From positions 11,479 through 75,478 of the forward strand of contig JALUTT010000003.1 of the NCBI GenBank assembly GCA_027021705.1: DNA of 64,000 nt, given 5' to 3'. Made by a program: the position numbers and the translations under genes. This document shows positions 1-64,000 of the stretch, piece after piece (within the stretch, counting starts at the first letter, position 1; each line of letters opens with the position of its first letter). Source of the DNA: Anaerolineae bacterium. GTDB taxonomy: Bacteria > Chloroflexota > Anaerolineae > S140-20. The notes below the pieces were generated by a model. It made no database searches. It had not been told where the DNA came from and saw nothing but the letters and a program-made list of their open reading frames with translations.

Positions 1-411
1 GATCTGGGGGCCGATGACTACCTGACCAAGCCCTTCGGCGTGGAGGAGATGCTGGCCCGGGTGCGAGCCGTGCTGCGACGTGCCGTCCAGGCTCCGACAG
101 CACCCCGCCCTCCCCTGACCATTGGCGAACTGACCATTGACTTCGCCGCCCGTCGGGTGACGGTGAGTGGCCGGGAGATCCAACTGACCCCCACGGAGTA
201 CGATCTGCTGTCCCATCTCGCCCTCAACGCGGGACGGGTGCTCACCCACCGAGCCCTCTTGCAAGCGGTGTGGGGGCCTGAGTACGGCGATGAGACGGAA
301 TACCTGTGGACCTACATCCGGCGGCTGCGGCGCAAGATCGAGCCGGATCCTACCACCCCCCGCTACATCCTCACCCATCCGGGCGTCGGCTACTCCTTCG
401 CCGATGCCTGA
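1..411 (+). CDS. OmpR/PhoB-family (KdpE-like) DNA-binding response regulator, 5'-truncated by window edge
   Basis: Frame open from base 1: DLGADDYLTKPFG (receiver end), then winged helix LTPTEYDLL..LLQAVWGPEY..YIRRLRRKIE.DP..PRYILTHPGVGY. Confidence 0.93.
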   Translation, partial: DLGADDYLTKPFGVEEMLARVRAVLRRAVQAPTAPRPPLTIGELTIDFAARRVTVSGREIQLTPTEYDLLSHLALNAGRVLTHRALLQAVWGPEYGDETEYLWTYIRRLRRKIEPDPTTPRYILTHPGVGYSFADA

Positions 412-420
412 CCACTGGTT

Positions 421-543
421 AACGACCGCTGACCGCCGGCCTACGACCTAGCGGCCTAGCGGCCTAGCGCCCCAGCGGCTTGGCGGCGGACTGAGGACCG
501 AGGACTGCATACGACCGCCGACCACCCGACCACCCGACCACCC
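421..543. repeat. Composite short tandem repeat array (CCTAGCGG, GGACYGA, CGACCACC units)
   Basis: Units directly visible; the same unit types recur at 9962-10050 and, inverted, at 34093-34185. Confidence 0.8.
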
Positions 544-549
544 AACCGC

Positions 550-600
550 TTTTCAGGATTTTTTCAGGTAACGAAGGCGGGGGTTCGGGTCGTGTTCAGG
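550..600 (+). promoter_or_regulatory. Putative OmpR/PhoB-type binding boxes (TTCAGG direct repeats, 11-bp period)
   Basis: TTCAGG at 552, 563 and 595, TTCGGG at 584: two pairs spaced 11 bp; next to an OmpR-family gene and upstream of the receiver gene and nirS. Confidence 0.5.
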
Positions 601-699
601 AGCTCCTGCTACCCTATAGGCGGAAGCTACCCCCATCTACCACCTCCTGCCCCCGTCTGCCGACATACCGGTAGCGCGGGCCACGCAGAAGGGGCCTCT

Positions 700-1110
700 A
701 TGGCTGTGCCTGTTGTCTGGATCGTGAGCGGTGACCCACAGATCCGCTGGTTGATCGAGCTTAACCTACGCGAGCGGGGAATCAGCGTCTGGGGAGCAGA
801 GAGTATCGCTCAACTGCTGGCCTCAGCGCCAGAGCCCCAGCTAGTGGTGCTGGACCTGGACGACGACGAGGGGAGGTGGGTTATGGCAGAAGCCCTTCGC
901 CGCCAACCCTGGGGACAGAGCGTGCCCCTCGTGGCGCTGCTCAACACCCCTCCCTCCTCGCGTCGCCTGGCAGCCCTGGAGCCGCTGGACTGGCTGGAGA
1001 AACCCTTCGCTATGGGGAACCTCCTGACCCTTGTGCGGAACGCTCTGGATCTGGAGCCCCCTGCCAACACCGCACCTCCACCAGTCCCCGGAGAGACTCA
1101 CACCGTGTGA
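700..1110 (+). CDS. Stand-alone, degenerate response-regulator receiver domain protein
   Basis: ATG at 700 after AGAAGGGG; VVWIVSGDPQIR..PQLVVLDL..WLEKPF receiver pattern with the acidic pair degenerate. Confidence 0.75.
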   Translation: MAVPVVWIVSGDPQIRWLIELNLRERGISVWGAESIAQLLASAPEPQLVVLDLDDDEGRWVMAEALRRQPWGQSVPLVALLNTPPSSRRLAALEPLDWLEKPFAMGNLLTLVRNALDLEPPANTAPPPVPGETHTV

Positions 1111-1185
1111 GTGACGGCTATGATCCCATAGCCTCCAAGAGCCCACATCCGGCCTACATTAGGGAGAATAGGGAGGACAAAACCA

Positions 1186-3297
1186 ATGAAGCGCATACCC
1201 TTACGTTTCTTGATCTTGCTCATCGTCTTGGGGGTTGCGATCGGTGCCTGCAGCCGACCAACCCCAACGCCTGAGGTGATCAAAGAGACGGTCATCGTCC
1301 CCCAGGAGGTGACGAAGATCGTCAAGGAAACCGTCATCGTCACCCAGGAGGTGACGCCGCCACCGGCGGAGGAGACGGTCGGCGAGGAGGTCGTCGCAGC
1401 CGCCTTCCAGAAAGGGGGATGCGGGGCCTGCCACGTCATCCCCGGCATCGCTGGCGCTCAGGGGACCATCGGTCCTGACCTCTCCGAGATGGGCCAGGTC
1501 GCAGCGGAGCGCATCGCCAGCGGCGATTACACGGGCAAAGCGCAGACGGCCGCCGACTACATCCGCGAGTCCATCGTGGACCCGGACGTCTTCGTCGTGC
1601 CCGACTGCCCCGGCGGCCCCTGCCAGGAGGGGCTGATGCCCGCCGTCCAGACGCTGAGCCAGGCCGAACTGGACGCCATCGTCACCTACCTGGCGAGCCT
1701 GCCGGCCGGTGCTGCCGAGGCGGTGGCCCCGCCGGAGGCCGCCGGAGCCCAGCCGCCGCCCTTGACCGAGGAGGAGTTCCAGAAGGCCACCCAGATCTTC
1801 TTCGACCGCTGCTCCGGCTGTCACGGTGTGCTGCGCAAGGGTGCGACGGGGCCGGCGCTGACGCCGGATCAGACCCTGCCCAAGGGCACCACGGCCTTGC
1901 AGGCCATCATCTTCAACGGCACCCCTCGCGGCATGCCCGACTGGGGCAAGCAGGGCGTCCTCTCTGAGGCCGAGGCGGAGCTGATGGCCAAGTTCATCCA
2001 GCATGAACCGCCGGCTCCACCCGAGATGTCCATGGAGCAGATGAAGGCGACCTGGAACCTCATCGTCCCGCCCGACCAGCGGCCAACGAAGCCCCAGCAC
2101 GACCGCAACTGGCAGAACTTCTTCTCCGTCACCCTGCGCGATGCCGGCCAGGTGGCCATCATTGACGGGGACACCAAGGAGGTCGTGAGCGTCGTGGACA
2201 CCGGCTACGCCGTCCACATCTCCCGGATGTCGGCCTCCGGTCGCTATGTCTACACCATTGGGCGCGACGGCAAGGCGGTGCTCATTGACCTGTGGATGGA
2301 GAAGCCCGACAAGGTGGCGGAAGTGCGCACCTGCTACGACGCCCGCTCCATTGACGTCAGCAAGTACCAGGGCGAGTTGGGCGACTTCTACGACAAGTAC
2401 GCCATCGTCGGCTGCTACTGGCCGCCCCACTTCGTCATCCTGGACGGCCAGACGCTGGAGCCCATCAAGGTCGTCAGCACCCGCTCCTACACCTACGACA
2501 CCGAGGAATACCATCCGGAGCCCCGAGTGGCGAGCATCGTGGCCTCCCGCTTCAAGCCCCAGTGGATCGTCAACGTGAAGGAAACCGGCCAGGTGTGGTT
2601 GGTGGACTACACCGAGCCCGACAACCCGACCATCAAGATGATCGAGGCGGAGCGCTTCCTGCACGACGGCGGATGGGACGCCTCAGGGCGCTACTTCCTG
2701 GTCGCCGCCAACCAGCGGAACAAGATCGTGGTCATTGACGCCAAGGAAGAGAAGCTGGCCGCCATCGTGGAGACGGGGGTGAAGCCACATCCTGGCCGTG
2801 GGGCCAACTACGTAGACCCCGAATACGGCCCGGCCTGGTGCACCGTCCACCTAGGAGAGCCCCTGATGGCCTGCATCGGGACCGATCCCGAGGGCTATCC
2901 TGAGTACGCCTGGAAGGTCGTGCGCCGGATCGAGCTCCTGGGTGGTGGCAGCCTCTTCGTCAAGACCCATCCCAACAGCCCCTGGATCTGGGTGGACCAC
3001 ACCCTCAACCCCGACGAGACGATCCAGCGCAGCGTCTGCGTCATCGCCAAGGACGACCCGACCAAGGTCGCCAAGTGCTGGGAGGTGGCCGACTACGGTC
3101 GTGCCGTGCACATCGAGTACAACAAGGAGGGCGACGAGGTCTGGGTCAGCGTCTGGGGGCGGAAGGACGAGCCGGGCAAGACGGGGGAGATCGTGATCTA
3201 CGATGACAAGACCCTCGAAGAAAAAGCCCGGATTAAGGACCTGATCACCCCCACCGGCAAGTTCAACGTCTACAACACAATGAATGACATCTACTAA
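1186..3297 (+). CDS. nirS: Cytochrome cd1 nitrite reductase, lipoprotein with an additional N-terminal cytochrome c domain
   Basis: Lipobox-like AIGA-C; CGACH heme c domain; NirS motifs RCSGCHGVLRKGATG, NFFSVTLRDAG, GYAVHISRMS, YHPEPRVASI, FLHDGGWD, PHPGRGAN, ITPTGKFNVYNT. Confidence 0.96.
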   Translation: MKRIPLRFLILLIVLGVAIGACSRPTPTPEVIKETVIVPQEVTKIVKETVIVTQEVTPPPAEETVGEEVVAAAFQKGGCGACHVIPGIAGAQGTIGPDLSEMGQVAAERIASGDYTGKAQTAADYIRESIVDPDVFVVPDCPGGPCQEGLMPAVQTLSQAELDAIVTYLASLPAGAAEAVAPPEAAGAQPPPLTEEEFQKATQIFFDRCSGCHGVLRKGATGPALTPDQTLPKGTTALQAIIFNGTPRGMPDWGKQGVLSEAEAELMAKFIQHEPPAPPEMSMEQMKATWNLIVPPDQRPTKPQHDRNWQNFFSVTLRDAGQVAIIDGDTKEVVSVVDTGYAVHISRMSASGRYVYTIGRDGKAVLIDLWMEKPDKVAEVRTCYDARSIDVSKYQGELGDFYDKYAIVGCYWPPHFVILDGQTLEPIKVVSTRSYTYDTEEYHPEPRVASIVASRFKPQWIVNVKETGQVWLVDYTEPDNPTIKMIEAERFLHDGGWDASGRYFLVAANQRNKIVVIDAKEEKLAAIVETGVKPHPGRGANYVDPEYGPAWCTVHLGEPLMACIGTDPEGYPEYAWKVVRRIELLGGGSLFVKTHPNSPWIWVDHTLNPDETIQRSVCVIAKDDPTKVAKCWEVADYGRAVHIEYNKEGDEVWVSVWGRKDEPGKTGEIVIYDDKTLEEKARIKDLITPTGKFNVYNTMNDIY

Positions 3298-3306
3298 TCC
3301 CGTCTC

Positions 3307-3338
3307 GGGGTGACGCGCCCTCCGAGGCGCGTCGCCCC
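3307..3338 (+). terminator. GC-rich hairpin after nirS (terminator or mRNA stabiliser)
   Basis: GGGGTGACGCGCC..GGCGCGTCGCCCC inverted repeat; no clear U-tract. Confidence 0.45.
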
Positions 3339-3487
3339 CCCCTTCACCCCCGCTCGCGTGAACAGTCAAGGTCAAGGAGGGAGGAGGGGACCGTCAGGGC
3401 AGGTGGGGGTGAGCTCGTAGAGCTCGCCCCTACCGCCCATTCCGCTCTGATCCGCATTCCAAACGGTCAAGGAAGGAGGTGTCATCC

Positions 3488-3646
3488 ATGAGCAGCCACA
3501 ATGAAGAACCGAAGGGACGAATCCCCATCGGACAGATCGTCTTCGACGAGATCTTCCTACTCTTCATGCTCTCCCTGGTCATCAGCTTCATCCTGTACAA
3601 CGTCTGGGGATTGATGGAACTCCTCCGCGTCCCCTTCCTCCCCTAA
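3488..3646 (+). CDS. 52-aa single-TM small subunit of the eNOR-type heme-copper enzyme (not in ORF track)
   Basis: SD AAGGAGGT, then MSSHNEEPKGRIPIGQIVFDEIFLLFMLSLVISFILYNVWGLMELLRVPFLP; directly upstream of subunit II, like subunit IIa of ba3-type oxidases. Confidence 0.82.
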   Translation: MSSHNEEPKGRIPIGQIVFDEIFLLFMLSLVISFILYNVWGLMELLRVPFLP

Positions 3647-3727
3647 CCGGGGAGCCTCGATCGTCCTCGGTGGACGGATCGTCCCGTCAGTGCTCGCACT
3701 CCACAGCCCATCGGAAAGGAGGTCACT

Positions 3728-4246
3728 ATGCTTGCCCCACCACGAATTTGGTGGAAACCTCTGGATCGCCTGGAGCGCAGTTGGCTGACCATCGCCTTCG
3801 TCTGGTGCATCTTCCTGACGGCGATGATGCCGATCTGGTTCTTCCTGGGCCGTCAGAACGTGCCGGCCACCACCTACCGGGTCTCGCCGGAAGAGTACCA
3901 GCAGCGTGTTGCGGACTTTATCGAACAGTATCAGGTGGGAACCGAGAAGGGCGTCCCCGTGGTCGCTCCGCCCCCCGGCGACGTCTTCCTGCTGGCCCGC
4001 CAGTGGCAGTGGTACCCCATCCTGCAACTGAAGAAGGGCCAGACCTACCGCCTGCACGTCTCCTCGATAGACATCCAACACGGTTTCTCCATCCAACCGC
4101 TGAACCTCAACTTCATGGTCCTGCCCGGCTACGACTACGTCATCACCCTGACACCCACCCAGAGCGGCGAGTTCTCCCTGGTGTGCAATGAGTACTGCGG
4201 CATCGCCCACCACCTGATGGTGAGCAAGCTGATCGTAACCGACTAG
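3728..4246 (+). CDS. Heme-copper oxidase/eNOR subunit II with CuA centre
   Basis: One N-terminal TM helix; SIDIQHGF and CNEYCGIAHHLM CuA ligands; SD AAGGAGGT. Confidence 0.93.
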   Translation: MLAPPRIWWKPLDRLERSWLTIAFVWCIFLTAMMPIWFFLGRQNVPATTYRVSPEEYQQRVADFIEQYQVGTEKGVPVVAPPPGDVFLLARQWQWYPILQLKKGQTYRLHVSSIDIQHGFSIQPLNLNFMVLPGYDYVITLTPTQSGEFSLVCNEYCGIAHHLMVSKLIVTD

Positions 4247-4277
4247 CCTATCCAGCCAAGTTAAGGAGGAAACAGCG

Positions 4278-5999
4278 ATGGCGGCTGAAGCCATTCCCTG
4301 GTCCGAAGAGAAAGCCGTCTTCCGCACCTGCCCGGTGACGGGACTGAAGGTAGACCTGGCCGCTGAACGGCTTATCATCGCCAATGCGGTGGCTGCCGTG
4401 GTCTTCCTGCTGATCGGCGGCATCTTCGCCCTTCTGCTGGCGCTAACCCGCTGGCAGGTGATCCACCTGCTTCCCCCCGACTGGTTCTACCGCATCCTCA
4501 CCGCCCACGGCATTGACATGCTGGTGGCCTGGATCGTTTTCTTCGAGATCGCCGGCCTCTACTTCGGGGGCGCGGTGATGCTGAACGCCCGTCTGGTCCG
4601 CCCCTCGCTGGCATGGCTCGCCTTCGCCCTGATGATCGTGGGATCGGTGCTCATCAACGTCATCGTCCTGATGGGCAAGGCGGACGTCATGTTCACCGCC
4701 TACGTTCCCCTGAAGGCCCACCCCGTCTTCTACTTGGGCTACATCCTCTTCGCCGTCGGGGCCTTGCTGGCGCTGGGGCTCTTCTTCGCCACCATCGTGG
4801 TCGCCAAGGCCGAAAAACGGTACGAGGGTTCCCTCCCCCTCGTCGTCTACGGCCTGGTGACGGCGGCCATCATCGCCGCCTACACCCTGCTCTCGGGGGC
4901 CTTGGCCCTGGTTCCCGCCTTCTTCTGGTCGCTGGGCCTGCTGCCCAATTACGACCCGGGGTTCTACCGTAACCTCTTCTGGAGCTTCGGCCACCCGGCC
5001 CAGCAGATCAACCTGGCCGCGATGGTCGCCATCTGGTACGCTCTGGCGGCCATCACCACAGGAGCCACGCCCCTCAACGAGAAGCTCTCCCGTTTCGCCT
5101 TCATCCTGTACATCCTGTTCATCAACCTGGGCTCGGCCCATCACCTGCTGGTGGACCCCGGTCCGGGATTCGCCTGGAAGGTCACCAACACCTCCTACGC
5201 GATGTACCTGGCCGTGCTGGGCAGCATGATCCACGCCTTCTCCGTCCCGGCCGCAATGGAGGTGGCCCTACGTCGCCAGGGATACCGCCGAGGGTTGCTG
5301 GAGTGGCTGCGCAAAGCCCCCTGGCGGGAGCCCGGCTTCTCGGCTCTGGTGATTTCCATCGTCATCTTCGGCTGGATCGGTGGGGTGACCGGCGTGACCA
5401 TCGGCACCGAGCAGATCAACATGCTGGCCCACAACACGCTGCGGGTGCCCGGCCACTTCCACGCCACCGTCGTGGCAGGGACCACCCTCGCCTTCATGGG
5501 CCTGACCTACTACCTCATCCCCCTCATCTTCCGCCGCGAGCTGAAGCTGAAGCGCTGGGCCACCTGGCAGCCCTACATCTTCGGCCTGGGCATGGCCCTG
5601 GTCTCCATCGGTTTCATCGCCGCCGGCATCCAGGGGGTGGCCCGCCGCCACTGGGACATCACCTTCGCCCAGGCTCCCTTCCCGGCCACCATCCCCGGCA
5701 CGGTGCACCTGGCTCTGGCCGTCCTGGGCATCGGCGCTCTGATCGCCGTCGTGGGCGGTGCGATGTTCCTCATCATCGTCCTCGTCTCCGTGTTCACGGG
5801 GAAGCGGCAGGAAGCGCGGGGGCTGTTGCTCGTCGTCACCCCCTCCAGCCCCCCGGCACCCTCCACCTCCGCCGAGGAGGGGGAAGAGGGCCTACGCCCC
5901 AAGGGCACCTTCGTCCTCGTCCTCGCCTTCCTGACCTTCTTCGCCGCTTACTACCTGAGCAACTGGTGGCTACTGGGTCGTACCTGGATCGTCCGCTGA
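4278..5999 (+). CDS. Heme-copper superfamily subunit I, eNOR-type nitric oxide reductase
   Basis: LTAHG, FWSFGHPAQQ (Gln replaces the cross-linked Tyr of HPEVY), SAHHLL, GHFHATVV; operonic with nirS and ctaA/ctaB. Confidence 0.88.
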   Translation: MAAEAIPWSEEKAVFRTCPVTGLKVDLAAERLIIANAVAAVVFLLIGGIFALLLALTRWQVIHLLPPDWFYRILTAHGIDMLVAWIVFFEIAGLYFGGAVMLNARLVRPSLAWLAFALMIVGSVLINVIVLMGKADVMFTAYVPLKAHPVFYLGYILFAVGALLALGLFFATIVVAKAEKRYEGSLPLVVYGLVTAAIIAAYTLLSGALALVPAFFWSLGLLPNYDPGFYRNLFWSFGHPAQQINLAAMVAIWYALAAITTGATPLNEKLSRFAFILYILFINLGSAHHLLVDPGPGFAWKVTNTSYAMYLAVLGSMIHAFSVPAAMEVALRRQGYRRGLLEWLRKAPWREPGFSALVISIVIFGWIGGVTGVTIGTEQINMLAHNTLRVPGHFHATVVAGTTLAFMGLTYYLIPLIFRRELKLKRWATWQPYIFGLGMALVSIGFIAAGIQGVARRHWDITFAQAPFPATIPGTVHLALAVLGIGALIAVVGGAMFLIIVLVSVFTGKRQEARGLLLVVTPSSPPAPSTSAEEGEEGLRPKGTFVLVLAFLTFFAAYYLSNWWLLGRTWIVR

Positions 6000-6006
6000 C
6001 GTGTCC

Positions 6007-6050
6007 CCCTCCCGCAGGTCATCTGGCGTGAGGAGAACCTGCGGGAGGGT
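6007..6050. repeat. Short copy of the CCCTCCCGCAGGT/ACCTGCGGGAGGG palindromic element
   Basis: 13-bp inverted arms identical to the ends of the 109-bp elements at 15535 and 55882. Confidence 0.8.
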
Positions 6051-6076
6051 CCTTGGGAAACCGGGGGAAACAAGGG

Positions 6077-6787
6077 ATGGTCGTCGCGTTCCTGCTGGGA
6101 CTACTGGGGAGTCTGGGACACTGTACAGGCATGTGCGGTGCCATCGTGCTGCTCCTGGGCCGACGGGGGGGCATCGCCGGCGGTCGGCTGCTGCTGGCCC
6201 ACCTGGGCCGCATCACCAGCTACGTCCTCCTGGGCCTGGCCGTGGGCCTCTTGGGCCACAGCGCCCGCCGGCTGCTCCCCCACCTGCCCTGGCTCCAGGG
6301 TGCCCTGGCCCTGATCGCCGCCGGGACCGCCCTTTACCTGGCCATAGCCCTGCTGGGACGCGCACCATCCCCTGAAACCTACCTGGCCGGTCTGACGAGC
6401 CGATGGGGCCGGGCGATGCAGCGCCTCGTCCGGCAGCCCACCGGCCGGCAGCCATTGGCCTTGCTCTTCCCCTTTGGCATCGGCCTGCTGTGGGGATTGC
6501 TCCCCTGCGGCCTGGTGCTCACCGCCCTCCTGGCTGCTGTGACCTCCGGCCCCCTTTGGTTGAGCGCCCTGGCCATGCTCGCCTTCGGCCTGGGGACTAC
6601 CCCGGCCCTCTTGGGGATGGGCTGGTTGGCGCAGCGCCCCCTCCCCCGTCTCCCCACCGGCAGAGCGTGGCCCCGCCATGCAGCGGCTCTCCTTGTCCTC
6701 CTCTTCGGCACCCAGATGGCCCTGCGGGGGCTGGCCGCCTGGGGGTGGGTGGACCACCTGCGCCTGGGAGGCGTGATGTTATGGTAG
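6077..6787 (+). CDS. DsbD_2/TauE-like membrane protein (oxidase assembly or Cu handling)
   Basis: SLGHCTGMCG, GRITSY, GLLPCGLV, MLAFGLGT motifs; overlaps the start of the Cu-ATPase. Confidence 0.85.
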   Translation: MVVAFLLGLLGSLGHCTGMCGAIVLLLGRRGGIAGGRLLLAHLGRITSYVLLGLAVGLLGHSARRLLPHLPWLQGALALIAAGTALYLAIALLGRAPSPETYLAGLTSRWGRAMQRLVRQPTGRQPLALLFPFGIGLLWGLLPCGLVLTALLAAVTSGPLWLSALAMLAFGLGTTPALLGMGWLAQRPLPRLPTGRAWPRHAAALLVLLFGTQMALRGLAAWGWVDHLRLGGVMLW

Positions 6788-9216
6788 GCCAGGGCCCCGT
6801 CGCCTGCTCGCTGTGCGGTCTGCCCACGGCCCACCCCATCACCGATGAAGGGGGACGGGCTTTTTGTTGCCCTGCCTGCCGCGAAGTGGCCCGCTTGCTG
6901 CACGAGGAAGCCCCGCCGGCGAGGGCCAACGGGGGGGAGGCCCCGGGAACCTTGGAGCGCTCTGAAGCCGGAGGAGGGCCCTCGGCGGTCGCCACCCTCG
7001 CCCTGGGCGGGATGTGGTGCACCTCCTGCGGCTGGCTCATCGAGGAGAGCCTGCGCCGGACGCCCGGCGTGCAGGACGTCCAGGTCAGCTTCGTCCGCCG
7101 GGAGGCCCAGGTCACCTTCGACCCCGACCGTACCCACCCCCGCCGCTGGCTCCGCCGAATCCGGCGGCTGGGCTACCGGGCTTGGCTCCCCGACGATCCC
7201 CCTTACGATGAGGAAGAAGCTCACTGGCAACGGCTGCTCATCGGCGGCGTCTTCGCTATGCACGTGATGCTCATCAGCCTGATGCTTTACTTCCGCGAAG
7301 GGCTGGGATGGGCCTCACCGGAGACCGCCTGGCTCGCCGACTTCTTCCAGATCATCCTCTTCGTGGGCAGCCTCCCCTTGATGCTGATCCTGGGGATCCC
7401 CATCCTGCGGGCGGGCATGGCCAGCCTCCTGCGGGGACGGCCCAACATGCACACCCTCATCGCCCTGGGGGCCTTCTCCGCCTTCGGCCTCTCGGTGCGC
7501 AACCTCTTCTTGGGGCTGGACCGCGTCTACTTCGACACCGCCTCGATGCTCCTCTTCCTGGTGAGCATCGGCCATTGGCTGGAACTGCGGGCTCAGAAAA
7601 CGGGCAGCCGCGCCGTCGAGCGGCTCTGGAAGCGGATTCCCCAGGAAGCCACCTGGATCACCCCCGACGGAGAGCGGCGCGTGCCCGTCGAGGAGGTCCC
7701 CAAGGGCGCTCGGGTGCGGGTCCGTCCCGGGGAGCGCTTTCCCGTGGACGGCCTGGTGGCCGTGGGCGAGGGGGATGTGGACCAGAGCCTGCTCACCGGC
7801 GAGTCCACGCCGGTCCTCCGCCGCCCGGGGGACCCTGTGCTGGCGGGGACCTTGAGCTTGGATGGGGGATTCGAGGTGATCACCACCGCCGTGGGGGCCG
7901 AGACGGTGGCGGGGCAGATGGGCCGCCTGCTCCACCAGGCCCTGTGGGAGCGGGCTCCGGTGGAACGGCTGGCGGACCGGCTGGCCGCCCTGATGGTCCC
8001 CATCGCCGTCCTTCTGGCCGGGGGCACCTTCGCCTTCTGGACCGCCCGGGCGGGCCCCGAGGTCGGGCTGCTCCACGCCCTCTCCGTGCTCCTGATCGCC
8101 TGCCCCTGCGCCCTGGGCCTGGCCACGCCGCTGACCCTGTGGCTGGCCTTGGGGCGGGCGGCCGAGGCCGGCGTGATCCTGCGGAGCAGCGGGGCGCTGG
8201 AACGGCTGGCCGGTGTGCGCCATCTCTTCTTCGACAAGACGGGAACCCTGACCCGGCGACCTTTCCGTCTCCAGGCGGTGGCGGCCTACGGCGTGTCCGA
8301 GACCCTCCTCCTGACCCGCGTCGCCGCCGTCGAAGCCCATTCCGAGCACCCCCTGGCCCAGGCCGTGGTGGCCGCTGCCCGCCCGCCCGATGAGGCCGAC
8401 CGCCAAGACGCCCCCCCACCCCTCCCTCCCGTCTCCGACTTCCGGGTCTGGCCCGGCCGGGGGGTGAGCGGTCGGATGAACGGCACGACCATCTGGGTGG
8501 GCAGCGCCCGCCTGATGGCCGCCCAAGGCTTGGAACTGCCCCCGCCCCTCGCCAAGACCGTCGAGACGTGGCGCGAACAGGGGCTGAGCGTGATCTACGC
8601 CGGCTGGGAGGGAAAGGTGACCGGCCTGCTGGGCTTGGGGGAGGAGCCCCGCCCGGAGGCGGTGGAAACGGTGGCAGCGCTCCAGGAGATGGGGGTGTCG
8701 GTCGCCGTCCTGACCGGCGACGACGCTGTGGCCGGTCGGCGTTGGGAGCGGCTGCTGGGGGTTCCCGTTCACGCCGAGCAGCGGCCGGAGGAGAAGATCG
8801 CCCATCTGCGGGCCGCGCCGGGACCGACGGCGATGGTGGGGGACGGGATCAACGACGGGCCGGCCCTGGCCGCCGCGACCGTCGGGCTGGCCATCCGCCA
8901 GGGCACCGACGTCGCCCGCGCCGCCGCCGACATCATCCTGGTCGGGGACGACCTGCGGCTGATCCCCTGGCTCATCGGCCTGGCCCGCGCGGCGATACGC
9001 CGGGTGCACCAGAACCTGGCCTGGGCCTTCGTCTACAACCTCATCGGGCTGGGGCTGGCAGTGACGGGCCATCTCCAGCCGGTGCTGGCCGCTGCCGCTA
9101 TGGTGGCCAGCAGCCTCATCGTCACCGGTAACGCCCTAGGGTTACGTAAGTTTCCTAGTCAATATCGGCCCCTAGAAAGCGCTGAGCGATTTCGTCGAGG
9201 ATCTCAAAGATATTGA
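6781..9216 (+). CDS. CcoI/FixI-like P1B heavy-metal (Cu) ATPase
   Basis: N-terminal CSLCG..FCCPAC, HMA GMWCTSC, TGES, CPC, DKTGT, SEHPL, GDGINDGP, YN; start at ATG 6781 overlapping the upstream gene. Confidence 0.93.
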   Translation: MVGQGPVACSLCGLPTAHPITDEGGRAFCCPACREVARLLHEEAPPARANGGEAPGTLERSEAGGGPSAVATLALGGMWCTSCGWLIEESLRRTPGVQDVQVSFVRREAQVTFDPDRTHPRRWLRRIRRLGYRAWLPDDPPYDEEEAHWQRLLIGGVFAMHVMLISLMLYFREGLGWASPETAWLADFFQIILFVGSLPLMLILGIPILRAGMASLLRGRPNMHTLIALGAFSAFGLSVRNLFLGLDRVYFDTASMLLFLVSIGHWLELRAQKTGSRAVERLWKRIPQEATWITPDGERRVPVEEVPKGARVRVRPGERFPVDGLVAVGEGDVDQSLLTGESTPVLRRPGDPVLAGTLSLDGGFEVITTAVGAETVAGQMGRLLHQALWERAPVERLADRLAALMVPIAVLLAGGTFAFWTARAGPEVGLLHALSVLLIACPCALGLATPLTLWLALGRAAEAGVILRSSGALERLAGVRHLFFDKTGTLTRRPFRLQAVAAYGVSETLLLTRVAAVEAHSEHPLAQAVVAAARPPDEADRQDAPPPLPPVSDFRVWPGRGVSGRMNGTTIWVGSARLMAAQGLELPPPLAKTVETWREQGLSVIYAGWEGKVTGLLGLGEEPRPEAVETVAALQEMGVSVAVLTGDDAVAGRRWERLLGVPVHAEQRPEEKIAHLRAAPGPTAMVGDGINDGPALAAATVGLAIRQGTDVARAAADIILVGDDLRLIPWLIGLARAAIRRVHQNLAWAFVYNLIGLGLAVTGHLQPVLAAAAMVASSLIVTGNALGLRKFPSQYRPLESAERFRRGSQRY

Positions 9217-9553
9217 CTGGACGACCCGGTACCACAGCACCAGCACTCCCGATGTGGATGTGGTGAGGAAAACCAGCAAGGTGAGGAAAGTGAGGTGTGT
9301 TATCCCAACGCCGGATGAGACGACCTTCAACATCTGCCCAATGGTAGCTGTAGGTGATGACCTCAATCGTCCCATCAGGGGAACATTGCACGTACTCAGA
9401 GAATTCCAAAAAACTGCCATCGGCGAGGACCAGCCGAGCCCGCAAGTATCCGTCACTGACCGTGATGCGTTCCCGGACCACCCGGAACTCGAGGACCCAT
9501 GGGTCGGTCACCAACCGTTCTTTGACCGCATTGAGATACTCGGTGACCGTCAC
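9155..9553 (-). CDS. DUF6516/TumE-family putative toxin
   Basis: YSYHW..GRLIRRWDNTPHFPHL..FPHHIH motif; coupled to the upstream small gene; AT-richer than flanks. Confidence 0.8.
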   Translation of the reverse strand: MTVTEYLNAVKERLVTDPWVLEFRVVRERITVSDGYLRARLVLADGSFLEFSEYVQCSPDGTIEVITYSYHWADVEGRLIRRWDNTPHFPHLAGFPHHIHIGSAGAVVPGRPVNIFEILDEIAQRFLGADID

Positions 9554-9888
9554 TCGCCATCCTCACCCACGAGCAGACGCAGCCGTCTCTCAAGATTATG
9601 GACCATTTGAACCAAGGAAGCCCACTCCACGTAGTCCATCCGGTCGTCGGTCTCGCCCGCCTGAAACCGGCGGTAGAACTCGTCAGACGGGAGACCATAC
9701 TGCTCTTCAAACTGGGCCAGGTCCGCCCGCAGTTGCTGTAGCTGGGCTCGGGTCACCTCGGCCTCGTGGGCAAGCAGTTTGTCCAACGTGCGATCTATTA
9801 CTTCACTGGCCTGACCGTGCTCATAGACCTCAGCCAGTGCCTTTAACCGCTCCGCTACGGTGCGAGGTGAGGATCGCACTAGACTCAT
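9550..9888 (-). CDS. Putative cognate antitoxin (TumA-like)
   Basis: ATG at 9888 after AAGGAG; LAQFEEQYGLPSDEFYRRFQAGETDDRMDYVEW motif; 4-bp GTGA overlap with the toxin gene. Confidence 0.72.
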   Translation of the reverse strand: MSLVRSSPRTVAERLKALAEVYEHGQASEVIDRTLDKLLAHEAEVTRAQLQQLRADLAQFEEQYGLPSDEFYRRFQAGETDDRMDYVEWASLVQMVHNLERRLRLLVGEDGE

Positions 9889-9961
9889 AGAGGTTGCTCC
9901 TTCAAGAGGACTCAACTCAGGCCGAATCTCCCAAGAGTATAGCACATAGGCCGAAAAGGTA

Positions 9962-10050
9962 CAAGGGGCAGGGGGCAAGGGGCAAGGACCGAGGACTGAG
10001 GACCGAGGACTGAGGACCACCCGACCAAGCGACCACTCGACCAAGCGACC
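9962..10050. repeat. Composite 7-mer/8-mer tandem array
   Basis: CARGGGG x3, GGACYGA x4, then CGACCA(C/A)N units. Confidence 0.85.
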
Positions 10051-10070
10051 AAAAAGAGAAGAGGCGAAGT

Positions 10071-12179
10071 ATGAAACGTTACTATCCGCAGCGACGGGTC
10101 CTACGGAGGCTGGAGAGGGGATGGACCCGCATCGAGGTCCTCCTAAACCGGCTGACGTCCGACAAGGTGGACGGGCAGGTCCGCCCCTGGAACCCGCTCT
10201 ACCACCTGGGGACCCTCGCCATCTTCCTCCTCATCGTGCTGGCGGTCACCGGCACCTACCTGACCATCTTCTACCGTCCAGGCGCGGACCGGGCCTACGA
10301 AACGGTGATGGGCATCAGCCACTCCTGGCTGGGATCGCTGATGCGCACCGTCCACCGCTACGCCGCCGACGGCCTGCTCCTGGTGATCCTGTTGCACGCC
10401 CTCAAGATGTTCCTGAGCGATCGCTTCTGGGGCAGCCGCTGGCTGGCCTGGGTGTCGGGATGGCTCCTGCTGATCCTGATCTGGATCATCGGTGTGATGG
10501 GTTATTGGCTGGTGTGGGACCAGCGAGCCCAATGGCTCACCGAGTACGCCATCGGCCTGCTGAAAGGGGCCTTCGCCCTGGCTTTCATCACCCCGGAGAT
10601 CGCCTCCCGAACCTTCGCCTTCTTTGTGATCATCCTCTTCCTACACATCTTCCTAAGCGTCCTGATCGTCCTGGGCATTCTGGTGCACGAACTGCGCCTC
10701 TCCCGCGCCCGCTGGTGGTCCCCCCGCTGGCTGATGGTCGGGACCGGCCTGGTCCTGGTGGCCCTAGCGCTGGCGCGACCTGCGACCAACGCCCCTCCGG
10801 CCGACCTGAGCCGGCTGGTCGGGACGATCTCCCTAGACCACTGGTACCTGGGGTTCCTGCGGCCCACCTCTCTGTGGGGCAACCTCCCCTTCTGGGGAGC
10901 GGCCGGCCTGGTGATGGCGGTGCTTTTGGCCCTGCCCTGGCTGGCCCGGGGACGGACGATGGGGCCGGCCGTGGTGGCGGAGCCCGCTTGCACCGGCTGC
11001 ACCCTCTGCTTCCAACAGTGCCCCTACGAGGCCATTGAGATGCGCCCCCGCACCGACGAGGCCCCCTATCCCTCTAGGGCCGTCGTCAACCCTGCCCTGT
11101 GCACCGGCTGCGGCATCTGCGTCGGCACCTGTGCGCCAGGAGGGATGGAACTGATCGGCTTGCCAACCTCACGACTACGCGAAACGATCCGGGAGGCCCT
11201 GGCCTCCGCCCGCGCTGCCGGTCAGGCCCCGGTGGTCATCTTCACCTGTCAACGCCACACTACCCTGGGCTCCCTCCCCGAAGCCCTCCCCGACCCAGAG
11301 CCGACGAAGGTCTTCTCCCAACCCCTCCTGCTACGGCATGCCTGGAGCGGGAGCAACCCCCATCTCCTCCCCCTGGTGAGCCTCTCCCTCCCCTGCGCGG
11401 GCATGCTCCAGCCGACGTGGGCACGGGAGAGCCTGAAGGCGGGAGCCCGGGCCGTGCTCGTCCTGAGCTGCCCCGAAGATGACTGCGCCTTCCGCGAGGG
11501 GCCTCGCTGGCTGGCCGAACGGCTGGGCCGCCGCCACGCCCTCGTGCGCCAGGGTGTCTATTGGCTGGAGGCCGCTCCCGGCGACCGCCACGCTGTGACG
11601 ACTCTGCTGACCCGCATCGCCGCCGGGGCCCCGGCGGACGAGCAGCCGCCAGCGGATACCCCTCAGCAGCGCGGCTGGCGTGGGATCGCCCGACGCTTGC
11701 GCTCGGGCCTTGTTGCCCTGGCTTTGCTGACCCTCACCTTCGGCCTGGCCCTGACCGCCGAACGTCCCACCACCGCCTCCACCCTCAACACGAGCATGAT
11801 CCGGCTGGGCCTCGCCCACCCGGGGAAGCTCAAAGCACCCTCGTCGGAGATCGCTCCTGAAGTGATGACCAAGCTGCCCGACAGCGTTGCCCCCGAACAG
11901 GTCCTGGGCGGTGAACGGTTCCCCGTGCACTTGCGCGTCGAGGTGGATGGGAAGACGGTCCTAGAGCGCACCTACCGTCCCCGGGGGCTGCGGCGCGAAG
12001 GGATAACCTACGGACTGGAGAGTTGGACTCTGTCGCCAGGGAGCTACAGGATCCGTATCTGGATGATGGACGATGGAGAGGCGTGGCGGCTTGTCTTCGA
12101 CGATCGGGTGGAGGTGGAGGCCGGTCGTGTCCGAACTCTGCTCTACGACGAAGAGGGAGCGGTCTTCCACCTGCACTGA
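10071..12179 (+). CDS. Cytochrome b(b6-like)-2x[4Fe-4S]-MvhD/FlpD-like fusion membrane protein
   Basis: Heme His in RTVHRY, LLHAL, LHIF, VHEL; CTGCTLCFQQCP and CTGCGICVGTC; FTCQ..LPCAGM..SCPEDDCAFREG. Confidence 0.85.
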   Translation: MKRYYPQRRVLRRLERGWTRIEVLLNRLTSDKVDGQVRPWNPLYHLGTLAIFLLIVLAVTGTYLTIFYRPGADRAYETVMGISHSWLGSLMRTVHRYAADGLLLVILLHALKMFLSDRFWGSRWLAWVSGWLLLILIWIIGVMGYWLVWDQRAQWLTEYAIGLLKGAFALAFITPEIASRTFAFFVIILFLHIFLSVLIVLGILVHELRLSRARWWSPRWLMVGTGLVLVALALARPATNAPPADLSRLVGTISLDHWYLGFLRPTSLWGNLPFWGAAGLVMAVLLALPWLARGRTMGPAVVAEPACTGCTLCFQQCPYEAIEMRPRTDEAPYPSRAVVNPALCTGCGICVGTCAPGGMELIGLPTSRLRETIREALASARAAGQAPVVIFTCQRHTTLGSLPEALPDPEPTKVFSQPLLLRHAWSGSNPHLLPLVSLSLPCAGMLQPTWARESLKAGARAVLVLSCPEDDCAFREGPRWLAERLGRRHALVRQGVYWLEAAPGDRHAVTTLLTRIAAGAPADEQPPADTPQQRGWRGIARRLRSGLVALALLTLTFGLALTAERPTTASTLNTSMIRLGLAHPGKLKAPSSEIAPEVMTKLPDSVAPEQVLGGERFPVHLRVEVDGKTVLERTYRPRGLRREGITYGLESWTLSPGSYRIRIWMMDDGEAWRLVFDDRVEVEAGRVRTLLYDEEGAVFHLH

Positions 12180-12291
12180 GCGCCGCACCCGGCTCAGGCC
12201 GCCAGACCATCGAGTCGTTGAAGGTGGAGCCCCCATCGGCCCAGCATGCTGGCATCCATCCGGCGCAGGCCGGGGAAAGGTGGAAAGCACG

Positions 12292-13242
12292 ATGACTTTT
12301 GAGCACGATCTGGTGGAATCAGGAGAGGTGCTGCCGGTGGCGGCGATCGCCCCGCCCAAGGCCGGGAGAGCCACTTCTCTCCTCCTCTGGCTGCGGGCGC
12401 TCCCCACCCTCTGCAAGCTGCGCGTCGTCGCCCTGTTGCTCTTCGCCGCAACGGGAGGGGCCCTCCTGGGGGCCGGTGGCTGGCCGGGGCTGGGGCGGAT
12501 GCTGGTGCTCCTGGTGACAGGAGGGATGGCCGCCTCGGGAGCCTCGGCTCTGAACCAGTACTTGGAGCAGGAGACCGACGCCCGGATGACCCGCACCCGC
12601 CGGCGACCGCTGGTGGTGGGCGTCATCCCCCAGCCTGACCGGGTGCCCTACGTGGCGGGCGCGATGATCCTGGTGCCCTCCCTGGCGGTGCTCCCCTTCA
12701 ACCCCGCCCTGACCTTCTTCTTGCTGTTGGGCGCTGCCATCTATCTAGGCGTCTACACCCTTTGGTTGAAACCGCGCACCCTGTTGAACATCGTCATCGG
12801 GGGGGCGGCGGGGAGCGCCGCTGTGCTTAGCGGAAGCGCAGCCGCCGGCGCGTGGAACGAGCCGGGAGCCGTGGCGCTGGCTCTGTTGGTCTTCCTGTGG
12901 ACCCCCACCCACTTCTGGAGCCTGGCCATCGTCTACCGCCACGACTACGCCCGGGGGGGTATTCCGATGCTGCCCCTGCAGACCAGTCCGCGTGCCGCTG
13001 CCTTCTGGGTGCTGGTGCACACCGGGGCCACGGCGTTGGCGGCCCTGATGCTGGCCGGACACCCGGCCCTGGGGTGGCTCTACCTAGTCCCCGTCGCCGT
13101 CGCCAGCGCCGACCTGGTGGTCCGCAACGCCCGGCTGCTGCGCCACCCCAACGGGCGCGAGGCCCTGTCCCTCTTCAAGGCGTCCAACTTCTACCTGGCC
13201 CTGGTGCTGCTGATGATCTGGGTGGACACCCTGCTTGGGTAA
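12292..13242 (+). CDS. ctaB: Protoheme IX farnesyltransferase (heme o synthase)
   Basis: KLRVV, LNQYLE..DARMTRTRRRP, YTLWLKPRT..NIVIGG, FLWTPTHFWSLA, DYARGGIPMLP. Confidence 0.95.
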   Translation: MTFEHDLVESGEVLPVAAIAPPKAGRATSLLLWLRALPTLCKLRVVALLLFAATGGALLGAGGWPGLGRMLVLLVTGGMAASGASALNQYLEQETDARMTRTRRRPLVVGVIPQPDRVPYVAGAMILVPSLAVLPFNPALTFFLLLGAAIYLGVYTLWLKPRTLLNIVIGGAAGSAAVLSGSAAAGAWNEPGAVALALLVFLWTPTHFWSLAIVYRHDYARGGIPMLPLQTSPRAAAFWVLVHTGATALAALMLAGHPALGWLYLVPVAVASADLVVRNARLLRHPNGREALSLFKASNFYLALVLLMIWVDTLLG

Positions 13243-13275
13243 CCACAACCCACCTCTAGTTGCCTGACCGTTGTC

Positions 13276-13312
13276 ACCCTCCCGTAGATCACGGGGGAAC
13301 CTGCGGGAGGGT
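13276..13312. repeat. Short degenerate copy of the ACCCTCCCG../..CTGCGGGAGGGT palindromic element
   Basis: ACCCTCCCGTAGAT..ACCTGCGGGAGGGT between ctaB and ctaA. Confidence 0.7.
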
Positions 13313-13348
13313 CCAACCCAAGAACGATACCGCGAAGGAGAGGTTCCA

Positions 13349-14275
13349 ATGGCTGTCTCTACAATGGATCGGACAAAGCCCCTCGTGGGGCGACAATCGC
13401 TGCCCCTCCTGGCCCTCTCGACGCTGATCAGCACGATCCTGCTGGTGGCGATGGGCAGCATTGTGCGGGTCACCGGCTACGGCCTGGGCTGCCCCGACTG
13501 GCCCCTCTGCTACGGACGGGTCATCCCGCCGGCCCTGACCGGGGCCTGGATGGAGTTCACCCACCGCCTTATCGGAGCTGCGACCAGCCTCCAGATCGTC
13601 CTCCTGGGGGTGCTGGCCTGGCGTCGCTACCGGAACCGCCCCTGGATCTTCCGTCCGGCGGTGGCCGCCGTCGGCCTGCTGGTCATCCAAGCGGTTCTGG
13701 GGGGGCTGCACGTCATCTTCGAAATCCCGCCTCTCACCGGCTGGATCCACACCGCCCTGGCGATGCTGATCGTGGGGCTGGTGGCCATTCCGCTGGCCCA
13801 CGCCTCACCGGCGCTCCCGGCCATCCGGGGAAGAGGGGAGGAAGCCTCCCCCAGCAGGGCCTTCGTTGCCTGGGTCTCGGGGACGGCGGTGGCTACCTAC
13901 CTGCTCCTGCTCACCGGCTCCTACGTAACCCGCAGCGGTGCCTCCCTCGCCTGCCCATCCTTCCCCCTCTGCGGGGTCCCCGTCGAAAACTCACTGACGC
14001 TGATCCAGATGCTCCACCGCTACGTGGCCTTCGGCGTCGCCTTCCTGGCTTTGGTGCTGGTCGCCTGGTTGGTGATCGGGCAGACGGACCGGCGGCTGGT
14101 GCGCCTGGCCTACGGTCTGGGAGCCCTGCTCCTCGTCCAGTTTGGGCTGGGCATCGCCAACGTGCTGCTCCGCCTGCCGATGTGGACCCGGGTCCTGCAC
14201 CTGACCGTCGCAGCCGCCTTCTGGGCCGGCGTGGTGCTGATCTGGAGCCTCTGCTGGGCTCCCGACAAAGGGTAG
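13349..14275 (+). CDS. ctaA: Heme A synthase (COX15/CtaA)
   Basis: GLGCPDWPLC, EFTHR, CPSFPLC, MLHR, LHL motifs; SD GAAGGAG. Confidence 0.92.
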   Translation: MAVSTMDRTKPLVGRQSLPLLALSTLISTILLVAMGSIVRVTGYGLGCPDWPLCYGRVIPPALTGAWMEFTHRLIGAATSLQIVLLGVLAWRRYRNRPWIFRPAVAAVGLLVIQAVLGGLHVIFEIPPLTGWIHTALAMLIVGLVAIPLAHASPALPAIRGRGEEASPSRAFVAWVSGTAVATYLLLLTGSYVTRSGASLACPSFPLCGVPVENSLTLIQMLHRYVAFGVAFLALVLVAWLVIGQTDRRLVRLAYGLGALLLVQFGLGIANVLLRLPMWTRVLHLTVAAAFWAGVVLIWSLCWAPDKG

Positions 14276-14298
14276 GATAGGGCGACAAGCAGGCCGAG

Positions 14299-14340
14299 GA
14301 CGAAAGAGGGCGCGGAGTCTCCTCCGCGCCCTCTTTCGTC
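14299..14340. terminator. Bidirectional terminator-like hairpin between convergent operons
   Basis: 19-bp perfect stem GACGAAAGAGGGCGCGGAG/CTCCGCGCCCTCTTTCGTC, 4-nt loop. Confidence 0.75.
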
Positions 14341-14363
14341 TCTCCCTCCGATGGGGTTGAAGG

Positions 14364-15488
14364 TCAGTGCCCTTCCCGTCTCTCCAGGGCCCGATAGAGG
14401 ATCAAGTACATCGCGTGGGACCAGAGGAGGGGTTTGGCCACCGGCCCCCAACGGGCTTCCCACTCCGAGTAGTGGGCAGGGGCCAGCAGATGGGTGGAGA
14501 CCTGCTCCGGCAGGTTCCCCTCCGGGTCGGCCTGGGCCTCGATCCAGCGCAGGAGTGTCTGGGCCCGCTCGCGCTCTCCCGCTTCCACGTAGTACCAACC
14601 CAGCCAGCCGGCCAGCAGGACCCACTCGCCCCCGCCGTAGTAGGTGTCGGCCCGGTAGCGGTGCACGCCGCCGCCCTCGCAGTGCAGCTCGGCCTCGATC
14701 CGCGCAGCGGTGGCCTGCATCAAGGGATCGGTGGGCGAGAGCAGGCGATGAGGGGTGGAGACGCCGATGAGGCTGGCATCCACAGCCGTGGTCAGATCGT
14801 CATCAAGGGTCGCCTCCTGCTCCGGTGGGCAGATCTGCTTGACCAGATGCCCGTCCCGCACGCCGTGGGTCAGCACGAAGCGGTGAACCTCGTCGGCCGT
14901 GGCCTGACCATCCAGGTTGAACACCCCCACAGCTCTGGCCGCCTGCAGGCCGGCGTAGATGGCGGATAGGGTGTAGGGGTGCAGGTATTGGGGATGCTCT
15001 TCCCACAGGTCGTAGCAAGGGTAGGCCCAGAGCGCGGCCAGATAGCGGGCTGTGAGCTTCACCGCCTCGCGCCAGGAGGATGGCAGGGTGTACGGATTAT
15101 CCCCCCGCCGCCGGACGTGCGCCGCCAAGGCCCAGAGCCAAGTGCCCAGCCCATCGAGCTGGAAGTTGGGCCACTCCTCATCGCCGACCTCTCCGTCGAG
15201 GGTGTAGCGCGTGTGCAGGTAGTCCTCCTCCAAGAGCCGGCCCCGCTCGGCCCGCCGGATCGCCCGTTCCGCCTGCTCTCGGTGACGCAGGATGGTGCGC
15301 ACGACCCAGTCGTGGAATCGGCGGGCGCTCTCGTGCTCGCCCACCACGTCCATAGCGTAGGCGATGAAGGCCCCATCCCGGAACCAAGAGTAGTGATAGG
15401 TGGGAAAGGTGGGTGAGGCCGGGTAGGCCCCGCTGGGAGCCTGGTGGGTGAGAATGACCTGGATGCTGTGCTGGGGAAGGTTCACCAT
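14364..15488 (-). CDS. Glycoside hydrolase family 15 (cytoplasmic glucoamylase/isomaltose-glucohydrolase-like)
   Basis: ASPTFPTYHYSWFRDG, FQLDG, DLWEE, DASL, RYRADTYYGGGEW, LPEQV, PLLWSHA. Confidence 0.92.
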   Translation of the reverse strand: MVNLPQHSIQVILTHQAPSGAYPASPTFPTYHYSWFRDGAFIAYAMDVVGEHESARRFHDWVVRTILRHREQAERAIRRAERGRLLEEDYLHTRYTLDGEVGDEEWPNFQLDGLGTWLWALAAHVRRRGDNPYTLPSSWREAVKLTARYLAALWAYPCYDLWEEHPQYLHPYTLSAIYAGLQAARAVGVFNLDGQATADEVHRFVLTHGVRDGHLVKQICPPEQEATLDDDLTTAVDASLIGVSTPHRLLSPTDPLMQATAARIEAELHCEGGGVHRYRADTYYGGGEWVLLAGWLGWYYVEAGERERAQTLLRWIEAQADPEGNLPEQVSTHLLAPAHYSEWEARWGPVAKPLLWSHAMYLILYRALERREGH

Positions 15489-15534
15489 CGTTGACCATCG
15501 CCCCTTTCTGCTGCACTGTGACCGTATCTATCAG

Positions 15535-15643
15535 CCTACCCTCCCGCAGGTCCCCGGTCGAGGGCGCTTTCAGCCCCGATGGGCTATTGGAAGCACGGTT
15601 TCGCGTCGGAAACGCGCCTAACCTGCGGGAGGGTGAACAGTTA
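15535..15643 (+). mobile_element. 109-bp MITE/REP-like element, copy 1
   Basis: 14-bp IRs ACCCTCCCGCAGGT (15538-15551) and ACCTGCGGGAGGGT (15621-15634); 105/109 identical to the inverted copy at 55882-55990. Confidence 0.8.
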
Positions 15644-15748
15644 CCTGTGACCAACCTTCTTCGTCGTCCCCATCTCTCGCGTCAAAGATGTGCCGACGGG
15701 GGCGCAGCGGTCCGCCCGGTACGGCTTGCTGCGCCCCCGCCCCCCTTC

Positions 15749-18700
15749 TCAGTAGCTGATGGTGATGTCCTGGGTCGTGTTGGCGCCGAGCGTGCCGTAG
15801 AGCTTCACCCGCCCGGTGGTGGCGTCGTAGCTCCAGCTCAACGTCGTGCCGCTCACGCCGGTCGGCTGGGCATCGGTCTGGACGTAGACCTCCACCGAGA
15901 GGGCCGTGGGAGTGTTGTTGTCTAGGTCCACCAACCGCTGATTGGTCCCCTTGGTGACCTTGATGTAGAGGGTGCCGTCCTTCAGCCGGATGCTGGACCC
16001 CAGGTAGTTCCAGGCGCTGGGCAGTTTGGGCGCAACGCTGAGGGCGTTGGCCGTCGCGTCGTAGCGGTAGTCAATGAAGGCCAAGAGATTGTCCACGATC
16101 TTGCCGTTGGACTCCCAGACGTTGGCCCAGGCGGTCTCCAGGGCGAACTGGTCGGGCCGCTTGTTCTCGTCAATCTGCTCGGCCCCCAGCCCCAGGTTGC
16201 CCAGGTAGCCGATGAGGTAGTCCACGTAGGCCTTGGCCCGGTCCACCTTCGCCGTCCCGGTCACCGCGTCGGCCCACTCCAGGTAGTACTCGCTGAGCCA
16301 GTCGGTGGGCATCATCCAGGGGCCGCCGTCGTAGTAGCTGTCCCCGTGGTCCCGGTAGTCGGCACCGTAGAGCTCTTCCTGGTCGGCCCGATAGCGGACG
16401 ACACCACCGTAGGCCATCTTGGTCTCGCTGAAGTCGGTGAGGGCCGGCTCCAGGTGCTGCACCGTGCTGACCGCAGCCGTCGTCGTCACCGGCTCGACGG
16501 CGAAGGGGGTCACCAGCCCCAGCATCGAGATGTCGGCCGACACATCGCGGTTCAGTTCCAGGCCGGTGTTGGTGCAGTAGCCCACCTTCTTGACGTAGCG
16601 ACCGTGGTCGTAGCGGCCCGTGGTCGCGTTGTAGAGGCTGTTGCGGATCCCCCACTCGAAGTCGGCCTTGCGGCTGTTGAAGGTGTTCTTCCAGGTGGTG
16701 TCCCCGATGGCGTCCATGTAGGCCGCTGCATCCCGCAGCCCGGCCACGATGTTGGCGTTCGAGTAGAGGAAGTAGCCCCACTTGTCCTCCCAGGCGTTCT
16801 GGGAGTAGATCAGCTTGAGGGTGCCGTCGTAGTTGAAGCACTCGTGGGGGTTCTCCGTCGAGGCCACATCGGCCGCCTCCCGGACCAGGTCACCGTAGCT
16901 GCTGAGGAAGGTGCTGTCACCGGTCACCTGGTAGTGGTACCAGGCTCCCCAGGGGATGATCGCCGTCTCGTCCACCTGGGGGTTCCACCACTCCGGCTCG
17001 CCGTCCATCGTGTACTTCTGGTACCAGTAGCGATGGTAGATGCCGTCATTGCCAATGTCGTTGCTCGAGGTATCGCGCTTGGCGGTGTTCCAGAGCCAGT
17101 CGTAGACCTTCGCCGCCACGTCGTGGATGCCCGCCCGGTCCAGCGTCACCGCGCCGTAGACGGCATCGCGGGGCCAGACGTAGAAGTAAGCGCCGTTGTA
17201 GGAGCCGGCCCCCATCCCGCCCTTCTCGGCGTCAAAGTAGAGGTAGGCGGTGAGCAGGCTGCGCTTGTAGAGGCGGTTGTAGGTCGCGTCGGGCGACTCG
17301 AAGGTGGTGGCGTTGGAGAGGAGAGTCGTCCAGAAGCTCTCCGTGGTGCTGCGCACGCTGTCCAGGTTGGCGTTGCGGAACCAGTCCACCGCCGGCTTGA
17401 TGTGGCTGGTGTAGAGGTCGGCCCCCGTGGAGGGCGTGTGGGCCCCCACCAGCAACAGGTCCACCCCCTGGCTGCCGCCGGCCGCGATGGTCAGGTCCTT
17501 GGCCAGGTAGGCCGCGTCCGTCTCTCGGTAGGTCTTGTAGCCGCTGGAGCTCCCCCGCAGCGCCAGGCCGAAGTCCAGCGTGCGGGTGCGACCCGTGCTG
17601 GCATCGCCCGGATCGTGGAAGAAGAGGATGTCGTCGGTGGCGTTGTAGCTCACGCTGTCCTGGGCATCCGCGCCGTTGATGTTCATGTCCTGGTAGTAGA
17701 GGAAGGTCGCGTTGAGGGAGGAAGCGCCGGTGTTCTTCACCGTGTAGCGCTGGATCAGGAGGCCGCGGATGGGGTTGTTGCTGGTGTCGTTGGGGAAGGT
17801 GATGTTCTTGGGGATGAAGGCCGTCTTCACCACCTGCAGCGGCAATGTCTTGTGGGTCGCCGTGAAGACGAGGGTCACCGTGTCGTCCACGTAGCTCTGG
17901 CTGTAGTCCCACCAGGTGGGGTCGTTCAGCCAGTAGTAGGTGCTGCCCACCTTCACCCCGGCGACCGACTTGTAGATGTTCACCTGAGCCCCCTCGGCCC
18001 CCACGCTGCCGTCTACCTTGATGCCGCTCCAGATGCCCAGGGGCACCATGAAGTCGAAGAGGGAGCCCCGGGCATCGAACTGGGCGAAGGCGTAGTTGTT
18101 CCCCGTGATCCCCTCGACCTGGTAGTAATCGGCCGTGGGAGCGTTGGTGCCGATGGACCAGTCCTGCCCCTCCCAGCGGTCAATGGTCCCGTCGTCGTTG
18201 TCATCCCAGGCGAAGGTGAAGTTGATCTCGGTGCTGCCGCTGAAGGGGCCGATGGTGGCCTCGTAGTCCTCGTAGGGATCGGAGGAGCCGTTGGGCACGA
18301 ACCAGGTGTCGGTCACGTTGTTCCAGTTGTCCGTCCCCCAGTGGACGTAGCCGGGCAGCCCCACCCGGAAGGTGAGGTAGTAGCCGTCGGGGAGGCGGTC
18401 AATCTGGGTGTCGAAGGCCCAGACGTAGGCCGGCTGCACCTCCAGGTAGTCCAGGTTGATGGCGGTGGCGTTCTGCGAGGTGAACCAGAAGACCACTTGG
18501 TGCAGCCCCGGCTTGAGGCGGACGGTGAGGATGCCGTCGCCCCAGGTATCCCAGTTAGCCAGCGACTTCATCGTCACCCGACCGGCGTACTGGCCGTCAA
18601 CGTAGACGTCGCGGGTGGCGGTGGAGCCGGTGGCGTTGGCGTAGCGGAAGCGCAGGACGTAGTCGTCTTCGGTGGGCGCGTAGACAAGGAAGGAGACGCC

Positions 18701-21061
18701 GTCGTTAACGCTCTCGAAGAGGTCCACGAAGCCGCTGCCGGAGTAGCCGGTGTGGTTGGTGTTGACCCCGACGTTGGTCTTGATGGCGTCCTCGGCCTCG
18801 TAGCGGTCGCCGGTCGGCGCGGTGAAGGAGCGCTTGATGTAGATCATATCCCAGTACTGGAGCGAGGGGACGGTGAAGGCGACGTAGTTGCCCACGCTGT
18901 CGCTCCCGGTGGTGTAGCTCAGGGCCTGGGTCTTGCCGTGGTCGAGGTCGGGCGAGGCCAGGTAGACCCCGGAGATGGTGACGTTGGGGCCCATGCGGTA
19001 CTTGACGGCCAGGTTGGTCTTGGTGGGCGGCGTGTTGGCCTCGTTGCGCCACTGGTCGTCGTTGCCGACCAGGTTGATAAGGTGCAGGACCTCGTAGTCG
19101 TCGTTGCGGCGGGTCAGGAACCAGATGGTGTTGCCGGACCCATCGCCGGAGAGGCTCTCGTTGGCGATCTCGATCCACTGCAGCCCCCCGTCACCGGGGA
19201 TCAGGTCAGGGTCGAAGAGGAGGTTCTCGTAGGCGGTGATGAAATCGTAGTAGTCCTTCATCGCCGCCTTCAGGGAATTGCGCATCTGCTTGCTGTTGTT
19301 GGGGAAGTAGGGGTGCCCCAGCATCTGGTCCCCTTCGCCCATCTCGATATGGAAGGCTCCTGAAGCGGCAAAGGCGGCATTAGCCAGGCGGACGGTATCC
19401 TCGTCGAAGGTGCCCAAGGTGAGGCTGTCCAGGTTGATGAACCCAGAATCGTCGGCATCCCGGGCCAGCTTGATAGTGTGGTTCCCGGCGGTCAGCGTCG
19501 TCACGTGATAGGCATCGCGGGCCCAGGTGTCCCAGTTGGCCTGATCCAGGAACTCGATCTGGGCCTCGTCCACGCCGTCCACGTAGACGCTCCGGGTGGC
19601 CGTGGCCCCCGTGTCGTTGCCGTAGCGGAAGACCAGGGCGTACTTGCCATCCTCGGGGACCGAGATGGAGAACTGGACGTAGTCCCCCGCCTCACCGAAC
19701 TGGTCTACGAAACCCCAGCCGGTGTAGCCGGGATGATTGTTGTTGGTCCCCACGTTGTACAGCGTGGCGTCCTCAGCCTCGTAGCGGGTCCCCGTGTTCT
19801 CGTAGTAGTTGGGGTAGGCCGCTAGCACGATGGCCTTCCCCTCGCTCTCCGTACGGACCTGGCGGACGAAGTCGTAGATCGCCTTGTAGGTCGTGCTGTT
19901 CTCCCAGATCTCGCTGTAGTGGAAGTCCACGTCCCCATTGCGCACCACGTCGTTAACGCCCCAGGCGTTGACGCCCCCGTTGACCAGGTTGAAGGTGAGA
20001 GCATCCTGACCCGTTTTGCCGGCATTGTGGTAGGCAAGGGCACTGATGTGCTCCTTGGCATTGTTGATGAGAGCGGAGAAGCTGTTGCCCAGGTCAACGG
20101 TGTTCCCCCAGTAGTCGTAGTAGGTAGTGTTCCAGTAATTGCCCATCTGATCCAGGTGGATGCCATCGAAGTCCGCCGTGAGGATCGCCTCGTCGTACTG
20201 GCGGAAGATGTGGTTCTGCCAGTTCGGATTGGCCGGGTTGAAGATCCACAGGTTGGTGTTGGGATCATCGTCCCCGAAGTCGAAGACCACCTGGTTCGTG
20301 TGGGTGGTGTCGAAGTACAGCCCCCACTGGGGATTGACACCGGAGACCTGCTGGTAATCCTGGAGGGCGGCGTAGATCATAAAGTAGGGCATGGCCGCCA
20401 TCCCATAGCCGTGGGCAGCCTCGACTAGGTCTTGGATCACCCCATACGAGATGGGGTTCCCCGCCCAATCGTACCAGGGGTCGTTGATTGTCCCGTTGGT
20501 ACGGGAGATGACCTGCTCGTGACGCCACATCCAGTCGTAGAATTGGACGGCGTTGATATGGTAGTTCTCGGCGAGGAGGCGTATCTTCTCCTGGCTCTGG
20601 GCCTGTGTCTGACCAGGGGTGAAATCGTGCACATAGCCGTAGCGGGGGTAGCGCGTCCAGTCGCTGGAGACGTCAATGGCCGTCGCGTTCGCATCGGTGG
20701 TCCCGGCCCGCACCTCCACGTGGTAGCCCCGGAAGTCGGTGGACGGCGCAGTCCAGGTGAAGGTCTTGGTCGTCGCCGCCCCCGAGGCCACGCTGAGGGA
20801 CTGGCTGGCCGAATAGACCGTGGTCTCCAGGTGACGGATGTCCAGGTAAAGCGTACCGCTCCAGTCCGCCCCCGTGTTGTTCTTGATTTCCACGGTGATG
20901 GTCACCGGATCTCCGGGATCGTACCGGGCTTTGTCCGTGTACACCCGCTGGATCAAGTCACCGGGAGCAGCGAGGACGGAGACCGTCGTGCGTATCGTCA
21001 GGACTGCCAGGAGGCAGACTGCGATGACGATACCTAGGGTGAGCAACTTGTTGGTCTTCAT
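15749..21061 (-). CDS. Secreted multidomain GH66 (CITase/dextranase-like)-CBM35-CBM35-GH15 fusion, about 1770 aa
   Basis: Signal peptide MKTNKLL..; GH66 TDKARY, RYPRYGY, QFYDWMWRH, DGIHLDQMG, YSEIW; two YEAEDA..GFVD CBM35/CBM6-like modules; GH15-type VWPRDA, PQVDET, AWEDKWG, GAEQID. Confidence 0.88.
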   Translation of the reverse strand: MKTNKLLTLGIVIAVCLLAVLTIRTTVSVLAAPGDLIQRVYTDKARYDPGDPVTITVEIKNNTGADWSGTLYLDIRHLETTVYSASQSLSVASGAATTKTFTWTAPSTDFRGYHVEVRAGTTDANATAIDVSSDWTRYPRYGYVHDFTPGQTQAQSQEKIRLLAENYHINAVQFYDWMWRHEQVISRTNGTINDPWYDWAGNPISYGVIQDLVEAAHGYGMAAMPYFMIYAALQDYQQVSGVNPQWGLYFDTTHTNQVVFDFGDDDPNTNLWIFNPANPNWQNHIFRQYDEAILTADFDGIHLDQMGNYWNTTYYDYWGNTVDLGNSFSALINNAKEHISALAYHNAGKTGQDALTFNLVNGGVNAWGVNDVVRNGDVDFHYSEIWENSTTYKAIYDFVRQVRTESEGKAIVLAAYPNYYENTGTRYEAEDATLYNVGTNNNHPGYTGWGFVDQFGEAGDYVQFSISVPEDGKYALVFRYGNDTGATATRSVYVDGVDEAQIEFLDQANWDTWARDAYHVTTLTAGNHTIKLARDADDSGFINLDSLTLGTFDEDTVRLANAAFAASGAFHIEMGEGDQMLGHPYFPNNSKQMRNSLKAAMKDYYDFITAYENLLFDPDLIPGDGGLQWIEIANESLSGDGSGNTIWFLTRRNDDYEVLHLINLVGNDDQWRNEANTPPTKTNLAVKYRMGPNVTISGVYLASPDLDHGKTQALSYTTGSDSVGNYVAFTVPSLQYWDMIYIKRSFTAPTGDRYEAEDAIKTNVGVNTNHTGYSGSGFVDLFESVNDGVSFLVYAPTEDDYVLRFRYANATGSTATRDVYVDGQYAGRVTMKSLANWDTWGDGILTVRLKPGLHQVVFWFTSQNATAINLDYLEVQPAYVWAFDTQIDRLPDGYYLTFRVGLPGYVHWGTDNWNNVTDTWFVPNGSSDPYEDYEATIGPFSGSTEINFTFAWDDNDDGTIDRWEGQDWSIGTNAPTADYYQVEGITGNNYAFAQFDARGSLFDFMVPLGIWSGIKVDGSVGAEGAQVNIYKSVAGVKVGSTYYWLNDPTWWDYSQSYVDDTVTLVFTATHKTLPLQVVKTAFIPKNITFPNDTSNNPIRGLLIQRYTVKNTGASSLNATFLYYQDMNINGADAQDSVSYNATDDILFFHDPGDASTGRTRTLDFGLALRGSSSGYKTYRETDAAYLAKDLTIAAGGSQGVDLLLVGAHTPSTGADLYTSHIKPAVDWFRNANLDSVRSTTESFWTTLLSNATTFESPDATYNRLYKRSLLTAYLYFDAEKGGMGAGSYNGAYFYVWPRDAVYGAVTLDRAGIHDVAAKVYDWLWNTAKRDTSSNDIGNDGIYHRYWYQKYTMDGEPEWWNPQVDETAIIPWGAWYHYQVTGDSTFLSSYGDLVREAADVASTENPHECFNYDGTLKLIYSQNAWEDKWGYFLYSNANIVAGLRDAAAYMDAIGDTTWKNTFNSRKADFEWGIRNSLYNATTGRYDHGRYVKKVGYCTNTGLELNRDVSADISMLGLVTPFAVEPVTTTAAVSTVQHLEPALTDFSETKMAYGGVVRYRADQEELYGADYRDHGDSYYDGGPWMMPTDWLSEYYLEWADAVTGTAKVDRAKAYVDYLIGYLGNLGLGAEQIDENKRPDQFALETAWANVWESNGKIVDNLLAFIDYRYDATANALSVAPKLPSAWNYLGSSIRLKDGTLYIKVTKGTNQRLVDLDNNTPTALSVEVYVQTDAQPTGVSGTTLSWSYDATTGRVKLYGTLGANTTQDITISY

Positions 21062-21087
21062 ACTCTTGCTCCTTCCTTTGTCGGTGC

Positions 21088-22755
21088 TCAACGAGCACAC
21101 TCTATGGCGATCAGGTCCCAATAGTCAAGGCGGGGCACGGTGAAGGTGACGTAGCTTCCCCGCTCATCCCGGTCAACGCGATAGGGGAGAGGCCGAGCTT
21201 GGACATCGGCAAAGTCGGGGGAGGCCAGCCAGACGCGCCGAGGACGTCGGTCGGTGTAGCAACGCACCTGCACCCCTTCCAGAGGGGAAGGTCCTGCCGG
21301 CAGCGCCTCGCTCCATTCGGACGTGGGGAGACCGACCAGGTTGATCAGGTGGATGACCTCCACGCCTGCCCCACGCCGTACCATCACCCACACCCTATCC
21401 CGATCCCCCTTGTGGGTGACCTCTACGCCTTCGATAGTGATGGACCCGGCCTCTTCTTCGGTGACGTCCTCGGTCTCCAGAGCCAACAGGTTCTCGTAAC
21501 GCACCACAAAGTCGTAGTAGCGACGCAATACGCCGGCCAACCCCTTCGGCACCGGCTGGTAATTGGGGAAATAGGGATCGGCCAGCATCTTCCCCTGCTC
21601 ACCCAGCTCGATGTGGAACCCCCCGCTGGCAAAGATCACCGCATCGGCCAGGCGGACGTTGTGGGGCTGAGAAGGGGGGATGTAGACTGCCAGCACGACC
21701 GGCTTCCCTTCGCCCAGCCGTCGGGCGTTGACGATCAACGACCAGAGATCGTAGTACCGGGTATGGGGGGGCCACACCTCGATGTACAGGAAGTCCTGCG
21801 GTGCTTGAGCCACATCCTCGATGGGCCAGTTGCCCACGGCGTTGAAGACGACCGCCGCTTCAGGGCGGACGGCCACCAACCTCTCCCGCGCTCGCCGGAT
21901 AAAGGCGTGGAAAGCCTGGGCGATCTCCACCGGACGTCCCTGGGCATCAAAGCCCGCCTTGGGATCGCCGTACTGGTCCAGATGGATCCCGTCGAAGCCC
22001 ATCTTGTGCATCGCTTCTACGAACTGAGCTATCAAGTAGTCGGTCCAAGGGGAATCGGGGGCAGGGTTCATAATGCTTAGGAAATCCTGGCCGAAGGGAA
22101 TGATGCGACCCTGAGCATCGTAGAGGGCCCAGTCGGGGTGGGCCTGCCCGAACCCCACCGATGCCCCGTAGACGGCCGTGTAGGCCATTGCAGCGATGTT
22201 GCGACGATGGGCCGCCTCGATGAAGGCCCGTACCGTCTGGCGGGAGAGCCAACGCCCCAACGGGTCCTGATAGGTCTCCTGATCTGCCAACAGGTCTTCG
22301 TGGCGATACATCCAGTCGTAGAACTGCAGCCCGTTGATGTGGTAGCGCGCCAACCCTTCGATGGTAGACACGACGTCGGCCCGATCCGGCGGGAAATCGG
22401 AGAGGAAGCCGTAACGAGGGGCCATCGTCCACCGACTCAGCACATCCACGGCCGTAGAAGCTCGGGCGACTACCCTGCCCTCCTCGTCAGTCACCACCCC
22501 ATCCACGCCGTAGCCCCGTCCATCCGTCGGAGGAAGGGGCAGTGCCACAGACACCCACTCCGATCCACCGGGGGGAAGCGAAAGGTCCGCTTCTACTTCG
22601 TGCACCCTATCCGCCAGAAAGGTCACCTGGAGTCGGATGGTGCCCCGAAAGGGGGCCGGCCCCGGACAGTGTCCGTGCACCCAGATGGTCGCCTCCTCCC
22701 CCGGCGGATACGTTCCTTTGTGAGGAAAGATGTCCAGAATCTCGACGGCAGCCAT
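21088..22755 (-). CDS. Cytoplasmic GH66 dextranase-like enzyme
   Basis: APRYGFL, QFYDWMYRH, DGIHLDQYG, YIEVW, HIELGE, YFPN; no signal peptide; ATG 22755 after GGAGGAGG. Confidence 0.9.
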   Translation of the reverse strand: MAAVEILDIFPHKGTYPPGEEATIWVHGHCPGPAPFRGTIRLQVTFLADRVHEVEADLSLPPGGSEWVSVALPLPPTDGRGYGVDGVVTDEEGRVVARASTAVDVLSRWTMAPRYGFLSDFPPDRADVVSTIEGLARYHINGLQFYDWMYRHEDLLADQETYQDPLGRWLSRQTVRAFIEAAHRRNIAAMAYTAVYGASVGFGQAHPDWALYDAQGRIIPFGQDFLSIMNPAPDSPWTDYLIAQFVEAMHKMGFDGIHLDQYGDPKAGFDAQGRPVEIAQAFHAFIRRARERLVAVRPEAAVVFNAVGNWPIEDVAQAPQDFLYIEVWPPHTRYYDLWSLIVNARRLGEGKPVVLAVYIPPSQPHNVRLADAVIFASGGFHIELGEQGKMLADPYFPNYQPVPKGLAGVLRRYYDFVVRYENLLALETEDVTEEEAGSITIEGVEVTHKGDRDRVWVMVRRGAGVEVIHLINLVGLPTSEWSEALPAGPSPLEGVQVRCYTDRRPRRVWLASPDFADVQARPLPYRVDRDERGSYVTFTVPRLDYWDLIAIECAR

Positions 22756-22766
22756 GCCTCCTCCCC

Positions 22767-23624
22767 CTAACCCTTGAGGGCCCCGGTGGTCAGGCCGCTG
22801 ATGAAGTAGCGTTGCAGACTCGCATACAGGAGCACGATGGGGATCATCGCGATGAGGGAGGCGGCGAAGACCAGGCCCCACTGGGTGAGGTGTGCCCCGT
22901 GAAAAGTGGCAATGGCAACCGGCAGGGTCCGCTTGGCCTCCACATCTATCGCGGTAAGCGCCCAGGTGAACTCATCCCAGGCGAAGAGGAAGGTGAAGAT
23001 GGAAACGGTAGCCAGGGCAGGTTGGGAGAGAGGCAAGATGATGCGGAAGAAGATGGTGCCATACCCTCCGCCGTCTATGAGCACCGCTTCTTCCAACTCT
23101 CTGGGCAACTGCTCGAAGAAACCCCGCAGGAGAAAGGTGTTCAAGGGGATCGTCATCGCCACGTAGACGAAGACGAGCCCGCTCAGACTGTTGCGCAGCC
23201 CCAGCGTCTTGGCCAGGAGGAACTGGGGAATGATGAGCATCAAGCCGGGTATCATCAGGGTAAAGAGGAGCATGTAGAAGATCGGGGCCTTGCCCGGAAA
23301 CTGGAAACGGGCGAAGGCATACGCCAGCATCGCGGAACAGAGCACCGAGACGAGGGTCGCCGTCACGGCCACGACGGCGCTGTTGCGGAAGTAGAGGGAG
23401 AAGTTGTTCGACTGCCAGGCCTCGATGAAGTTGACGAGGGTGGGCTCCCTAGGGATGAAACGGGGAGGGATCTCGAAGACGTAGACCTGCCCCTTCAGGG
23501 CCGTGGAGACCATGTAGATGAGAGGGATCGCCATCACGACGGCCCCCGCCCCCAGGGCCAGGTACAGGAAAACGATCTCGACGAACTGCTGACGCTTGTT
23601 CAACACCATCGGGGTTCGCTCCAT
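22767..23624 (-). CDS. Carbohydrate ABC transporter permease (MalG-like)
   Basis: EEAVLIDGG EAA loop; TGATG coupling with the upstream permease. Confidence 0.93.
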   Translation of the reverse strand: MERTPMVLNKRQQFVEIVFLYLALGAGAVVMAIPLIYMVSTALKGQVYVFEIPPRFIPREPTLVNFIEAWQSNNFSLYFRNSAVVAVTATLVSVLCSAMLAYAFARFQFPGKAPIFYMLLFTLMIPGLMLIIPQFLLAKTLGLRNSLSGLVFVYVAMTIPLNTFLLRGFFEQLPRELEEAVLIDGGGYGTIFFRIILPLSQPALATVSIFTFLFAWDEFTWALTAIDVEAKRTLPVAIATFHGAHLTQWGLVFAASLIAMIPIVLLYASLQRYFISGLTTGALKG

Positions 23625-24517
23625 CAAAATTCCACGGGCCGGCGCAAAAAGCGGATCTGCAGGAAGCTGAGGACGAAGATGATAGCCGCCAGGAGATAGG
23701 AGAGCGCCGCACCATAGCCAAAGTCCAGAAAATTGAAGGCCTCGTTGTACATATACGTGAGGATCGTCTCCGTGCGGTGCATAGGCTCTCCCCCGGTGAT
23801 GAGATAAACCGGAATGAAGACGTTGAAGCCACCGATGGTCAGCATCACCAGGACGAAGACGAGGGTGGGGCGCATTATGGGGAGGGTCACGTACCAGAAC
23901 CGCTGCCATCGGCTGGCCCCGTCAATGGCAGCCGCCTCGTGGAGTTCCACGGGAATCCCCTGCAAGGCTGCCAGGAAGATCACCATAGACCAACCGATCC
24001 CCTTCCAGATGCCCAAGGTCATAATGGCGATGAGGGCGGTGCCGGGATTCTGAAGCCAGGGGATGTAGTTGGGAGTTAGGTGCAACAGGTCCTTCAGGAC
24101 GAAGTTGATCAGCCCAGCCTGGCTGTTGAAGAGGAACTTAAAGAGCAAGGAGACGACGACCCAGGAGGTGATCACAGGGAGGTAGTAGACCGTGCGGAAG
24201 AAGACCCGTCCCCAGACGAGACGGTTGAGGGCCAGGGCAACTACCATAGCCAGCACCATCTGTCCCGGCACGGTCACCAGGGTGTAGAGGGCCGTGTTCC
24301 GCATCGCCAGCCAGAAGATGGGGTCTTGGAAGGCCCGCAGATAGTTGGCAAGCCCCAAGAACTGGCTGGCCTGCCCCGGCATGATCTCCCATCGGTACAA
24401 GCTGATCTGGAAGGCCTTGATCAGAGGATAGATCTGGAAGGTGAGGAAGAAGATCAAGCCGGGGAGCATGAAGAGATACGCCACTCGGATCTGCTGCCGG
24501 CGGAGGGCTCTGTTCAT
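23624..24517 (-). CDS. Carbohydrate ABC transporter permease (MalF-like)
   Basis: GLANY, EAAAIDGAS, multiple TM helices. Confidence 0.93.
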   Translation of the reverse strand: MNRALRRQQIRVAYLFMLPGLIFFLTFQIYPLIKAFQISLYRWEIMPGQASQFLGLANYLRAFQDPIFWLAMRNTALYTLVTVPGQMVLAMVVALALNRLVWGRVFFRTVYYLPVITSWVVVSLLFKFLFNSQAGLINFVLKDLLHLTPNYIPWLQNPGTALIAIMTLGIWKGIGWSMVIFLAALQGIPVELHEAAAIDGASRWQRFWYVTLPIMRPTLVFVLVMLTIGGFNVFIPVYLITGGEPMHRTETILTYMYNEAFNFLDFGYGAALSYLLAAIIFVLSFLQIRFLRRPVEF

Positions 24518-24567
24518 CACGCAAACTTTCCCCAAAAGGCGGTGTGGGATAGAAACACGCATCAGGG

Positions 24568-24597
24568 GAGGCGGGCGGCCATAGGTCCGCCCGCCTC
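24568..24597. terminator. Hairpin downstream of the SBP gene (stabiliser or partial terminator)
   Basis: GAGGCGGGCGG/CCGCCCGCCTC inverted repeat. Confidence 0.5.
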
Positions 24598-24619
24598 TTT
24601 GCTGTAGCTGACGGGAGGA

Positions 24620-25993
24620 TCAGTCTGTCGCCAGCAAGCTGTCTATCTTAGGAGCCAGCTCGTCGAGGGCCTCTTGAGCGCCCTTCTCACCCCGCAGGAT
24701 GGCTTGGCCGGTGCTGGTAAGCAGGTCTTCGATCTTAGGCCAATTGGGATGGGGCAGGCGGGCCTTGGCCGTCTTGAGCTGCTCGAAGAAGAGCGCAAAG
24801 TAGGGCTGCTTCTGCACCGCTTCGTCGGTGACATCCATACGCACTGGCACCTGCCCAACGTCTGCCATCATCAACTGCACCTCGGGCGAGAGCATAAAGC
24901 GGATAAACTCCGCCGCCGCCTCCTTGTGCTGGCTTTGCTGGAACATCACAATGTCCTCGCCACCCACGACAGAGATGGAGCCCCCATCCCCGGCAGGCAT
25001 AAGTGCCCACTGGATCTCCTTGTCTGGATACTGAGCCTCGAAGATAGCAGGCATCCACGGGCCTTCCAGCAGGTTCGCAATCTGGTCCTGAGCATACCCA
25101 CCGGAGGTGTCCACACCGCCGCCGAGGATGCCAGGATGCAGGTACCCTTTATCCAGGAGCTCCTTGAGGAACTCATAGGCTGCTACTGTAGCAGGACTGT
25201 TGACGTAGCCGGAGGCTGTAGTCATATCAGGATCGGTAAGGGAACCTCCGAAGCTCCAGATCCAAGGGAGCACTGCCCAGCCGTAGGTGCCTCCATCGGC
25301 GAAACAGTACTTGTCCTCGCCTAGGCTCTTGATCTTCTCACAGACGGCCAGGAACTCGTCAATGGTCGTGGGCGGCTCGGTGATGCCCGCCGCTTCGTAC
25401 ATCTCCTTGTTCCACATCAGGATGCGGGTGTTGGTGTCCAGGGGAAGACCATAGTAATGGCCCTTCCAGTAGTTGGTCGAGAGCGGCCCGGGGAAGACCT
25501 GGTCCTTGTACTCGTCGAAGTCGGGCATCAGCTCGTCCAAAGCTACCAAGGCCCCCATATCGGCCAACTCCGGCACCCAGATGATGTCGGAGCGGATGAG
25601 ATCCGGGGCGGTGCCTCCCGCGATGGCGGTCAACAGCTTCTTGCGGAACTCGTTGTACGGCACAGCCTGGGCCTCAACCTTGATGTTAGGATACTTCTCC
25701 TCGAAGGCCGGGATCACCTTCTTGGTAAGCATCTCCGTCTCAACCGGGTTGTAAGCGTGCCAGAAAGCGATGGTCACTGGCCCTTCCGGCTGCGGCGTCG
25801 GCGTGACGACCTTCTCGACCTCGACGATCTTGGTCTCCACCACCTTCTCCCCCGGCTTCTCCACCACCTGGGTGACGACGACGGTCTCCTTGATGACCTG
25901 GGGGGTGGGTGTGGCCGCCGGCCCGCAGGCAATGACCACGAGGGCCAGCACCACGAGGACGATCAAAAGCAGAAAAGCCTTGCGCGCGTTCAT
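24620..25993 (-). CDS. Carbohydrate ABC transporter substrate-binding lipoprotein
   Basis: Lipobox VVIAC, VKETVVV linker, GTAPD, YYGLP, SVVGGED. Confidence 0.94.
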   Translation of the reverse strand: MNARKAFLLLIVLVVLALVVIACGPAATPTPQVIKETVVVTQVVEKPGEKVVETKIVEVEKVVTPTPQPEGPVTIAFWHAYNPVETEMLTKKVIPAFEEKYPNIKVEAQAVPYNEFRKKLLTAIAGGTAPDLIRSDIIWVPELADMGALVALDELMPDFDEYKDQVFPGPLSTNYWKGHYYGLPLDTNTRILMWNKEMYEAAGITEPPTTIDEFLAVCEKIKSLGEDKYCFADGGTYGWAVLPWIWSFGGSLTDPDMTTASGYVNSPATVAAYEFLKELLDKGYLHPGILGGGVDTSGGYAQDQIANLLEGPWMPAIFEAQYPDKEIQWALMPAGDGGSISVVGGEDIVMFQQSQHKEAAAEFIRFMLSPEVQLMMADVGQVPVRMDVTDEAVQKQPYFALFFEQLKTAKARLPHPNWPKIEDLLTSTGQAILRGEKGAQEALDELAPKIDSLLATD

Positions 25994-26091
25994 TGGGTTC
26001 TCCTCCTTAGCTTACAGGGGTTCTGAAGAACGAACTGAAAAAGGGGTGATCGGTCGTCTCCTTGAGCGGTGCATCCCTCCTTTCTGCCTCG

Positions 26092-26112
26092 ACTTTGTTT
26101 GGAGAGCAAAGT
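26092..26112. promoter_or_regulatory. Putative ROK operator upstream of the SBP gene
   Basis: ACTTTGTTTGGAGAGCAAAGT, 21-bp dyad matching the site at 27430. Confidence 0.65.
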
Positions 26113-26165
26113 AAGTTGGGGCCGAAGAAAAACGACTGACAGAGCGTAGGGGTCGGGCAGGGGCC

Positions 26166-27428
26166 TCAGGCCACCGCCGCGATGAGGTCCACCGCACCCT
26201 CCCGCTGCACGGGCGAGCGGAAGAGCTCCCCCAACACCACGCAGGCCGCGCCCCGGGCCCAGGCCTCATCGCCGGAAGGCTCGATGACGATCTCCATCTC
26301 ATCGGCCAGCCCGTTGAAAGCGTGGGCCCGGATCACCTCGCGCATCGGGCCGAAGCGCCACTCGCCGGCCCGCACCCCCTCACCACCCACGATGACCATC
26401 TGGGGGTTCAGGACGTTGACCAGGGTAGCGATGCCGACGCCCAGCCACCGGCCCGAGTCGGCCAGCAGCCGCCGGGCCAGCTCGTCCCCCGCCTCGGCGG
26501 CCTCCACCACCGCTTCCAGCGAGAGGGGGTCCACCGCAGCCAGGCTCGTCTTCTCCCCCAGGGCGATGGCCGCCCGCGCCTGGCGCACCACCGCCGGGTC
26601 CGAGGCCAGGGCCTCCAAGCAGCCCCGCTTACCACAATCGCAGGGCGGCCCGCCATCCACCAGGGTGATGTGGCCGAACTCCCCGGCCCCGCCCAGCGCC
26701 CCGCGATAGAACTGGCCGTTGACCACGATGCCGGCGCCGATGCCCCGCCCCACGGTGACCACCACGAAGTGGTCCACCCCGTGGCCGTAGCCGAACCACT
26801 GCTCGGCGATGGTCAGGGTGTTCACGTCGTTCTCCAGGTAGACGGGCAGGTGGAAGTGCTCGGCGATGGGGTCGGCGATGCGGACGTTCCGCCAGCCGAA
26901 GAAGGGGGAGTAGCGGCAGATCCCGGCCGCCCCATCCACCAGCCCCGCCATCCCCACGCCGATGCCCAGCATCCGCCGGCGCTCCACCGCCGACTCCCGG
27001 ATGGTGGTCTCGATGGCCTCGATGATGAGCGGCAGGACGATCTCGACGGTAGGGGGATGGGGGTCGGCGGGGGGCAAGGGGGTCACCTGGTAGTGGAGGA
27101 CCTGGGCATCCAGGTCGGTGAGGGCGCTGGTGATGGCGTGCTCCATCAGCTTCACGCCCACCACAAAGCCGGCCCGGTGGTTGAGGCGGAGGAGGACGGG
27201 CCGCCGCCCGCCCGTGGACTCGCCGGCGCCCATCTCGTGGACCAGGCCGGTCTTCATCAGTTCGGCGGTGATGGCCGAGACGGTGGCCAGGCTCAGGCCG
27301 GAGAGGCGGGCGATCTCCGTGCGGGAGATAGGCCCCCGGCTCTTGATGAGGTTGAGCACCAGGTTGCGGTTGATCTTGCGGATGAGGGCGCGGTTTCCTC
27401 GGGGCAAGCGGGCCACAGGCTCCTCCAA
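26166..27428 (-). CDS. ROK-family transcriptional repressor (XylR/NagC-like)
   Basis: N-terminal wHTH ISRTEIARLSGLS..STGGRRP; ENDVN, GIGAG, GEFGH, CDCGKRGCLE; start may be GTG 27416. Confidence 0.95.
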   Translation of the reverse strand: MEEPVARLPRGNRALIRKINRNLVLNLIKSRGPISRTEIARLSGLSLATVSAITAELMKTGLVHEMGAGESTGGRRPVLLRLNHRAGFVVGVKLMEHAITSALTDLDAQVLHYQVTPLPPADPHPPTVEIVLPLIIEAIETTIRESAVERRRMLGIGVGMAGLVDGAAGICRYSPFFGWRNVRIADPIAEHFHLPVYLENDVNTLTIAEQWFGYGHGVDHFVVVTVGRGIGAGIVVNGQFYRGALGGAGEFGHITLVDGGPPCDCGKRGCLEALASDPAVVRQARAAIALGEKTSLAAVDPLSLEAVVEAAEAGDELARRLLADSGRWLGVGIATLVNVLNPQMVIVGGEGVRAGEWRFGPMREVIRAHAFNGLADEMEIVIEPSGDEAWARGAACVVLGELFRSPVQREGAVDLIAAVA

Positions 27429-27429
27429 T

Positions 27430-27486
27430 ACTTTAATCAGCGAACAAAGTTACAGCCATTCTACCACATTCTTCCACCGATGTCAA
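27430..27486 (-). promoter_or_regulatory. Sigma70 promoter with overlapping ROK operator (autoregulation)
   Basis: TTGACA(27486-27481)-17bp-TAGAAT(27463-27458) with extended TG; operator ACTTTGTTCGCTGATTAAAGT at 27450-27430. Confidence 0.78.
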
Positions 27487-28012
27487 GACTTTACCCGCCC
27501 CTGCACGTCCTGGTGGTACTCAGCATTCTTGTCCTGGCCGTCCTCGGCCATATGCCCGAAAGCCAGGCGGGCCGGCTCACCTGCCCGCCCCAGGTGGTGG
27601 TGGTTCCAGGAGGCCAACGGTATGGGCGACGCCATAGCCTGAGGTGTGATGGCGTCCATCCCGGTGCCGGCCGGTGGTATCTGTCTCACACCTGGCATAT
27701 CCCCCTTCTGCGCAGCCTGTTGCTGGGAGGCTTGTGGCATCTCAGTGGTGGGGGATGGAGCGCGTCCACCGGCCCTTGCGGGAGCAAGGGGTGCTTGTGC
27801 CGGCCTGAGCGTTGCCTGGCCTTTGGAGGCAACTCAGAATGAGGTCCCAAACTCGTGACGGTCACCTTGGAGTGGGTGGAAGGGAGGTAAGGTTCATGGT
27901 ATAATCGTCATTAAACGTACCGGGCTGTTCTGAAGGATTATATATCGTGCCCATGGGGGCGGGTGAGGCCCACAGCCCTTTCTTCGGGTACATTCTCTGA
28001 GGAGGTGTAGGG

Positions 28013-29716
28013 ATCTCCCATCGGCGTCCTGGGCTCCGATCTCCTGCTCGCCATATCCGGCATCTGCGCCGTTATCAAGAGATCGCCGGTGTCTTCCTCC
28101 GTCACGGGTTGGGCGAGGCGCTGGACCAGTTGGGCCTGACGCCGCTGCTGAGCCTCCCCCGTCGGATCGCTCGCCGGCCGCCTCCCCCTTCCTCCGCGCT
28201 GACCACCCCCCAGCGGCTCCGGCTGGCCCTAGAGGCCCTGGGGCCCACCTTCGTCAAGCTGGGCCAGATCCTCAGCACCCGTCCCGACCTGCTCCCACCC
28301 GACTACATCGCCGAGCTGAGCCGGCTCCAGGATACCGTCCCGCCGGTCCCCTGGGAGGCGATCCAGAGCTGCCTGGAAGAAGAGCTGGGCGCCCCCTTGA
28401 GCGCCCACTTCGCCTCCTTCGATCCCCAGCCCATTGCCGCAGCCTCTCTCGCCCAGGTTCATCCGGCCATCCTGCTTGACGGCACCGAGGTGGTCGTCAA
28501 GGTGCAGCGCCCCCATATCCTCCAAATCATCGAGACTGACCTGGAGATCCTCAGCGACCTGGCCTGGTTGGCTCAGCAGCACACCCCCCTGAGCGATCTT
28601 TACGACCTGCCGGAGATCACCGAGGAGTTCGCCTACACGCTGCGGGCTGAACTGGACTACCGGCGGGAAGGGCGTAATGCCGACCGCTTCCGGGAGAACT
28701 TCGCCGACGAGCCGGCCCTCTACATCCCCCAGGTCTACTGGGAGACGACGACCCGCCGGGTGTTGACGCTGGAACGCATCCGGGGGATCAAGATAGACGA
28801 CGTGGAGGCCCTCGATGCGGCCGGCTACGACCGCAAGCGGATCGCCCTCCACGCTGCCCGCATCATCATCCAAGAGGTCCTCGTGGACGGCTTCTTCCAC
28901 GCCGACCCCCATCCCGGCAACTTCGTCGTCATGCCCGGCGAGGTGATCGGCGCGATGGACTTCGGGATGGTGGGCTACCTGGACCGCCGGCTTCGCGAGG
29001 ACCTGGTCCGCCTCTACATCGCTGCCGTGCAGGTGGACAGCGAGGCCGTCGCCGATCAGCTCATCCGCATGGGAGCTGCCCGACAGGGGGTGGATCGCAA
29101 CGGCCTGAGCCGGGACATCGCCCGGCTCTTGCGCAAGTATCAGGGGCTGCCGCTCAAAGAGATCCGAGCCCAGGAGGTCATTCGGGATGTGATGCCCATC
29201 GCCTTCCGCCATCACTTGCGGCTGCCCAGTGACCTCTGGCTGTTGGGGAAGACCTTGGGGATGATGGAGGGGGTGGGGTTGAAGCTCGACCCCGACTTCG
29301 ACATCTTCGCCGTCTCGGAGCCCTACGTCCGCCGCCTGATGCGGCAGGTTTGGTTGCCCGACCACTGGGGGCCTTCCCTGCTCCGGGGGATCACCGACTG
29401 GGCGGAGCTGACCAGCGTGGCCCCGCGCCAGGCGGTGCGCTTGCTGGAGCAGGCGGAACGGGGGGAGTTGCAGATCCGGCTGCGCCTGCAGGAACTGGAA
29501 GAGACGACGGCGCGGATGGACCGCATGGCCAGCCGGCTGGCCCTCAGCATCCTCGTCGCCGCCTTCATCGTCGCCCTGGCCCTGCTCATCCCCACCCTCA
29601 ACCTGAACGCTCAATGGGGGATCATCACCTGGTTGGTGATCCTGGGCTTCATCGTCGCCAGCTTCCTGGGTCTCTGGCTCCTGATCACCATCTGGAGGGC
29701 CGGTCGCTGGCGGTGA
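28013..29716 (+). CDS. ABC1/UbiB (AarF) family atypical kinase; probable ATC start
   Basis: LGPTFVKLGQ, AAASLAQVH, VVVKVQRP, ELDY..EG, FFHADPHPGN, DFGM; conserved RHLRRYQEI..LRHG lies upstream of TTG 28109; SD GAGGAGGT precedes in-frame ATC 28013. Confidence 0.88.
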   Translation: MSHRRPGLRSPARHIRHLRRYQEIAGVFLRHGLGEALDQLGLTPLLSLPRRIARRPPPPSSALTTPQRLRLALEALGPTFVKLGQILSTRPDLLPPDYIAELSRLQDTVPPVPWEAIQSCLEEELGAPLSAHFASFDPQPIAAASLAQVHPAILLDGTEVVVKVQRPHILQIIETDLEILSDLAWLAQQHTPLSDLYDLPEITEEFAYTLRAELDYRREGRNADRFRENFADEPALYIPQVYWETTTRRVLTLERIRGIKIDDVEALDAAGYDRKRIALHAARIIIQEVLVDGFFHADPHPGNFVVMPGEVIGAMDFGMVGYLDRRLREDLVRLYIAAVQVDSEAVADQLIRMGAARQGVDRNGLSRDIARLLRKYQGLPLKEIRAQEVIRDVMPIAFRHHLRLPSDLWLLGKTLGMMEGVGLKLDPDFDIFAVSEPYVRRLMRQVWLPDHWGPSLLRGITDWAELTSVAPRQAVRLLEQAERGELQIRLRLQELEETTARMDRMASRLALSILVAAFIVALALLIPTLNLNAQWGIITWLVILGFIVASFLGLWLLITIWRAGRWR

Positions 29717-29740
29717 GCCGGCGTGAGGGCCATCTCGGGT

Positions 29741-30157
29741 TCATCCCGGGGGCGTCTCCACCTCCGACGGCAGTGGCCAGCCCCGGGCCTGGAGCCGCCG
29801 CTCCACCTCGGCCAGGAGCTCGGGCTCCGACTCCCAGCCGACGAACTTCTGACCATCTATGAGAAAGGTGGGGTAGCGACGGATCCAGTGACGGATCAGC
29901 CGCCAGATTCCCACCAGGGATTCGGGGTCTACGATGCGGATCAGCACCGCTCCCCGATAGCGCTCCGCCACCTCCCGGGCCCAGGTGCAGACCCGCAGGT
30001 ACTCCTCGCGGAGCCACTCAGGATATTCGTTGATCTCCTCGTTATGGACTTTGTCCCCGATACCAAGGCCCGCTTGGTTTGACATCCACTCGCAGTGGGG
30101 TCAATGGAGCTGATAGCTCAGCACGGGGGCAATGACCTCAACAATCAGCCGCCGCAT
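29741..30157 (-). CDS. Candidate selenoprotein, thioredoxin-like UxxC protein (138 aa, Sec at codon 19)
   Basis: SD GGAGG and ATG 30157; MRRLIVEVIAPVLSYQLH-TGA-PHCEWMSNQ.. reads in frame into ORF 29741..30085; TGA aligns with Cys19 of the adjacent paralog; downstream hairpin. Confidence 0.82.
30055..30100 (-). promoter_or_regulatory. Putative bacterial SECIS element
   Basis: ACCAAG-CGGGC-CUUGGU hairpin (30078-30062), loop 28 nt after UGA with G at loop position 2; extendable by GAU/AUC and CCCC/GGGG pairs. Confidence 0.6.
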
Positions 30158-30549
30158 CCTGCTTCCTCCATGCCTTGGGCCGACAGCTTCTCCTCGATCG
30201 CCGCTCGCAGGGCCGGCTCCGATTCCCACCCGACGAACTTCTGACCGTCCAACAGGAAGGTCGGGTAACGGCGGATCCAATAGCGCAGCAAGCGCCACAT
30301 CCCCTCCAGCGACTGGGGGTCCACGATGCAGACCCGCACTGCGCCCTGGTAGCGCCGGGCGATCTCCCGAACCCAATCGGAGACCTGGAGGTAGGCCTCC
30401 TGCAGCCACGCCGGATAGGCGTTGATCGCTTCCTGCTGCACGGCGGCGTTGACCCCCAGCCCGGTCTTGTCGAAGACGAACTCGCACTGGGAACAGTGGG
30501 ACTGGAAAGTCAGGACCGGTGTGACCACCTCGACGACGATCCCTCGCAT
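30145..30549 (-). CDS. Thioredoxin-like CxxC protein (Cys paralog of the candidate selenoprotein)
   Basis: ATG 30549 after GGAGGAG; HCSQC motif and RYPTF cis-Pro-like motif; colinear with the downstream paralog. Confidence 0.85.
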   Translation of the reverse strand: MRGIVVEVVTPVLTFQSHCSQCEFVFDKTGLGVNAAVQQEAINAYPAWLQEAYLQVSDWVREIARRYQGAVRVCIVDPQSLEGMWRLLRYWIRRYPTFLLDGQKFVGWESEPALRAAIEEKLSAQGMEEAGCGG

Positions 30550-30648
30550 TGACCTCTCCTCCCTCGGCATTCGAGCAACACAGGTGGGAGAGCCCATCCG
30601 TAGAGCCCTCCCACCTGCAGTGTTGACGTCAGCAGACCGAGGCGTTTC

Positions 30649-32406
30649 TCAGCGGGCTGCCATCGCCATCTCGGTGCGGGCCCTCTGGAAAGAGCGGAGC
30701 CCGTCGTAGGCCAGCAGTAGGGCCGCCAGGGCGAGGAAGAGCCCGATGAGGCCGGCCACCAGGTTGCCGAAGACGAAGGCCGCCTCGATGCCCGGCTCGA
30801 AGGCCGCGTTGAAGGACTTGTAGGCCGTGATCAGCAGGGCGGTCACCGTGGTGACGTACATGAAGACCGCCGGCCAGAAGGTCCAGTTGTAGGCTTTCCC
30901 CTCTCGGGCCAGCCAGATGGTGATGAGCAGCAGGGCCAGGCCGGCGAAGAGCTGGTTGGCCCCACCGAAGAGCACCCAGATCCTCTGCCAGAAGCCGGTC
31001 CACAGGATCAGCAGGGTGAAGAGGATGGCGACGATGGAGCCGACGTGGGGGTTCTTGAAGGCGACGATCTTGTCGCCGATCAGCTCGGCGCTGGCCACCC
31101 GCATGAAGCGCAGGACCAACTGCATCACCGTGAGCGCCATCACGGCCAGGAAGATGGAGCCGATGGCTGTCCCTAGATCGGCGGGGACACCGAGCACGCC
31201 CAGGAAGCGGGACATCCCGTCGGCAAAGACCCCACCGGCCTTTGCGGTCAGCTTCCAGTTCTGGGTTGGGTCATAGAAGGTGCCGGCCGTCGCCGTAACC
31301 GCGAAGACGACGGAGAGGACCCCCAACACCGCCTCGGTGTACATCGCGCCGGCCCCGACGGGCAAGGCGTCGGTCTCCTTCTCAAGCTGGCGGGCCGTGC
31401 CCGAGGTGGAGACCAGGCTGTGCCAGCCGGAGATGGCCCCGCAGGAGATGGTGACGAAGAGGATAGGCCATAGCCAGCCCAGGTGGGGTTGGTTCCAAGT
31501 GACGAAGGCCGGGATGGCGAAGTTGGTCTTGGCCGTGCCCACCCCCAGGGTCGCCAGGAAGATGCCCACGATGGAGCCCACGATGCCCAGGAGGACGAAC
31601 CAGAAGGAGGTGTAGTTGATGGGCTGGGCGAAGCGCCAGATGGGGAGCACCGACCCCAGGTAGCAGAAGGCCAGGGCCACGATCCCCCACAGCCAGACGG
31701 ACCACTTCATCGGTCCGTAGGGGGTCTTGTAGAGCACGCCTTCGGCGTCACCGGCCAGCCCGTTGATGCCTTGGGCGATGTTGGTGAAGAAGCCGGTCGT
31801 GCCCAGCCAGATGCCGATGAGGGCCAGGGCCACGGTGAGGACGGTGGTGAAGAGCAGGTCCTGCTTCCAGCGGTAGGTCATCTGCCCGGCCAGGAGCCCT
31901 GCCAAGGTCAGGAAGAGGAAGCCGAAAGGAACCACCGGATTGGCCAGCAGGCCGGCCACGACGTAACCGAAGGCACCCATGATGAGGAGCAGGTAGAAGT
32001 AGAGGAAGCTCAGGAGGATGCCCCGCGCTCGAGGGGAAATAAGCTTGTAGCTCAGACCGCCTAGGGTCATGCCCTCGTTCCGCATCGCCAGCATGGCCGA
32101 GGCGTAGTCCTGCACCCAGCCGATGAAGAAGACGCCGATCACCAGCCACAGCACGGCCGGCAGCCATCCCCACTGCACGGCGACGATGGGACCGACGATG
32201 GGGCCCAGCGCGGCGATGGACTTGAACTGATAGCCGAAGAGCACGCTTCCACTAGCCGGCATGAAGTCCACGCCATCCTGGTAGAGGGTCGCCGGCGTCG
32301 CCCGTTTGGGATCCGACTGGATAACCTCCCGGTCCATCTTGCTCGCGTAGAAGCGATAGCCCAGGATGACGATCACCAACGTGATGACCAGGACTAGCAG
32401 TGCCAT
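30649..32406 (-). CDS. cstA: Carbon starvation protein A family transporter
   Basis: TPA..DGVDF, FKSIAALGPIVGP, GWLPA, PILFVTISCGAISGWHSL, IWVLFGGANQL. Confidence 0.93.
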   Translation of the reverse strand: MALLVLVITLVIVILGYRFYASKMDREVIQSDPKRATPATLYQDGVDFMPASGSVLFGYQFKSIAALGPIVGPIVAVQWGWLPAVLWLVIGVFFIGWVQDYASAMLAMRNEGMTLGGLSYKLISPRARGILLSFLYFYLLLIMGAFGYVVAGLLANPVVPFGFLFLTLAGLLAGQMTYRWKQDLLFTTVLTVALALIGIWLGTTGFFTNIAQGINGLAGDAEGVLYKTPYGPMKWSVWLWGIVALAFCYLGSVLPIWRFAQPINYTSFWFVLLGIVGSIVGIFLATLGVGTAKTNFAIPAFVTWNQPHLGWLWPILFVTISCGAISGWHSLVSTSGTARQLEKETDALPVGAGAMYTEAVLGVLSVVFAVTATAGTFYDPTQNWKLTAKAGGVFADGMSRFLGVLGVPADLGTAIGSIFLAVMALTVMQLVLRFMRVASAELIGDKIVAFKNPHVGSIVAILFTLLILWTGFWQRIWVLFGGANQLFAGLALLLITIWLAREGKAYNWTFWPAVFMYVTTVTALLITAYKSFNAAFEPGIEAAFVFGNLVAGLIGLFLALAALLLAYDGLRSFQRARTEMAMAAR

Positions 32407-32686
32407 AGCTTTTCCCTCCTTAACTTGGTACTAGGGCCAACCGATTGATTGGCCTCAGGAAAGCGACCCCACCTGAATCGTCCATCGGATCCACAGTTTG
32501 GGTTGCGTCTATCACCCCCCTTCTTGCGTCGAGGACAAGGATGCCTGAGCACCCAAACAGGACTGCTCTACGGAGAGTCCTCTTGGGGAGAAACAGCCTT
32601 TGGACGAATCGCTCTTGCCTGGTCTCAAGCGCTGCGAAGCCAACCGTGGGGAGTAGACAACGGAGGGAAACCAATATAGCAACCAG

Positions 32687-32716
32687 ATTATACCCAAAAG
32701 GGCACCCGTTTGTCAA
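32687..32716 (-). promoter_or_regulatory. Consensus sigma70 promoter for cstA
   Basis: TTGACA(32716-32711)-18bp-TATAAT(32692-32687), implying an approx. 270-nt leader. Confidence 0.72.
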
Positions 32717-32728
32717 GACCCATCCGGT

Positions 32729-32882
32729 CGGTGATTACCCACAAGTGAGCGAGAGCGTGGTCCGTAGCAGGCCGTCCACGAATTTCTCACAAATGCACGA
32801 ATGAGGTGGTCCTTAATTCGTGTATTCGTGCCCCATTCGTGGACGGCTAGCTCCCTATCTCCAAAGATATGGGTAATCACCG
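32729..32882. mobile_element. MITE-like nested palindromic element
   Basis: Terminal IR CGGTGATTACCCA/TGGGTAATCACCG; internal IR GCCGTCCACGAAT/ATTCGTGGACGGC; one arm recurs at 54493-54557. Confidence 0.7.
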
Positions 32883-32978
32883 GCTACCTGGACTTTATAA
32901 CACCGATGCCCTCGGAAGGTTGCTCCGTTTGGTCGGGTAGTCGGATGGTCAGGGGGTCAGCCGTTGGCAGTCAACGGT

Positions 32979-34076
32979 CTATGGTCCGACGGCCTGGTTC
33001 AGGATCGAAGCGGCGGTGGCGATGTTGGTCAGCTTCGCCTTGGCCGCCGACCGGGAGAGCTGCACCATCCCGCAGTCGGGAGCCAGGATCAGCTGCTCCC
33101 TGGGCAGGTACTGCAACGCCTCCCGCCCCCGCTCCACCAGAGCCTCCACGCTCTCCACCTCGTCCGAGCCCACGTCCACGACGCCCAACATCACCGTCTT
33201 CTCTCCAATGGCCGGCAGCACCGACAGGTCCAGCCGGCTCTGGGCTCCTTCGATGGAGACCACGTCGAGGGCAGAATCGCTGAGCCAGCTCAGGACATCG
33301 GCGTAGTACTCAGCTTTGGCTTTGTACTCGATGCCCTGCCTTTCCAGCGGCTTGTCGGGATAGCCCCGGCAGATGTGGACGAAGAAGGTCGCCCGATCCT
33401 CCAGCCCGTGGAAGCAAGCCTGCAGGGCATCCAGGCCCCACCGTTGGGCCTGGTCGGGGTATCGGAGCAGCACCGGATCGTCGAACTGAATCGCCCGGCA
33501 GCCCGCTTCGATGAGGTTCTCCACTTCGTGCCGGATCGCTGCCGCGTAGTCCATCGCCAGCCGCTCCCGGTCCCCCTGGTAGTAGTCGTCCACCACGCTG
33601 TCCACCACGGTGGACGGCCCCGGCAGGCCGATCTTGGCGATGCCCTTGGCGTACCGCTGGGTGAACCGGTAATCCTCGACCAGGATCGGTCCCTCATACG
33701 CGATCTTCCCGACGACGACGGGGAGGCGGCGGACGTACATCCCCTCTCGGATGGACTTCTCCCGCAGGTGCTCGAAGTCGAAGCCACCCAGCCGGCGCAG
33801 CACGTAGAGGACGTAGTGGCCCCGCCGCTCCTCCCCATCGGTGATGAAGTCCAGACCGGCCTCGTTCTGATCCTCGATGGCCATCCGGGCCGCCCTGTCC
33901 AGCCGCGCCCGGAACTCTTCGGGACCGACCGCCTTCTCCAGATCGTAGAGGGTCATCCCCATCTGGTCCAGGAGCTCGCGTCCCGTGCCGGCGAAGAGGT
34001 AGTCGGGCTTGGGGTAGCTCCCCACGATGGCCGTCATCACCCGATCCTGGCGGACCTTTCCTCCTGTTGAATCCAT
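32979..34076 (-). CDS. Cobalamin-independent methionine synthase II family protein (single-barrel MetE-like)
   Basis: VGSYPKP, ITDGEERR, IQFDDP, HICRG (HxC), LAPDCG Zn ligands. Confidence 0.88.
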   Translation of the reverse strand: MDSTGGKVRQDRVMTAIVGSYPKPDYLFAGTGRELLDQMGMTLYDLEKAVGPEEFRARLDRAARMAIEDQNEAGLDFITDGEERRGHYVLYVLRRLGGFDFEHLREKSIREGMYVRRLPVVVGKIAYEGPILVEDYRFTQRYAKGIAKIGLPGPSTVVDSVVDDYYQGDRERLAMDYAAAIRHEVENLIEAGCRAIQFDDPVLLRYPDQAQRWGLDALQACFHGLEDRATFFVHICRGYPDKPLERQGIEYKAKAEYYADVLSWLSDSALDVVSIEGAQSRLDLSVLPAIGEKTVMLGVVDVGSDEVESVEALVERGREALQYLPREQLILAPDCGMVQLSRSAAKAKLTNIATAASILNQAVGP

Positions 34077-34092
34077 CCCTTTCCTCACTATA

Positions 34093-34185
34093 GTCGCTTG
34101 GTCGCTTGGTCGAGTGGTCGGGTGGTCCTCGGTCCTTAGTCCGCAGTCGGCGGTCGGCCGTCGTCCACCGGCGGTCGGCCGTCGG
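34093..34185. repeat. Composite 8-mer/7-mer tandem array (inverted relative to 9962-10050)
   Basis: Reverse complement reads GGACTAAGGACCGAGGACCACCCGACCACTCGACCAAGCGACCAAGCGAC. Confidence 0.8.
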
Positions 34186-34298
34186 AACCAGAACGACGCC
34201 CTATCCCCGAGGAGCAGGACTCCCGTCCGCCCTCACCCCGGGTCCGGGCGTCGGACACTGGGATGGTCTACGGCTGGACAAAAGCCCCCTTTGGGAGC

Positions 34299-35375
34299 TC
34301 AGTCCGTCCAGAGCAGCGACTTTTCCGTCTGGGGGTCGAAGAACTGGACCTTGTGGGTGTTGAAGCGGAGCCGGACAGTGTCCCCGATCTTCAGCCGCAG
34401 CGCCGGATCGGCCAAGAAGTGGACCTTGCTCTCGCCGATGCGCACGTCCACCAGGTCGTCGCGGCCCAAGGGCTCCACGACGTAGACCTCGCCGGCGATG
34501 CCCTCCTCGGCCAGGGAGACGTCCTCAGGCCGGATGCCCAGGATCACCTTGCCCCGGCCGGCGGCCTTCTCCCCCCGTTCCGGCGGGACGATGACGTCGA
34601 AGCCCTCACAGCGAGCGTGGTACTCGCCGTTCTCCCGGACGACCTCGACCTCCAGGAAGTTCATCGGCGGGTTGCCGACGAAGCTGGCAACGAAGAGGGT
34701 GCGCGGCTGGTCGTACAGCTCGTCGGGCGGGCAGTAAGCCTGGAGCTTCCCGTCCCGCATCACGGCGATCCGGTCCGCCATCGTCATCGCCTCCACCTGG
34801 TCGTGGGTCACGTAGATGGACGTGATGCCCAGGTCCATCTGGAGGCGCTTGATCTCGCTGCGCATCGTCAGGCGCAAACGGGCGTCTAGGTTGGAGAGGG
34901 GCTCGTCGAAGAGGAGCAACTGAGGTTCTTTGATCAACGCCCGTCCCAAAGCGACCCGCTGCTGCTGCCCGCCGGAGAGCTGGGCCGGTTTGCGGTCCAT
35001 CAGATGGCCGATGCCCATCATATCCGCCACTCGCTGGGCCCGCTTTCGCCTTTCCTCCATCGGCACCTTCTTCAGCTTCAACGGGAAGGTCAGGTTCTCG
35101 AAGACCGTCATATGGGGGTAGAGGGCGTAGCTCTGGAAGACCATGCCGATGTTGCGGTCTTTGGGGGCCAGATGATTGACCACCTTCCCATCGAACTTGA
35201 TGAGCCCGGCGGTGGGTTTGTAGATGCCCGCGATCATCAAAAGCGTCGTCGTCTTTCCGCAGCCCGAGGGGCCCAAGAAGGCCACGAACTCCGCATCCCC
35301 GATCTCCAGGTTGATGTTGTCGGCACCGACGACCGGTCCCCACCGCTTGGTGAGATTTTCCAGTTGAACCCGCAT
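34299..35375 (-). CDS. Sugar ABC transporter ATP-binding protein (MalK-like)
   Basis: [32 protein letters not shown]. Confidence 0.95.
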
Positions 35376-35410
35376 GTTCACCCTCCCTAGGAAAGCCAGC
35401 CCGGCAGCAG

Positions 35411-36250
35411 TTACACGCCGCCTTTCGTGCCGCCGGTGTAGATGTTCAGCAGGTATTCCTGGCTGAAGATGAAGAAAAGCATCACCGGGATGAGTTGGAA
35501 GAGCCCCACAGCCGCCACCTGACCGTAAGTGACGAAGGTGGAATCGCCGATCAGGCTGTTCAGGTAAACGGCGATGGTCGCCTTGGTGTCGGTGGTCGTG
35601 AAGGTGTAGGGGATGAGAAAGGAACTCCAGCCGGTGATGAAGGAGAAAATGGAAAGGGCCGCAATGCCCGGTCGGATGTTGGGCAGGAGGATCTCCCACC
35701 ACGTTCGGAGGCGACCGCAGCCGTCAATCAGCGCTGCCCGCTCCATATCCCAGGAGACGTTGTCGAAGAAGCCCTTCATCAGCCAGACGCCCAGGGGAAG
35801 CATCAGGGAGACCTGGACCAACACCACCCCCGTGATCGTGTCATAGAGCTTGATGGCCCGCAGGACGTAGAAGATGGCGATCAGCAGCGTCACGCTGGGA
35901 AAGGCGTGCAGGATGAGGGTAAGGGAAAGGAAGGCTTTTCGCCCTGGGAAGTTGAGGCGCGACAGGGCGTAGCCGGCCATCGCCGAGATCAGGACCACGA
36001 AGACCGCCATGCCTAGGGCCAGGATCAGCGTGTTCAGCGTGATGATCCAGATGCTGGGCCGCTGGGCGATGGGCTCCACCAGGAATCGCCAGTACTCCAG
36101 CGTGAAGCGCCCCTTGGGCACCAGGCCCTCGGTGGTGAAGAAGAAACTGGAGATCAGAATCCAGACATACCCGACAATGATGGGCAAGGTGATGATCCCC
36201 ATAATGACGTAAGGAATCGTTGCCCTTATCCTCTGCTCCCAGGTGTACAT
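35411..36250 (-). CDS. Carbohydrate ABC permease (MalG-like)
   Basis: ERAALIDG loop, TM helices. Confidence 0.92.
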   Translation of the reverse strand: MYTWEQRIRATIPYVIMGIITLPIIVGYVWILISSFFFTTEGLVPKGRFTLEYWRFLVEPIAQRPSIWIITLNTLILALGMAVFVVLISAMAGYALSRLNFPGRKAFLSLTLILHAFPSVTLLIAIFYVLRAIKLYDTITGVVLVQVSLMLPLGVWLMKGFFDNVSWDMERAALIDGCGRLRTWWEILLPNIRPGIAALSIFSFITGWSSFLIPYTFTTTDTKATIAVYLNSLIGDSTFVTYGQVAAVGLFQLIPVMLFFIFSQEYLLNIYTGGTKGGV

Positions 36251-36266
36251 CGCATCCCCCTTCCCT

Positions 36267-37259
36267 TCACAAGGTCTCGATCTTCGGTTCCTCAATCAGG
36301 GCACCGAACTGGAAGACCCGTAGGTAGATGATGGACATCACGATCCCGATCACGACCAGCACCGAGGCGAGAGCTGCGCCGTAGCCGAACTGGATGTTCC
36401 CCCAGTAGTTGGCCAGCGCTCGGTGGTAGGCGTTCAGCGCCCACACTTCGGTGCCGTACCGGCCCGGCCCGCCATCGGTGAGGAGCAGAATGTACTCAAA
36501 AGAGGTCAACAACGAAAGCGTTTGATAGGTGGTCACGAAGAGGAGTGGCCACTTGATCATGGGAATGATGACATAACGGATGGATTGCCAGGTCGAAGCG
36601 CCATCCACTTTGGCCGCCCGGATGTAATCGTCGGGGATGGACTCGATGGCCGAGGTGAAGATGATCATCCCGAAGGAAGCGCCAACGAAGCCGTTGACCA
36701 GGATCACCATCACCCAGGGAGCAGCGGTGACCCAGTCCTTGGGCGGGATGCCCAAGGGGCCGAAGATGTGCTGGTTGAGGATGCCGTAAGGAGCATCGGC
36801 AGCCATCCAGCGCCACATCATAATGTAGACGACCGAGGGCGTGATGCGCGGCAGCAGCCACAGCGTGCGGAAGAGGAAGCCGGCCCTGCGGTTCATATGG
36901 GTGGTCACCAGGGCGATGACCAGTCCCAACCCCACGTTGAAAAGCGTCAGCGTGAAGAAGACGTAGATGGCCGTGTTCTTCAGGATCACCTTGGTCCAGC
37001 GGAACTTGGCCATCTTGGCGTAGTTCGCCAGCCCCACCCAGTTGAACCGGCCAAAGGTGGCTGTGCTCATATCCGTCATGCTGATCAGGATGGTCAGCAG
37101 GACCGGCAGGAAGAAGAAGATGAAGACCAGGATGGCAGCAGGGCTGAGGAAGAAGGCAGGCGCTGAGTAGGCTCTGAGCCTTACCCAGAAGGACCGGTAT
37201 GCCTGTTCTTCCCTCGCGAGCACCATCGTGCCGGCCGTCGAAGGATTGTGTGAGGACAT
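36267..37259 (-). CDS. Carbohydrate ABC permease (MalF-like)
   Basis: GLANY, RAAKVDGAS; ATG 37259 after GGAGGAAGG. Confidence 0.92.
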   Translation of the reverse strand: MSSHNPSTAGTMVLAREEQAYRSFWVRLRAYSAPAFFLSPAAILVFIFFFLPVLLTILISMTDMSTATFGRFNWVGLANYAKMAKFRWTKVILKNTAIYVFFTLTLFNVGLGLVIALVTTHMNRRAGFLFRTLWLLPRITPSVVYIMMWRWMAADAPYGILNQHIFGPLGIPPKDWVTAAPWVMVILVNGFVGASFGMIIFTSAIESIPDDYIRAAKVDGASTWQSIRYVIIPMIKWPLLFVTTYQTLSLLTSFEYILLLTDGGPGRYGTEVWALNAYHRALANYWGNIQFGYGAALASVLVVIGIVMSIIYLRVFQFGALIEEPKIETL

Positions 37260-37304
37260 AGACCTTCCTCCCCGTTTGCAACGCCTCCCCGGGTGGGGCA
37301 CGGT

Positions 37305-37356
37305 GCAACTTGCAATTCGCAATTCGCAATTCGCAATTTGCAATTCGCAATTCGCA
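37305..37356. repeat. Heptamer tandem repeat (GCAATTC) x7
   Basis: gcaactt gcaattc gcaattc gcaattc gcaattt gcaattc gcaattc gca. Confidence 0.92.
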
Positions 37357-37426
37357 GGGTGGGGCGGGGAGCCCCCTGGCCCGGCGATGGGTCTGGGGTG
37401 ACTCCCCACCCCAAGGGCGGTTTCAC

Positions 37427-38863
37427 CTACTCCTTGATGATCACCTTGTCGCCCAGCTCGACCTGGACGTCGGCGATGACGTTCTCCACCGCCTCATCGG
37501 GGGTCCACTGGCCGCTCTCGACCGCCGAGATGCCGCCGAAGTAGATCTCATCCAAGGTGCCGAAGTCGGGGTTGTTGGGCAGGAAGGTGGTGTACTCCAG
37601 CATATAGGCGGCCGCCTGGGCGAACTTGTCCTCGGCGTACTTGGGATCGTTCAGCTCCGACTTGAGGATGGCCAGGTGGCCGCTCTCGACGGCATGCAGG
37701 GCGTTGAGGTCCGGCGCCGTGGCCTCGGTGATGATGCGGAAGGCCAGGTCGGGGTTCTTGGACTGGGCGGTGACCATGTAGACCAACGGGTGGGAGAGGG
37801 TGTTGGGCTTGCCGCCCTTCTTCATCGCCGGGATCAGGGCGAAGCCGATGTTCTCCCACAGGTAGGCCTCGGGATCGGCCTCATTGGGCAGGTACTTATC
37901 CCGCCACTCGGCCCAGTTCCAAGTGCCGCCGTTGAAGAAGAGGGCCCGGCCGCTGGAGACCGTCTCGTGGATGATCTTCCACTCGGTCCCGATCAGGTCG
38001 GTCTTGGTGACCTTGTACTCCTGGGTGGCATCCCAGAAGAACTGGTAGACGCACTTGAGCGCCTTCTTGTCCAGGACCAGCTTGCCGGTGTCGGGGTCCT
38101 GCAGCGTGCCTCCGCAGTTGTAGTAGAAGTGGTAGAAGTCGGACCCCTTCTTCGGGCGGTGCCAGTAGCCGTAGCCGGGCTCGACGACGCCCTTGTCCTG
38201 AGCCTCCTTGGCGACCTCTAGCATGTCGTAGAGGGTGAACTCGCCGTTCTTGATCTTCTCAGGCAGGGCTTCGATCTCCTCCTCGGACCACCCCAGTTCC
38301 CTCAGGCGGGCCTTGCTGAAGTACATAGGCCGGGCCTCGGTGTCCTGGGGAATGGCCCACCGCTTGCCCTTGTAGGTCACCGCCCCCCACAGGCTCTCGA
38401 AGATGTCGTTGTAAGTGTCGGGGTACTGGGCGATGTAGTCATCCAGGGCGATGATGTAGCCGGCATCGGCCCAGGGCGCGATGTCCTCGTGGCCGGAGAG
38501 CACGATGTCGGGAGCCTTGCCGCCCTCGAAGGCCAAGAGCACCCGCTTCTTGTAGTCGCCCCAGGAGGTGGTGTCGAAGGAGGCCTCCACCTTCACGCGG
38601 ACGTTGGACCCTTCGGCCTCCAGCTTCTTGTTGAGCCGTTCGGCCGCCGTCTCCAGGTTCTTGGCCCGGTAGTAGGAAGGATCGTCGGGGCCAATGGTCC
38701 AAGCGACGATGGTGACCTCTTCGATCTCCGCAGCCGGTTTCTCGGCCGGCTTCTCCTCCGGCGCTTTGGTGGGCTCCGGTGTCGCCCCACCGCCGCAGGC
38801 CGTCAGGAGCAGGCTGACCACGATCAGGGCGCTCAGCAAGGACCACAGGAACCGCGTTTTCAT
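37427..38863 (-). CDS. ABC substrate-binding lipoprotein, similar to Thermotoga InoE-type inositol(-phosphate) binders
   Basis: Lipobox LLTAC; AWTIGPDDPSYYRAKNL, IPQDTEARP; inositol gene context. Confidence 0.85.
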   Translation of the reverse strand: MKTRFLWSLLSALIVVSLLLTACGGGATPEPTKAPEEKPAEKPAAEIEEVTIVAWTIGPDDPSYYRAKNLETAAERLNKKLEAEGSNVRVKVEASFDTTSWGDYKKRVLLAFEGGKAPDIVLSGHEDIAPWADAGYIIALDDYIAQYPDTYNDIFESLWGAVTYKGKRWAIPQDTEARPMYFSKARLRELGWSEEEIEALPEKIKNGEFTLYDMLEVAKEAQDKGVVEPGYGYWHRPKKGSDFYHFYYNCGGTLQDPDTGKLVLDKKALKCVYQFFWDATQEYKVTKTDLIGTEWKIIHETVSSGRALFFNGGTWNWAEWRDKYLPNEADPEAYLWENIGFALIPAMKKGGKPNTLSHPLVYMVTAQSKNPDLAFRIITEATAPDLNALHAVESGHLAILKSELNDPKYAEDKFAQAAAYMLEYTTFLPNNPDFGTLDEIYFGGISAVESGQWTPDEAVENVIADVQVELGDKVIIKE

Positions 38864-39043
38864 CGCTCATCTCCTCCTTTATGGTGTCTGGATTTGCGGG
38901 TAGGTACAGAGAGCGGCTCCCTATTCCAGAGAGCCTGTGTCCAATGAACAGATACCGGATTGCGCTTCCACAAGATTCCGGGGCATCACCTCCTTTCCCG
39001 CTGTGTAGGGATGGCCTTTCGTCAGCCCCGCCCGTGGGCAGCT

Positions 39044-39823
39044 CTATGCCGCTTGCCTCACCTCTTCAGGTCGCAGAGCTCCCACGATCAGTTCCGAGAT
39101 CTCCTCTGGTGTGACCTCCCCTTTGTGGAAGTCCCCCAGGTTCCGCCCGTGGCTCAGGATGGTGAAACGGTCGGCCACAGGGTGCACGTGGTAGACGTTG
39201 TGGGTGATGAAGATCACCGAGAGCCCTCGATCCTTCGCCTCCACGATGTAGTTGAGGACCTTGCGGGTCTCCTTCACCGAGAGGGCAGAGGTAGGCTCGT
39301 CGAGGATGAGAAGCTTGACGCCGAAGTGGATCGCCCGTCCGATGGCGATGGACTGCCGTTCTCCCCCGGAGAGGGTCGCTACCTCTTCGTGAGGGGAGCG
39401 GATGCGGATGCCGATCTCCGCCAGCACGTGACGGGCCACGTCGTTCATCGTCTTCTGGTCCAGGAATCGGAAGGGACCGATCCGCTTCACCGGCTCCCGC
39501 CCCAGGAAGAAGTTGCGGGCGATGCTCATCAGGGGCACCAGGGCCAGGTCCTGGTAGACGGTCTCGATGCCCATCTCCCGGGCATCGTGGGGGGAGGTGA
39601 AGCGCACCTTGCGCCCCTCGAAGTAGATCTCCCCTTCGTCGGGGGGGTAGAGGCCGGTGAGGATCTTGATCAGGGTGGACTTTCCTGCCCCGTTATCCCC
39701 CAGCAGGCCGACCACCTCCTGCCGGCCTACGGTGAAGTTCACCCCCTGCAGGGCCTGGACGTGGCCAAAGCTCTTGCTGATGTTGACCATACGGACCAGG
39801 GGTTCGTTCTGTTCGTTGGCCAT
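39044..39823 (-). CDS. Monosaccharide/polyol ABC ATP-binding protein (single domain)
   Basis: GDNGAGKST, GIETVYQDLAL, LSGGERQ, LDEPT. Confidence 0.93.
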   Translation of the reverse strand: MANEQNEPLVRMVNISKSFGHVQALQGVNFTVGRQEVVGLLGDNGAGKSTLIKILTGLYPPDEGEIYFEGRKVRFTSPHDAREMGIETVYQDLALVPLMSIARNFFLGREPVKRIGPFRFLDQKTMNDVARHVLAEIGIRIRSPHEEVATLSGGERQSIAIGRAIHFGVKLLILDEPTSALSVKETRKVLNYIVEAKDRGLSVIFITHNVYHVHPVADRFTILSHGRNLGDFHKGEVTPEEISELIVGALRPEEVRQAA

Positions 39824-39825
39824 CG

Positions 39826-40794
39826 TTACCGCCCCCGGATTCTCACGTTGATGATGACCGCGGCGATGAGGATGACGCCGATGAAGGCGCGATACCAGTA
39901 GGCCGGTGCGCCGGCCAACACCAATCCGCTGCGCACCATCCCAATCATCATCACGCCCAGGGCGGTCCCCAGGATGCTGCCGTACCCGCCTGTCAGCAGC
40001 GTTCCTCCGATGACGGCGGCGGCGATGGCCTGGAGCTCCCACTCCTGCCCGCGCAAGGGGTCCACCGACTTGAAGCGGCTGAACTGAATGATGCCAGCCA
40101 GGGCCGCCAGCATCGCCGAGAGGACGAAGTTGATGATCTTGGTACGCGCCACATTCACGCCCAGAGCGCGGGCAGCGCCGGGGTCCCCTCCCGTCGCATA
40201 CACACCGTTTCCGTAGCGCGTCTGGGTCAGCACAACCTGGAAGATGAGGACGATCAGGACAAACCAGAAGAGGGATGTATGGAAGCCACCAGCGAAGCGC
40301 CCGCCCAAGGCAGAGAGCAACCAAGAGCCGCCCTCGTAGACGACGGGGAAGCCGCCCGTGACGGCCAGCAGGACTCCCCGCCAGAACATCATCGTGCCCA
40401 GGGTGACGATGAAGGAGGGAATGCGGGTTTGGATGACCAGGAGACCGTTGATCAGGCCGATGATTGCTGCCAGGCCTATCGAGATCAGGAAGGCCAAGCT
40501 GTGGGGCCAACCGGCCTTGGCCAGCAGGGCGAAGGCCATAGCCCCCACCCCCAGGACAGAGCCCACCGAGAGGTCGAACTCGCCGGCGATCATCAGGAAG
40601 GTGATACCAACGGCGACGATGCCCAGCTCGGCGGCTATCGTCATGATACCGGAAAGCGAGGCCAATGTCAAGAATCGTTCAGCAAAGAGGGAAAAGCCGA
40701 TGAAAACGGCCAAGAACCCCGCTAGGGCACCGATCTCCGGATAGCGGGACAATTGGCGTGCCAGCGATCTCCAGGTAGACGCCCTTACGCTCAT
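39826..40794 (-). CDS. RbsC-family ABC permease
   Basis: GEFDLSVG, IPSFIVTLG, ELQAIAAAVIGG. Confidence 0.93.
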   Translation of the reverse strand: MSVRASTWRSLARQLSRYPEIGALAGFLAVFIGFSLFAERFLTLASLSGIMTIAAELGIVAVGITFLMIAGEFDLSVGSVLGVGAMAFALLAKAGWPHSLAFLISIGLAAIIGLINGLLVIQTRIPSFIVTLGTMMFWRGVLLAVTGGFPVVYEGGSWLLSALGGRFAGGFHTSLFWFVLIVLIFQVVLTQTRYGNGVYATGGDPGAARALGVNVARTKIINFVLSAMLAALAGIIQFSRFKSVDPLRGQEWELQAIAAAVIGGTLLTGGYGSILGTALGVMMIGMVRSGLVLAGAPAYWYRAFIGVILIAAVIINVRIRGR

Positions 40795-40896
40795 CAGGTC
40801 TGCTCGCTCCTCTCCCCCTTGGAGAGGTGGCAGGGGGAGCAGAGCCCCTCCCTGCCACCTATGGGCTCGGTCAAGATGCAGACGGGCTCCGATGGA

Positions 40897-41901
40897 CTAC
40901 CGGTAACCGGCCTTGATCAACTCCTCGATGGCCCCCACGTTTGAGGCGTCCACGATGGCCGGGCCGGTGAGGATGTCTGTGGCGGGGACCAGTTGGTACT
41001 TGTTGTAGAGGTAGAGCCAGACGATGGGCATGTAGCCCTGGAGGTACTGCTGCTGGTCAATGGTGAAGAGGGTGATGCCGTCCTTGATCGCCCCCAAGGT
41101 CACCTCGTCCAGGTCGAAACTGCCGTGGAGGATCTTCCCCTTGAGGTTGTTCTCCTTGATGTATTGGATCATCGGGTTGGCCCCCAGCGGCCCCAGGGTG
41201 AAGACGGCATCGGTGTCGGGGTTCTTGGCGAAGTAGCTCTTGAGGACCTCGACGGCCTGGGTGGGATCGGTGCCGATGTCTAACTTCTCGGCGGGAACGC
41301 CAGCCTCGCTCATCACGTCAATGAAGCCCTTGCAGCGGGCCTCCAGTCCCACGTGACCGACCTCGTGGATAGCGCAGAGGGCTCGCGTCGGCTTCCGCTC
41401 TTGGAGCATCCGCTCGGCGGCCCGCTGCCCCCCCAGGTACTCGTCGCCGCCGACGTAGAAGAGGTAGGGGATGCGCTCGCCGGCCGGCCGGGGGTCGGGC
41501 ACGTTGATGGCGATGACGGGGATACCCTGCTCGATGGCTCGGCGCAGGGGCTCATCCAGCGCGTTGGGATCGGTGATGGTGACGGCGATCCCATCCGGTT
41601 TGGCCGCGATGGCACTGTTGAGCAGGTTGACCAGCTCATCAATGGAGAACTTCTCCGGCCCTGAGTAGATGGCCTTGACCGGCAGCGTGGCAGCCGCGTC
41701 TTCCATCCCCCGCATCACGACGCCCCAGAAGGGGTCCGCCGGTCCGCCGTGGGAGACGACGTAAAAGGTGAACTCGACTTCCTGGGCAGCACCTTTCTCC
41801 TCCTCTTTGGGAGCCGGTGTCGCCTGTTGCTGACAAGCCGTGGCGACTAACGCCACGACGATCAGCAGGACCAGTGCCGGAAGCCAAACGCGGCGCGACA
41901 T
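40897..41901 (-). CDS. Sugar (probably inositol) ABC substrate-binding lipoprotein, RbsB-like
   Basis: Lipobox VATAC; VSHGGPADPFW, TIDQQQYLQGY. Confidence 0.9.
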   Translation of the reverse strand: MSRRVWLPALVLLIVVALVATACQQQATPAPKEEEKGAAQEVEFTFYVVSHGGPADPFWGVVMRGMEDAAATLPVKAIYSGPEKFSIDELVNLLNSAIAAKPDGIAVTITDPNALDEPLRRAIEQGIPVIAINVPDPRPAGERIPYLFYVGGDEYLGGQRAAERMLQERKPTRALCAIHEVGHVGLEARCKGFIDVMSEAGVPAEKLDIGTDPTQAVEVLKSYFAKNPDTDAVFTLGPLGANPMIQYIKENNLKGKILHGSFDLDEVTLGAIKDGITLFTIDQQQYLQGYMPIVWLYLYNKYQLVPATDILTGPAIVDASNVGAIEELIKAGYR

Positions 41902-42077
41902 AGCAACCTCCTCCTTCGCATTCAAGCTGGATAGCTCTGACCGTCCTTGCTTAGGTTCGCCGGAGCCCCGCTCTGGGGCGAAGCGGATTCCACGATCCGT
42001 CGTTCTCCTAAGGTACCACCCCCTTTCTTTGGAAAGCTGGAGCGACTGCCCTCCGATGGCCAGCGGGCTGCGCTGGC

Positions 42078-43097
42078 CTATCCTTCCACCTCGCTGAGCC
42101 GCACCGGGCGGTTCTCTTGAACCGACTTGCGGGCAGCGTAGGCCATGACTACGGGGATGCGGCCATCCTGACCGGTCACCGGAGGCGAGGTGTCCTCCAG
42201 AATGGATCGGATGAACGCCCTCATCTCGATCACGTAGGCCTCCGCGTAGCGCTCGATGAAGAAGAAGAGGGGCTTGGCAGCGTGAACGCCCTCGCCGTCG
42301 CTGATGACCGCAGTATCGGGCGTCCGGTTGGAGACCATTACCATGCCCTCGGAGCCGAAGACCTCCACCCGCTGGTCGTAGCCGTAGACGGCCCGCCGGC
42401 TGTTGTCAATGGTGCCCAGTGCACCGCCGGCATAGCGCAAGGTGAGGATCGCGGTGTCCAGATCGCCGACCTCACCGATCTGGGGATCCACCAGCACGCC
42501 GCCAGCGGCGTAGATTTCCTCCACCTCATCGTTGATCAGGAAGCGGGCCATATCGAAGTCGTGGATGGTCATGTCCACGAAGATGCCCCCGGAGACCTTC
42601 ACGTACTCCAGAGGTGGGGGCTCCGGATCCCGGCTGGTGATGCGCACGATGTGAGGCTGGCCGATCCGACCTGAGGCTACGATCTCCCGAGCCCGCCGGA
42701 AGCTGGGGTCGAAGCGGCGGTTGAACCCCACCTGCAGCTTCACCCCCGCCTCCTCCACAGCGGCCAGGGCCTGGTCAATTCGGGCCAGGTCCAGGGCGAT
42801 GGGCTTCTCGCAGAAGATATGCTTGCCCACGGCGGCCGCAGCTTCGATCAATGGGGCGTGGGTATCGGTGCTAGAGCAGATAAGCACGGCCTCAACGGTC
42901 CGGTCCTCCATAATAGGTTCGGGGTCGGTGTAGACGGAAGGGACCTGGAGCTCGGCGGCCAGCTTCTGGGCTGCCTCTTCGATGACGTCGGCAACGGCCA
43001 CCAGCTCCGCCTCCGGGATCTGATAGACCAGGTTGCGGGCGTGCACCCGACCGATTCGGCCCGCACCGATAAGGGCTACACGGACTCGTCGTGCCAT
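42078..43097 (-). CDS. iolG: myo-inositol 2-dehydrogenase
   Basis: GAGRIG, CEKP, GFNRRFD, ITSRDP, SGGIFVDMTIHDFD, YGYDQRVE. Confidence 0.92.
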   Translation of the reverse strand: MARRVRVALIGAGRIGRVHARNLVYQIPEAELVAVADVIEEAAQKLAAELQVPSVYTDPEPIMEDRTVEAVLICSSTDTHAPLIEAAAAVGKHIFCEKPIALDLARIDQALAAVEEAGVKLQVGFNRRFDPSFRRAREIVASGRIGQPHIVRITSRDPEPPPLEYVKVSGGIFVDMTIHDFDMARFLINDEVEEIYAAGGVLVDPQIGEVGDLDTAILTLRYAGGALGTIDNSRRAVYGYDQRVEVFGSEGMVMVSNRTPDTAVISDGEGVHAAKPLFFFIERYAEAYVIEMRAFIRSILEDTSPPVTGQDGRIPVVMAYAARKSVQENRPVRLSEVEG

Positions 43098-43166
43098 CGC
43101 TCTCCTCGCGCTTTCGGGGGAGGTGCCCGGCAGTTCTCGCGCTGCCGGGCACCGAAACGGCCCAGG

Positions 43167-44387
43167 TCAGGAGGCCGGCACGGAAACCGGCTGGGCCTGT
43201 TCAACCTTCTCCGAGGGTTCCGGGGGCTGGTAGCCTGGCTTCACCATGATCTTCCCGTCCCGCCGCTCTGTGGATTGGGCGATGGCGTGCACCGTCTCCT
43301 CCAGGCTGTAGCGGGCGGTGATGATGGGGGTCAGATCCAGCCGGCCCGAGGCCACCAGCCGGATCACGTTGGGGAAGGTGCCGTGGCCCGAATGGCCCTG
43401 GGCCCCGAAGACCTGGGAGCGGCGCACCTGGAGCGTCTCCAGATACATCGGCACCCGCTGGGCCGCCCGCCCGATCTGGACGATCTTGCCGTTGATGGCC
43501 AGGCTCTTTTCCATCTCCGGGACCGTCAGGTGAGGCACGCCGGCCGCCTCCACGTGGAAGTCGAACCCTTCGCCCTGGGAGAGCTCCATCAGCACCTCGT
43601 GGGGCGTCACCTCGCGAGGGTCGTAGACGTAGTCAGCGCCCACCCGCTTGGCCAACTCGCGGCGCTGAGGGGAGATCTCGAAGGCCACGATCAGCCCTGC
43701 GCCGGCAGCTTCGGCCAGGCCGATGGCTGCCAGCCCGATGGGGCCGGCCCCGAAGATGCTGACGTAGTGACCAGGGCGGAAGCCGCCGGCCCGCTCGAAG
43801 ATCGCGTTGTAGGAGACGCAGGTCGGTTCCGTCAGCGCAGCCGCTTCGTAGGCCTTCTCCTCGTCGCCGAACCGTTCCAGGTAGCTGTTCACCTTCCAGC
43901 AGTACTTGGCCCCGATGGCGATGTACTCGGCGAAGGCCCCATCAATGGTGAACCCGATCTCCTCCAGGTTGACGCAGTGGTTGGGGAAGCCATTGCGACA
44001 GGGGGTGCAGTGGCCGCACCAGATCATCTCCTCGCAGGTGACCATATCGCCCGCCTTCAGATCGGTCACCTCAGAGCCCACTTCCACCACCTCGCCGGCG
44101 AACTCGTGGCCCAGCACCACGGGGAACTTGGTCAAGCCCGGATAGAGGATGTAGCCCTCCTCGTCGGTCTCGTAGAAGTGCATATCCGAACCGCAGACGC
44201 CACAGGCCCGGACCCGGATCAGCACCTGGTCTGGTCCCACGCTGGGCATAGGTCGCTCGACCACTTCCAGACGGGGGTGCCGCCAGATGCTGGAGCCGGT
44301 GATCGCCTTGCCCGTCTCCTTTTCCCAATCGGACAGCGGGTAATCGGGACGGGGGTCCCACTCGGCTGTCAACATCAAAGCCCTCAT
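43167..44387 (-). CDS. iolM: scyllo-inosose 3-dehydrogenase-like Zn-dependent MDR dehydrogenase
   Basis: CGSD, GHE, EEMIWCGHCTPCRNGFPNHC, GAQGHSGHGTFP; adjacent to iolG. Confidence 0.8.
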   Translation of the reverse strand: MRALMLTAEWDPRPDYPLSDWEKETGKAITGSSIWRHPRLEVVERPMPSVGPDQVLIRVRACGVCGSDMHFYETDEEGYILYPGLTKFPVVLGHEFAGEVVEVGSEVTDLKAGDMVTCEEMIWCGHCTPCRNGFPNHCVNLEEIGFTIDGAFAEYIAIGAKYCWKVNSYLERFGDEEKAYEAAALTEPTCVSYNAIFERAGGFRPGHYVSIFGAGPIGLAAIGLAEAAGAGLIVAFEISPQRRELAKRVGADYVYDPREVTPHEVLMELSQGEGFDFHVEAAGVPHLTVPEMEKSLAINGKIVQIGRAAQRVPMYLETLQVRRSQVFGAQGHSGHGTFPNVIRLVASGRLDLTPIITARYSLEETVHAIAQSTERRDGKIMVKPGYQPPEPSEKVEQAQPVSVPAS

Positions 44388-44425
44388 AGTTGTAACCTCC
44401 TACCGGTGAAAGGGATTCCAGCCCC

Positions 44426-45436
44426 TCACGTGTTGGGTGGCTGGCAGGAATCTCGGACGATCAACGTCCCCTGGACGAGCACATCCTCAACGGGATGGTC
44501 CTCCAGAAGGTCCAACACCATTTCCATCGCCTGGTAACCCATCTCGTACTTGGGCTGACGGACGGTGGTCAGAGGAGGGATCGTATAGGCGGCGATGGCG
44601 ATGTCATCGAAGCCGACCAGGGAGAGGTCATCGGGGACGCGAATCCCCCGGCGATAGCAGCGTTGCAGGACACCGATGGCCGTCATATCGTTGTAGCAGA
44701 AGATGGCTGTCGGAGGAGAAGGGAGCGCCAGGAGCAGGTCGAGGCCGATCTGTCCGTTTTGAACGTCTTCTGTCTCGGTAGGGTAGACCATCCAACGGGG
44801 ATCAGGAGAGATACCGTGAGCTTCCAGGGCTGCCCGGTAACCCGCCTCTCGAGCCTGGCTGGAGGCCTCGCGGTGCACACAGCCGATGTAGCCGATGCGG
44901 CGGTGGCCTAGTTGGAGCAGATGGTCTACGGCCATCTGGGCACCCTCCCGGTCATCCATGGAGACCGAGTAGGTATACGTGCCGGGCTGTTGGTTGTTGA
45001 TGAGCACCACCGGGACCTGGATCTCCTCGAGGAGGGGCGCGTACAGACTCCCCACCCGGGAGGCGGTGACGATAACGCCATCCACCCGTCGCTGGCGGAA
45101 GGTGCGCACGACCGAGATCTCCCGCTCCGGGATAGCTCGGGAACTGCTCAAGAAGACGCTGTAGCCTGCCTGGTGAGCGGCATCTTCCACGCCGCGCATC
45201 ACCTCGGCCACGAACGGGTCGGCGATGGAAGTCACCACCATCCCCACCGTGCGGGTGCGGCGGGTGACCAGCCCCCGGGCGACGGCGCTGGGGGAGTAGC
45301 CCATCTCCTCTGCCAGTCGCTTGATGCGGGCTTTGGTCTCGGGGCTGACAAGAGGGCTATCCCGGAGAGCCCGGGAGACGGTAGAGTGGGAGACCCCTGC
45401 GGCCCGGGCTATATCTTTGATCGAGACGGGGGACAT
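44426..45436 (-). CDS. LacI-family transcriptional regulator
   Basis: SIKDIARAAGVSHSTVSRAL, PTAIFCYND, VGFDD, PPLTTVRQ. Confidence 0.96.
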   Translation of the reverse strand: MSPVSIKDIARAAGVSHSTVSRALRDSPLVSPETKARIKRLAEEMGYSPSAVARGLVTRRTRTVGMVVTSIADPFVAEVMRGVEDAAHQAGYSVFLSSSRAIPEREISVVRTFRQRRVDGVIVTASRVGSLYAPLLEEIQVPVVLINNQQPGTYTYSVSMDDREGAQMAVDHLLQLGHRRIGYIGCVHREASSQAREAGYRAALEAHGISPDPRWMVYPTETEDVQNGQIGLDLLLALPSPPTAIFCYNDMTAIGVLQRCYRRGIRVPDDLSLVGFDDIAIAAYTIPPLTTVRQPKYEMGYQAMEMVLDLLEDHPVEDVLVQGTLIVRDSCQPPNT

Positions 45437-45485
45437 AGAACCTACCGTCTTGAGCGAAGCGCCCTCATCGAGCTGGCACACAGGG

Positions 45486-45530
45486 TGCACACGTGTGCAA
45501 TATTCTACCATAACTTTCTAGGGATGTCAA
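45486..45530 (-). promoter_or_regulatory. Sigma70 promoter with LacI-type operator
   Basis: TTGACA(45530-45525)-17bp-TAGAAT(45507-45502) with TG extension; perfect palindrome TGCACACGTGTGCA at 45486-45499. Confidence 0.8.
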
Positions 45531-45633
45531 TATGCACAATATAGTCTGTAAAACAATTGTAATCACTCATATTCTGGTGCTAAGCTCCGGCACTGGCAGG
45601 CCGAAAGCCCCGAAAAAACCCTCCCTGAAGCTA

Positions 45634-45676
45634 TTGACATTTGGAGCCAAACCATTATAATGATTTTGTAACAAAG
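45634..45676 (+). promoter_or_regulatory. Sigma70 promoter for the GntR operon with possible operator
   Basis: TTGACA(45634)-16bp-TATAAT(45656), followed by dyad TTTGTAACAAA. Confidence 0.68.
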
Positions 45677-45717
45677 TCCCGTTCTCTTGTCCTCACTTCA
45701 AGGAAGGTAGGTAGACG

Positions 45718-46458
45718 ATGATTGTAAGTCGCGACGACCCACGGCCCATCTACCATCAGATTCGGGAGTATATCCTGAAGCAGATCACCAGTGGTGCTTG
45801 GCAGGAAGGGGACCAGATCCCCACAGAGGAGGAGCTGTGCCAGATGACAGGGGCCAGCCGAACGCCAGTGCGGAGGGCGTTGGAGATGTTGGTGAGCGCT
45901 GGCTACATTGAACGGATCCCCGGCAAAGGTACTTTCGTCACCCGCCCTCACCCTCCTCTGCGTTTCCCCACAGACCTAAGGGGCTTCACCGAGGATATGC
46001 GCAGCCGAGGGTTCCGCCCCACCTCCCGCGTTCTGACCTCGGAGATCATCCCGGCTACGCCGGAGATCGCCGAACGCCTCCGGATTGAGCCGGGAGACCA
46101 GGTCTTTCACCTGGGGCGGCTTCGCCTGGTGAACAGCGACCCCGTCGGTTTGGAGGATGCCTATCTGAACTATCAGCTCTGTCCAGGCATCGAAGAGCGT
46201 GACTTTAGTCAGCGGTCCCTTTACTTCACCCTGGAGCGAGAGTATGGCCTTCGCCTCGCCTACGCGAGGCGGACCATCCGTATTGTCAAGCTGGAGGTGC
46301 GGGAAGGCCGTCTGTTGATGAGCCGGACCGGAGAGCCGGCCTACAACATCCAGGACATCCTCTATCGGGAAGGCGACATCCCCATCTCCTACACCAACTC
46401 CCTCTTCCGTTGGGACCGCTACGAACTCTCCCTGACCCTACTGCGGGGCAACACGTGA
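45718..46458 (+). CDS. GntR/HutC (UTRA) transcriptional regulator
   Basis: PIYHQI, IPTEEEL, SRTPVRRAL, GKGTFV, UTRA-like C-terminus. Confidence 0.94.
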   Translation: MIVSRDDPRPIYHQIREYILKQITSGAWQEGDQIPTEEELCQMTGASRTPVRRALEMLVSAGYIERIPGKGTFVTRPHPPLRFPTDLRGFTEDMRSRGFRPTSRVLTSEIIPATPEIAERLRIEPGDQVFHLGRLRLVNSDPVGLEDAYLNYQLCPGIEERDFSQRSLYFTLEREYGLRLAYARRTIRIVKLEVREGRLLMSRTGEPAYNIQDILYREGDIPISYTNSLFRWDRYELSLTLLRGNT

Positions 46459-46603
46459 TGCACCAGTTCGGCCTCCCAGGGGGACAGGACAGAAGCGAAA
46501 AGGAAAGGAGGTGAGGCTGCGTAGCAATTCTCTTCCCTGACCCTTGCCGCCGCGAAATGTGACAGCGCCATGCCACGCCTGCACCTATAGAGGAGGTAGT
46601 CCG

Positions 46604-47683
46604 ATGCTGCGCGCCCGTTTGATCGCTGGAATGCTCACGCTGGCTCTTATCCTCTCCTCAGTAGTGGCCTGTCAGGGGGGCAAGCAGGAAACCCCCACCG
46701 TTCCGCCTACCTCTGAGGCAGAAGAAGCGCTGCCCCAACGTCCCGACCTGAAGGTGGCCCTGATCATCGCTCAGGGCGGGCTGGGGGATCGTTCTTACAA
46801 CGACTCCGGCTTCGCCGGCCTGACCAAAGCTGCTCAGGACTTCGGTGTCCAGGTCCAGACCATCGAGTCCCCAGACCCTGTGGGGGAGGGGGAGAAGCTC
46901 TTGCGCACAGCAGCCCAGGCTGGCTTCGATCTGGTGATTACGTTGGAGTACACCCACTTTGAGCCTCTGGCCCGGGTGGCCCCGGAGTTCCCCGACACGA
47001 TGTTCGCCATCCTCAACATCGCTGTGGAAGGGGACAACGTCGTCTCCGTCATCTTCAAGGAACACGAGGGCTCCTTTCTGGCGGGAGCGTTGGCTGCGAT
47101 GGTGACCAAGGACACCAACATCCCCGGCATTAACCCCGAGAAGATCATCGGAGTCATCGGCGGCACCCAGTCTCCGGGCATTGACAAGTTCCTCGTCGGT
47201 TACGAAGAGGGAGCCCACTACATTGATCCCGAGATCCAGGTCCTGCGTAGCTACTCTAACAGCTTCGGCGATCCGGCCAAGGGGAAGGAGTTGGCCTTGG
47301 CTATGTTCGAGCAAGGGGCCGACATCGTCTATCAGGTGGCCGGCGGCACCGGCGAGGGCGTCATCGAGGCGGCCAAAGAAACCGGCCACTACGCCATCGG
47401 CGTGGACTCCGACCAGGACTACATCGCGCCCGGCCACGTCTTGACCTCGATGCTCAAGCGGGTGGACGTCGCGGTCTACGGCCTCATCGAGCAACTGGTC
47501 CGGGGCGAGCTCAAGGGCGGCACCGTCGTCACCTATGGTCTCAAGGAAGGCGGTGTGGGCCTCAGCGAGATGAAGTACACGCGCCACCTGATCCCCAAGG
47601 AGTACATTGATAAGGTCAAGGAACTCCAGGAAAAGATCATCAGCGGCGAGATCAAAGTCACAGACATCACGGAGCAGCAATAG
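46604..47683 (+). CDS. BMP-family nucleoside ABC substrate-binding lipoprotein
   Basis: Lipobox VVAC; GGLGDRSYND, EGSFLAG, AGGTG, IGVDSDQ, TSMLK. Confidence 0.93.
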   Translation: MLRARLIAGMLTLALILSSVVACQGGKQETPTVPPTSEAEEALPQRPDLKVALIIAQGGLGDRSYNDSGFAGLTKAAQDFGVQVQTIESPDPVGEGEKLLRTAAQAGFDLVITLEYTHFEPLARVAPEFPDTMFAILNIAVEGDNVVSVIFKEHEGSFLAGALAAMVTKDTNIPGINPEKIIGVIGGTQSPGIDKFLVGYEEGAHYIDPEIQVLRSYSNSFGDPAKGKELALAMFEQGADIVYQVAGGTGEGVIEAAKETGHYAIGVDSDQDYIAPGHVLTSMLKRVDVAVYGLIEQLVRGELKGGTVVTYGLKEGGVGLSEMKYTRHLIPKEYIDKVKELQEKIISGEIKVTDITEQQ

Positions 47684-47716
47684 ATCAGAGCGGTTGCCCG
47701 GTCGCCCTCGGCTCCT

Positions 47717-47748
47717 GGTAGGGGCGCACGGTGTTGTGCGCCCCTACC
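47717..47748. repeat. GTAG-type REP-like palindrome
   Basis: GGTAGGGGCGCAC..GTGCGCCCCTACC; related hairpin at 3402-3434. Confidence 0.65.
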
Positions 47749-47859
47749 TTGGTGGGCCAGGGGAAGGCGGAGCAGCCGCCTTTTGGCTGGGCGGAGGGCG
47801 AGCCGGAGCCAGAACGCCTCTGGCGAGACGGCGTTAGGCGTCCTGGGGAGAGGAGCTCT

Positions 47860-49395
47860 ATGCCCTACCTGGAGATGCGGGGGATCACCAAAATCTTCCC
47901 CGGCGTTGTGGCCAACGACCGGGTGACCCTCACCGTGGAGCAAGGGGAGATCCACGCCTTGGTGGGGGAGAACGGCGCCGGCAAGACGACGTTGATGCGC
48001 ATTCTGTACGGGATGTACCGGCCTGATGCCGGAGAGATCTTCCTCCGTGGCCGGCGGGTTGAGATTCCCAACCCTCAGGCAGCCATCGCCTTGGGCATCG
48101 GTATGGTCCATCAGCACTTCCAGCTCGTCCCTTCCCTCACGGTAGCCGAGAACGTCGAACTGGGGAGGGAGTCGCGCCGCTTCTTCCTGGTGGACCGCGA
48201 GCAGGCGATTGCCCGGGTGGGAGCCCTGGCCCGCCGCTTCGGCCTCGCCGTGGACCCGACCGCCCGGGTGGCCGATCTTTCGGTGGGCGTGCAACAGCGG
48301 GTGGAGATCCTCAAGCTCCTCTACCGAGAGGCGGACCTCCTCATCCTGGACGAGCCTACTGCCGTCTTGACGCCTCAAGAGACCCAGGAACTCTTCCAGG
48401 TCCTGCGTCGGCTCCGGGATGAAGGGCGAACGCTTCTCTTCATCACCCACAAGCTGGGCGAGGTGTTGGCCCTCTCCGACCGGGTGACGGTGCTCCGCCG
48501 AGGCCGGGTCACCGGCGTTCTGGAGACCGACCGCACCAACGAGGAGGAACTGGCCCGGCTGATGGTGGGGCGCGAGGTGAAGGTGGCCCGACGACTGCAG
48601 GCCGCCTCCATTGGCGAGCCCGCCCTGCGGGTCGAGGGCTTGGTCGTGCGGGACGAGCGGGGGCTGACCGCCGTCAACAACCTCTCCTTCACCGTCCACC
48701 GGGGGGAGATCGTGGGCATCGCCGGCGTCGAAGGGAATGGTCAACGGGAGTTGCTGGAAGCGCTGGCCGGCATCCGTCCCCTTGTCCAGGGACGCATCTG
48801 GCTAGATGGCCGCGAGATTCACCATCTGCCCGTTCGGATGCGGCGGGAGGCCGGCCTGGGCCTCATCCCGGAGGACCGCACTCAGGAGGGCCTGAACCTG
48901 CTCGCCAGCATCGAGGAGAACCTGGCTGCTGTCCACTACTACCGCCCCCCTCTCTCCCAAAGGGGGCTATTGCACCCGGCGGCCATCAGCGGGTTTGCCC
49001 GGAAGCTGATCTCGCTCTTCGACATCCGGGTGACCAGCCCCACAGCGCCGGCAGCCGTCCTCTCCGGCGGAAACCAGCAGCGGGTGGTCGTTGCCCGGGA
49101 GCTGGCTGCCGATCCCTCCCTCCTCATCGCTGCCCACCCCACCCGGGGGCTGGACGTTGGAGCCACCCAGGCGGTGCGGAGGGAATTGCTCCGGTTGCGC
49201 GACCGGGGGCTGGGTGTGCTCCTCATCTCGGCGGATTTGGACGAGATCCTAGCCCTGGCGGACCGCATCTTGGTCCTCTTCCGGGGGCAGGTCGTGGGGG
49301 AGGTGCCGGCGGAGCAGGCCACCCAGGAGATGTTGGGGTTGATGATGGCCGGTCACAGGCCGGAGACCCTTCAGGCAGATCAGGAGGCCAGATGA
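47860..49395 (+). CDS. Nucleoside ABC transporter ATP-binding protein (two-domain)
   Basis: GENGAGKT, HQHF, LDEPTAVL, IPEDR, LSGGNQQ, PTRGLD. Confidence 0.95.
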   Translation: MPYLEMRGITKIFPGVVANDRVTLTVEQGEIHALVGENGAGKTTLMRILYGMYRPDAGEIFLRGRRVEIPNPQAAIALGIGMVHQHFQLVPSLTVAENVELGRESRRFFLVDREQAIARVGALARRFGLAVDPTARVADLSVGVQQRVEILKLLYREADLLILDEPTAVLTPQETQELFQVLRRLRDEGRTLLFITHKLGEVLALSDRVTVLRRGRVTGVLETDRTNEEELARLMVGREVKVARRLQAASIGEPALRVEGLVVRDERGLTAVNNLSFTVHRGEIVGIAGVEGNGQRELLEALAGIRPLVQGRIWLDGREIHHLPVRMRREAGLGLIPEDRTQEGLNLLASIEENLAAVHYYRPPLSQRGLLHPAAISGFARKLISLFDIRVTSPTAPAAVLSGGNQQRVVVARELAADPSLLIAAHPTRGLDVGATQAVRRELLRLRDRGLGVLLISADLDEILALADRILVLFRGQVVGEVPAEQATQEMLGLMMAGHRPETLQADQEAR

Positions 49396-50459
49396 ACCAG
49401 GTGACCTTTCGCTGGCGCTCTCCCCTGTTCAACATCGTCCAGGCGCTGATCACCCTGGCCGTTGCCTTGCTGATGGGGGCGCTGGTGATCCAGGTCTCGG
49501 GCAAAGATGCGCTGGGCGCTTACCGCACCCTCTTCACCACCGCGCTGGGGAGCCGCCTGAGCATCGCCGACTCGCTCCTGGCCAGCACCCCCCTCATCTT
49601 CACCGGGTTGGCGACGGCCATCGCCTTCCGGGCCGGCGTCTTCAACGTGGGTGTGGAGGGTTCCCTCTACCTGGGGGCCTTCGCCGCCGCCTGGGTGGGC
49701 TTCACCTGGACGGCGCTGCCGGGATTTCTGCTCATCCCCCTTGCCTTCCTGGCCGCCGGAATGGTCGGGGGGGTGTGGGGGCTGCTGCCCGGTTACCTGA
49801 AAGCCTACCTGCGCGTGGACGAGATCGTGACCACCATTATGCTCAACTACGTCGCCATCCTCTTCACCAGCTATCTGGTCAACTATCCCTTCCTGGCTCC
49901 TGGGTTGGCCAACTCGATGTCGCCTAAGATCGTGCCGGCAGCCCAGTTGCCCCGCTTGATGAAGCCCTCCCAGCTCAACCTCGCTTTCCCCATCGCCCTC
50001 CTCTGTGTGTTGGCTCTCTGGTTCCTGATGCGTCGGACGACGTTGGGGTACGAGTTGCGGATGGCGGGAGACAACCCCATCTTCGCCCGCTGGGCCGGTA
50101 TGCCCGTGGCCCGCACCATCCTGCAGGTGATGTTCATCAGCGGCTTCCTGGGAGGACTGGCCGGTGCCGGACAGGTGCTTGGTGTCAACTATCGTTTTGT
50201 GGACGGCTTCTCCCCAGGATACGGCTTCGACGGGATCACCGTCGCCTTGCTGGGGCGGAACACCCCCCTGGGGAGCCTGTTGGCGGCGCTCCTCTTCGGT
50301 GCCCTGCGCAGCGGTGGCTCGACGATGGAGCTCTTCACCGACGTCCCCCGAGACCTGATCCGTGTGCTGGAGGCGACCATCATCTTCTTCGTCTCGGCTC
50401 AATTTACCTTTGAGTTCCTGCGCCGTCGCCGGGCCCTCCAGGACCTCTCAGCGTCCTGA
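49392..50459 (+). CDS. Nucleoside ABC permease
   Basis: FNVGVEG, EIVTTIMLNY, GFDGITVALLG. Confidence 0.93.
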   Translation: MNQVTFRWRSPLFNIVQALITLAVALLMGALVIQVSGKDALGAYRTLFTTALGSRLSIADSLLASTPLIFTGLATAIAFRAGVFNVGVEGSLYLGAFAAAWVGFTWTALPGFLLIPLAFLAAGMVGGVWGLLPGYLKAYLRVDEIVTTIMLNYVAILFTSYLVNYPFLAPGLANSMSPKIVPAAQLPRLMKPSQLNLAFPIALLCVLALWFLMRRTTLGYELRMAGDNPIFARWAGMPVARTILQVMFISGFLGGLAGAGQVLGVNYRFVDGFSPGYGFDGITVALLGRNTPLGSLLAALLFGALRSGGSTMELFTDVPRDLIRVLEATIIFFVSAQFTFEFLRRRRALQDLSAS

Positions 50460-50515
50460 CGGCCCGGTGGACCGGTGCCCGGCCTTCGTTTCACAGCTTG
50501 CAGGAGCGGTGTGCT

Positions 50516-51418
50516 GTGACGAAAACGTTGATTCACGTTGGCTTTGCGACCTTGCGGATGACGACCCCGCTGGTGTTGGCGGCCTTGGGAGGCGTCTTCA
50601 GCCAACAGGTGGGTCTGTTGAACATCGCCCTGGAGGGGATGATGCTCATGGGGGCCTTTGCTGCCGTCGTCGTGGCCGCAGCCGTGGGGAGTTCGGTGGT
50701 TGGCGTCGGGGCGGCCGCCCTGGTCGGCCTCCTGACCGCCCTCATCTTCGCCTTCTTCGTCATCCACCTGCGGGCCGACCTCATCGTGGCTGGCCTGGCC
50801 GTCAACATCCTGGCCCTGGGCTTGACGGCCTACCTGCTCCAGGTGCTGTTTAACACACGGGGAGCCTACGCACCGAAGGACCTGGAGGGGCTAGGCAGCC
50901 TGACCATCCCCCTGCTTGACCAGGTCCCACTCCTGGGACCGATGCTCTCCGGTCACAAGTGGCTGGTCTACGTCACCTGGCTTCTCGTCTTCCTGAGTTG
51001 GTTGGTGCTCTACCGCACGCCCCTGGGCATCCATATCCGGGCCGTCGGAGAGCACCGTGAGGCTGCCGAGACCGCTGGCTTGCCGGTGAAGCGGATCCAG
51101 TACCTGGCCCTGCTGACCAGCGGCTTCCTGAGCGGTCTGGCCGGCGCCCAACTCTCCTTGGGGAACCTAACCCTTTTCAGCGAGAACATGTCCAACGGAC
51201 GTGGCTTCATGGCGCTGGCAGCCGTCTTCTTTGGGCAGGCTCGGCCCCTTCCCACGGCCCTCGCCTGCTTGCTCTTTGGCGTCTTCGAAGCCGTGCAGAT
51301 TCGCCTTCAGATGACGGTGCAGATTCCCAATCAGCTCCCTCAGATGTTGCCTTATCTCATCATCGTCGTTGTGTTGACCGTACTCTCCCTGCGGGAGCGC
51401 CGACTGAGCGCCCGATAG
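50516..51418 (+). CDS. Nucleoside ABC permease
   Basis: NIALEGMML, AVGEH, GRGFMALAA, MLPY. Confidence 0.93.
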   Translation: MTKTLIHVGFATLRMTTPLVLAALGGVFSQQVGLLNIALEGMMLMGAFAAVVVAAAVGSSVVGVGAAALVGLLTALIFAFFVIHLRADLIVAGLAVNILALGLTAYLLQVLFNTRGAYAPKDLEGLGSLTIPLLDQVPLLGPMLSGHKWLVYVTWLLVFLSWLVLYRTPLGIHIRAVGEHREAAETAGLPVKRIQYLALLTSGFLSGLAGAQLSLGNLTLFSENMSNGRGFMALAAVFFGQARPLPTALACLLFGVFEAVQIRLQMTVQIPNQLPQMLPYLIIVVVLTVLSLRERRLSAR

Positions 51419-51445
51419 CCTGCAGGACCGCTCAAGGAGGCTCTT

Positions 51446-52045
51446 GTGGACAGGATCGCCCTGATCATCGTGGATATGGTTAAGGATTTCGTCCGACCTG
51501 ATGGCATTGTCTACTTCCCTGATGCCGAGGCCATCGTCCCCGCCGTTGCCCGGCTGCTCCAAGCAGCTCGGCAGAGCCGGGTTCCCATCATCTATCTACG
51601 GGATTCCCACCAACCCGACGAGGAGCGATGGGATTGGGAACTGCGCAGCGTGAAGCGCCACTGCATCACCAGCACCGGTGGGGATGAGATCGTGGAGGAG
51701 TTGGCCCCCCCCGAGGGCGCGATGGTCATCCCCAAACGGCGCTACAGCGGCTTTATGGGCACAGACTTGGACATGCGGCTGCGCGACCTGCGGATCGAGG
51801 CAGTTGTGCTCTGTGGGGTCAAGACCAACGTCTGCGTGCGGGCTACGGCCCAGGATGCCTTCCAACGGGGCTATCGGGTCCTCGTCCCCCGTGAGGCGGT
51901 CTCCTCCAACCGACCTCACCTCCACGAAGCCAGCCTGGAAGACATTGACCGCTATATGGGAGCGGTCATCTCGGTGGATGAGGCGGTCCGGATTCTGGAA
52001 ACCGGGCGGATCCCCCAGGTCCTGCGGGGGGCGTTGGAGTACTGA
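51446..52045 (+). CDS. Isochorismatase-family cysteine hydrolase (nicotinamidase/amidase-like)
   Basis: IVDMVKDF, RDSH, HC, KRRYSGF, GVKTNVCV. Confidence 0.9.
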   Translation: MDRIALIIVDMVKDFVRPDGIVYFPDAEAIVPAVARLLQAARQSRVPIIYLRDSHQPDEERWDWELRSVKRHCITSTGGDEIVEELAPPEGAMVIPKRRYSGFMGTDLDMRLRDLRIEAVVLCGVKTNVCVRATAQDAFQRGYRVLVPREAVSSNRPHLHEASLEDIDRYMGAVISVDEAVRILETGRIPQVLRGALEY

Positions 52046-52049
52046 GCAT

Positions 52050-52988
52050 ATGGCGGCGCTGGAGATCGTGGCGACGGGCTATCCCAGCCTGGATTACATT
52101 ATGCGGGTGAGGAACTTACCTGCTCCTGGGGAGACGGGGGTGATCCAGGCCGATCCGCCTCCAGGTCAGATGACGCCGGGGGGCTGCGCGGCCAACGTCG
52201 CTGTGGGCTGCGCCCGGTTGGGGATGCGGGCCGGCCTGCTGATGGTCGTGGGCGATGACTTCGCCTCCAGTGGTTATCGGGCCGCCCTGGCCCAGGCCGG
52301 CGTGGACCTAGGGGGTGTCCACATCGTCCCGGGAGCTACCTCCTTCACCTACCTCTTCTTTGACCCTCAGGGCCGTCACCAGACCTTTTTCTTCCCCGGC
52401 GTCGTCACCGCTGATGTGGTCTTGGAGGGAGACGAGGCGTGGATGCGGGGAGCCCGATGGGGGGTGATCACCGTCGGTGTGCCCGAGCACAATCGAGCCG
52501 TTGCCGAACAGTTTCACCGGCTGGGCATCCCCATCGTCTGGGCGATGAAGGGGGACCCCTTCGCCTACCCCCAGGACTTGTTGGAACGCCTGGTCGAGAT
52601 CGCCACTGTAGCTGTGATGAACCAGGCCGAAGCTGAAGCTCTCTGCCGGCTCTTCGGCTGGTCGGAGATCAGGGAACTGCTCCACCCGCCGTTGGAGATG
52701 CTCTTCGTTACGCTGGGCACGGAGGGGAGCCGGGTGATCACGTCTCAGGGGGACTCCTGGGTCCCGGCCGTTCCCCCTGACCAGATGGTAGACCCCACGG
52801 GGGCGGGAGATGGGTACCTGGCCGGTCTGCTGTGGGCCCTGACTCAGGGCCTCTCGCCCGCTCAGGCAGCCCAGGCCGGTGCCATCGTTGCCTCCTTCGT
52901 GCTCGAGGCGACGGGCTGTCAGACCAACCTGCCGACCCTGCAGCCCTTTCGGGAGCGCTACCGTCACCACTTTGGAGAGTTCCGCTGA
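52050..52988 (+). CDS. PfkB-family carbohydrate/nucleoside kinase
   Basis: PGGCAANVA, VGDD, MNQAE, TLGTEG, DPTGAGDGY. Confidence 0.92.
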   Translation: MAALEIVATGYPSLDYIMRVRNLPAPGETGVIQADPPPGQMTPGGCAANVAVGCARLGMRAGLLMVVGDDFASSGYRAALAQAGVDLGGVHIVPGATSFTYLFFDPQGRHQTFFFPGVVTADVVLEGDEAWMRGARWGVITVGVPEHNRAVAEQFHRLGIPIVWAMKGDPFAYPQDLLERLVEIATVAVMNQAEAEALCRLFGWSEIRELLHPPLEMLFVTLGTEGSRVITSQGDSWVPAVPPDQMVDPTGAGDGYLAGLLWALTQGLSPAQAAQAGAIVASFVLEATGCQTNLPTLQPFRERYRHHFGEFR

Positions 52989-53791
52989 TGTCCTTCTACC
53001 TGCCCTGCCGGCCTGAGGACCGGGCTGACTACGCCGTCCTCACAGGTAACCCGGACCGGGTGGATCTGTTGGGATGTTATCTTGAAGACGTGGTCCTCCT
53101 CGGACAGCGTCGGGAGTTCCGGGTTCTGCGGGGGCATGTGGGCGACGCGAGCGTGCTTCTCCTGTCTTCAGGGATTGGCGCGCCGTCGGCAGCTATCGCC
53201 GTGGAGGAGCTGGCCGAATTGGGTGTCAAGGTGGTCATCCGCCTGGGCACCGCGATGGCCATCACGGCCCGGCTGGGGGATTACATCGTCGCCCACCACG
53301 CGCTGGGGCTGGACGGCACCTCTGCCACCTACGGTGGCTCGCTCTCCCAGGGGGTGGATGGGCCGGAGGGGTGGGCGCCCGCACCGCCGGCTCTGGACCG
53401 TCCTCCCCTTTTTGAAGCCGATCCGGGCCTGGTCAGTGCCTTCGTACAGGGGGGAGGGGCCCTGGCCCTGCCTATTCACGAGGGCACGTTGGTTACCTGC
53501 GATGGTTTCTACACCCAAATGGCCCGGGGGCGGCTGGAGCGGGGGCAGGAGGCCCTGCACCGGACCTGGGTAGAGCAAGGGATTGCCGGCGTCGAGATGG
53601 AATCGGCGGCTATCCTGGCGGCGGCCTCAGCCTTGGGAATGCGGGCTGGGGCCGTTTGTGTTGCCACCGTCTCCGGCATGGTCCGGGACTGTCTCTCGCC
53701 TACCGATCGCAGGCGGGCCGAGGAGAACTTGGGACGGTTGATGCGGGAGGGCATCCGACTGGATTGGATGCGGCAACGCGCTGGCCGGTAA
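52988..53791 (+). CDS. Nucleoside phosphorylase (uridine phosphorylase-like)
   Basis: GNPDRV, RREF, GIGAPS, IRLGT, TCDGFY, VEMESAA; TGATG coupling. Confidence 0.88.
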   Translation: MSFYLPCRPEDRADYAVLTGNPDRVDLLGCYLEDVVLLGQRREFRVLRGHVGDASVLLLSSGIGAPSAAIAVEELAELGVKVVIRLGTAMAITARLGDYIVAHHALGLDGTSATYGGSLSQGVDGPEGWAPAPPALDRPPLFEADPGLVSAFVQGGGALALPIHEGTLVTCDGFYTQMARGRLERGQEALHRTWVEQGIAGVEMESAAILAAASALGMRAGAVCVATVSGMVRDCLSPTDRRRAEENLGRLMREGIRLDWMRQRAGR

Positions 53792-53795
53792 AGCG

Positions 53796-53831
53796 AAACC
53801 GGGGCTCCCTCAAAGCGGGAGCCCCGGTTTT
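53796..53831. terminator. Rho-independent (bidirectional) terminator
   Basis: AAACCGGGGCTCCC..GGGAGCCCCGGTTTT between convergent genes. Confidence 0.8.
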
Positions 53832-53850
53832 AAACCCCCTCGACCTCCAC

Positions 53851-54393
53851 TCACCGTTGCCGCAGGCGGATTGGCTGAAGGGCAAGCGGTGTCCCCACCA
53901 GGATCACCACACCCAATCCCAGCAGCAGCAGCCCCATCAGCGGGAGCCGGGTTCCCTCAGGAGTGCCTGTCTGGGGCAACGTGCTAGGGGCCCCACCCCC
54001 AATCCCATAGGGATACTGGATCTGCCCGCTGCCGTAGATGCCGAAGTCATTCCCCAGGGCAGCCTCCCCTTCCGGCAGGTAGACGTCCAACTCGGTGGGC
54101 GTTGTGGCCTTGTACCCCTGGGGCAGGTGAAGGGTAATGTGCCACATCCCGCCGGGGAGAGGGATCGGGGCGTAGGTGCCATCGTCGCCGGTGTAGTAGG
54201 TGTGGGAGTACTCTCCCGCCGAGATGGTGATGTAGACGCCGGGGACGCCGACCTCTCCTTCATCGCGCTGCCCGTTCTGGTTCACGTCCAGGTAGACCGT
54301 CCCCCGCACGCTGCCGGGGCCGGCCCAGGCCACCCCTACGCTCAACAAGAGCAGGCTCACTAGAAGCACCAAGGAGAGTCCTAACCTCTTCAT
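53851..54393 (-). CDS. SdrD B-like domain surface protein with LPXTG sorting signal
   Basis: Signal peptide; GTVYLDVNQNGQRDEGEVGVPGV; LPQTG, hydrophobic segment, basic tail. Confidence 0.82.
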   Translation of the reverse strand: MKRLGLSLVLLVSLLLLSVGVAWAGPGSVRGTVYLDVNQNGQRDEGEVGVPGVYITISAGEYSHTYYTGDDGTYAPIPLPGGMWHITLHLPQGYKATTPTELDVYLPEGEAALGNDFGIYGSGQIQYPYGIGGGAPSTLPQTGTPEGTRLPLMGLLLLGLGVVILVGTPLALQPIRLRQR

Positions 54394-54492
54394 CTCATGC
54401 CTCCTTATGATGGCTCGACCACAAGCAGAACCCGTTTCAGAAACCTGAGCCCATTGTAGCCCTTTTATGCAGGGATGTCAAGGGCCATTCAT

Positions 54493-54557
54493 CCGGTGAT
54501 TATACCTTTGGAGATAGGGAGACTGGCCGTCCACGAATGGGGCACGAATACACGAAT
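54493..54557. repeat. Single-arm copy of the 32729-32882 element
   Basis: 54526-54557 is the exact reverse complement of 32816-32847; flanking CCGGTGATTA..CTTTGGAGATAGGGAG also matches. Confidence 0.8.
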
Positions 54558-54574
54558 GGCCGGACACTGTCGCC

Positions 54575-55090
54575 TTACAGGTCGGCGAAGGTGATCACCA
54601 GCCGGTCCTGGTCGTCGTAGCGGTAGTGGGCCAGGAAGGGGGATGCATCTTCGGGCCCCTGGAAGAGGCGGGGGAGGAGCGTGGGCAGGTCTTCCACCAG
54701 GTCCAGTTGCAGCGCGTCCTGCCAGGGCACCCAGACCAGCGTGCCCTCCCGGGAGGGCGAGACCTGACGGGTGGGGCTCTTGGCGGTGAAGACGAAGAGC
54801 AGTACGCCGCGCCGGGGATCCCCGGCATCCACGTGGACGATACCCCGCAGGCGCAGGTCGGTGACCTCTAGCCCCGTCTCCTCCCGGATCTCCCGTCGGG
54901 CCGCCGTCCAGATCTCCTCGCCTCGTTCGATGTGGCCTCCGATGCCGTTGTAGCGGTTGGCCCAGATGCGCTTATCCGGCGCCCCTCTCAGGAGCAGGAC
55001 CTCATCCCCATAAGTGATGAAACAGAGGGTGCGGGGGATCACCTGATAGCGATCGGCGGCGACCAGCACGCCTTGGTCTGTCCGTCCCAT
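54575..55090 (-). CDS. NUDIX hydrolase (MutT-like)
   Basis: NGIGGHIERGE..AARREIREETGL Nudix box. Confidence 0.93.
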   Translation of the reverse strand: MGRTDQGVLVAADRYQVIPRTLCFITYGDEVLLLRGAPDKRIWANRYNGIGGHIERGEEIWTAARREIREETGLEVTDLRLRGIVHVDAGDPRRGVLLFVFTAKSPTRQVSPSREGTLVWVPWQDALQLDLVEDLPTLLPRLFQGPEDASPFLAHYRYDDQDRLVITFADL

Positions 55091-55091
55091 A

Positions 55092-55415
55092 CTACTGTCC
55101 CTGTTCTTCGATGGTGGCGATGTCCGCTTCGACCTCAGCCAGCATGGTCCGGTGGATGGTGATCTTCTCCTGGAGTTCGGCGATAGCCTGCTCCTGCTGC
55201 ATCACCATGCCCATGTAGACATCGCTCTGGACCCGCCAGAGTTCCCGCTCTTCCTCGCTGTTGGCTCGGTCCCGCAAGCGCCGGGCCAGGGCCCACTGGT
55301 ACTTCAGCCGGCCCAAGGCTTTCTCCTCTTCCCGCAGTCGGCGGTGGGCTTCCATCAGCCGCTGCCGCAAGTCTTGGCGCACCTCTCGCAGAACCTCCAG
55401 GCTGGTCTCCGGCAT
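55092..55415 (-). CDS. Hypothetical coiled-coil protein
   Basis: Compact helical ORF in a co-oriented run, with purine-rich SD. Confidence 0.65.
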   Translation of the reverse strand: MPETSLEVLREVRQDLRQRLMEAHRRLREEEKALGRLKYQWALARRLRDRANSEEERELWRVQSDVYMGMVMQQEQAIAELQEKITIHRTMLAEVEADIATIEEQGQ

Positions 55416-55436
55416 CCGGCTCTCCCTGTCCCGTCT

Positions 55437-55868
55437 CTACGCAGCCGTCCACCGCCATCCATCGGGCGTCCGCTCCAGCCCCCAACGCTCGCGGGCGGCT
55501 GCCACGTGGCGGCGGAGTTGCGCGTACCGATCACCGTCGTCGAAAAGCACCACCCCTTCCTCCACGATCTCGCAGAAGAAGGGCTCGCCGGCAGCGATCT
55601 GAGCGGTCAGTTCCTGCCTTGTCTTCACGATAGGCTGGACGATCCCGTCGCTGCAAGCGTAGACCGTCACCCAGTCCACAGGGCGCTCGAAGACGACCAG
55701 GACGTCGGCGTCGCTGTACTGGGTGAAGTCGCCGGTGGCCACCGAACCGAAGAGCAGCACCAGCAGAGGACGTAGGGATCGCACCCGCTCGACAAAGCGC
55801 TCCACCGAGGAGCGATGCGAGTAGTCACGCCAGGCCTGCATCAACCAGTCCTGATGCCGTCGGCTCAT
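55437..55868 (-). CDS. Minimal nucleotidyltransferase (MNT) with a HEPN-like N-terminal remnant
   Basis: LFGSVATGD..SDADVLVV MNT motif; N-terminus MSRRHQDWLMQAWRDY resembles helix 1 of HEPN toxins. Confidence 0.78.
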   Translation of the reverse strand: MSRRHQDWLMQAWRDYSHRSSVERFVERVRSLRPLLVLLFGSVATGDFTQYSDADVLVVFERPVDWVTVYACSDGIVQPIVKTRQELTAQIAAGEPFFCEIVEEGVVLFDDGDRYAQLRRHVAAARERWGLERTPDGWRWTAA

Positions 55869-55881
55869 CGTCAATCGGCCA

Positions 55882-55990
55882 TAACTGTTCACCCTCCCGC
55901 AGGTTAGGCGCGTTTCCGACGCGAAACCGTACTTCAAATAGCCCATCGGGGCTGAAAGCGCCTTCGACCGGTGACCTGCGGGAGGGTAGG
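55882..55990 (-). mobile_element. 109-bp MITE/REP-like element, copy 2
   Basis: Reverse complement of 15535-15643 with 4 mismatches. Confidence 0.8.
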
Positions 55991-56035
55991 ATGAGTGCAG
56001 CGGCGCTGCGCCTCCCAACGGCCTTCGGTCACACC

Positions 56036-57448
56036 CTAGTCGGCCAGCCCCTCCACATCCTCACCGGCCGCTTCGCCACCCAGGTAGTCGGCCAGGGACC
56101 GGTGCATCTCGATGCGGGGCGCGTACCGAACCGCCAGGTCGAGGGTGTCCACCACCTCCAATTGCTCGAAGAGGAAGCCGAACTTGGCCTCCAGCCGTTC
56201 TCGGATGGTCCCTTTGAGCTCCTCGGGCAACCCCCAGAACTGGGCTTTGAAGGGCCCCAGCGCCCGCTTGCGCTCCTTGTAGAGGAACTGCTCCTCGGTC
56301 TGGCCCGGCTTCCAGTTCTTCTTGTAGTGCTCCTTCAGCCAGGCGTAGACCTCTTCCCGCAGTGCCTCAGGCAGCAGGTCGTAGATGATGTTCTGAAAGC
56401 CGGTGGCCAGGTGGACCTCCAAGGCCCCTGCCTTGACGAACTCGTTGAAGGCTTCGTCGGGCAGGGTGCTGGCCCCGTGCTGGACGGCCCCACCCATGCC
56501 GTACTCCTTGCGGGCGATCTCCGAGAGCTGCCGCATCACGTCGAAGTCAATGGCCACCTGGGCCAGGCTCCCGTCGGGCAGGACGACGCCCCCGTGGCTG
56601 GTGCCGGTCTGGATGCTGATCTTGCTCAGGCCGACCATCCCCTCGGGCAGGGTGCGGTTGAAGCCGTCCATAAAGGCCCGCAGTTCGCGCTCGTCGGAGT
56701 TCTTGCCGCCCACCTCGCCGATCTCGCCGCCCACGGAGACGGTGATCCCCTCGGGCTCCCGCTCCCGGATGAAGGCGGTCAGTTCGGCGCAGAGGGTGTA
56801 GTTGAGCCGCTGCTGCTCGTCCACGGTGGGCTTGCTCAGATCCACCAGCGTGGAGGTGTCCACGTCAATGTTGAAGAAGCCGGCCTGCAGGGCTTCCTCG
56901 GTCAGCTCGCGGACGGCGTTCAGCTCTCCTTCAGGGTCTTTGGCGTAGCGGCTGGCGCTCACCTGGAAGTGATCGCCCTGGACGAAGAGGGGGCCGCGAT
57001 ACCCTTCCTTGATGGCTGCCGCGAGGACGCTGCTGATGTACTCGGAGGGGCGCTGGTCGGTGTACCCGATCTCGGACCGGGCGATCTCGAAGATCATCGC
57101 CCCGACCCGGCGGGGGATGGCCGCCCGGAAGACGGCCCGAGCCATATCGTAGGTCATCGCCCGTAGGTTCATCGCCGGCACGGTGAAGCCACTGGGGACC
57201 TCTCCCTTGCCCCGGGCGATGTAGAGGGGGTGGATGGTGGTGGAGTAGATGCCCAGGGCCTGCCCCAGCTCCCACAGGAGCCAGCGAGCCGCACCTCGCT
57301 CCTGAGGCGATCCGAAGACCGCCGTGTGGGCCAGCCGGTCAATGGGCTCACCGCGCAGGCCGGCCTCATCCTTTACCACGACCCGCCCATCCTCCACGGC
57401 CACGGTACCGTCCAGCGAAGCCAACAAAGTTTCCAAAGGGTTGTCCAT
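56036..57448 (-). CDS. Class II fructose-bisphosphate aldolase family protein (long form)
   Basis: VPAMN, QGDH, DVDTS, GGEIGEVG, QTGTSHGG, VQHGAS, HLATG. Confidence 0.85.
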   Translation of the reverse strand: MDNPLETLLASLDGTVAVEDGRVVVKDEAGLRGEPIDRLAHTAVFGSPQERGAARWLLWELGQALGIYSTTIHPLYIARGKGEVPSGFTVPAMNLRAMTYDMARAVFRAAIPRRVGAMIFEIARSEIGYTDQRPSEYISSVLAAAIKEGYRGPLFVQGDHFQVSASRYAKDPEGELNAVRELTEEALQAGFFNIDVDTSTLVDLSKPTVDEQQRLNYTLCAELTAFIREREPEGITVSVGGEIGEVGGKNSDERELRAFMDGFNRTLPEGMVGLSKISIQTGTSHGGVVLPDGSLAQVAIDFDVMRQLSEIARKEYGMGGAVQHGASTLPDEAFNEFVKAGALEVHLATGFQNIIYDLLPEALREEVYAWLKEHYKKNWKPGQTEEQFLYKERKRALGPFKAQFWGLPEELKGTIRERLEAKFGFLFEQLEVVDTLDLAVRYAPRIEMHRSLADYLGGEAAGEDVEGLAD

Positions 57449-57492
57449 AGATTACCTCCTGGTCAGGGATAGTGGTTGGAGGGTTCACCCGT

Positions 57493-58002
57493 TCAGCCTG
57501 GGTGACGGTGTTCTTCGGGCCGGCTTCCTTCCCCCCGGATCAGAGCGATGGCGTGGGGCAGTGCCGGCAGGATCACCTCCAGGTTCTCCCGCACCGCCTT
57601 GGGGCTACCCGGCAGGTTGATGATGAGGGTGTGCCCCCGGATGCCGGCCACGGCGCGGGAGAGCATGGCGTGAGGGGTAACCCGCAGGCTGGCCGCCCGC
57701 ATCGCCTCGGCCAGCCCAGGGGCCTCTCGCTCGATGATGGCCCGCGTCGCCTCCGGCGTCACGTCGCGGGGGCCGAAGCCGGTTCCCCCCGTGGTCAAGA
57801 TCAGGTCCAGTTGGGCCTCGTCGCACCACTGGCGCAGGCCCGCCTTGATAAAGCGGAAGTCATCAGGAACGACGCTGGTCAGGGCCACGTGAGCACCGGG
57901 GAGCCGTTCCTCGATGATCCGGCGGATCAGCGGCCCGGACTCATCCTCGTACTCCCCCCGATAAGCCCGGTCACTAATGGTCATAATGCCCACCTTGATC
58001 AT
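57493..58002 (-). CDS. mog: Molybdopterin adenylyltransferase MogA/MoaB
   Basis: TISDR, VVPDD, TTGGTGFGPRDVTPEAT, LSRAVAG, NLPGSP. Confidence 0.92.
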   Translation of the reverse strand: MIKVGIMTISDRAYRGEYEDESGPLIRRIIEERLPGAHVALTSVVPDDFRFIKAGLRQWCDEAQLDLILTTGGTGFGPRDVTPEATRAIIEREAPGLAEAMRAASLRVTPHAMLSRAVAGIRGHTLIINLPGSPKAVRENLEVILPALPHAIALIRGEGSRPEEHRHPG

Positions 58003-58388
58003 CGGTATTCCACCCGTTGGCGAAAAGTCGGCGTCACGCGGGTAAACCCCTCGAGAGAAGCAAGGACCCTGGACTCTCGGAAGTCCCGGGCATACCGTAG
58101 GTGCTGAAACAGACGTCTTAGGATTTCCTGGATAGCTTTCGGACCTCCTAGAACACCGGGTTCCACGACAATGATGCCGGGGTGACGCTGTAGTGGGTAC
58201 TTCCGGAGGTTCAAGAAATCCTTGTCCAGAGTCAAAAGGATACGCCGTTGACGCTTGGCATAGGCGTAGTGAAAGGCGTCATCTCGACGCTCAAACCCCA
58301 TCTCCGCTGCTGTGATGCACTTGTGGCCTCGCTGCCGCAGGTAGGCGACCACCTGAGCCGGAACGTCGGCATCGGCGTAGAACCTCAC
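57999..58388 (-). CDS. DUF5615 PIN-like (VapC45-type) toxin
   Basis: [32 protein letters not shown]. Confidence 0.87.
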   Translation of the reverse strand: MRFYADADVPAQVVAYLRQRGHKCITAAEMGFERRDDAFHYAYAKRQRRILLTLDKDFLNLRKYPLQRHPGIIVVEPGVLGGPKAIQEILRRLFQHLRYARDFRESRVLASLEGFTRVTPTFRQRVEYR

Positions 58389-58630
58389 CAGTGGAACTCC
58401 TCGGGCACTTCGGGCTGATAGCCCAATTGGAGGATGATGTAGGCTATGCCTCGTTCCAGGCTCGCGCGGTCTATGGTAGGGTAGTCGCTGAGGAAGTCCT
58501 CGATGGTCAGCCCATCCAGGAAGTACTGCAAGATGGTGTAGAGGGGCACTTTAGCCGTCTCGAAGACAGGACGCTCACCGTCAAACGCCACCCCTTCACG
58601 CACAGGCAGATCAACCTGTTGCTCACCCAT
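58385..58630 (-). CDS. DUF433 (VapB45-type) antitoxin
   Basis: [36 protein letters not shown]; overlaps the toxin start. Confidence 0.85.
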
Positions 58631-60341
58631 TTTTCTTCCCCTGTTCGCTTCGCTCGATGAGCTTCATCCACTCGCCGTGGAGGCCGGCTTCGCTGACACC
58701 GTAGTAGACCCGGATGCGGCCATCGTCCCGCTGCACCAGGTCGTAGAGCACCTGGCCCTTGAGCTTGCGCTTCTTCCACAGGCCGATCTCCCCCTGCCAC
58801 TGCACCTTCTCCGGGTCCACCGGGTGCCGCTCGTGCTGGGTGATGGCGTAGTGCCAAAGCCGGCGGGCCGACTTGCGGGTGACGTTCTTGACGATGTTGC
58901 CGTTGCGCAGGTCCCGCATCGTGTGGTACAGGGTGCCCTCCCGCTCCTCGCTGGCCACGATCTCCACGCCGGTGCGCGGTGGCTCGATCCGCCCCTCCAC
59001 AATCTCCGGGGCTGCGGTCGGCTGGAGCCCCAGCCCCCGCCGGACCAGTTGGACGATCTCATCGCGCACGGCCAGGCTGGTCTCCGCCTCGTCCCGGACG
59101 TAGATCTTGTTGTCGTCTATGGCGTAGGGCGGGTCCTCACCCCGGGGCACGATCAGGCGCACGACCTTGACCCCCCGGGTCTCCTGCACATCAATGGCGA
59201 CGTCCAAGGGTGGGGTGATCTTGCGCTGGATCTCCTGGCGCAGGAGGGCGACGACCTGATCGGGCTGATCGCCGACGCCGGCCGGGGGCTCCCGGGGATC
59301 GCTGCTGACGCCCACGTAGATGGTGCCCCCGTTGGTGTTGGCCATCGCGCAGACATCGGCCACGATGGCGTAGAGCCGCCCTCCCCGCCGGGAGTAGCCC
59401 CGGTGGAAGGCTTGGACGATGTTGGGGCCTTCCTCGCGGGCCGCTTGGACGTGGTCGAAGGGGGTGCGGGCCGGGAAGTAGGGGCGCGTGCGGGCGAAGT
59501 CATCGCCCAGGAAGAGCTCCCGCAGGGCCTCAAAGCTCACCTCGGGCAACAGCACCTCCGTCACCCGGTCTCCGATGCCCAACCGCCTAGGGTTGCTGGG
59601 ATCCCGTACCAGCCGGTGGGCGTCAGAGCCCTGGATGCAACGCATGCGACGGGGGTACTCGGGCTTCGAGCCGTCGAAGAAGTTGGCCGTCGTGCGCCGC
59701 CCCTTCTTGTCCAGGTCGGTCACCTCCAGGGCGTGCAGGTGGGGGTCCTGGGTGTAGGCAATCCGGGTCTGTCCGCCGAAATCGAAGCCGCGCATCGCCA
59801 CACCGTGGGCAGAGTTGGCGTGGGCTGCAATCACAATGCCGCCGGCCTCGTCAATCACCCGATAGGCGGTCAGCACATCCGAGGTAGCCCCGACCTCCAC
59901 ACTCCCTTCGTAGAGCTTCTCCGGTGGGACCTTCAGCTCCAGGAGGATGAACTCCAGTTCCCGCAGGGGGGTCGTGTCGGAGAAGATGCCCAGGATGTGA
60001 AATCCGAAGGTGGCGGTGAACTCGAAGCCGGGGAGCACCAGGAGCTTCTGCAACAGGCGTCGGTATTCCTCAAGCTGGCGTGCCTCCTCGGGGCGGATCC
60101 GCTGGAGCCGTTCCAACAGCTCCAGCTCCTGGATCTCCTTACGCATCTTCTCGTAGCCGGCCACCGTGTTGTGGTCGGTAAAGGCGATAATGTCCAATCC
60201 TCGGGCTTCTGCTGTCTGCAAAATCTCCAAATAGGTGCGCTCCGGCTCCTCGTAATCCGCCGAAGCAGGCGTATGGATGTGCAGGTCCATACGCCGCCAC
60301 TGGTGAGAACTGTTGGAATTTCTGCGCTTGTTGTTCATCAC
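58623..60341 (-). CDS. PHP phosphoesterase-Schlafen/AlbA_2 domain fusion protein
   Basis: [30 protein letters not shown] (PHP); [17 protein letters not shown] (AlbA_2). Confidence 0.85.
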
Positions 60342-60398
60342 ATTCTTTCCACCTCTCGCAAAATCTCTGCAAAATATGACGGGACCACGTCCCGTCCA

Positions 60399-60752
60399 TC
60401 AGTTGAGCAGTCGTTTGACCTCTGCCAAAAGCTCGGCGGGCCGAAAGGGCTTGAGGATGAAGCCTGAAGCCCCCGCTCGCTCACACTCGATGCTGTGATC
60501 CAGCCCTGAGACCATCAGGACCGGGATCGCCTTCAGATCGGCGTCAGCCTTCAGGGCTCGGAGCAGCGGAAGGCTCTCCTGCTTCGCCAGGTGGTAATCC
60601 ATCAGGATCAGATCGGGAGCCACCTCGCGGGCGACGGTGAGCACCCGGTCGGGATCGGGACAAAGGGCCGTCTGATACCCCTCGATCTCGAAAAGGGTCT
60701 GCAACAACCCGGTGGTTGACCGATCATCTTCCACGATCAAAATCTTGGCCAA
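60399..60752 (-). CDS. Single-domain response regulator (CheY-like)
   Basis: KILIVEDD, PDLILMD, IPVLMVS, GASGFILKPF. Confidence 0.92.
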   Translation of the reverse strand: MAKILIVEDDRSTTGLLQTLFEIEGYQTALCPDPDRVLTVAREVAPDLILMDYHLAKQESLPLLRALKADADLKAIPVLMVSGLDHSIECERAGASGFILKPFRPAELLAEVKRLLN

Positions 60753-61044
60753 AGGACACCTCCTAACCCACGTAGTTCCTGATACAACCCGTTGTCTTCC
60801 CTACTCATGCACTTCAGCCCCTTTCGCCCCCCCCAGGGCAACCAGGACGGCCCAGGATGTCGTAATTATACTCGCAAGAGGGGGGAACTGCAAGGGTTTA
60901 CCCGGTGGCCTTCGTCGCAAAAGCGGGTATAATTCCAAAGCCCTGCGAGTTGCTCCTCCGGTCGGCCGGACGCCCGGCGCCCGGCAGGTGACCGGAGAGA
61001 CGGCAACGGGCAAGGGGAAGACTGCCGCTTCTTCAGGATGGTCT

Positions 61045-63582
61045 ATGCCTGCTCACGAAGCCCTGAGCACTCTCAAGCGGATGGAACGCCTTCGCCCCCA
61101 CCTGGTATCCCTTGCTACCGGTCCCCTTTTCGCCGGCGTGTTGGTCCTCTACACCCTCACGCTGGCCCCGGGGGTCCTCTTCGGCGATCCGACAGAGTAC
61201 CAGTTCATCCCCTACATCCTGGGCATCGCCCATCCGCCGGGCTACGCCTTCTACACACTGCTGGCAGCCCTTTGGCAGCGGTTGGTGTCGGTGGGGACGG
61301 TGGCCTACCGAACCAACCTGTTGGCAGCAACGGCCGGCGCCGTGACGGTGCTGCTGGTCTACGGGATGGTGGCAATGCTGCTCTCCTCCTCCCGGTCCGC
61401 CCAGGGCCGTTCTACGACGCCCCAGGTCTCCCCATCCGGGCCTCTCCTGGCCGCCCTCTTCGCCGCCCTCTCCCTGGCTGCCAGCGCCGACTTCTGGCAG
61501 CACAGCCTCCACGCCAATGCCCACATCGTCAGCGCCGCCCTGGCTGCCCTCACCCTCTGGACCGGCCTCCGCTGGTGGCGGACGGCGCGACCCCGTTGGC
61601 TCTACGCCTTCGCCTTCCTGGCCGCCTTGGGGGTCACTCACCACCCCCTGCTGGCTTTCGGAGGGCCGGCCTACCTGCTTTTCACCCTCATCCTGCGCCC
61701 TCGCCTCCTGCGGGAACCCCGTTCCCTGCTGAAGATCGGTGCGGCCCTGGCTTTGGGCTTGGTTCCCTTCCTATACTTCCCCCTGCGCAGTCCCACGGCC
61801 CCCTTCGGCCCCACCGATATGCGGACCTGGGCCGGCTTCGTCCGCCACGCCACGGCCCAGGGGCTGCGGGTCAACCTCTTCCACTTCGGGCTGGCCGATC
61901 AGCCGGACCGGCTGCGGGTCTTCTGGGAACTGCTGCGGCTCCAGTACCCTCTGCCGACGCTGGCGCTGGCCGGTGCGGGCCTGCTCTGGCTGCTCCGCCG
62001 CCGTCCGAAACCGGCCTCTTTGCTCCTCCCTTTCTTCCTCACCCACCTGGCCTTCACCATCAACACCGTCCAGGACGTGATGGCCTACCTGCTCATCCCC
62101 TTCACGGTGGTGGCGGTACTGGCCGGGCTGGGTGCCGGCTGGCTTGCCGCCCTCCTCCGACAGTGGGGGCGTCCCAGGGAATGGCTGGGCAGCGGGTTGG
62201 CGCTCCTGTTGCTGGTCCTGCCGATGATGACAGCGCTGCACAATGGCCCTCGCCTCTCCCTACGGAACTACCGGGCCGCCGAGACCTATACACAGGAAGT
62301 GTTCGACCGCTTCGCCGGCCGGGGTGAGGGGGCCGTGCTCCTGGCCGACTGGGAGCACCTGACCCCCCTCTGGTACGCCCAGTATGTGGAAGGACGCCGG
62401 CTGGACCCCCAGGACGTCGAACTGGTCTTTGTCGCCGCCGGCAGCGCCAACCCCTGGGTGGAGAACGTCTGGGCCCGCGTCGTCCACGAGCAGTGCATCC
62501 CCCGCTTCGAGCGTCCCCTCTACCTCTCGGGCTACCGGCGGGAGGTGGCCCAGGCCGAGGTGCGCCCTCAGCCTCCCAACCGGTGCCCCGAGCGGATCTA
62601 CGGTCTGCGGCTGCGCCCCGTCGGCCCCACCCTCTACCGGGTACTGCTCTCCTCTGACCGTACCCTCCCCCCTCTGGCGCAGCGCCTGGACTTGGTGGCC
62701 GACGACGTGATCCGGCTCCTGGGCTACGAGCTGGACCGGGAGCGGGTGCCGGTCGGGGAAACGGTCTACCTGACGCTGGCGATGCGGACGGATCGCCGGC
62801 TGAAAGACTACTACCTGCCCTTCGTCCTGCTGGGCGATCGGGCCTATCGCTGGACGACGGACAGCCGGCTGAACACCCCCTGGTGGGAGCCGGGCGAGGT
62901 GGTGGTGGAGCGGTTTGAGATCACGATCCCCTTTGGGGTGCCTCCAGGGCGTTACCCCCTGCGGTTGGGGATGCATAACCTATCCCGGGGCGAGGACGTG
63001 GTCCTGACCGAAAGGGAGGGGGAGGATAGCGGAGGGGAGATGATGATCGAACTGGGGACGCTGGAGGTGGCGCCAGCTCGCGGAGTTACGCCTTCCAGAG
63101 AGGTCCTGGCCCGGGCGCTGGGCAACTTCGATAGCAAGATCGCGCTGGTGGGGGCTCGGGTGCGGGCTGGAGGGCAGCGGCGGGAGGCTCCCTGGCGAGA
63201 ACCCCTCCGCCTTCGGGCCGGCCAGACCCTCCATGTGACCTTGGGCTGGCGGGCCCTTCAGCCGGTGCTGGAGAGCTACACCGTCTTTGTGCACCTGATC
63301 GGTCCCGACGGGCAGGTGTGGGCGCAACAGGACTACACGCCGATGGGAGGGGCGTTCCCCACCTTCCTCTGGATTCCCAAGTGGATCGAGGGGCAGCAGG
63401 TGGCCGATCCCTCGTACCGACTGCGGGTGCCGGACGAAGCCCCGGCGGGCGATTACTACCTGGAGGTGGGGCTCTACGGGATGACGACGGTCCGGCGGTT
63501 GCCCCTCTTCGACCGGCAGGGGAACCTGGCCGGGGATCGGGTGGTACTGGGGCCGGTGCAGGTGGTGCGGGGAGAACCATAG
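61045..63582 (+). CDS. DUF2723 (TMEM260-like) GT-C membrane glycosyltransferase
   Basis: YTLTLAPGV..GDPTE..LGIAHPPGY, GVTHH, many TM helices, C-terminal Ig-like repeats (YTVFVHL..G..WAQQD); start 61045 or 61081. Confidence 0.85.
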   Translation: MPAHEALSTLKRMERLRPHLVSLATGPLFAGVLVLYTLTLAPGVLFGDPTEYQFIPYILGIAHPPGYAFYTLLAALWQRLVSVGTVAYRTNLLAATAGAVTVLLVYGMVAMLLSSSRSAQGRSTTPQVSPSGPLLAALFAALSLAASADFWQHSLHANAHIVSAALAALTLWTGLRWWRTARPRWLYAFAFLAALGVTHHPLLAFGGPAYLLFTLILRPRLLREPRSLLKIGAALALGLVPFLYFPLRSPTAPFGPTDMRTWAGFVRHATAQGLRVNLFHFGLADQPDRLRVFWELLRLQYPLPTLALAGAGLLWLLRRRPKPASLLLPFFLTHLAFTINTVQDVMAYLLIPFTVVAVLAGLGAGWLAALLRQWGRPREWLGSGLALLLLVLPMMTALHNGPRLSLRNYRAAETYTQEVFDRFAGRGEGAVLLADWEHLTPLWYAQYVEGRRLDPQDVELVFVAAGSANPWVENVWARVVHEQCIPRFERPLYLSGYRREVAQAEVRPQPPNRCPERIYGLRLRPVGPTLYRVLLSSDRTLPPLAQRLDLVADDVIRLLGYELDRERVPVGETVYLTLAMRTDRRLKDYYLPFVLLGDRAYRWTTDSRLNTPWWEPGEVVVERFEITIPFGVPPGRYPLRLGMHNLSRGEDVVLTEREGEDSGGEMMIELGTLEVAPARGVTPSREVLARALGNFDSKIALVGARVRAGGQRREAPWREPLRLRAGQTLHVTLGWRALQPVLESYTVFVHLIGPDGQVWAQQDYTPMGGAFPTFLWIPKWIEGQQVADPSYRLRVPDEAPAGDYYLEVGLYGMTTVRRLPLFDRQGNLAGDRVVLGPVQVVRGEP

Positions 63583-63609
63583 AGAGGCTGACCGTAGGTC
63601 AGCCTCTCT
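63581..63609. terminator. Hairpin between convergent genes
   Basis: AGAGAGGCTGACC/GGTCAGCCTCTCT inverted repeat. Confidence 0.65.
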
Positions 63610-63679
63610 CGACGCTACAACCCGGTTCGCCTTCGGCAGGGCCCCGATCCGCTCGAAGGCGGGTGGTGCGCGGTCAGGC

Positions 63680-63892
63680 TCATACAAAGGGTCGGGCCAG
63701 AAGGAAGGCAAGCACCAGCAGGAGAAGCGCGATGGGTGTGCCGCCGGCTGCCGTCTCGTCTCCCATCTGGACGCTGAAGGCGGAAAGCAGGAGCAGGGAG
63801 AGGCTGGAGATGGCCAGCAGGACAGCGATGGAGAGTGCAGCGATCTGCACCAGTGGGAAGAAGCTGCTCGCCAATGTTTCAAACATCATCAT
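63680..63892 (-). CDS. Small two-TM hypothetical membrane protein
   Basis: SD AAAGGGG, two hydrophobic segments. Confidence 0.55.
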   Translation of the reverse strand: MMMFETLASSFFPLVQIAALSIAVLLAISSLSLLLLSAFSVQMGDETAAGGTPIALLLLVLAFLLARPFV

Positions 63893-64000
63893 CCCCCTTT
63901 CCGTGGTGCCAGAGCCAGGGCTCTGGCCGATCGTTCCTACCCGCGATCCACCTTCAGGATAGCACGGAAAGGGGGAGATGACTGTGGACTGCTCTTCAGT

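Follow-up and report, generated by a model that had tools for sequence, protein, structure and literature searches.

A probable selenoprotein with a thioredoxin-like fold encoded beside its cysteine twin and cstA in an Anaerolineae bacterium

A 64,000-nucleotide stretch of Anaerolineae contig JALUTT010000003.1 (the window) contains two tandem genes, here called A and B, the second of which appears to encode a selenoprotein interrupted by an in-frame TGA. The explanation that best accounts for the locus, to which we assign a probability of roughly 0.8, is that gene B is a selenoprotein and that the pair belongs to a redox family linked to the transporter CstA. The source genome, G000, is a metagenome-assembled genome (completeness 94.9%, contamination 4.5%), and the gene order on the minus strand is cstA (30649-32406), gene A (30148-30549), then gene B (29744-30157). 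The elements of the pair are as follows.

30148..30549, minus strand: gene A, the Cys paralog, 134 amino acids, thioredoxin-fold, active site H-C-S-Q-C-E
29744..30157, minus strand: gene B, the putative selenoprotein paralog, 138 amino acids with TGA read as selenocysteine (Sec), active site H-U-P-H-C-E
30164..30169, minus strand: Shine-Dalgarno sequence of gene B, GGAGGA, 6 nt from the ATG and within the end of gene A
30101..30103, minus strand: in-frame TGA at codon 19 of gene B, opposite the first Cys of CxxC; proposed selenocysteine codon

Gene A begins with an ATG at 30549, preceded by the Shine-Dalgarno sequence GGGAGGAGAGG, and ends with a stop at 30145-30147; its start is consistent with the N-termini of homologs, and an ortholog in another assembly (P0004) is 97% identical. 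Gene B runs from an ATG at 30157-30155 through 138 codons to a terminal stop at 29741-29743. The start of gene B overlaps the last codons of gene A by 13 nt, and the placement of its Shine-Dalgarno sequence inside gene A would allow translational coupling. A preliminary description of the region had reported tandem, colinear, ungapped paralogs, the second with its own Shine-Dalgarno sequence and ATG at 30157 and with a TGA at the position of Cys19 as its sole stop, and each of these observations holds. With the TGA read through, BLASTP aligns the two products with 75 of 126 positions identical (60%), no gaps and an E-value of 3e-60; similarity continues on both sides of the TGA, which falls opposite Cys19 of gene A and is the only internal stop in gene B. 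The same description was right that the open reading frame track splits the gene: the mechanical list has only a 114-amino-acid frame (29741..30085) that begins at Met25, so gene B is truncated there, and gene callers likewise give only this part (P0005).

Truncation of this kind recurs in the databases. A protein homolog search returned three proteins only. P0006, from another assembly, is a truncated ortholog with the same Met25 start, 73% identical over the part present. The closest gene B-like orthologs, P0006, P0097 and P0120, are known as proteins alone and presumably have a TGA at this site.

At the nucleotide level, the same TGA occupies the same alignment column in six more genes from five other genomes, belonging to three other GTDB families of the class (G408 C71, G408 C340, G420, G527, G457 and G595; loci L064, L079, L065, L114, L116 and L117). 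Sec forms thus total seven genes in six genomes and four GTDB families, as against 66 distinct homologs with Cys in the column. The other six Sec genes are 38-49% identical to gene B, and each has an intact, exon-like N-terminal part of 18 codons and a full-length frame past the TGA. In an alignment of 43 sequences C19 and C22 are nearly invariant, and the family consensus reads [FY]-H-C-x-H-C-E. A tree sets the A/B pair apart from the other six Sec genes with weak support, requiring at least two gains or losses.

Roughly one in four of the sampled genomes of this Chloroflexota class were found to carry the family; in the scan of the class, six of the 13 rows flagged as having one TGA were rejected as Sec forms, the TGA being the terminal stop. 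Sec forms elsewhere in the class were absent from the preliminary description, as was the tie of the family to cstA.

This distribution bears on whether the TGA is a true stop, with gene B a pseudogene created by a nonsense change or a sequencing error and gene A alone functional. A functional Cys copy does adjoin gene B, so loss of gene B would be tolerated, and gene callers take the TGA as a stop. Against this, all six other genes have an unbroken frame before and after the TGA, and no frameshifts, further stops or other decay were seen in the Sec-form homologs, contrary to what the preliminary description had named as the mark of a decaying gene. Contigs from three other hydrothermal-vent runs, from two other studies, span positions 30101-30103 unchanged, and one vent strain retains the TGA although 20 of 139 neighboring bases differ (about 14%). 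The TGA is thus shared by independent metagenome contigs, ruling out a sequencing or assembly error. A search for related loci among genome and metagenome contigs returned distant Cys relatives and gene B's own contig only. The truncated ortholog P0006 and a conserved hairpin past the TGA (below) also speak against a pseudogene, a reading that conservation largely refutes and that we hold to be highly improbable.

Alternatively, the TGA could end an 18-residue leader peptide with a regulatory role (leader or attenuation), the product being the 114 residues from Met25 and no recoding taking place. An ATG does lie six codons past the TGA in gene B, and several database representatives begin at that Met. 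However, this start codon is not conserved, the corresponding residue being Ile, Val (GTT) or Leu in G408 C340, G420, G527, G457 and G595, and a 114-residue product would have lost the entire CxxC site together with strand 1 of the thioredoxin fold. The 18 upstream codons, moreover, encode strand 1 of the family ([ILVM]-x-[ILVM]-[ED]-V-I), conserved and fixed in length. A leader peptide is therefore very unlikely, and we return to gene B as a full-length selenoprotein gene.

Such a gene needs decoding machinery, and a search of G000 recovered the complete set above the respective cut-offs: selA (566.1 bits), selB (303.7 bits), selD (375.9 bits, with an in-frame TGA of its own and hence Sec-containing) and tRNA-Sec (72.5 bits; called SeC with anticodon tca by ARAGORN). 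A selA gene was found in all five of the other Sec-form genomes. A candidate signal for recoding lies downstream of the TGA.

30062..30078, minus strand: candidate bacterial SECIS apical hairpin, 6-bp stem ACCAAG / CUUGGU, 5-nt loop CGGGC

The stem begins 25 nt past the U of the UGA, and the hairpin spans +25 to +41. Spacing and a G in the apical loop are among the features by which the bSECISearch model recognizes bacterial SECIS elements; here the stem-loop lies a short distance 3' of the UGA and its apical loop has the G. All seven Sec genes carry the hairpin at the same register, with CGGGC or GGG as the apical loop, and in all seven the 6-bp core is fully paired (6/6), versus one of 66 Cys genes. 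The exception among the Cys genes is in G512, where the hairpin is complete, and a second Cys form has 5/6 pairs; Cys forms encoding the same Q-A-G-x-G peptide show no pairing. Across the alignment of the seven Sec genes 89% of cells are paired, with compensatory changes at two of eight pairs (AU to GC and UA to AU), and the covariation score, a statistic from few sequences (seven, and related), was reached by 0 of 500 shuffles and collapses in slid controls. The strains vary at only one position within the hairpin, in the loop. The hairpin overlies a conserved G-L-G peptide, so coding constraint explains some of its conservation. Folded in full, the 71-nt region is no more stable than its shuffles (z -0.47), and in these GC-rich genomes Sec and Cys genes are not told apart by the folding energy of the whole region; a register-specific pair count was used in its place.

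Reading of the UGA as a standard amino acid (Trp or Cys, by near-cognate suppression) rather than Sec is a formal possibility at any read-through UGA, with nothing specific in its favor here. TGA is the ordinary stop of cstA, of gene A and at the end of gene B, the full Sec machinery is present, and the hairpin is specific to TGA forms. The site is also the nucleophilic Cys of CxxC, an established position of Sec/Cys exchange. Read-through of this kind is exceedingly improbable, and insertion of Sec at codon 19 of gene B is, on the comparative sequence evidence, very probable. The original proposal, that a UGA at the first Cys of a CxxC motif marks selenocysteine in a Sec/Cys paralog pair, thus finds support in the conserved column, the machinery and a conserved, covarying hairpin at a suitable distance.

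As modeled, the family is a member of the thioredoxin-fold superfamily, which agrees with the fold first proposed for it. The AlphaFold2 model (pLDDT 86.8) has the order beta-alpha-beta-alpha-beta-beta-alpha (E4-9, H20-28, E71-76, H81-90, E97-100, E103-106, H108-124) with C19 and C22 opening helix 1, and in the alignment P96, before strand 3, is invariant; the core, the CxxC and the Pro used to judge membership are all present. The 50 top matches in VIA-align were without exception thioredoxin-fold chains (Z 10.4 to 8.0), the best (Z 10.4) with an rmsd of 2.3 over 83 aligned residues. Foldseek against the PDB gave weak E-values (best 7.2e-3), yet all matches were thioredoxins. A family profile run against PDB sequences found the thioredoxins 4knd (E 6.5e-4) and 1fo5 (E 9.6e-4, C-terminal half).

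Against Pfam and NCBIfam, whose listed selenoprotein models were covered too, neither A nor B gave a significant match, in keeping with the earlier suspicion that the family was not a described one, and gene B matched no family at E-values up to 1. Among 43 members, none matched NF047660 at E up to 1 and one matched the SaoT model (E 0.092), while 12 matched PF13192 (Thioredoxin_3; best E 2e-4) and 20 matched TIGR00411 (best E 1.7e-6), all below threshold; the curated TIGR00411 cut-off is 92.75 bits, versus 11.9 bits for gene A and no match for gene B. The ESM Atlas contained 'hypothetical protein' clusters only. The family was not found in Table 1 of the 2026 selenoprotein catalog (PMC13188914), within a comparison that may leave a few rows of the table uncovered, and a full-text literature search found no CstA-linked thioredoxin-like selenoprotein. 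Judged by sequence, this is an uncataloged selenoprotein family of a known kind.

That kind is the bacterial thioredoxin-fold UxxC selenoprotein, which like gene B has a small fold with Sec in place of the first, attacking Cys of CxxC, common Cys homologs and a SECIS element in the coding region just past the UGA. The present family differs in having no significant match to the models, two extra helices between helix 1 and strand 2, the motif H-C/U-x-H-C-E and linkage to cstA. Its nearest detectable sequence relatives, the MJ0307-family thioredoxin (TIGR00411; 1fo5) and the MTH895/ArsE proteins (TIGR00412), have the same minimal thioredoxin fold but are about 45 residues shorter and have another active-site motif and gene context. 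C-x-H-C is the active-site pattern of DsbA (CPHC) and protein disulfide isomerase (CGHC), and the U-P-H-C of gene B equals the DsbA tetrad but for Sec at its first position. Unlike those proteins, the A/B family has no sequence match to them, no DsbA helical insertion domain and no signal peptide, so that the protein is presumably cytoplasmic.

The genomic context connects the pair with a transporter gene upstream.

30649..32406, minus strand: cstA, carbon starvation / pyruvate-peptide transporter family, 585 amino acids, Pfam PF02554 (E 4.3e-110)
32687..32716, minus strand: promoter-like site, TTGACA, 18 nt, TATAAT, 12/12 matches, about 280 nt upstream of cstA
30580..30618, minus strand: strong 16-bp hairpin in the spacer between cstA and gene A, with no T-run after it

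The promoter-like site is a candidate promoter of a cstA-A-B operon by its match to the consensus only, one such site being found versus 0.5 expected in shuffles. The spacer (111-nt region) has a minimum free energy of -52.1 kcal/mol (z -3.2), with one of 200 shuffles as low, and its hairpin may act in RNA processing or stability, or as a weak attenuator; Rfam gave nothing relevant over positions 29000-34500.

This is the single CstA gene found in G000, and cstA is directly adjacent on the same strand for 55 of the 71 distinct homologs in the fetched loci. In the DNA available, five of the six other Sec genes have no cstA next to them. The Sec genes of G420, G457 and G595, which have enough flank to judge, are not beside cstA. 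No cstA lies within the roughly 400 nt on either side of G527 C187, nor around G408 C340, which has roughly 1.5 kb of upstream DNA and stops at its contig end. Of 12 upstream neighbors scanned, one was ArsA-like, and a link of the family to a Get3/ArsA-like ATPase was not adopted.

CstA has a small partner in other bacteria. In E. coli, pyruvate uptake is reported to require both CstA and YbdD (PMC5847655), and a DUF466 selenoprotein ending in K-C-U is described as adjoining CstA homologs in Campylobacter and Helicobacter (bioRxiv 10.1101/2022.07.06.499078). Like genes A and B, YbdD/YjiX (DUF466, PF04328 'Sel_put') and KCU-star (NF033934) are small proteins encoded directly beside a CstA-family transporter, and they have a redox-capable pair, adjacent Cys-Cys in E. 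coli and Cys-Sec in Campylobacter and Helicobacter. DUF466, however, has about 65 residues with CC or CU at the extreme C-terminus, whereas the A/B family has about 125-140 residues in a thioredoxin fold with CxxC or UxxC near the N-terminus. There is no sequence similarity between them, and neither A, B nor any family member matched the DUF466/KCU-star models, leaving at most a functional analogy and not membership. No DUF466 gene was found in G000, where the position after cstA is taken by the A/B pair.

When CstA was modeled together with gene A (not gene B) and without alignments, the complex scored 0.64, versus 0.00 for the best of three controls; 51 of 78 solved complexes reach the mark applied, as do two of 108 mismatched pairs. 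At least 94% of contacts agree between runs, with a partner pLDDT of at least 72. Since blind-drawn neighboring genes also pass in seven of 44 cases, the result supports binding without showing it. The predicted interface includes eight of 11 invariant or nearly invariant family residues (E7, C19, C22, P46, D77, S80, G83 and R93) and the conserved CstA residues Y178, D183, P255-W257, Q261, N264, Y265, W328 and E342. With adjacency and model together, we lean slightly toward a physical and functional partnership of the family with CstA.

The genes in G457 and G595 lie instead near Rrf2/IscR, NifU-DsrE, P-type metal ATPase and flavodiiron genes, so that partnership with CstA cannot account for the family in full. 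These neighbors raise the alternative that H-C/U-x-H-C-E is a metal or Fe-S site, the protein being a metallochaperone or an Fe-S/chalcogen carrier in which Sec is inserted as a ligand. For several cataloged transporter-adjacent selenoproteins Sec has been proposed as a metal ligand (PMC13188914; bioRxiv 10.1101/2022.07.06.499078), which lends the idea a precedent. In most members two His and one Glu flank the two Cys/Sec residues, and the second Sec clade and the nearest Cys relatives adjoin metal or Fe-S genes (Rrf2/IscR, a NifU_N-DsrE fusion, cysteine desulfurase, ferritin, heavy-metal P-type ATPase and ferredoxin). Yet CxHC is also found in DsbA and protein disulfide isomerase, which exchange disulfides, a G-L-C-x-x-C subfamily is without both His, and most members are beside cstA, not metal genes. 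The invariant P96 before strand 3 moreover stands where redox-active thioredoxin folds typically have a cis-Pro. We regard a metal site as unlikely and favor oxidoreductase chemistry for the A/B family with reasonable confidence.

For gene B as a CstA-linked selenoprotein, we propose the following scheme. The UGA at codon 19 would be decoded as Sec by the genome's own SelA, SelB, SelD and tRNA-Sec, directed by the hairpin 25-41 nt downstream. The product would be a 138-residue cytoplasmic thioredoxin-fold protein in which U-P-H-C opens helix 1 and Sec acts as the attacking nucleophile, with gene A supplying a Cys twin (C-S-Q-C) from the same cstA-A-B transcript. We infer that the protein docks on CstA as a small redox-active accessory subunit, in the role thought to be played for CstA in Proteobacteria by the unrelated YbdD (DUF466, KCU-star). 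The dithiol or selenol-thiol site may then either gate CstA or act on the imported substrate.

If this interpretation is correct, the bacterial selenoproteome gains one uncataloged family, and a systematic annotation error is corrected, in that databases list these genes as N-terminally truncated hypothetical proteins. Having Sec and Cys twins in one operon would permit a direct comparison of the benefit of selenium at a CxHC site. The point of interest is the parallel with the unrelated YbdD/KCU-star partner: the A/B family would be a second small Cys/Sec family beside CstA transporters, and its predicted docking on the most conserved CstA residues offers a concrete hypothesis for the role of the small partner. 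We suggest, speculatively, that CstA-type transporters generally depend on a small subunit in the cytoplasm that offers a reactive pair, dithiol or selenol-thiol, a role that may have been filled at least twice by unrelated proteins, by the C-terminal CC/CU of DUF466 in Proteobacteria and Campylobacterota and by a thioredoxin-fold CxHC/UxHC in Chloroflexota. Were this true, the repeated recruitment of Sec would imply that CstA transport is redox-gated, or that its cargo needs thiol or selenol chemistry on arrival, and would provide a mechanism for the long-unexplained requirement for YbdD.

The genes of the locus, with the internal stop codon at issue, are arranged as follows (window coordinates).

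28109-29716, plus strand: ABC1-kinase gene, convergent, which closes off the locus
29744-30157, minus strand: gene B, 138 codons, own Shine-Dalgarno sequence and ATG, H-U-P-H-C-E with TGA read as U
30103-30101, minus strand: internal TGA of gene B, codon 19, opposite the first Cys of the C-S-Q-C of gene A
30148-30549, minus strand: gene A, 134 amino acids, own Shine-Dalgarno sequence and ATG, C-S-Q-C
30649-32406, minus strand: cstA, 585 amino acids, Pfam CstA (E = 4.3e-110)

On the minus strand, cstA, gene A and gene B are consecutive, and the start of gene B overlaps the last 13 nucleotides of gene A. With its one internal stop read through, gene B aligns to gene A without gaps at 60% identity over 126 residues (E = 3e-60). 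The preliminary description, made from sequence alone, had proposed two tandem, ungapped paralogs, the second with its own Shine-Dalgarno sequence and ATG and interrupted solely by a TGA at Cys19; this proved exact. The ORF track does, as it had also noted, truncate gene B, which the mechanical ORF list contains only as a 114-amino-acid ORF from Met25, and public protein collections hold the same truncated form (representative P0005).

The 99-nucleotide spacer between cstA and gene A contains a hairpin with a perfect 16-bp stem (30580-30618, minus strand; z = -3.2) and no T-run after it, which may tune how strongly the transporter and the small protein are expressed relative to each other. About 280 nucleotides upstream of cstA is a perfect sigma-70 consensus (TTGACA, 18 nucleotides, TATAAT; 12/12; 32687-32716, minus strand), inside a 575-nucleotide intergenic region that is otherwise without explanation and has no match in Rfam. 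At position 30172, one base is absent in contigs of three other samples, shifting the reading frame over the final codons of gene A; this missing base accounts for the different C-terminus of P0004, a 97% identical gene A ortholog.

Members of the A/B family were sought in 401 phylum genomes, 61 relatives and 401 class genomes; the family was present in 33 of the phylum genomes (single-protein query) and 98 of the class genomes (profile, E up to 1e-8). All 13 TGA-flagged rows of the class scan were read individually. Six were rejected, the TGA being the terminal stop and not an internal codon; in the remaining seven, gene B included, the TGA is exactly at the first-Cys column (Sec forms).

Active sites of the six other Sec forms, by genome (G) and, where needed, contig (C); U, TGA.
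G408 C71: H-U-I-H-C-E
G408 C340: H-U-M-H-C-E
G420, G527 C187 and G457: Q-U-P-H-C-E
G595: Q-U-P-S-C-E

The seven Sec genes represent six genomes and four GTDB families, and each keeps both the 18-codon N-terminal part (the family's first strand) and a frame open to the normal C-terminus. Cys occupies the TGA column in 66 distinct homologs, so that the conserved TGA/Cys alternation anticipated at position 19 is indeed found. The preliminary description had also considered a lone nonsense change or sequencing error, readings opposed by the TGA in other genomes and other vent runs, which makes a lone nonsense change very unlikely. Three further hydrothermal-vent runs, from two other studies, yielded contigs in which positions 30101-30103 are unchanged, and sequencing error is thus excluded as the source of the gene B TGA. 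One vent strain keeping the TGA differs at 20 of 139 neighboring positions.

An exhaustive profile search of 1.84 billion representatives returned 453 clusters with an E-value of 1e-3 or lower, 278 of them at 1e-10 or lower. About ten of the 22 short representatives fetched start, like P0005, at a Met few residues after the CxxC site, the pattern expected of further unrecognized Sec forms and a possible lead to them. Directly after the G408 C71 Sec gene is a third, more diverged paralog (locus L064:1913-2128, cut by the contig end) that retains strand 1 and the Y-P-x-D-F region but lacks CxxC/UxxC. The homolog at locus L122 (G764:C83), with an in-frame TAG at a conserved Trp position (E-G-W-stop-K-S-L), is probably a pseudogene or assembly error. 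The 2105-residue P0019, which has 41 distinct segments matching the family profile (positions ~36-82 of the profile), may be a repeat protein derived from the helical insert or an artefact of low complexity.

The genome containing the window encodes the full selenocysteine machinery that the preliminary description had proposed looking for: selA (566.1 bits), selB (303.7 bits), selD (375.9 bits) and tRNA-Sec (72.5 bits; called SeC, anticodon tca, by ARAGORN). Its selD (locus L010, G000:C41:5488-6420) has its own in-frame TGA, and selenophosphate synthetase is therefore itself a selenoprotein here. We found selA in all five other Sec-form genomes.

Each of the seven Sec genes has a hairpin in the same register, its stem beginning 24-25 nucleotides after the U of UGA. 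Gene B and the two G408 genes have a 6-bp stem and the loop CGGGC, and the other four an 8-bp stem and the loop GGG; the spacing and loop G agree with the bacterial SECIS model. In the seven-sequence alignment 89% of hairpin cells are paired. Of the eight pairs, two carry compensatory double changes (AU to GC, UA to AU), and in one the variant is a GU wobble. None of 500 shuffles reached the covariation score, and the pairing is lost when partners are slid by one to three columns. Among diverged strains the sole change within the hairpin is at loop position 30068. Because the hairpin overlaps a conserved peptide (Q-A-G-L-G / L-G-G-L-G), we examined whether coding alone could have produced it. 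All six core pairs are present in 7/7 Sec genes versus 1/66 Cys genes, with 5/6 in one further Cys gene, and where Cys genes encode Q-A-G-M-G or Q-A-G-V-G, the codons they use cannot pair. The one Cys gene in which the hairpin is complete, in G512 (L121 / L126, G512:C6:14620-14964), branches close to the Sec clade and may be a recent Sec-to-Cys convert, its hairpin a candidate fossil. Given the agreement of four lines of evidence (conservation, absence of sequencing error, machinery and candidate SECIS), we regard gene B as a genuine selenoprotein with a probability of about 90%.

In the tree, genes A and B are sisters (100/98 support) and the six other Sec forms make up a single clade (90/77). 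Where the window pair branches with respect to these six has weak support, and the topology implies that Sec was gained or lost two or more times. The gene B hairpin has almost the same sequence as those of the two G408 genes, which suggests a shared Sec ancestor, with gene A a Sec-to-Cys convert after duplication. G527 has a Cys form (C433:2750-3115) and a Sec form (C187:1170-1541) on separate contigs, which may come from different organisms, as contamination of this genome is 8%.

At E up to 1, Pfam and NCBIfam models gave no match to either gene except one chance-level hit of gene A (MJ0307 thioredoxin, 11.9 bits, cut-off 92.75). Across 43 family members, all similarities were below threshold.

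Sub-threshold model similarities among 43 members.
MJ0307-type thioredoxin: 20/43, best E = 1.7e-6
TIGR03757 / DUF1525: 16-17/43
MTH895/ArsE: 14/43
Thioredoxin_3: 12/43

An AlphaFold2 model from the 43-sequence alignment (mean pLDDT 86.8) has the order beta1, helix, two extra helices, beta2, helix, beta3, beta4, helix, with CxxC/UxxC at the start of helix 1 and the invariant P96 ahead of beta3, the site of the cis-proline in thioredoxins. The top 50 of 48,161 chains compared by VIA-align are all thioredoxin-fold (best Z 10.4, rmsd 2.3, 83 residues); Foldseek returned only thioredoxins, with weak E-values, and the family profile matched the PDB thioredoxins 4knd and 1fo5 at E < 1e-3. The active-site consensus is [FY]-H-C-x-H-C-E, or G-L-C-x-x-C in one subfamily; DsbA and PDI also carry C-x-H-C. 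As there is no N-terminal extension fit for a signal peptide, the protein is presumably cytoplasmic.

A cstA homolog is directly adjacent, on the same strand, to 55 of the 71 distinct family genes whose loci were examined (downstream in 37, upstream in 18); about half of the other 16 have less than 450 nucleotides of flank, too little to judge. A Get3-like ATPase was encoded by one of 12 neighboring genes that were scanned. The genome containing the window has one cstA, and no DUF466 gene was found in it. In Escherichia coli, pyruvate uptake requires CstA and also YbdD, a small DUF466 protein whose gene directly follows cstA (PMC5847655). The C-terminal residues of YbdD and YjiX are Cys-Cys, and the Campylobacter and Helicobacter DUF466 member, described as ending in Cys-Sec (bioRxiv 10.1101/2022.07.06.499078), is catalogued as the KCU-star family (PMC13188914). 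The A/B family has no sequence or fold relationship to DUF466, but shares its genomic place, the same kind of reactive pair and the same Cys/Sec alternation.

A complex model of the window CstA, run without alignments and with gene A and not gene B, scored 0.64 against 0.00 for the best of three controls, passing a mark reached by 51/78 solved complexes and 2/108 mismatched pairs. Contacts agree between runs at 94% or more, with partner pLDDT of at least 72, and to our knowledge no such complex has been solved that the prediction might simply reproduce. The modeled interface includes 8 of the 11 invariant or nearly invariant family residues, C19 and C22 among them, and, on CstA, invariant residues around 255-265 and 178-185, W328 and E342; the docking part of gene A (residues 10-40) is the lowest-confidence stretch of the monomer model. 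The modeling supports a putative CstA-gene A complex. The A/B protein would then be a small redox-active subunit docked on CstA, with selenocysteine as the nucleophile in the gene B product.

Five of the six other Sec genes, including the clade of G420, G457, G527 and G595 with its neighbors, have no adjacent cstA in the DNA examined, with flanks too short to judge for G527 C187 (~400 nucleotides each side) and G408 C340 (contig end); Sec genes without adjacent cstA do not fit the CstA-subunit working model. The G457 Sec gene (L124, G457:C126) is near an Rrf2/IscR-type regulator and a NifU_N-zinc-ribbon-DsrE fusion, that of G595 (L123, G595:C75) near a heavy-metal P-type ATPase, a ferredoxin and a flavodiiron protein, and the G512 Cys relative near Rrf2, cysteine desulfurase and ferritin genes. 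This context, with the His/Glu residues flanking the active site, would suit a family site that handles metal or Fe-S, a reading we regard as unlikely.

We did not find this family as a selenoprotein, or any thioredoxin-like CstA partner, in full-text literature searches; nor did we see such a family among the entries examined in Table 1 of a 2026 review catalogue (PMC13188914). The BSepDB paper gives 111 known selenoprotein families (PMC13326102). The HMM libraries defining most catalogued families yielded no match, in keeping with the novelty first suspected. SECIS recoding, thioredoxin folds and UxxC sites are already known; the family is new, and it is of added interest as a second, convergent Cys/Sec companion of CstA transporters.
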